Shown piece after piece: positions 1-64,000 of a stretch of DNA of 64,000 bases; the first letter of the stretch is position 1; each line of letters starts with the position of its first letter. A program made the position numbers and the translations under genes. Location of the stretch: positions 1,364,001 through 1,428,000 of the forward strand of contig CAVNZM010000006.1 in assembly GCA_963693365.1 (NCBI GenBank). Direction: 5' to 3'. The notes beneath the pieces are model-generated. The model saw only the letters and a list, made by a program, of their open reading frames with translations. It was not told the origin of the DNA and ran no database searches. This DNA is from Amoebidium appalachense (Eukaryota; Protista; Ichthyosporea).

Positions 1-464
1 GCGTGCGCGTGTGGCGCGCGGGCGTGTGTGTGCATGTGCGTGTGCGTGTGTGTGTGGGTAGATGTGCGAGTATGCGCGGGCGTGTGTGTGTATATGTATG
101 TGACGTGTGTGCGTGCGTGTTTGTGTGTGGTTTGTGCGTGTGAGCATGCACGCACAAGAATATATGCCAGCACGCACAGCAGGCACACCTTCTCGTATGC
201 CGTGAACATGCGTGTATACACATATGCACACACAGGCAGGCACTCACCAACTTAACAGCAAAGACACACGTGCAAGGTCGTATAAACGACAGGACGTCCA
301 CACACACCAAACAACACGCCCACACCCACACCCAGGCACACATACACACGCACACACGCGCACACAAATACATCCACACACATCCTAAACACCACACACA
401 CACACTCACACACACACGCACACGCACGCACACACACACATACACGCACAAACGCACGTGCGCA

Positions 465-538
<74 letters not shown>

Positions 539-1064
539 CACACGCACACACGCACACACACACACACCACACACACGCACACACACACACACACACACAC
601 CCACACACACCCTCGCCGGTATACACACACACGCACACACCTACTCACAGGCTGTGTTGTGCACGCGTACGAGCTCGGTATACTCAAACATCCTCACATA
701 TGCACACATTTCTAAACACGGCATAAGCTTATATAAGTTTAAGTTTAAGGTCAGAACATTTGCACTTCTGCATAGCCTTCCCCCCCCCCCCCCACTCCGT
801 TCCCTTTCCTCCCTTCCCGCCCTCTTGTTATCCCCTTTCCACTGCACACATATGTTCTCGTGCTTTTCTTTTGACCTCCACTTCGGAGTACCTATCACAC
901 AAGCACAATCTGCTCTGAGTTGGATCTTGTTGCTTGGCCCGTCAGCACCTGTAAACAAAGCACCAGCCTTTAGTTTTTGTCGTTGTCAATATATTCAGTG
1001 CCACCAGTCTCTGACGGCAACACAAATTTCATAGGGGGAACATCAAGCACCCGATCCCAACCAG

Positions 1065-10606
<9,542 letters not shown>

Positions 10607-11002
10607 ATGACACGTTTAGGAACTTACTTTAAATAAAGAGCACAGTATACGAGATATTACATTAGACCTTCGACAATAACATGACCTCTCAATACCAAGA
10701 ACATGCCAGCCTATACACGGTAGACAAGATAACAGATATCATTCATACTTTCATTATTTTCGGGTATGACCTTCACCGCCATTCAGAACACATGGTCTCC
10801 TAATCATCATCCGTGATATATAGTATATCGCTACATGATACATTCGTAAAGCCACTCCACTTGAGACCTGACTCATACATATCTATGACCCACATACAGT
10901 GGCGATGAGCTGTGTCGATAATTAAAAGTATATTCAAATTTCATGTTGTCTGCCCCTGCGTCCCAAACCCATTCAACCCCTCCACATCCACCCGCACCCT
11001 CT

Positions 11003-12562
11003 TCACATCCGTCCCCCTCTCACCCCCCTCCTTTTCCGCCTGTTTCCATCCTTCTTTCCATCCAAAATCTCATCAATCATTTTCCTTGCATCTGCCAACG
11101 TGTAATCCCCCGGCCTATCCAAAATATCCTTTAGATGCGGGTGGGTGGGTCCCAACTCTCTCAGTTGTCTCAACATATTTGATGCCTTTGAGTATGTGGG
11201 TTGTGAGGTACCGACTTTTTGGTAGAACTCAGTGCCCAGGGGGAACTGAGGGTAGAGCCTTTTGGCCCGGGCTACTTCGTCCATTACGTGCACGTAGTCG
11301 GCTACGGTAGCACCACGCGGCATGCGCTGGAACCCTGCATGTGTGTACGTGTGTGTGTGGGGGGGGGGGGGGGGGGGGAGGGAGGGGGGTTGTGTGTGTG
11401 TGTGTGTATGTGTGTATGTGTGTGCGTGTGTGCGTGTGCGTGTGTGTGTGTGTTGTGTACGTGTACGTGTGTATGTGTGTATGTGTTGTGTGTGTGTGTG
11501 TGTGGTGACGGTGGTCATGGTGGGGACTCGCGCCCGAAAAGGGACGGGCGGGGCAGGGCGGGGGGGGGGATGTTGATTCTGGAGTTCTCAAACATTTTCC
11601 CATTACATCCTTATAGTAATACTTGTCGTTCTATGTGGTGGTGGTGGTAATGATCCCCTGACAGTTTTTATTTGGTTATTTATTTATTTTTTTGGACATG
11701 GGGGGGGGGGGGGGGGGGGGGGGGGGGGAATGTTTGTGTGTGTGCATGTTGCGCGTGTGTGTTGTTGTTGTTGTTGAGCGAGCGTGTGCGTGTGCGTGCC
11801 TGTGTGCGTGTGCAAAGACTTGTACAGAACCTCTCCTGTCCAATTAAACCACAAGGCAAACACTATTCTCACAAAACAGCTCTTACACTGGTGGTGGTGC
11901 AAAAGCAAAAACAAAGCCAGAAAACGAGCAAACACATGACACGCGGGAGGAGAGGAATGGGTGGTTAAGGGGGGGGGGGGGGGGGGGGGGGGGGGGGAGA
12001 AAGAAGAGGAGGGAGGAGGGGTGGTTGCGTGGTTGTGTATGTGTGCGTGGGTGGGTGGGTGTGTGTGTGTGTTTTGGGGGGGGGGGAAGGGGGGGGGGGG
12101 GAAGGGAGGAGCAGAACCTTCGAACAGTTCAATGGAGCTGCCTTCGAGGACATCCTTTCGTAGCTGCAGCCCAGGCCGCACTATGATGGGTGGGGTGCGT
12201 GGTTGCGTCTGAAGGGGGGAGGGCGGGGGGGGGGGGGGGAGGGGGGGGGGGGGGGGGAGGGGGTTTGCCTCAGTGAGTATGCACGTTTGTGAAAGGCTGC
12301 GTGCGTGCTCGGATTGTGTGCCGCATATCCGTGTGTACATGTGCGTGTTTGTGCATGTATTTGTGTGTTCCTAACCTCTCGTGTACTACAGAGTCTGCAC
12401 CACTATACATCTGTCTGGTGCCTGTGTGTGTATATGTGCATGCATGCATGTGTGGAGGGGCGGTGGGGTTGGAAATATGAAGGGACACCACCATCTCAAC
12501 CTCTGTCTCACAGATGGTTGATGCAGCACGAAGTGATGGAACATAGAACCCAGCACATCACT

Positions 12563-12606
<44 letters not shown>

Positions 12607-12613
12607 TCCCCCT

Positions 12614-12644
<31 letters not shown>

Positions 12645-13386
12645 CGATGAAAGGTTAAATCGTCACCGAAAACATGCAAGCTAAGACACTTGAAACCCAA
12701 AAACCAATTCCAACTTTGAAACCCTATCACTAACAATAGTGCAGGAGGCACTTAGACACAGCCCACCGTCACGTGGGTTCCTATAGGGTCCCTTGCTTCA
12801 ACAGCAACATAAAAGAGTCACCCCGCCTTAGCCAGAACCTCCCACGGGGGGAGGGGGGAGGTTAGGATTTGTTACATAGTACGACGTAAATTCGCGACGG
12901 AAAAAATAATGCAGGGGGTGGGGGGGTGGGGGGGGAGTTATTGCACATACATCGGGCAATTGGGGCACGCTCCTCTGCAAGATGCGCTTTGGGAGGGTGG
13001 GCACGTTGATTAGGGCCCAGTCGCTCTCGTCTAGGTGGTGCAGCACGTGCATGTTCCTGATGCCCTGCTGCCGTAGTATATCCACCCACACGTCTATCTC
13101 GGCCTCCTCCCAGGCTGTCTCCCATATGCGCGCCATAAGGAAGTCCTTGATTGGCACTACCTGTGGGTGTGGATTTATTAGTTGCGTTGTGGTAGGTGAT
13201 AGGAATGCAGGAATTTGTGTGATTTGTGTGAATTGTGTTGTCATAGGTGAGAAGAATGTAAGAGTTTGTAGTAGTTGTGTTGTGACAGGTGATGGAAATG
13301 CAAGATTTTACGTGTGTGTGTGTGTATGTGGTGGCGAAGGTGGTGCGGCAGCGGGGTTGTTGTCGTATTCTTGCCTCTTTTAACAT
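11003..13386 (-). CDS. ~213-aa protein with SAM-like N-terminal helical domain and ParB/KorB-like helix-turn-helix
   Basis: Exons (-): 13375-13386 (MLKE, GC donor AG|GCAAGA), 12951-13160, 12767-12791 (tentative), 12118-12180, 11003-11334. Peptides WVDILRQQGIRNMHVLHHLDESDWALINVPTLPKRIL (SAM-like) and DEVARAKRLYPQFPLGTEFYQKVGTSQPTYSKASNMLRQL (HTH-like); basic tail RRKRR. Confidence 0.6.
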
Positions 13387-13774
13387 CTATGATCCTAGTG
13401 TTTCTTTTCGTGTGCTTTCCGTTTGAGCTTATTTAAGGACAGGCAATGATTGAGCTGGAGGAGAAGTGGGGGAAGCACGGGTGTCATTATGTGTGGTGGC
13501 CCCGCGGGGGCCGGGGGGGGGGGGGGGGGGGGAAGGGGGGAGGGGGGGTGTTAGCTTTCCCATCTCAACCCTCCCTGATGCCAGAAGCCACTCTGTAAAA
13601 TTCAGCCTAACCTTTCGGCAGGCGGAGGGGAAAGGGGAGAGGCGGGAGGGGGGGGGGGGAAGAGGGGGGGGGGGGGGGGGGTAAGGAATTGACGGAGAAG
13701 CTTGGATTAAAATAGCGGCTTTGAGTACGGCTTGCGAATAAAAAGCAAAGGTCAAAGAGCAAAGGGGAGAAGCA

Positions 13775-13806
<32 letters not shown>

Positions 13807-14247
13807 GGGGGGAGGGGGGAGGTGGGCTGTTTGTTTACCCATGGCCGGCCCTGGGGGTCCGTCACCAGCTCAGACGTATGCATCTGCAAGGGTGGTAGGG
13901 TTGAGTGAGCAGACCTTTGCTTGTGATACGGTGGTTTGCCTGCATGTATCAGTCTCGTTTTGTATCCGTTGCTTTATTGGTATCGCTTCCACTCTTCCGA
14001 GGTGTTACTTACTCGGGGTTTTCAAGCATCTCAGTGTCCCATTGACGAATCCAAGTGCACGTGTTTCAGAAAAACGAGAACTGCCTTATGGAGTTATGGC
14101 ATAGAGGGGAGGATGACACCATGTGCACGCCCGCGCGTGCGCACCCACACACACCCACCCACCCACACACAAACATACACACGGATAGGAAGAGGAAAAG
14201 GGGAAAGGCAGGAGAGAAGGGGGGAGAGAGGGGGGGGGGGGGGGGGG

Positions 14248-14296
<49 letters not shown>

Positions 14297-14298
14297 GG

Positions 14299-14488
<190 letters not shown>

Positions 14489-14873
14489 GAGAGAGGGAGA
14501 GAATTACCAGAGAGAGAGAAGACGAGAGGAAGCGAAGGACGGAGGGGGAAAAGAAGCGAAGGAGGGGGGCAAGGAGGGCGCATGCCCAGAGGATGGGGAG
14601 GGAGGAAGGGAGGGAAGGAGGGAGAGAGGGAGAGAGGAAGGGAGGGAGGGGAGGAGGAATAGAGGCGGGGAGGGAGGGAGGAAGGGGAGGGAGGGAGAGA
14701 GGGAGGGAGGGAAGGAGGAAGGGAGCGAGGGAGCGAGGGAGCGAGGGAGCGAGCGAGGGAGGGAGGGGAGCAGGGAGGGAGGGAGCAAGAGAGAGAGAGA
14801 GAGAGAGTGTGTGTGTGTGTGTGCGTGTGTGTGTGTGCGTGTGTGTTCTTGAGTCGTGTGTATGTATGTTTGA

Positions 14874-15097
14874 GAAAAGAGGTCCAACCATCCTCACCGA
14901 ATGAACTCCTTCGACACAACTTGTACTTTCAGAATTCACAGCACAGAGCCGGTGCATGTAACTACGGGAAGAGTGGCCTACTCGAAAAGAGGTCCAGCCA
15001 TCCTCACCGAATGAACGTCCTTCGACACAACTTGTACTTTCAGAATTCACAGCACAGAGCCGATGCAAGTAACTACGGGAAGAGTGGCCTACTCGAA
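14874..15097. repeat. Two-copy ~110-bp tandem repeat
   Basis: GAAAAGAGGTCC...GAGTGGCCTACTC begins at 14874 and again at 14984, with few differences. Confidence 0.9.
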
Positions 15098-15710
15098 CGA
15101 ACAAGCATGTCACCCTTTAACAAGTGTGCATAGTTTCTTCTCACCTGGGCCATGTTAGTTGTAGGCCCGCCATGGAGTCTACGCCCAACCTAGCGCAACA
15201 AGATTGCTCGTCTGCTTGGGTGTATTTGTGTTTGTCGTCAGAGCGCAAGTGCACCCGCTTTATATACCCCTCCTGGGTGCGTGATCAGCCACTCCGAAGG
15301 CAGAGAAATTTATCTCAAATTACCGGAAGATATCCTGAAGTTAGACTAGCCCCTGAATGGACAAATCATCCGAATACCGTAATTCCATGGCCCGGCTATG
15401 TATGTATACCGTGTATCATTTGGTGAAGCTTTAAAGCCTCTATGTAGGTGCAGGCCTTCCGTTTCTTAAAACATGGAGCTGAAGGGGACTTCAAAAAAAA
15501 TGTGTTTGTGAAGACTAATTGACCTTGGGAATTTGGGTTAAGCTCAGTGCCGCAAACATAAATCTGGCCTAAATGCACATTCTCGTTTATGAGCCTACAT
15601 TAAGAAGCACCTCGTTTGACCATGCGGCCCCAAGGGATTGTGGTGGAAGTGGTCGGGTGGTGGTGGTGGTGGTGTGGAGGTGGTGAGGGCGTGGTCGACT
15701 TTTTTTTTCT

Positions 15711-15742
<32 letters not shown>

Positions 15743-16017
15743 TTTTTTGGTGCGTGTGTGTGGGGGAAGGGGGGGGGAGGGGGGGGGGGAGGGGGGGGGG
15801 GGGGGGGGGGGGGGATTTATTGGTTAGGTGTAGCTTGTGTTTGTGTGTGTGTGCGCGTGTGTGTGTGCGTGTGTGTGTTGCGTGTGTGTGTGCGGGCATC
15901 CGGGCTTGCATGCGTGTGGGTAGGTGGGTGCGCACGGGCGTGCGTGCGTGCATGCGTGAGTGGATGTGCATTACTACCACTACTCGCATGCGCAACACCT
16001 GTGTGTGTATGTGTATG

Positions 16018-16058
<41 letters not shown>

Positions 16059-16801
16059 GTTCACGACACCAGCTGACATACCGCCATTGTTCACTATGCA
16101 ACCACCCGAGCATGCTTCTTATATATTGCTGCTGTGTGAGGCAAAGTTTTTGGCTTCAAACCAAGCACCCGTAAACTTCAGCGGCCACAAAACGATCTTC
16201 CTGTAATTAGCCAACTTCGTTAAAATGAGAGAGAAACGAACACACGTCATTCATGCAAAGCCTGATCATTACTAAGTGTCCCTATCTAAGCGGACAAACA
16301 AATCAAACCAAGAAAGGCTAAAAGAAACTAATAATGTCCGATTAGATTTTACAGTAAAGCCTAATTATAAGGTGTCTGTACATGTGCAGCCGGACACATT
16401 GGTTCAGGTCAACGATCCCATGGCTTTGTTTAAGAAAACCTATTAGTATTCTGCTGACAAAAATAAAAAAAGTCTCGCAAGGCAGAACATGCTCCCAACA
16501 AGCCACATCATCAAGGCAAGTCAGTCACCTTGTAACGAAGATTGATCTTTGCCCTTGTTTGCCTAAGTCAACAATTCAGTGCTACAAAACAACTTAAAAA
16601 GAAACCTCACAGTGCATAACATAATTTTTAGTCACACACTGCCTTATGAATCACAACATAAAGAAAGCAGCCTGGTCTGGGGTATAATCTCTCCTCATAA
16701 GGTTTGGACTGTCCGGCTCTCTCTCCGTCTCTTCTCTGTGTCTGGCTCTCTGCTGTCTTTGTTGCAGTTGGCTGGTGGCATAGACAGCAACCACCGGCAG
16801 G

Positions 16802-16850
<49 letters not shown>

Positions 16851-16972
16851 CGCGCGCGTGTGCGTGCGTGTGTGAGTGCGTGCGTGCGTGCGTGTGTGCG
16901 TGTGTGTGTATCACACGGTGATACAGAACTTCAGGGGGGGGGGGGGGGGGGGGTTGTGTTAGTGTGGATGTA

Positions 16973-23896
<6,924 letters not shown>

Positions 23897-24127
23897 GGTG
23901 AAAAACTTGTGAATCTTTATGTGGGTGCAAACTTTGTTCCCGAAATGCCAAATAGAAACTAATACTGCTATCAGTATAAAGGCGGTAAGTAGAAGCAAAC
24001 TCAAGAAAGGAAAAAAACAAAGCAACACCAGATATTGTTTCTTGACCATCGACGATTTTGACAACTTCAATAACGGCCAGCACTCAGCTGTGAAACGCAC
24101 AGAAACTTCGAAAAGCTCCGTTGCCAC

Positions 24128-24172
24128 CAAGGCCTCCTAAATAGCACACGGTGTGCTATTTAGGAGGCCTTG
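24128..24172. mobile_element. 45-bp perfect palindrome with 8-bp TSD (minimal hAT-type insertion or footprint)
   Basis: CAAGGCCTCCTAAATAGCACAC-G-GTGTGCTATTTAGGAGGCCTTG, flanked by GTTGCCAC at 24120-24127 and 24173-24180. Confidence 0.8.
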
Positions 24173-25389
24173 GTTGCCACAGCTGCCGTAGTGTGTCTGT
24201 GAGCCACAGTGGCTCACCATTCGGCACCAAAATTTCCAATCGCTTCGATCGTGGCGGCGACTACGATTGCAAAGCGATTACCGGATTACAGTTTAACTCG
24301 TCTCGCTTGTCATAGCACCTAGTGCCATCCCACGTGCACACGAAAACACACTCTAAAAACGCTGCAATAAGTGCCCAATTATTTCAAACCCGCATTTTGA
24401 TATACGTTGCACACTTAGACTTATAGTGCAGCCAGCCGAATAAATTGTGTGCACGCATGTGCATACAAACACACTTATGTACACACAGCTGCAGTTGCAG
24501 TAACAGGCTTGTATACGCACACACTCTCTCTCCTCTGAAGGTGCATGCATGCATGCACGTATGTACAAGTACGCACAGACACACGTACTTAGAAGACGAT
24601 TGTCAAGGGCGGTGGAGCTTTTATTGTTATAAAAGAGCCAGAATCACAAAAAATCAAATTCATCAGACCGTTCTGTTACTATAATACATGTGAACTGATT
24701 TAAATAAGATATACATACGTACATGGCATTCATTCAAGCCTGATACTACACTGTCACCCTACTAGATTGCCCTTCATATTTCATATACTTGGCCCGGAAC
24801 GTGCATACTCCATTCATGGCATCCACAGAAAGGTCTTACATTCCATACACATAAGTCAACTCCATCCCTCCCTCCCCCCCCCCTCACTCTCCCCCCCCCC
24901 CCCCCCCCCCCCTCTTCCCTCCCGCTCCGCCTCTCCCTTCCCTCTCCGCATACCCCACCCCCACTGAGGAAGCCTCCCACACATCTTGCCTTTCAATTTT
25001 ATGTACATTGTTCACAAATTTCAATTCCGTTCAACATCATTCGAGCCAAGCTCTTAAGCAAGTACTCCATACACCTGAAATTCTCACCACAGCGGGTTGT
25101 ACTACCGTCCAGCCAATGACGGAACAGGCAGCCTGCTCAATCAACCGGGCTGTGAACGGGGGGCGGGTCCATAAACTGCACCATTCATAGTGTCAGCATC
25201 CATTGATGTGTGAAGGCACAGGCAACGTCTTGTGAATAATTATTATCAAAACTATTTGCCACACCACACACCACACACATGACACACAAACCTCGAGCAT
25301 CGCAACATCTTTTCAACTCGATCTGCACCACAATATTGACTTGTGTAAACATGTGCACACACGTACTTGCACATCAATCGCATGCATCA

Positions 25390-25761
25390 CTATGTACAAC
25401 GAACTCGCATTTTGTAAGCACGTGCAAGTTTGGCACATCCTACCTCTGAGTCCTGCCAGTCTAACTGTGTTCTTGCCTCGTACTTGCTCTTTGCCCAAGC
25501 ATCCTCCAGTTTCTTTTGCAGCTCCAAAATGATCCCCTGCATCGTTCTCATCTGCAAGTATACATCGTCAAGGGGTGCCCAGTCGAGCAAGAGCAAGAGC
25601 AAACAAAAAACAAAAAAGAGAAAGAAAAAAAAAGAAAAGAGTATTGCTTTTGATTCGTACGTGCATGTCTACACATGTTCGGGTCACTAGCCGATGGTGG
25701 AGGTGATGGGTGGGTGGATGGGTGGGGGTGGCGGCGGTGGTGGTGGTGGGTGGGTGGGTGG

Positions 25762-25807
<46 letters not shown>

Positions 25808-26253
25808 AGGCTGGGCAATGATGTTGTGGCTCTGCCTCTCCATACCGTCTTGGCTTTCTAAATGCTTTTTTTCTCAAGCTTTGCAGTTTATACACGTGCC
25901 CGTGTGCTCCTGCAAATGTGTGGGCTATAGCTGGGCCGGAAATGGGCCGTGTGTGTGTGTGTGTGTGTGTGTGTTTGGGGGGAGGGGGGGGGGGGGGGGG
26001 GGGGGGGGGTAGGATTATAGTACCTCAGCCTGACTTTTTTGGCTCACCCTCGACGTGTCCTACGAAAAGCAACCAAACAGGTTAGTGAATTACATCAACC
26101 ACCCTCCTCACCCCATAACGTCCATCTGCTTCTTAGTCTGTCGTTGGTGAAACGACAGAAACCGTGTGAAATAGCCATGCTAAGCGCGTGTGCGTGTGTG
26201 TATGCATGTGTGTGTGTGTGGGTTGGCGGGTGGGCAACCGGCCGAGGCGGTGG

Positions 26254-26305
<52 letters not shown>

Positions 26306-27139
26306 TGATCATCACATTAATTCATTCATACAGTCCCCCCCCCCCCCTCCCCCCCCCCCTTTCCCCCTCCCCCGTCCGTCCCTCCCCCCTTCCCCCACCC
26401 ACTCCCCGAGGGGGGAGGGGGGCGGGGGGGAAATTTGAATGCGGAACACGGTACGAAGTACGCATACACGAAGGACACATGCAAAGGCAAACATTCAAGT
26501 ATGCAACATAGCCATGCGCACAGTATACGTCATAAGCAGAGCCCATCCTCAGGGAGAGCCCAAGTCATCAATTGCGTCTGAGTTTCGACCCCTTAGCCCG
26601 CGTATATACGACTCTCCAACTCAGATAGCAGCATCAACTGAACTTGGGAGGGTCAACCCGTCTTGATCAAAGACGAGCAGGGTTGCTTATGCAAGCAAGG
26701 TGAGCAAAACGGTGAATATGTGTGTGCAAACTAATGCAGTGCAGCGAAAAATGCTTATGTGCTTACAGATGCACGACACAGAGCAACCATGCCCGGTTGC
26801 ATGGAAGTAAAGCGGTGGGGGGGGGGGGGGGTGGGGGAGGATGATGAAGGAATGAAGGTAAGAAAAAAGGAAGGAAGCATAACAGGAATATAATACTACG
26901 ATCCAGACACAAAAATACAACCCACACATGGGTGCACGCGCACACACGAACACACAAACACACACACACACACAGACCTGGCGTGCCAAATCCCTCTCTA
27001 TCTCGATGTGGCTCCTCAGCTGCTTTTCCAGTGCCAGCGCCTTGTCTCGGTTCCTCAGCTGGTCCTCCAGATATCCCTTCTGCTCCTGCACTGCACACAG
27101 AACACACATTTAGGATTCTGCTTTCTACGAACCCCCCCC

Positions 27140-27170
<31 letters not shown>

Positions 27171-27475
27171 ACCCACGCCCACACACCTAAAAACACATAT
27201 ACACACAAACACACACACACACCCGCCAACATAACATGCACAATGGTCTTCCTCCCTGGCAAAGCTTCCGGTGAAGCTCTCATTTGTCTTCAACTCCAAC
27301 TCTGCCCCCCTATCCTCCCTCTCCCCCCGCGCCGTTATAAATAATTCCAAAAAGGACAAATAGGAAGCTCTCACCCTCACCCCCACCACCAACAACCAAC
27401 GACATACATGCACACACACGAACACAACTTTTCCCCAGACACCTTGTAGCCTGGTTTTAGTGGGGAAGGGCCGCC

Positions 27476-27506
<31 letters not shown>

Positions 27507-27715
27507 TTGGCACTCACAGAGGCGCAGCTGCTCCTTCATGTCCTGCATGGAGTCCAGCATGGACAGAGACGCCTTCTTCTTGAGGTCTGCAGCGTGCCGT
27601 TAAGAGATTATGCCATGCCCCACTGGTGCCGTTGTCCACATCACCAGCTATCAACAACAACCCTTCCCCTTCCCCCTCCCCCTTCCTAAACCCCCCCCCC
27701 TCCCCCCAAGCCAAA

Positions 27716-27766
<51 letters not shown>

Positions 27767-28161
27767 TCCCCGCGTGCCTCACGAAAAAGAAAAAGCAGAC
27801 CAACCATGCAGATAAATAATTGAAATTAAAAGCCGGGCATGCCCACACCGAGCACTACAACACAAACAAAAGCTGCACAGAGAGGCAAACACATTATATC
27901 ACAAGCACATACATACACACACACACATCACACGCGCACGTACACACACGGGCATACACACACAGGTGCACACCCCCCCCCCCTCCCCCGACCAACCATG
28001 CAGATAAATAATTGAAATTAAAAGCCGGGCATGCCCACACCGAGCACTACAACACAAACAAAAGCTGCACAGAGAGGCAAACACATTATATCACAAGCAC
28101 ATACATACACACACACACATCACACGCGCACGTACACACACGGGCATACACACACAGGTGC

Positions 28162-28192
<31 letters not shown>

Positions 28193-28602
28193 ACACACAC
28201 ACACAGAGCCAGATTCCAGGATACGACCCACACAGCATGTCTCTCCTGCACCCCTCCACCCACCTTTTACCCCATTCTCTGACGGTGAGAGTGGTGACTT
28301 TGCACGCACATTTAGTCTTTCGGGCACTGTGGGTAAAGGGCTGACTTTTGGTGGCGGCTGGCTGTTCCTACAAACATGAAGGGGATAAGTAATGACACTT
28401 ACTCCCTCTCCATCCCCCTCTCCCCCCTCTACCCCCGGACCCCTCTCTCTCCCCGGTGCCTCCCCCTCCCTCCCCCCCCCCCCCCCCCTCTCCCCCCCCT
28501 CCAAAAAAAAAAATGGAAACATTAGAAAGTTTCCTCCTCTCCCCCCCCCCCCCCCCCCCCCCCCCTTTTTTTTTACTTTTCTTTTTCTTTTTTTTTTTTT
28601 TT

Positions 28603-28644
<42 letters not shown>

Positions 28645-29447
28645 GAATGCGGAACACGGTACGAAGTACGCATACACGAAGAACACATGCAAAGGCAAAC
28701 ATTCAAGTATGCAACATAGCCATGCGCACAGTATGCGTCATAAGCAGAGCGAGTGGATATAAACTTGCATTGTCACCCAGTCACTTTGCACTGCTACATA
28801 TACTCCCTCCCGGGCATCATCTCAGCACCTACTTCTCCCGTTATTTTATTCTTTTCCCCCGTTCCTATAGAGTTCCACACATAATCGGTATAACTATTTG
28901 ACATTTATTATCCCTGTTGGGCAAGTGTCAGGGAAGGCGCTCTCCACAAGCCCACTATAAAAAATGCATAGCAGAAAACATTGGATTGTATGTCTGCTTC
29001 ACCACAAAAAAAGCTGAGCCGTTAACCGGGACAAGGGGGGATTGGGGGGGGAAGGGGGGGGGGGGGAGTAATTGCACCTCAACAGCTCGATGAAGAATGC
29101 ATAGTCCACAGGGCCAGCTGCCTCAGCATCAAACCTCTCATCCTGGGCCCAGTGTGTTAGTGTGCAGTCATAAATTACCCAAAAAACAATTTGCAAAAAA
29201 GTGGCAAGCCAGTGGAACCTGTCCCCAAAAACAGAAAAAGAAGAAGAATGGGTATCTATTTAAAAACCCAATCAACCCAAAGGAGGTTCCAACACCTAAC
29301 AGGTGTGTCAAAAAAGATGAATGCGAAGAGTATTGGGGGCGGGTGGTGAGGGGGCGGGGGTGGGGGTGGCACTGGGGTGGGCTGGGCTGGGGTGTGGTGT
29401 GTGTGTGTGTGTGTGCCACGGTGGTGGTGGTGGTGGTGGTGGTGTGG

Positions 29448-29480
<33 letters not shown>

Positions 29481-30186
29481 ACCTTCAGACAGAAAGTGAA
29501 GTCTATGGGCCGCAACACGTCCACCAGGGTGATCATCACCTGCCCATCCTCACTGCGCAGCAACGAGTGTGGCTGGTAGTACTTCCTGCACAACATGGGG
29601 GGGGGGGGGGGGGGGGGGGGGGGGGAAGGGAGAGGGGATGGGTGGGTGGGTGGGGGAGGGGAACGAAGATGGGAAAGGAGAACAGCCATATGTCAGTCAT
29701 CTGTAGACACAGCAACCCCACCACCAATCTGTATTCCAAGTGGGTGCATGGAAAACCGATACAGATTTTAAAGTATATATCGAAAGATTACATTTGGCGG
29801 TGTGTCTGCAGCTGCCCCTAAGTATTGGTCCAAGAGCCCTCGTCTTCAACGGTGCATCTTGTCTCGTCATCCACCCACAATACACAGCCCGACTGCCTAA
29901 CCCACCCCCAGCTTCGTGTTACTGGTATCCAGAGGTACTAAGCTAGGCGTGGGTGTTGTAGGTGTAGGCACGTGTTTGTATTTTTCAGGTCGGGTTGTCA
30001 TTGTGTGTGGGGAGAGGGGATGAATTGTTATTGTGTGTGGCGTAAGGGGAAGGGAGGGAGGGGTGGAGAGGGGGGGCGCAGGGGGATATATGTGTTTATG
30101 TGGTGCATGTGTGTGTGCGTGCGTGTGAGTGCATGTCTGTGCGGTCTGTGGGTGTTTGTGGTTTGTGGATGTGTTGACGATGGTTT

Positions 30187-30243
<57 letters not shown>

Positions 30244-31373
30244 GGCGGCGGGCAAGTGTGCACGCGTGCACTCACTCCACACTCTAAACGTGTATGCGAG
30301 CATGCACAAATCAGTTAGTGGAAGATGGGTGTCAATCGAGCCCAATTGCACGGGTTAGTGTTTGTTGCACATCCACAAGGCCTGGCTTCATGTGAACTAA
30401 AGCTAATGCACCAACAGCAAATGATGGCCCCTACAAAGAAAAACCATCGCAGTTCGGATGGATGTGCCATGCATGTTTGGTGCACATGTGCGTAATTATA
30501 GAACCACCCCCAGTAGTTAAAGAAACACGCATACCGGGTAGCGTTCTCATCCGTGCGTGCCATTATAATGTAGTCCCCCAGCTTCTTCTCCATCAGTGCA
30601 AGTCGTAGCCAGGCCTGGCCCCTAGCCCTAGGTGTCATCAGATCCGCCATGTTTCTGATGGTCTCACGGCAGCTATCTTTAATGTCTGGGTTGACTTCGT
30701 CTATGTAGCCTGCAGAAGGGGGAGGGGGAGGGTGGGGGAGGGGAGGGGAGGGGAGGGGAGGTAAGGAGAGGGGAAGGTGGGGGGAGGAGGAGGAGATGGT
30801 GGTGGTGGTTGTGGTGGTTGGGGGATAGGGGGGGGGGAGGGGGGGAGGGAGAGTCAGAATGTTGTATATAGTACTAGGTATCAAGGTACACCACGAAAAT
30901 ACGGTGCAGGAAATATAAGCGTCCGCTTGAACAGAGACAGACGGAGGGTGAGCAACATCATCAGGGGAACACAAAGGGCGATGGAGGGGGGGGGAGGGGG
31001 GTATATGAGGCTGTTATGCATCTATAGGTGGGTTATAACCCCCCCCCCCCCCCCCATCCCTCCAACACCTCCCCCCACCCCCCCCCCCCCCTTCGCTCCC
31101 AAACATTGCGTTCCAAGGATGTTTCCGAAGGTCCCCCCTTCCTCCCCCCCCCCCCCCCAAAAAAAAAAAAAAAAAAAAAAAAAAAGGGAACCACCCATTC
31201 TCACTCTCTGCCCGTAAGTCAGTGTCTCTAACCCCTCCCCTCCCCCTCCCCCCCCCCTTCGACCGCCCCAGCCATCCACCGACCCTTACCATCTCCCCCC
31301 TCCCTGCCCCCATCCCCCCCAAAAAACCCCGACTCCATCCTTTCTTACTCTCCGCCCCCGTAAGTCAATGTCT

Positions 31374-31405
<32 letters not shown>

Positions 31406-32288
31406 AAAACCCCTTTTCCCCCCCTCTCCCCACCCCCCTCAACCGCCCCGACCATCCACCAACTACTACCATCTTCCCATCCCCTCCCCCCCCCCCTTCC
31501 CCCCAACCCCGGCTTCATCCTTTCTCACTCTCCGCCCCCGTAAGTCAGTGTCTCTTACCCCCCCTCCCCCCCCGTGCGCCCCGCCACGCCCCTCCCCCCT
31601 TGTGCCCCCTCCCCCCCCCCCCCCCCCCTCCCAACCCTTAAACCGCCCCACCCATCCACCGACTCCAACCAACACCCGACCCCTACCATCTCCCCCCCCC
31701 CCCCTCCCCCTCTTTCCCCCCCCCCCCCCCCCCCCCCCCGGACGCCGACCCCTCCAACGATACTTTCCCCCCCCCCTCCCCCCGACCTGAAAACAAGAAT
31801 AAAAGAAGAAAAGGAAACAGAGGTAAAAGTAGAAGATGATGCACAACCATAAGTCCTTTAGCTGGAGAGCAGAATGCAACCCTCACCCCAAAAGGATGCT
31901 GCGTGCTGTGTGTCCCTTGGTACTCTCCCAAACACACTCGAGACAGACACCCGCTGCGGCCTGGCCAGGTCTGGCTGCAGGCCATGGCACAGACAGGCAT
32001 CGAGTATGCGACACAGGTGGGGTAGAAGTTCGTTGTCTTCACTCGCTGCACCGCCCTGTACCTGCTCCACTAGCTGGTGCACACACACTGGATGCGTGAG
32101 AGATGGGAGGTGCGCAAGGGTTGTGTGTGTGTGCGTTTAAGGGGTGGAGCAGGGGTTGAAGGAGGGAGGAGGAGGGGGTTGTGTGAATGTGAATGTGTGT
32201 GTACATGTGTGTGTGCGTGTGTGCGTGTGTGCGTGTGTGCGTGTGTGCGTATGTGCGTGCGTGTGTGCGTGCGTGTGTGCATGCGTGC

Positions 32289-32350
<62 letters not shown>

Positions 32351-32937
32351 CGCGCTTGTGTTTTCTGTGTGTAAGGGAAAAAAGGAGCAGGACCAAAGTC
32401 ACGTTGGGTTAAAAGTAGCACTCGTGCAAGCACGTCACGGATTCTAGGCACGTGCTCCCATATTTGGCCATGGCAGTGTGTGTGTGTGTGGTGTGTGGGT
32501 GTGTGTGGTTGAGTACTGGGTGATGGTGATGGTGGTGGTGATGGTGGTGTGTATGCGTGTTGGGGGGGGGGGGGGGGGGGGGGGGAGGGGGGAAGCCTGC
32601 AAAGCAACTCTCAAGCAAAAGTTCTATAATAATTCGCGCAGGTCAGATTGACAGTCATGAAGAACATTAATAATCAAAACAACAGAAGTCTTACAAATCC
32701 TCTCACGCCTGCAGTTTTGGTTGCAGTTTGAGTATCCAATGCACCCAACCATCAAATGTGGGAGCTGGAAAAACACCCGCATATACGGTATTTGCTCATT
32801 ATGAAGCTGAGTACGAATTAAGTAAGCTTTTGCTGGTATGTACCTGTACCACTACCTGCCTCCTTTTTGCTTTAACACCCACCTCGAAGTGCGGCTAGCA
32901 GGTTCCTTCTTTCCACACCGGCCTTGGCTTCGTCCAT
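25390..32937 (-). CDS. RUN-domain and coiled-coil protein, RUNDC3A/B (RPIP8/9)-like; 3' end uncertain
   Basis: Exons (-): 32883-32937, 31887-32087, 30535-30709, 29483-29585, 29078-29142, 28264-28367, 27518-27586, 26978-27090, 26024-26059, 25444-25551. Motifs [63 protein letters not shown] match RUNDC3/RUFY-type proteins. Confidence 0.88.
26435..26554 (-). repeat. CCCTGAGGATGGGCTCTGCT-family copy; near-identical 5'-truncated copy at 28643-28751
   Basis: TGAATGCGGAACACGGTACGAAGTACGCATACACGAA...TAAGCAGAGC is present at both loci. Confidence 0.85.
27798..28165. repeat. Intronic tandem duplication, 192-bp period
   Basis: GACCAACCATGCAGATAAATAATTGAAATTAAAAGCCGGG... at 27798 and 27990. Confidence 0.9.
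31196..31560. repeat. Degenerate C-rich minisatellite, 3 copies
   Basis: Core ACTCTCYGCCC(CC)GTAAGTCARTGTCT near 31203, 31347 and 31527. Confidence 0.65.
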
Positions 32938-33056
32938 GTTTGCAGGTGCATAAAGTGAACCTTCAGTGACATCGGCGAAACAGTAAGGAGTTGTTTTTGA
33001 ATAAATAAAAACCCTCTTGAACGAAGAAAGGGCTAGAAGATGTTTTTTTTTTTTTT

Positions 33057-33087
<31 letters not shown>

Positions 33088-34297
33088 GGGGCAGGAGGCA
33101 AGGTCACAGGAGAAAGGGGATCTTATCCAAACTCGTTCGAAAACTCTGGAAAGTAGCCGGTCAGGTTCAAGGCTTGAGCAACTGCAGCTAGCATTGATTG
33201 GTTATGCAGGTATAGTTATGCTTGAGCGTGGGATTGTGGCACTCAAATGAAAAGGAAACAACAAGGTCATCAGCTGTGCAGGCGATAAATACTGTCGGCA
33301 TGGCACTTGGAAAACTTGGGTTTCACAACTTATGAAGTCCTTGATACTGTGACAAGTGCTGTGATAAATGGTGTACAGTCTTGACAAGGCCTCCTGGAGG
33401 GCCTTGTACTGGTGACGTCATGGTAATGTAAACCAATGGATTTACTCTGATAAGATATTCCCGCCCAAGAAGCGTGGAGACGCACGCTGTAGACTACATG
33501 CATGCCCGATTGTAATGTGGAAGCTGTATAGAATACAGGATTGATCTTATGTAATAACAAAAAAAAAAAGAAATATAGTCATATGAGAAATCAACCACCT
33601 GCAGGTAGCTCCTGCCGGCCCCAGTTATTGTTAAGTATGCGGTCAGTACACATGCATACGTCACATGTTGCTGGCAATGATGACGTAACTGTATTTTCCT
33701 GCCGAGCCGGGTCAACTTTCGGTTCATCTAACGTGTGCCTTGATTCGAACCGCTACGTTCTGATTATTCAAACTTCACCAAGTTCAGAAGTTGGCGACAG
33801 CTGGGCCTACTGTACAGATAGAGACAGAGCGGGGCGAGGAGTGAACTGAGCATATACAAGCGTTCTAACATCTGACCTTTCAGAGGCTAATTTGTGTAGT
33901 GGAGCTGCATAAGAACAGCCCGTAAAGTAGTATGCGCCAGTATCTCCTTCTGAAACTCGACCTTTTTTGATATTTCTCAGAGACATAAGTTGTTGTGCTT
34001 GCCAACATTAAAAGATTAGCGCTCAATCCAAGCATACATATCCACGTGTATGTGAGAATCTCCAGCCAACTCGGCTGAACATCGTTGCCTTTGCGCCTGT
34101 GGTCCAACTTTTTCGTTTCATAGTCGGTTCAGGCACAACTGTTTGGCATCGACCCATTTCCTCACTTGGCTTGTACCCAAGCAAAGACACGAAGGCTTTA
34201 AGGGCCAGGGTACTCTTATTTTTTTCTTCCGTTCGATAGACACTAGCACACTTGGGGTGGTGGCTTGAAGGTACCAGGTACATGTGGAGGAGGAAAG
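32938..34297. promoter_or_regulatory. Head-to-head intergenic region (RUNDC3-like / CNOT10), probable bidirectional promoter
   Basis: Divergent ATGs at 32937 (-) and 34298 (+), 1.36 kb apart; almost free of microsatellites. Confidence 0.5.
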
Positions 34298-45196
<10,899 letters not shown>

Positions 45197-45951
45197 ATAG
45201 TGTGGGTGTACTGCACGCTGGCCGTGCGGTTAAATGTGTTTTAAAATTTAATGTGTGTGTGATTGGCGGTTTGATGATTTGATGAGGGACTGAAGTCACT
45301 GACACTACCAGAAAATGCCGTGCGCAGGGGGACAGTTTAGTTGACTAAGGCTTCTTTTTCCTTTGTTTCGTTTGCTTTTTCCTTTTTGCTTTTCTTTATT
45401 TATTGTGGTCGGTGTGTTTGGCATGTAGGAATACACGTCGACTTTGATCCCATCACAAGTGGCAACTTGCAACGGCTTTTTTTGCCGATATATTTGTGAT
45501 ACGTCGTTTCATTCCTGGTTGGTGTAGTTATGTTAAGGTATAGAGTACAGGTGTAAGGGGGAAGGGCGGTTAAGGTGGCCTGGGGCCACCTTGTAGGTCC
45601 CCGTGTGACATGCAGACGGTGTGGTGTATTGTATCTATCTGCTGCAGTAAATGTGCACCACAATTCAACATAAGCATGTTTGGTATTGGTGTGGTTAATA
45701 ATGTCATCTACTACACGACCATGAGCTAGCTAGAACCACAAAAGCCGGCCGACGACAACACGCCAGCAACTACAAACAAGATAACAGAAACAAAGCAAAC
45801 TTTGAAAACCGTTACGGAGGTGGGGAGGGGTATACGTATTATATATAGAATTCGACTCTCTGGCCTTTAGTAAAAGCAAGTCCGTACGTTTTGCAGTGGG
45901 CGCCAAGGAAATTGGAAAGTTTTGGGGGTCTAACTGGCAGTCTGCGGTAGA

Positions 45952-45989
<38 letters not shown>

Positions 45990-46318
45990 TCCTCTGGACG
46001 CCCCGCGAGCGGACATATATTTATAATATTATATTCAGGAAGTCCGAAGGCCTGGTCAACACCGTTCATACTTGTGCACCGTGTTCCGTGAGCTACTATG
46101 ATGTATATCACGGGCGAGTCTCATCATAAGAAACGTAAACGTTGGACTACAGAGGCTACGGATTTTCCGCCGGCGGCTTGTTTTTTATTGTTTTCTAAAA
46201 CTTTTTTTTCTTGATAATGACATGACATAATCCAATAAACCAGAGGCAATACTCCAATTGCAACCCTTTGTGGTCCTATCCGAATCCATAGTACAACTTT
46301 AATATTACATTTAATCCC

Positions 46319-46349
<31 letters not shown>

Positions 46350-46372
46350 ACACTGACACACACACGTGCACC

Positions 46373-46429
<57 letters not shown>

Positions 46430-46628
46430 GGCTACCGGCAAAGTTAACAACTGGTGCACATGCATACACAAATCTACATGAACAACCTGCACCTATCAAG
46501 TTCTATGTAGTATGGCATATCAATGCTGCTCAAATTCTGAATTCTGCTCCTGCTATAATCAATTGTGTGCAAGCTCTGAAAGCACCCCCCTCTCGCCCCC
46601 CGTCCCTGCCCCTCCCCTCCCCCCCCCC

Positions 46629-46668
<40 letters not shown>

Positions 46669-47006
46669 AAATACACACACACACACATCAAAACCAACAC
46701 CCTTCATACAGCTCAAACCAGGGCCCCACCCCCTCCCCCCGGCTCCCTCCCCCATCGCCTCCTCCACAGGGGAGCTCTATCCACTTAGCCTTCCGTGTGC
46801 TACATAGTAATTTCACAAAACATATCTTCTAGGTTTGGATTTCTGAAGAGATTCGGTACTTTTCAGTGAAGATGGCTAGATGAGCGAGATTTAGAACCCA
46901 ACCGATTCTTATCAAGTGCTATTCACTATGCTTATTGAGACTAAGCAGACACGCAACCACCAGCGTATCAAAACGGAAAGAATACTATGTGGTGGAATTA
47001 GAAATC

Positions 47007-48368
47007 CTAGAGGCCCCAAATATCCTTCTTGTCAGACTGGCGCACACCAAAGCTCTTTGCCGCAATTTTTCCGCATCCTCTGAATTTTACCATTCTCAAC
47101 ATGGGTAGTTTTTTGAGAACACTCACATCACTAAAGAGGTTGTTGTGTTTAAACTCCAACTCTACCAGCCTCGTGCACGCTGTCAGGCACGAAATGTCGG
47201 AAACCTTTGGCATGACCCTAAGCCGCAACACACGTAAATTGGTACATTTGGCCATGGGGGTGATGTCGTGTGTCTCCCTTGCTTCTATCTGCAGATGTGT
47301 AAGTTGTGAGCACTCACTCAGGACCGAAATATCTTCAAGACCTAAGACGTAGAAGTTGAGGTGGCGCAGGGGTAAAAGGCACAACCGTAAGGGGCCAAGC
47401 GTTTCGTATCTTATCTTGGTGGACTTAAGTATCAGTTTCGTCAGTGTGGTACAGTGTGTGACAGGGGTGATATCTCTCCCGCCTAACAACGAACACGTGA
47501 GCGTGGATACGTGGAGAGGAAACTCAGTTTGTCGGACATGTCGTCGCTCGTCGAATCGGAGGCGGGTGATTGGGAAGGAGAATAAATCCTTGGGCATACT
47601 GCTCACCACGGCTTTCAACTCCGCCAGACGTGTTAACGTTGTCACTACGTTGCGTAGACTGTTGCCCCAGGTCATGGTTCGCAGGGACGTTAGCTGTGTG
47701 CATGTCTGAATGTGGTGTGTGTCTGTGGTGCTCATTGCACCAGCAAACAAGAGTTTGCGCAGTTTCGGAAGTTTCGGTAGCACCGCTAGGCCCTTGACGT
47801 TTCCCTCTTCATCCTCGAGAAACTCCAACCTTGTCTCCGTTAGGTTGGTGCACGTGCTCAAAGGGGTGATGTCCACATCTTTGTCCGAATCAGGGAAACT
47901 GATGTGTAGCACTTGAAGTTGTGGTGCTTTTTGTGCGATGATTTGTTGCTTGATGCGTTCCTCTCCATCTTCGACTCTTAGTCTCTGTAAGCGCCTACAG
48001 TTTGACAGAATGTGTGTGAATGCATCTGCTTGTTTCTGTGTCGTGCCTCCAGCAAACGAAACGAGTGCACGTAGCGTCTAGTAACTGCCTCACCCCATGC
48101 TCACCCCAGCAACGGTAAATTTGGCTCCGGGGGAGAGTGTGCCGCAATGGGGGATTAAAAGTGCCATGTTTTTCCATGCATGGCACACCAAGGTGCACGC
48201 ACACCGTTCTTTGTAGGTGAGATACGAAAAGATGCCTTCTACGATTTCTCGGTCCAACATCTCTACGGTAAGATGTATGGGGTCCTCTGCTTTAGAGTGT
48301 TGGGAGTCCTCTACAGTTAAAATTTTAGGGTCCTCGATACTCTCATCAACGGCAAATACGGACTCCAT
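47007..48368 (-). CDS. F-box and leucine-rich-repeat protein, ~420 aa, 2 exons
   Basis: Exon 1 48094-48368 has F-box LDREIVEGIFSYLTYKERCACTLVCHAW; 99-nt intron GTGAGG...TAG (47995-48093); exon 2 47007-47994 has LRRs DITPLSTCTNLTETRL, DISVLSECSQLTHLQI, DISCLTACTRLVELEF. Confidence 0.88.
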
Positions 48369-48996
48369 AGTGCTGGGTGTGAGATTGATTGTATAGGCAA
48401 TGTTTAGAGAACCTGAGCCTACATATATATACCTTTGCCAAACGGTTGGCCCCACTGAGTGCAGTGAGCGCAGCTCTCAGTGACTCACTGGCAACAGTCA
48501 CCCTCACGTGGGCTGCCACATTGCAAGGCTGTGCCGCTGTGGCAACCACCCGCCATTCAGATAACCGAACGTTTAGCCAAATATGGGGAAGCCACATGCA
48601 TTCCAGCAATTTTTTCGGATGTGAAGTTGTGCTTTGCAATTTGCAAAATTTCAGCAAATCGTCCGCCCCACACGCGGGCAGTTGAACTTCCGAGATAGAG
48701 TCTCAAGTTAAACTCCATGTAATACCTATGCGAATGCACATATCTACTGTTTTCAAAACTTCAGACGTTTACCTTTTACTACGCACAATTGCTATTGTTC
48801 TGCATCAAATAAAGGTGAAAAAGTCGGTGCCTCCTTTCAAGCTATTTTTATTTATCATTGGAATGTGATGCGTGCGTAGCCAACCAGGTGACTGCATCGA
48901 TGAGCCACCCTTCGCCGAGCTTGGCCAAGCAAGATCCGAGCCCGGCGGAGCCGATCTGCGGCGATCGCGGCCAACAGCCAACCCTTGGGTCAGCTG

Positions 48997-49007
48997 CATA
49001 TAAACAC
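48997..49007 (+). promoter_or_regulatory. TATA-like box conserved in both duplicates
   Basis: GCATATAAACAC at ~48997 and ~59017, ~200 nt upstream of each ATG, preceded by conserved GGCCAA/GCCAAC motifs. Confidence 0.5.
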
Positions 49008-49202
49008 AGCCACCAAGAACACAAGAGACACACAACAGCAGCTCTAAGAAGAAGATAAACAAACACAATCCAAACACAATCTGACAATAGTGAAAACGCA
49101 TCACTACTTTTCTACTTCAAGCTATTCTGAATTTAAAGCAATATATATACACAGCTTCACATTTTCGCAGGCATTTGAAACCCAAACACACCGTTGAACA
49201 AT

Positions 49203-50123
49203 ATGGCGTCTATCCTCGCCACCGGTTCCAGCGGTGCCCTTGGTGCACACGGTTTCGAGCTGTCACGCAACGTCTGCGCTGCCCTTTCCACCGGGGTGCG
49301 TGCAGCCATGGCACGTCGAGCAGGCACCCAGGTAGCCAACGCAACAAGTGTTCTACGGACCAGCCGTGGCCTGCACACTTCTCCTCCACGTCTTCACTGG
49401 TGCAAGAACTGGTGCCCTCCCCCTCCTCCCCCACCGCCCGGTGCTGCACCTACGGCAGCAGAGACTCTGGCCAACGGGGCGGCGGCCGGCTACAAGGGCC
49501 ACTACAACCACTATCATTGGTGGTACGCCAACCAGCACAACACTGGCGGCAGGCGCCGCTTCCGCCTGATTCCCATCCTGGCAACAATCGGGGGCTTGTG
49601 GGCCATATGTGAATACAAGTCACTCAAGAAGGAGTTCAGGCGCTACCGCAACGGTGCTGAGGCCGAGATTGAACAACTGAAGGTCGAGGCTGCCAGCGTC
49701 ATGGAGACGGCCCGTGCATACCAGAAGGCCCTGCGCAGTGACGGGGACATTCTCAAGAGGTTTTCCAGCCGTGTGGAATCGAGTGTGAGTGCATTGGAGA
49801 ATAAGCAGGTCACATGGGACACCGTCGTGGCTGAGCTCAAGCAGGCCGTTCATGATGTACACAATGACGTCATGGCCCACGCCCCTCTGCCCCCTCCGCG
49901 TGTTTCCCAGCCCACGTCCCAATCTAATGTCCTCCACCACCACCCCCATCGCATAAACGCCGCCGACAGCACTGTGGCACACAACGAGCAATTCTCTGAG
50001 GACCGTGACACCACCGCAAATAGCCGCGGCTTCCACCGTCATTGGCACCACCATCGTCGCGAATGGGACAACCGCTCAGACCGACCGGAGGATTATGGCC
50101 GTGAGGGCAGGCGGGGAGATTGA
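49203..50123 (+). CDS. 306-aa putative mitochondrial single-pass membrane coiled-coil protein (ORF1, copy A)
   Basis: Ala/Arg/Ser-rich N-terminus with a single acidic residue, ending RGLHTSPP (presequence-like); hydrophobic LIPILATIGGLWAIC after RRRFR; coiled coil; His-rich tail. Protein conserved in copy B. Confidence 0.8.
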   Translation: MASILATGSSGALGAHGFELSRNVCAALSTGVRAAMARRAGTQVANATSVLRTSRGLHTSPPRLHWCKNWCPPPPPPPPGAAPTAAETLANGAAAGYKGHYNHYHWWYANQHNTGGRRRFRLIPILATIGGLWAICEYKSLKKEFRRYRNGAEAEIEQLKVEAASVMETARAYQKALRSDGDILKRFSSRVESSVSALENKQVTWDTVVAELKQAVHDVHNDVMAHAPLPPPRVSQPTSQSNVLHHHPHRINAADSTVAHNEQFSEDRDTTANSRGFHRHWHHHRREWDNRSDRPEDYGREGRRGD

Positions 50124-50774
50124 CTTGTTGCGGTGTTCTCGTCTGACAGACCGGGCAACATGCAAGCAGTACTAGGTGGCGCCCATGAGCCCCCAGTGAC
50201 CCCACCAGCCAACGGCAGTAACCATCCCCTTGTGGTTACACCCGCGCCTGCCACTATGTGCATTCAACCCGGTTTTGGCGAGAACACCACCCCGGCAACA
50301 GAGCCCACCCCCGTTACTTGTGTAATGGAGGATAAGGCTCAAACTATCAAACAGGCAAAAACACTGACAACTGTGGTTACTCAACGAACACAAACGGATA
50401 ACAAGGAAAATTTCACCATTCAGTTGGAGACGGGGGTAGTATCGGGCGATAGTACGGCGACTGACGTGAGCGATTCAGAATTGCCCAAATCCAACATGTT
50501 TACGCAAGATACACCATCACCGATAGATGTAGAGCAAACAAAAAGTAAACGGCAAAGTAGGAGTGCTGAGAACAATCAATCGGATGTGGTTCAAGCCATA
50601 TCCGTGCACGTGCACAAGAATCCCATGGATTATGCGGCATCACCTGGCCGTTCGCAAAATATCATTGGTGCAGAACCGAACAATCAGCAACAGGGAACGA
50701 CGATTGGAGCATGGCAGGCTGTGACAGCTGTTACCAACGTAGTAACTGCAGTGGCAGTATGGTGGTTGTGGTAG
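50124..50774 (+). CDS. In-frame 216-codon extension after the ORF1 TGA, ending in a hydrophobic tail (ORF2, copy A)
   Basis: Same frame as ORF1; open in both copies with frame-preserving indels; conserved C-terminus GAWQAVTA(V/I)TNVVTAVAVWWLW*. Confidence 0.72.
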   Translation, partial: LVAVFSSDRPGNMQAVLGGAHEPPVTPPANGSNHPLVVTPAPATMCIQPGFGENTTPATEPTPVTCVMEDKAQTIKQAKTLTTVVTQRTQTDNKENFTIQLETGVVSGDSTATDVSDSELPKSNMFTQDTPSPIDVEQTKSKRQSRSAENNQSDVVQAISVHVHKNPMDYAASPGRSQNIIGAEPNNQQQGTTIGAWQAVTAVTNVVTAVAVWWLW

Positions 50775-51355
50775 TGGGAGCAGTAAGCGGTAGATGGGTG
50801 CAATTGTTTTTTTGATGGGGCCATTTTTGTGTTGTATTTTGCTTTAAATGTACAGCAAGTTTAACGAATAACGGTTAGTATCCAGATTTCATAACGGTGG
50901 AATGGCTACGATATTCTCGTAGTAATCATGTGGTTACCATAGGGTTGATGTGCATTTCAAATGTGGATGGTGTTTGTCAGCATATAAGTGCCCCTGAGTG
51001 TATAGCAAACGAAATGTAGAACCTGAAACTGGACTGTTCATAGGGTGATATTGGATAATCAAAGATGAAGCAAAATAAAATAGTTTTTGTCTGGAAAGAC
51101 AGCTGATTACAATGAATTATATGAAACAATAAATGTGCACAAAGCATCTACAAGAACGAACAACTAGCCTATCTTTTACACCTTTGAATACCTTTCCCTC
51201 CTTTCCCAAGTCCTCCATGTACCAAAAACACTTGTGGGTGTTGTCCGAACCGTTGAATTCGATGTGGGTATTTGGCTCTCAGCGTCTGAACTTGTGGGGA
51301 GCTCGGTTACACTGTGCTTACAAAACCGTGAGTGTGCTTGCGTGTGTGTGTTTGT

Positions 51356-51386
<31 letters not shown>

Positions 51387-51469
51387 GGGGGGAAGGTGGG
51401 GGGGGGAGGGGGGGGAGGGGGGGGAGGGGGGTTCTGCGTGTCTGTGTGTCTGTGTGTCTTTTGTGTCAC

Positions 51470-51539
<70 letters not shown>

Positions 51540-51721
51540 GTGTGTGCGTGTGTGTGTGTGTTGTGTGTGTGTGTGTGCGTGCGTGTGTGTGTGTGTGTAT
51601 GCACATGTGTGCTTGCGGCCCCAGGCACGGTGTGCGTGCATGCCCAGTGTTTGAGTGTGCATATCTGCAACCGTGGGTAGGGGTGTGTGACACGGTGTGT
51701 GTGTGGGTGTGGGTGCAGGTC

Positions 51722-51764
<43 letters not shown>

Positions 51765-52375
51765 TGTGTCATGGTGTGTGTGTGTGTCATGGTGTGTGTG
51801 TGGGGGTGGGTGAGTGTGTGCACAACTTTGTGTGTGTGTGCGCGCGCGTGTGTGTGTGTGTGTGCGTGTGTGTGTGTGTGTGGGTATGTGTCTGTGTGTG
51901 CGCGCGCATGTGTGTGTGTGTTGAGCTACCGTATAGCCGTGGTGGGAAAAGGAATTAATGGGCATGTATTTTGTGTTGTGTTGTGTGTTGACAGAGGGAG
52001 TCAAGTCTGGGTAATGCCTGACTGCTTCTTTGTGAGCATACTGTATGTGTGCGGCATTTTCAGCCAAAAGTGCAGCTTAAGTGCTGACACAACCCCGCCC
52101 CTGCACACACACAAACTTAAACATGCACACACACTGGGAGGGAAGGGGGGAAGGGGGTGGGGCATGCAAGGAATGGGGGTGGGGGGGTGAGGGAAGGGGG
52201 CAGGCAGGGGATAGTGGGGGATGGGGGGGAGGGGGTCGGGGAGGGGGAGGGGGGGGGGGAGGGGGGGAGGGGAGGGGGGGGGGAGGGGAGGGGGGGGAGG
52301 GGGGGGGCCGGTGGGGGGGGGGGGGAGGGGGGGCTCACAGTGTTTGCACGCCGGCATAGCGCCATATGCCCTGGC

Positions 52376-52439
52376 TAGGGAATCTTGATTTTGAAACGCG
52401 GAGGGGGGTAGTAGCTAGTTTTTTTTTGTTTTTTTTTTT

Positions 52440-52478
<39 letters not shown>

Positions 52479-52675
52479 AGGGGGGGCCACCCACCCCTCT
52501 GGCTAGCAGGGGGAGGGGGGGGGAGGGGGGAGGGGGAGGGGGGGGGGCCACCAACCACATGCAGTAGGTGGGTCCCCCCCCCCTGGGGGAGACCCACCCC
52601 CCCACTCACCCAGGTCCCTCCCCCCCCCCTGGAGGGGTTGGGGAGGGGGGGGACCCACCCACCCCTGCGGCTACC

Positions 52676-52716
<41 letters not shown>

Positions 52717-52798
52717 GACGCACCCACTCCGGACGTCGATATTAAGCAGTGCACCTTAACTACTCTCCCCCCCCCATTTCAAATTCAAAAATCCCCTA
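52376..52798. mobile_element. Possible degenerate hAT-like MITE between the two duplicated copies
   Basis: TAGGGAATCTTGATTTTGAAA ... TTTCAAATTCAAAAATCCCCTA imperfect inverted ends; TSD unconvincing. Confidence 0.4.
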
Positions 52799-53103
52799 TC
52801 CCTAAGCTTTATATAAGCTTCTCAACAGCTTTCACGCGGCCTGCTTGCTTTAATAGCAACCTTGACCGATATGTAACGGCAGGCGGTCACGCTACACTGG
52901 GACACAATGCCTATTATGAGCTATATCAAGTTGGTTCAGTCAACAAAAGAACCGCTATTTAAATGCTCTTTGTTGCACCTTAGCGGAACGTCTAACGTGT
53001 TATAAAGACATTGGAAAAAAAAATAAGTAAATCAGGAGATGGAAAGATAGGCAACAAGTGTGAAGACAGTTATCGTGACTATCAGAATATTTGGGTGATA
53101 CAC

Positions 53104-53182
<79 letters not shown>

Positions 53183-53607
53183 ACAGTCACTGCCACCTAC
53201 TCATCCTTCTGCTTGCTGACCAGCTGTCAATTCATTGTCCTGTTCCCAATACTGTGTACCGCTTGTGATCGAATGGCTTGTGTGAACCTTGGTCTTTCTT
53301 TCTTTCTTTCTTTCTTTTAAAAAAAAGAGAGTGAAGTTGAGGGGGGGAGAGGGGGGGGGGGGGGGGGGGGGGGAGGAGTATTTGCCAGAAATTCGTGTGG
53401 TTCACAGGTTTCAACCTGTTGGGTATGTTGCTTGCTTCCATCCCTCCCTGTGTCGGTGCATGGTCCTTTGTGTTTTCATATAACATCATGCTTGCAGCTC
53501 CTCTATGCTATCTGTTGTCATCGGAAAGATATATTTCAGCTTTCTATCCTTGTTTTGGCCTGTTGTCTTTTTTTGTATTTGCTCTAACCTTTCCGCACAC
53601 CCCACAG

Positions 53608-53782
53608 CCACAGCCACACCGGGGGGCACACCAGCCAACGGTACAGCGCGCAGTCTGGAGTACGGCCTGCCCAGCATGCGCTATCTGCAGGCATACCCCC
53701 GCATGGGCCTCTACCTCAACCTGGCATCTGCTCTGTGTCTCAAGGTTGATCTGGACCGTGCTCAGGCTGTATGTATTGCATT

Positions 53783-53828
<46 letters not shown>

Positions 53829-54801
53829 ACACACACACGTGCCCACATACACACATGCTCACACACACACACACACACAAAAAAAAAAAACAGAAAGCAA
53901 GAAAGAAACCTTATAAACCATGTTGGTACAGGGCCCACACAGTCAAACAAGACCAAACGCCCAGTTGCATTCACAGGGGCAAATGGTCCCCCCCCCCCCC
54001 CCCCCCCCCCCCCTCCCCCACGTAGTAGATTGTGTGTACGTTGGGAATGTTTGCTTTGTATCTGTATAACATCCTTAACAACCCTCCCTCCCCCCGTGTG
54101 TTTGTTGCTGACTGTGCACACAGTGCATTTCACAGGCCATCAAGTACTTCCCCTCCAACGTGCCTCACCCCCCCAGGCCGTGCTGCTGACGGCATACCTC
54201 GAACTGCTCAAAGGTGCGGGCCTGTATGCTGATTGGCTAGCTGGTTGCCATGGTGACTGCGTGGCTGCGGATGTTAGGCAGGGCTGGATTGTGTGTTAAG
54301 TTATGTTGCAGCAGTGCATGGATGATGCATTGGTGCTTGTATGGCAACAAAGGCAAACACACGAACACCCAAGCGGTCGCTCGACATCCCCCCCCCCCCC
54401 CCCCCCCCCCCCCCCTTTTTCCTCCCGTGGGGACCCCGGGAGAATGGGTTTTGGTTTGGTTGCTTAGCCTCTTGAGTTTACTAGTTGTTGTTGCTTGTCA
54501 TCCTATGCACAACACGTCGTGTTGTTGTCTTCAAATTATTGTGTCGTATAGTTTAACGATCCTACCCCCCCTCTCCCTCCCCCCCCCCCCCCCCCCCCCC
54601 TCCCCCTCCCCCCTCTCCCCCCCCCCCTCCCCCCCCCCTCCCCTCCCCCTCTCTCCTGAAGATGGGCTCTACTAATTATGTGTGCCCTGTACGCTCTTTT
54701 TAGCAATCCGGCATCGTGCTGTCCATTGTGAACGTGTAACCCACTTCGTACTCTGTTACGCATTATAACCCATCCCCCCTCCCCCCCTCTGCACTACACA
54801 C

Positions 54802-54877
<76 letters not shown>

Positions 54878-54959
54878 TCACACACACGCACACACGCACA
54901 CACGCACACGCACACGCACACGCACAGGCACACGCACATGCACATGCACACGCACGCAT

Positions 54960-55012
<53 letters not shown>

Positions 55013-55170
55013 CACACACACACACACACAGGCAAAATCCCCCGTGCTCTGGCTGCGATCAAGCAGCATGCGGTACGCCCCGTGGCTCCCACCCCCCCCA
55101 TGGGCCAGGCCAGTCCCAGCCCGATGGTCCGCAGACAGCCTCAAACCCCCCACTGGGCCCGTTCGATAGA
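53608..55170 (+). pseudogene. Duplicated CNOT10 exons 14-16 (partial copy)
   Basis: Exon-like blocks ~53608-53768, 54124-54213 and 55032-55170 keep their splice sites; single-base indels in C-runs (~54170, ~55150) shift the frame relative to copy A. Confidence 0.75.
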
Positions 55171-56615
55171 TAGTGTGGGGGTACCGCATGCTGGCCGTGC
55201 GGTTAAATGTGTTTTAAAAAATTAATGTGTGTGTGTGATTGGTGGTTTGATGTTTTGATGAGGGACTGAAGTCACTGACACTGCCAGAAAATGCCGTGCG
55301 CAGGGCGACAGTTTAGTTGACTAAGGCAGTGTTTTCCTTTACGTTTTCTTTTTTTTTTTTTTTTTTTTTTTTTAAATGTGGTTTTCTTTATTTATTTAGT
55401 CTTCGGATATGATGTTGCAGCTAATACAGTTGGGAAGGTGTGTTTGGCATGTAGGAATACACGTCGGCTTTCAAATCAAAATCTCAAGTGTTCACATGCA
55501 GAGGTTTTTTGTCGATATTTTCATTCTTGTTTGGTGTAGTTATGTTAAGGTATAGTGTACAGGTGTAAGGGGGAATGGCGGTTAAGGTGGCCTGGGGCCA
55601 CCTTGTAGGGTCCCCGTGTGACATGCAGACGGTGTGGTGTATTGTATCTATCTGCTGCAGTAAATGTGCACCACAATTCAACATAAGCATGTTTGGTATT
55701 GTGGTGGTCATCCGGGCATGTGCAACACAACAAACAATTGTGTCAATGCATTGTGTGTGAAGATTTGTGAATATAACGCCAAGGCGTGTATAGTAATTAC
55801 CGATGTGTATCGGTGTCCTTAAGCTTGTGTGTTTGTGTCATTTGCCATCGTGTCATAGTGTGCGACCTTCAGTACGTGACGGGAGGTGCGACATGGTGAT
55901 ATGAAGGGCAGGCGGGGGAGGAATGAGCAGCCTCGGAGGAGGGGCAGGGAAGGTGTGTACATGTTGGGGGGGGGGGGGGGGGGGGGGGGGGTTATGAGTA
56001 GGTCAGGACTCCGGGCCCAAGGAAAGCTTTTTAAGGTCTAAAAGTTCAGTCTGCAATCGAATCCTCCCTCCCAGGCTAGCCCCTATTAATCCCCTCCCCC
56101 CCCCTCCCCCTCCCCCCCCCCCCCCCCCCCCCACCCACCCACCCTCAGCTCCAACCCCCCGATTCCTTGCAAAATGAAGAATCTTGCAGGGTTTTTATTC
56201 ATGAGCTCTGCTTAAACCCCCGAAAATCAGGATAACACAGCCAAAAATTCAAAGTGCCTGCTGACGTTACGGTGTCGCATAAAACTGTTACAGCCATGGT
56301 ACGGATTATTACATATTTAGGGAGGTCAACAACAAACTGTGCACCATGTCCCGTGTGTTACTATGATACAGTCATCACCATGGCCAAGCGGATCATCAAA
56401 GCTCAACCTGTGGTAAAACCTACGAGAATCCACAAACCAAACAACCAAAGGTGATTCCCCCAGCCTTCGTGGTCATTTCCATAACCCAACCTAATGAACT
56501 ATTCCTCCCCCCCCCCCCCCCCCCCCCCGGCAACAACTGTTGCGTACGCACGCTACACACCATACAAATTAAACTGAACAGCCACTGAGTGTGCAAGCAC
56601 TGTATATACTAAGCC

Positions 56616-56662
<47 letters not shown>

Positions 56663-57201
56663 AAAAAAAAAAAAAAGGAAGAACGAAAGATAGAAAAAAA
56701 GAAAGAAAGAAAAGAAAAAACAGTAAAAAATCCTTGCAATGAGGCCAATACCCCCCCCCCCCCCATCTCCCCCTCCACAGAAGGACTCCTATCTGGCTTA
56801 ACCTTCTCTATTTCATAGAGTTCGTAACCTCACGAAGCATATCAGTTAAGGAGAGTCAGAATTTTCATTGAATCTATGCACATAAGAAGTTCAAAGCTCC
56901 GAGGATTTCTAGCATCAGGCGCTTGAAGAACGAACTTACAGTAACTGTGCATCTGAGACTAAGCAGACATACAAAATCAACCAAATATGGAGCAAATATG
57001 CGTTCCAGGAATTTTTCCAGATGCGAAAACTGAGTCTCCCGGATCCGGAAGGAGATAATGAAGCTGTGCTTTCCAGGGCTAAGCAAATTCTGCCCCACAA
57101 ACTTTCAGACCATATGAGTAGGGTATCAATTCTAGTAAACCCTACGCGAATGCACATATCCACAAAATTTTAAACTTCCCATATTTACCTTGTACTACAC
57201 A

Positions 57202-58815
57202 TAGGCCCTTGCAAAAATATCCCGGTTTTTGCCCTGAATATCATTCGGGATATATCACGAAAATATCGAATGTTGCCCTCAATATCACAAAAGTATCCCG
57301 CCAAAAGCCCCTGAATATCATTTAAAAAAATTTCTTTGGCTGACGGAAAGATATGCAAGTATGCACGGCATACTGAGAAGACAATAAAAAAAATAAAAAA
57401 CTTCACGAGTTATCCAGTAACAAGTGCATACTGAGATACACACTTCACTTTCACTTCGATCTCTTAGCTGTCACGTCAACTTTTTTTCCCGATTCTTCAC
57501 CATGGCAGGTATATAAAGGCTTTCGTTTCTTCTTTTTGTGGTGGGAGGGAGTCCCACTCAGGGGAACGTGACTGCAGCGTGTGTGTGGTGTGGCCTGGTG
57601 TATTCCTACTGCTGTGAGAGTGTGGGGGCATCTCCCTTTCGCGGAGTTTCTCGCTTGAGAAGTGGTTTCTTCAACGCCTGGTGGTCCACTGCAACCTATG
57701 GTAACTTCTACACGCTGTCTACGCTTCTACGCGATCTATTGGCGGTGGGCTGCTGCAACTTCTTCAGCTACTTCTGCGCTGCGTGAGTGGAGGGGCGGCT
57801 ACTTGGTCGTCAGGGAGCTTTCCAAGTGACTGCCAGTCCTTAGCCTCCAGTCGTGTGGCAATGACCGGGTTTGCTTGCATGCATTCTGTAATTGTGTTTT
57901 TCTGTGTGTCCTGCCACAACTAGGCCACCTTATCAGAGAGCTAGATGCAGTTTCTCCGGGTTATCTAGGGGCCGGGCCCGTTGGGATTGTTTTTTAGCAC
58001 AGATTTGGTCTGCATTGCTCTTTTAGAGGCTGACTTGCTTGCTGTGCCTCGGTAGGTTTTGAGGGGGGCCTGGTGGGAAGCAGCAGTAATGATGTCTTCT
58101 TGCGGAGTGTGGTCTGGTCAACATCGATGCATATGACTAGTTGGAGCAAACTAGTCTCACGCATACACGTACACTTCAAGGTTTTGCCCGCTGGTGTCCT
58201 TTGCCACTTGTCGCTTTATATTTATTTCGTAGCTTTGGCTTTTTCAGTTCTATTGGTGGGTATGTAGCCTGTGGCTGCACGTTGCCTTCATCAACGGATC
58301 AATAAAACCGAGTCAAAAGAAGAAAAAAAAATCATATAAATACTCAATGTGACGACCGTTTTTGCCCTGAATATCACGAAAATATCCCTATTTTTACCCA
58401 AATAAGGAAATATACAGGTTTTGTTTCGATTTCCGCTATTTTTGTGAGATCCCTTGAGAGAGCATATACCCCAAGATTATCAATCTAAGGACAATCCGAA
58501 GCAATCCGGTCGCTTTTAGGCCCTTTTTAGGCTAAAACAGAAGATTTGGTAGTGCAGGATGTGTGAATAAGAGTTTTCTGTAACTTTTTGTAGTAGTTTT
58601 CACATATTTTTTTATTGAAAACAAGGGATATATCCCGCTTTTAAAGCCGTGATATATTCTGCCCTGAAAGATACTTTTGATATATCATTTTTTGGTCCGT
58701 CCCCTGAATATCATTTGATATATCTTGACATGCCCCTGAATATCACGAGATATATCAAGTATCGAATTGGCCCCTGAATATCAAAAGATAATCGGGATAT
58801 GTTTGCAAGGGCCTA
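57202..58815. mobile_element. Non-autonomous hAT DNA transposon, 1614 bp
   Basis: 23-bp TIR TAGGCCCTTGCAAA(A/C)ATATCCCG (22/23); perfect 8-bp TSD ACTACACA (57194-57201, 58816-58823); multiple subterminal CCCTGAATATCA; paralogous empty site in copy A near 48770-48790; no transposase ORF. Confidence 0.93.
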
Positions 58816-59233
58816 ACTACACACAAAGCACACAAAAAACGGAGCCTCCTATTTTTGTTTTATCCAATGTTGGAATGTGATGCGTGCGTAGCCAACCAGG
58901 AGGCCGCATTGGTGAGCCACCCTCGGCGAGCTTGGCTAAGCAAGATCCGAGCCGATCCGAGGATTCCGAGCTCGATCGCGGCCAACAGAGGCCAACAGCC
59001 AACCCTTGGGCCTGCTGCATATAAACACAGGCACCAAACTCACAAGAGACACATACAACAGCAGCTCTACCAGAAGAAGATACAAAAACCCTATCCAAAT
59101 ACAATCTGAAAACAGTGAAAACGCGTCACTACTTTCCTACTATCATCAACATCATTGCCCTGAATTCTGGCAATACACACACGGCTTTACATTCTTGCAG
59201 GTATTTGAAACACAAACGCACAACTGTTACAAT

Positions 59234-60833
59234 ATGGCGTCCATCCTCGCCACCAGTTCCAGCGGTGCCCTTGGTGCACACGGTTTCGAGCTGTCACGCA
59301 ACATCTGTGCTGCCCTCTCCACTGGTGTGCGTGCAGCCATGGCACGTCGGGCAGGCACCCAGGTAGCCAACGCAACAAGTGTTCTGCGCACCAGCCGTGG
59401 CCTGCACACTTCTCCTCCACGTCTGCACTGGTGCAAGAACTGGAGCCCTCTCCCCACCTCCCCCACCACCAGGCGCCGCACCTACTGCGGCAGAGACTCT
59501 GGCCAAGGGGGCCGCAGGCGGCTACAAGGGCCACTACAACAACTATCATTGGTGGTACGCCAACCAGCACAACACTGGCGGCAGGCGCCGCTTCCGCCTA
59601 ATTCCCATTCTGGCAACCATCGGGGGTTTGTGGGCCATATGCGAGTACAAGTCACTCAAGAAGGAGTTCAGGCGCTACCGCAACGGTGCTGAGGCCGAGA
59701 TTGAGCAACTGAAGGTCGAGGCTGCCAGCGTTATGGAGACGGCCCGTGCATACCAGAAGGCCCTGCGCAGTGACGGGGACATTCTCAAGAGGTTTTCCAG
59801 CCGTGTGGAATCGAGTGTGGGTGCATTGGAGAATAAGCAGGTCACGTGGGGCACCGTCGTGGCTGAGCTCAAGCAGGCCGTTAACGATGTGCACAATGAC
59901 GTCATGGCCCACGCCCCTCTGCCCCCTCCGCGTGTTTCGCAGCCGGCTAAGGCAGAATCTAACGTCCACCACCACCACCACCCCCATCGCATCAACACGG
60001 CCAACGGTCGCACTGTGGCATACACCGAGAAATTTTCTGAGGACCGTGACGCCGCCGCAAATAGCCGCGGTTTTCACCGTCATTGGCACCACCATCGTCG
60101 CGAATGGGACAACCGCTCAGACTGGCCGGAGGATTATGGCCGTGAGGGCAGGCGGGGAGATTGACTTGTTGCGGTGTTCTCGTCAGACCGACCAGGCAAC
60201 ATGCAAGTAGTGCTGGGTGGCGCCCCTGATCCCCTAGTGACCTCACCAGCCAGCGGCAGTGACCAGCCCCTTGTGGTTACACCCGCACCTGCGGCACAAT
60301 GTGGAAGAGACAAGCGGTCTGCTACTGTATGCACACACCCCTGTTTTGGCGAGAACACCACCCCGGCAACAGAGCCCACCCCCATTGCTTGTCTGATGGA
60401 GGATAAGGCTCAAACTCAACAGGCTACACAATCGACGACTCCACGAACACAAACGGATAGCAAGGAAACTTTCACCATTCAGTTGGAGAGGGGGGCAGCA
60501 TCGGGCGACAGTACGGCGACTGGCGTGAGCGAACCGGAATTGCCCAAATCTAATATGTTCACACAAGATACACCATCCCCGTTAGATGTAGAGCAGTCAA
60601 AAAGTAAACGGCAAAGCAGGAGCGCTGAAAACAACGATTCGGATGTAAGTTCAGTCATATCAGTGCACATGCACAAGAATCCCATGGGTGATGCGGCATC
60701 ACCTGGCCGTTCACAAAATATCATTGGTGCAGAACCCACCAATCAGCAACAGGGAACGAAGAATGGAGCATGGCAGGCGGTGACTGCTATTACCAACGTA
60801 GTAACTGCAGTGGCCGTGTGGTGGTTATGGTAG
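59234..60833 (+). CDS. Copy B of the ORF1-TGA-ORF2 gene, with a +1 frameshift near 59449 (pseudogene or sequence error)
   Basis: MASILATSSSGALGAHGF... from 59234; removing one base from AGCCCTCTCCCCACC restores the poly-Pro frame; TGA at 60162-60164; ORF2 open to TAG 60833. Confidence 0.7.
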
Positions 60834-63535
60834 TGGGAGCAGTAGGCGGTAGACGGGTGCAAGGTTTTCAACAACGGGTCCATTTTTGGTGTTGTATTTT
60901 GCTTTTAATGTACAGCAAGTTTAATTTAACCGTTAGTATGTTAGTATCATGGCAAGATTTCATAACGATGCCAGGTATCCTCGTAGTGTTGATGTGGTAA
61001 CATAATGGGCTTTATGTGGATTGATTGGATGGTGTTTATTGGCATATAAGTGCCTCTGAGTGTATAGCGTACGAAAAGGAGAACCTGAAGCTGGATTGTT
61101 CATAGGGTGATATTGAATGGTCAAAGATAAAGAAAATAAATGGAGTCTGTCTGGAGAGACAGCTGAATACTATGAGCTAACTATCTTGCAAAACAATATA
61201 GGTGCACTTGAGTCTTTCTTTCTTTTTCGTTTCTTCCCCTCTTCCCCATGTTTTCCAAACATTTGTTTGTGTGGTGGTGTGGTGGGATAATAAATCAATG
61301 TGGGTATTTGTGTGCATTGGATGTTCTTGTGCGGAGGGGGGTGGTACTATACATATCATTGAACTATGGGTTTGTGTGTGGGTGTGTCTGTGTGTGTGTG
61401 TCTGCGTGTCTGCACACGTCACGGTGTCCGTGTGTCCGTGTGTCTGTGTGTGTCTGCATGTGTGTGTGTGCATGCGCGCAGTTTTGTTTGAGCGCGTGCG
61501 CGTGCGTGGCGCTACAGTGTGTGTGTGTGTGTGTGTGTGGGCGCCCAAGCGCCCGCGTGCGCGCGCGCGTGTGTGAGCATGCGAGCATGCGAGCGTGCGT
61601 GCATAGGTGTGTGTGTGCGTGCGCGCAGTTTTGTTTGAGCGCGTGCGCGTGCGTGGCGCTACAGTGTGTGTGTGCGTGTGTGTGTGCATGTGTGCCTGTG
61701 TATGTGTGCGTGTGTATGTTGTAGAGGGGAAATAGAAGGGAAATAGAAGACAGAGAGTGATAAATAATAATAATCGGGCTGGTTGACCATATATTTATAG
61801 ATTATACCGTGTACAAGCAGTGTAATAAGAACCAGTGAGCTTACAAGGGTGCTCTGCCAACGTTAGTTACACCTAAATGAACGGTGACCTAAGGAGCGCA
61901 TCACCACACGTTCATTAGCTAAGCGTGGTCTAGAATGTAGAACAATACAAACTAGCGGACTTAGTCCCTGCCTTAGGCGTCCCAAGTAGCTATATACGAA
62001 CTGGTTGGAGCCGGTGTATGGCTATGTGTTGCAATGGACACTGTAAACAATGATATACACGGCAATCGGTAAAGTGAGGTGTCAATCGATGGTCAAACAA
62101 GCCTTATTGTAAAGTATCCTCACGGACACTTCAGTGTAAAATGTATGTGTATGAGTGTAAACGGGGTTCACTCTGAACTGGATTTCAGAGGATCGATGCG
62201 TGCGTTTATATACGGATGGTCGACCCGGACAAGATTACTTGACCAATTACACAACTCCCTAGCCGACCAATCATATTACAGATTAGTACAGGGCTAGTAA
62301 TTACTGTGTGTGACTACTTGGTCTCTTGCCGGTTCTAACACTCATATATAATCTTTACTGCTGCATGACTTATGACTTACACAGCCCCGAAATATACTCC
62401 AAATAAACAGGTACCAGTACTTTTCCTGTTTATGACTTTGGTTACCAGTTACCTTTCGGAGTGCTGTCTCTCTCACATGTGTAACTGCAGGTTTACAACG
62501 ACCACTCATTGCAGCTGGACTTTACCGGGATGCCCTCAACATGACTGGTCGAATATGAGACTCCCCAATCACTCACAACCTGCTTGTTAGTTATTCGTTC
62601 TCTATGGCCGCAGCATTTACGTGTTCCAATCAACACAGAAGAGGCCATAAGTGTCCACTCACGCGAGTCTCACTGTAGTTCGTTTCCAAGTAACCGAACA
62701 TATGTAATTGTATTTGATCATCCGATTGGAAAAGCAGATATAACATTTATGATTGGCTCATTCATCAGCAAACGCCGACATCTGACTGGATGAGCCGGCA
62801 CCGACGAATTGTAAATAAAGCAAATAGATCTGAATAGATCTGAATCGATCGATTGACACGAATGCTCGCCGCGGAGACATAACACTTATTATATCCAAAA
62901 TTCAATAGCGTTGGCTAATCCGCGGATTTGATAGGTCATAACTCGATAGCGGGGATACAATCGAAGGTAGCCCTACGTGTCGTAACGAGAAACTCTGCCA
63001 AGGGGTATTTATGATTGGTCCAGATCGAATCCGGTTCGATCCGATTAGCCATATAAGGAAACTGCAAAAAACCGTTTTTACGAAAGGTAGCCCTACGTCT
63101 TTCGACCCACAATGCAAGGGCCCCCTACGGGTACGGGGTCTAAATGTAATACATGCGAGCCAGTACATTGGATTATGTAAGATAAACACAACAATTTTGA
63201 ATAGCAGGTATGCCGCGAAACCAGAAAGGTTCGTAGAGTGAATAAGTTAAGAACTAGTAAAAATCATGGAAATAAGAAAGAAAACATAGAAGTTAGAAGA
63301 AAGAGACATATATATATCTATCTAGTGGTGCCGGGTGTAGAAGGTGTAGTGTGTGCGCGTATGTGAGAATCCGTTATGCATTTTGGAATGTGATCATGGC
63401 ATTGTGGAATGTTACCAAAGTGTAGTGAACGATCGCGATCGGAAAAATAGAGATGGAAACATGGTGAGAGAGAGAGAGAGAGAGAATGAGAGACTCGGGA
63501 AGAGAGAGAGACAGCAGAGAGAGTCGGAGGAAGAG

Positions 63536-63571
<36 letters not shown>

Positions 63572-64000
63572 AGAAGAAGAGTGAGAGAGGAGAGAGAGAC
63601 GGAGATATGTGTATGCACATGTGTGTGTGTATGCGTGTGTGTTTGACGGGGGAGGGGGGGTAGGGGATGGGGGGGGTATGGGTTGGGGGGGGGGGGGGGG
63701 GGGGGGAGGAGGCTACGTGTATGTTGTGTTTTGGGAGGAAGAGTTAGTGTTGATGTGAACGTGAGCACACAGGGGAGCCATGATCGAATACTAAATCTAT
63801 ATGTCGAAGTGTTTAGGCTATCCGGGAAACATAGGGAGAGAGAAAGAAATGTCAGTGGGAGAAGGTTGTTAGTTGATGTGACTGTATGATGGGTTTGGTG
63901 GTGGTGTGTGCGTAGGTATGTGTGACAGTATGTGTATTTGTGCGTGTGTGTGTGTGTGTGCATGTGTGTTTATATCAAACTGTGCGCCAAATGGGACGGG

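Follow-up and report, generated by a model that had tools for sequence, protein, structure and literature searches.

Is an in-frame stop codon between two open reading frames the end of a protein, or is it sometimes read through? The question is raised by a plus-strand gene in the 64,000-nt stretch of Amoebidium appalachense DNA that we analysed (the window). The first open reading frame of this gene (ORF1, 49203–50123) ends in GGA GAT TGA, the next codons are CTT GTT GCG, and 216 sense codons follow the TGA before a TAG at 50772–50774. This layout had been reported in the initial annotation, and the sequence confirms it. Termination at the TGA gives a short form of 306 aa, and readthrough would give a product of 523 aa (306+1+216). 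When ORF2 was subjected to 3000 dinucleotide shuffles, the frame was as free of stops in two of them. The gene is present in two copies, A and B, with the following features:

43641–61207, plus strand: tandem duplication with ~10-kb spacing that includes the present gene together with the final exons of a CNOT10-like one (self-BLAST, exon comparison)
48999–49004, plus strand: TATAAA box, present in both copies (sequence and alignment; contig cover starts ~45 nt downstream)
49048–51160, plus strand: unspliced polyadenylated transcript of copy A (contigs 49048–49482 and 49453–50778)
49203–50123, plus strand: ORF1, 306 aa, orphan protein (exact protein in the protein collection)
50121–50127, plus strand: in-frame TGA followed by CTTG, a UGA-CU core readthrough context (same in both copies; kept in transcript contigs)
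50124–50159, plus strand: linker of 12 codons between the stop and the next ATG
50160–50162, plus strand: in-frame ATG with A at -3, a possible internal start (conserved in both copies)
50124–50774, plus strand: ORF2, 216 codons, a T/V/P/S-rich polar spacer and a hydrophobic tail
50772–50786, plus strand: TAG of ORF2, three codons, and a second in-frame stop (TAA in A, TAG in B)
59234–60833, plus strand: copy B, same layout, TGA at 60162–60164 and an ORF2 of 222 codons (contigs match copy B)

The RNA evidence consists of assembled contigs, flagged as probable RNA, from three runs (X1, X2 and X3) of one sample. Such contigs lose rare variants and do not reveal internal transcript starts. Copy A is matched by 20 records in X1, 497 in X2 and 0 in X3 (16 pieces listed), and copy B by 3 and 108. 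Contigs 49048–49482 and 49453–50778 match copy A with 0 differences and 0 gaps, and the latter, a 1326-nt contig of X1, runs through the TGA and past the ORF2 stop. Non-templated loose ends of A23 place the poly(A) sites of copy A at 51156 (X1) and 51160 (X2), and depth is zero at 48700–49043, upstream of the transcript start at ~49048. Given this zero upstream depth, a start ~45 nt after the TATAAA and an A23 end, the cover of copy A behaves as mRNA. Since the 1326-nt contig is exact across the TGA, the main form of the mRNA is neither edited nor spliced there, and ORF1 and ORF2 share an mRNA. The initial annotation had considered constitutive splicing out of the TGA and polyadenylation before ORF2. 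Neither is seen: no splice joint is listed among the 20 (X1) and 497 (X2) records for copy A, and both poly(A) sites fall after ORF2. For copy B, a contig covering 60156–60372 holds the TGA with 0 differences; it starts 6 nt before the TGA and is too short on its 5ʹ side to bridge the two frames. There is no splice joint among the 3 and 108 records for copy B, and its 3ʹ end was not located among the matching contigs. An X2 contig of copy B (61177–61300) passes 61300, beyond the counterpart of the copy A poly(A) site, which may give this copy a longer 3ʹ UTR. A suspected intron in the 5ʹ UTR of copy A is unspliced in the contigs. The gene at 49048–51160 is intronless, and its neighbours have long, repeat-rich introns.

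The initial annotation had described a paralog with the same layout. The TGA at 60162 and the 222 open codons that follow it bear this out, but copy B as assembled is frameshifted, which had been missed. The two copies are 84.7% identical over 2391 columns. One extra C at ~59452 in assembled copy B causes a +1 frameshift, such that ORF1 reads 152 aa. The sole X2 contig over 59452 lacks the extra base (depth 1546.7 of 1546.7) and ORF1 is strongly constrained; hence the extra C, which lies in a C-run, is likely an assembly error, and copy B is likely intact. Protein P0003 resembles copy A over its first half and copy B over the rest. It is likely an assembler chimera, and therefore does not confirm the frame of copy B at 59452.

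The duplicated neighbour is a gene that we take to be CNOT10-like; Pfam gives only weak TPR matches for it. Alignment of 53648–55708 with 43641–45695 of the window shows that the duplicate took only the last exons and the 3ʹ UTR of this gene. The second CNOT10-like copy carries 1-nt and 4-nt indels, the former in a C-run where it may be an error, and looks like a decaying fragment. An intronless 242-aa leucine-rich-repeat (LRR) ORF at 47007–47735 on the minus strand (LRR_4, E=5e-8, Pfam) is divergently oriented to copy A and is missing from the second duplicate. LRR-like sequence goes on upstream at 47739–47873, so that the LRR gene may extend further or be broken. Between the copies, promoter-proximal DNA shows 86% identity, which exceeds that of either UTR. 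Further away, the ORF list holds exon fragments at 30315–30650 and 19458–21892 (both minus strand) that resemble a RUN-domain protein and an IBR-type ubiquitin ligase.

Is ORF2 translated? We compared the two paralogs, both from one genome, using 211 codon pairs for ORF2 and leaving out gapped codons. ORF1 has an omega of 0.20 between copies (P=3e-9). For ORF2, omega is 0.51 (codon model with transition bias, likelihood-ratio test P=0.008). The paralog comparison of dN/dS that the initial annotation had suggested gives 0.42 for ORF2 by counting, compared with 1.04 and 1.32 when the frame is shifted, and the three frames of the 3ʹ UTR, used as a control, give omegas of 0.73, 1.00 and 2.29, none of them significant. 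The signal is uneven: the first half of ORF2 cannot be told from neutral sequence (omega 0.95), and the second half can (omega 0.29, P=0.0003). There are 42 changed codons in ORF2, as against 52–54 expected under neutral simulation (P=0.001–0.003), and substitutions are less frequent than in the 3ʹ UTR (79/639 versus 65/351, P=0.011). As had been claimed, indels in ORF2 preserve the frame: all three do so (30, 3 and 9 nt), compared with none of eight in the 3ʹ UTR (P=0.006). Identical residues make up 171 of the 212 aligned between the ORF2 copies, and one position differs in the last 22. Together, the omega values, the neutral simulation, the in-frame indels and the near-invariant tail indicate that translation of ORF2 is very likely; its proximal spacer is under loose constraint, and its distal half is constrained.

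ORF2 begins with the 12-codon linker between the TGA and the ATG at 50160. The three differences listed for it in the initial annotation (TCT/TCA, AGA/CGA and CCG/CCA) are there and are all synonymous. With 3 synonymous and 0 nonsynonymous changes, the simulated P is 0.016–0.022, a value that depends on three substitutions only; 13 of 188 12-codon windows of ORF2 are likewise free of amino-acid change. An ORF2 that starts at the ATG does not require the linker changes to be synonymous. The linker tends to favour readthrough over an ATG start, on the strength of three sites.

The sequence around the stop is less distinctive than had been suggested. The run of identity described as 42 nt is in fact 59 nt long (50085–50143) and is unremarkable: ORF1 has identical runs of 87, 59 and 58 nt, and hence the identity around the stop does not point to a special element. 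A candidate stimulatory hairpin downstream of the stop was dismissed, since it folds no better than shuffles (z -0.8 to +1.4). The TGA CTT G is present in both copies, and the TGA is kept between paralogs at a dS of about 0.2; no outgroup locus turned up in the profile, metagenome and viral-contig searches. The expected leaky context is present in its UGA-CU core, but the full UGA-CUA-G is absent, the actual sequence being UGA-CUU-G with T rather than A as the third base. UGA followed by CU is described as sufficient for readthrough in Ustilago and in HeLa reporters, and an A after UGA-CU as raising readthrough further in HeLa cells (PMC4207609). The high-readthrough motif is given elsewhere as UGA CUA G (PMC12233894).

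We propose that UGA-CU readthrough is the best explanation of the locus, with a probability of roughly 0.68. The initial annotation had reached the same interpretation, and the unspliced TGA, the late poly(A) site, selection on ORF2 and the UGA-CU context all support it; its argument from the identical stretch does not hold. A single unspliced mRNA with an internal UGA would give rise to two proteins through partial readthrough, with the UGA in its UGA-CU context probably decoded by a near-cognate tRNA. The products would be a 306-aa protein terminated at the UGA and, probably in smaller amounts, one of 523 aa. The latter would gain a polar spacer of ~190 aa and a predicted C-terminal membrane anchor, and hence a second membrane attachment.

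An alternative explanation is that ORF2 encodes a separate tail-anchored protein of 204 aa whose translation starts at the ATG at 50160, either because ribosomes reinitiate on a bicistronic mRNA or because a shorter transcript begins internally. The ATG is kept in both copies with its A at -3, the strongest selection falls downstream of it, and the contigs are blind to internal transcript starts. Against this, the ATG is preceded by 12 ATG triplets in the transcript, which makes leaky scanning implausible, and reinitiation behind a 306-codon ORF is inefficient. An internal start would also leave the UGA-CU context without a reason, and the 12 linker codons are stop-free and in frame, with synonymous differences alone (P about 0.02). 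We consider it improbable. Readthrough candidates in Anopheles and Drosophila were identified from the coding signature of their second ORF, using 21 genomes and PhyloCSF, and a transcript lacking coding signal from the stop up to a conserved ATG was regarded as dicistronic (PMC5100048). Like those candidates, the locus described here shows coding-like evolution past a stop that is conserved between the copies, perhaps also in the part before the ATG, and splicing and SECIS elements were checked. Unlike those studies, ours has two paralogs only, too few for the branch-length rule applied to the insects (PMC5100048) to guard against a recent nonsense change.

A small, mostly retained intron from the GT at 50101 to an AG at 50166 or 50169 could occasionally be spliced out, which would take the TGA with it and join ORF1 to ORF2. 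The initial annotation had named this competitor, and the GTGAGG donor and in-frame acceptors (66 and 69 nt) do exist in both copies, but the contigs contain no joint. Rare isoforms can be lost from contigs; even so, there is neither a joint nor a loose end at this place, though the 497 records of X2 include low-abundance variants. There is no exonic AG at the donor, the two nearby CNOT10-like introns examined are ~560–650 nt long and repeat-rich, and the synonymous-only linker would be a coincidence. Such an intron is very improbable.

Very doubtful, too, is a relic: an ancestral 523-aa gene that suffered a nonsense change before the duplication, with an ORF2 that is untranslated and open by chance. 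The neutral first half of ORF2 fits this, the probability of remaining stop-free over 79 substitutions (about 0.06) is not negligible, and the ancestral state is seen in no relative. However, a relic does not account for selection after the duplication, which is apparent in the second half and in the three in-frame indels, and the co-duplicated CNOT10-like fragment did gain frame-breaking indels.

The least credible explanation is that the UGA encodes selenocysteine or is reassigned in the nuclear code. A loose GUGA-helix-AA-GA hairpin does lie across the end of ORF2 in both copies, at 50721 and 60780 (50721–50781 and 60780–60840), with hits in 15/300 (A) and 6/300 (B) shuffles at relaxed spacing and at least 9 pairs, and the stops read in the LRR gene, the CNOT10-like gene and ORF2 are all TAG; but the candidate needs a spacing of 39–40 nt, relaxed post hoc, with no hit at the canonical 16–30 nt, it folds no better than shuffles (z near 0), three Rfam scans with E up to 10 found no SECIS family, the site has no surrounding redox-like motif, and each of the 12 Trp codons in the 523-codon frame is a TGG. 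Terms for selenocysteine machinery in ichthyosporeans were not found among the literature matches listed.

What would readthrough add to the protein? The predicted features, all encoded on the plus strand, are:

49203–49370, plus strand: predicted mitochondrial presequence, ~aa 1–56 (6 basic residues (R/K) and 1 acidic (D/E) in the first 60)
49560–49616, plus strand: predicted first membrane segment, aa 120–138, behind a basic cluster (Kyte-Doolittle mean 1.32)
49617–49877, plus strand: predicted helical/coiled-coil region, aa 139–225, common to P0002 (low-confidence model, mean pLDDT 37.7)
50703–50771, plus strand: predicted C-terminal membrane segment, aa 501–523 (Kyte-Doolittle means 1.2–1.5)

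The short form would thus consist of a presequence, one membrane segment and a helical domain beyond it. The dN/dS is 0.07 for aa 1–70 of ORF1 and 0.09 for aa 100–223. At the end of the presequence is R-G-L-H-T-S, which we take to resemble a mitochondrial cleavage motif. P0002, a distant relative of 166 aa (29% identity, E=1e-4, phmmer), has a similar hydrophobic segment at the same place as aa 120–138. From the basic N-terminus, the cleavage-like motif, the hydrophobic segment and the layout shared with P0002, we predict that the 306-aa form is a mitochondrial inner-membrane protein. The C-terminal segment is the sole hydrophobic one in ORF2, where Kyte-Doolittle values elsewhere reach at most 0.64; both segments are moderate, with 19-residue means of 1.3–1.5. 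His-rich stretches (HHHPHR and HRHWHHHRR) lie ahead of the stop in both copies (49872–50120; dN/dS 0.35).

Database searches indicate that the gene is a lineage-restricted orphan. Among 1.84 billion representatives of any length, phmmer found 2 matches, the query itself and P0002. ORF1 matched only itself among 6643 candidates (168–536 aa), ORF2 had 0 homologs among 356 candidates (118–378 aa), and a three-sequence profile recovered P0001 and P0002 only among 7998 scored sequences (91–541 aa). The single cluster partner of the 306-aa protein and the 166-aa relative are both from EukProt, labelled Amoebidium parasiticum. No related locus was found in metagenome or viral contigs. Pfam, PDB and the atlas gave nothing above cut-off for the protein; atlas scores of 0.75–0.80 are below cut-off and are leads only.

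What is the functional significance of the long form? Since the tail forms the very end of the protein and its conservation extends to single residues, we favour a role as a membrane anchor over one as a degron. A degron or mislocalising element is, by analogy, a live alternative: in MTCH2, with its double readthrough (PMC7863902), and in the AMD1 tail (10.1101/2022.07.20.500724), the extension is described as mislocalising or degrading the protein. The gene described here resembles these in that a mitochondrial protein would be extended, or in its hydrophobic C-terminal region, and in the second in-frame stop behind ORF2. That second stop is possibly a backup, or possibly the site of a second small readthrough. 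The codons between the two stops are TGG GAG CAG in both copies (50772–50786 and 60831–60845).

In Ustilago Tpi1 and human LDHB and MDH1, UGA-CU(A) readthrough isoforms of soluble enzymes are described that end in PTS1 (PMC4207609). As in those genes, UGA is followed here by CU, and a conserved in-frame extension has a putative targeting element at its end. In contrast to them, the extension is 217 aa long with a hydrophobic end, the context is CUU-G rather than CUA-G, and the host is an orphan with a predicted presequence and membrane segment. A C-terminal PTS1 is absent from both forms, which end in …RRGD and …WWLW.

The two hydrophobic ends of the long form are ~360 residues apart, of which ~190 are polar spacer. 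The long form could be a two-ended tether, with its N-terminus in the mitochondrion, a disordered spacer of 190 residues and a C-terminal anchor in a second membrane, though we regard this as unlikely. A tether or dual-targeted isoform had been put forward in the initial annotation, and what speaks for it are features of the sequence. If the tether is true, the leakiness of one stop codon would determine how many organelle contacts there are. Proteins with competing signals at their two ends are described as able to tether organelles, an example being Ptc5 (PMC11447717). The long form would be similar to Ptc5 in pairing a predicted presequence and membrane segment with another targeting element at the opposite end. 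Unlike here, the PTS1 of Ptc5 is in the normal frame, and that review does not use the word readthrough.

Amoebidium belongs to the Ichthyosporea. In one study it is presented as a protist with a close relationship to animals, and six transcriptomes and two further genomes from the genus are reported there (PMC11244446). For another protist, readthrough has already been proposed (10.64898/2026.08.31.748405). We found no report of readthrough in Amoebidium in the freely available papers and preprint texts searched, and the word readthrough is absent among the matches listed for related protists, a search too loose to settle the matter for the group. UGA-CU readthrough is already known; the novelty here is a long spacer and membrane anchor as its putative product. 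Because the gene is a lineage-restricted orphan, its general impact is limited. If our interpretation is correct, this would be a case of selected cellular readthrough in an ichthyosporean, a group between fungi and animals, with UGA-CU readthrough known on both sides. It would also add a 217-aa spacer and membrane anchor, which is unusual compared with a short peroxisomal tag. The protein collection holds the 306-aa short form and nothing that matches ORF2. Genes of this kind would be annotated only as their short form, and a genome-wide look behind UGA-CU stops in this lineage could therefore reveal more of them.
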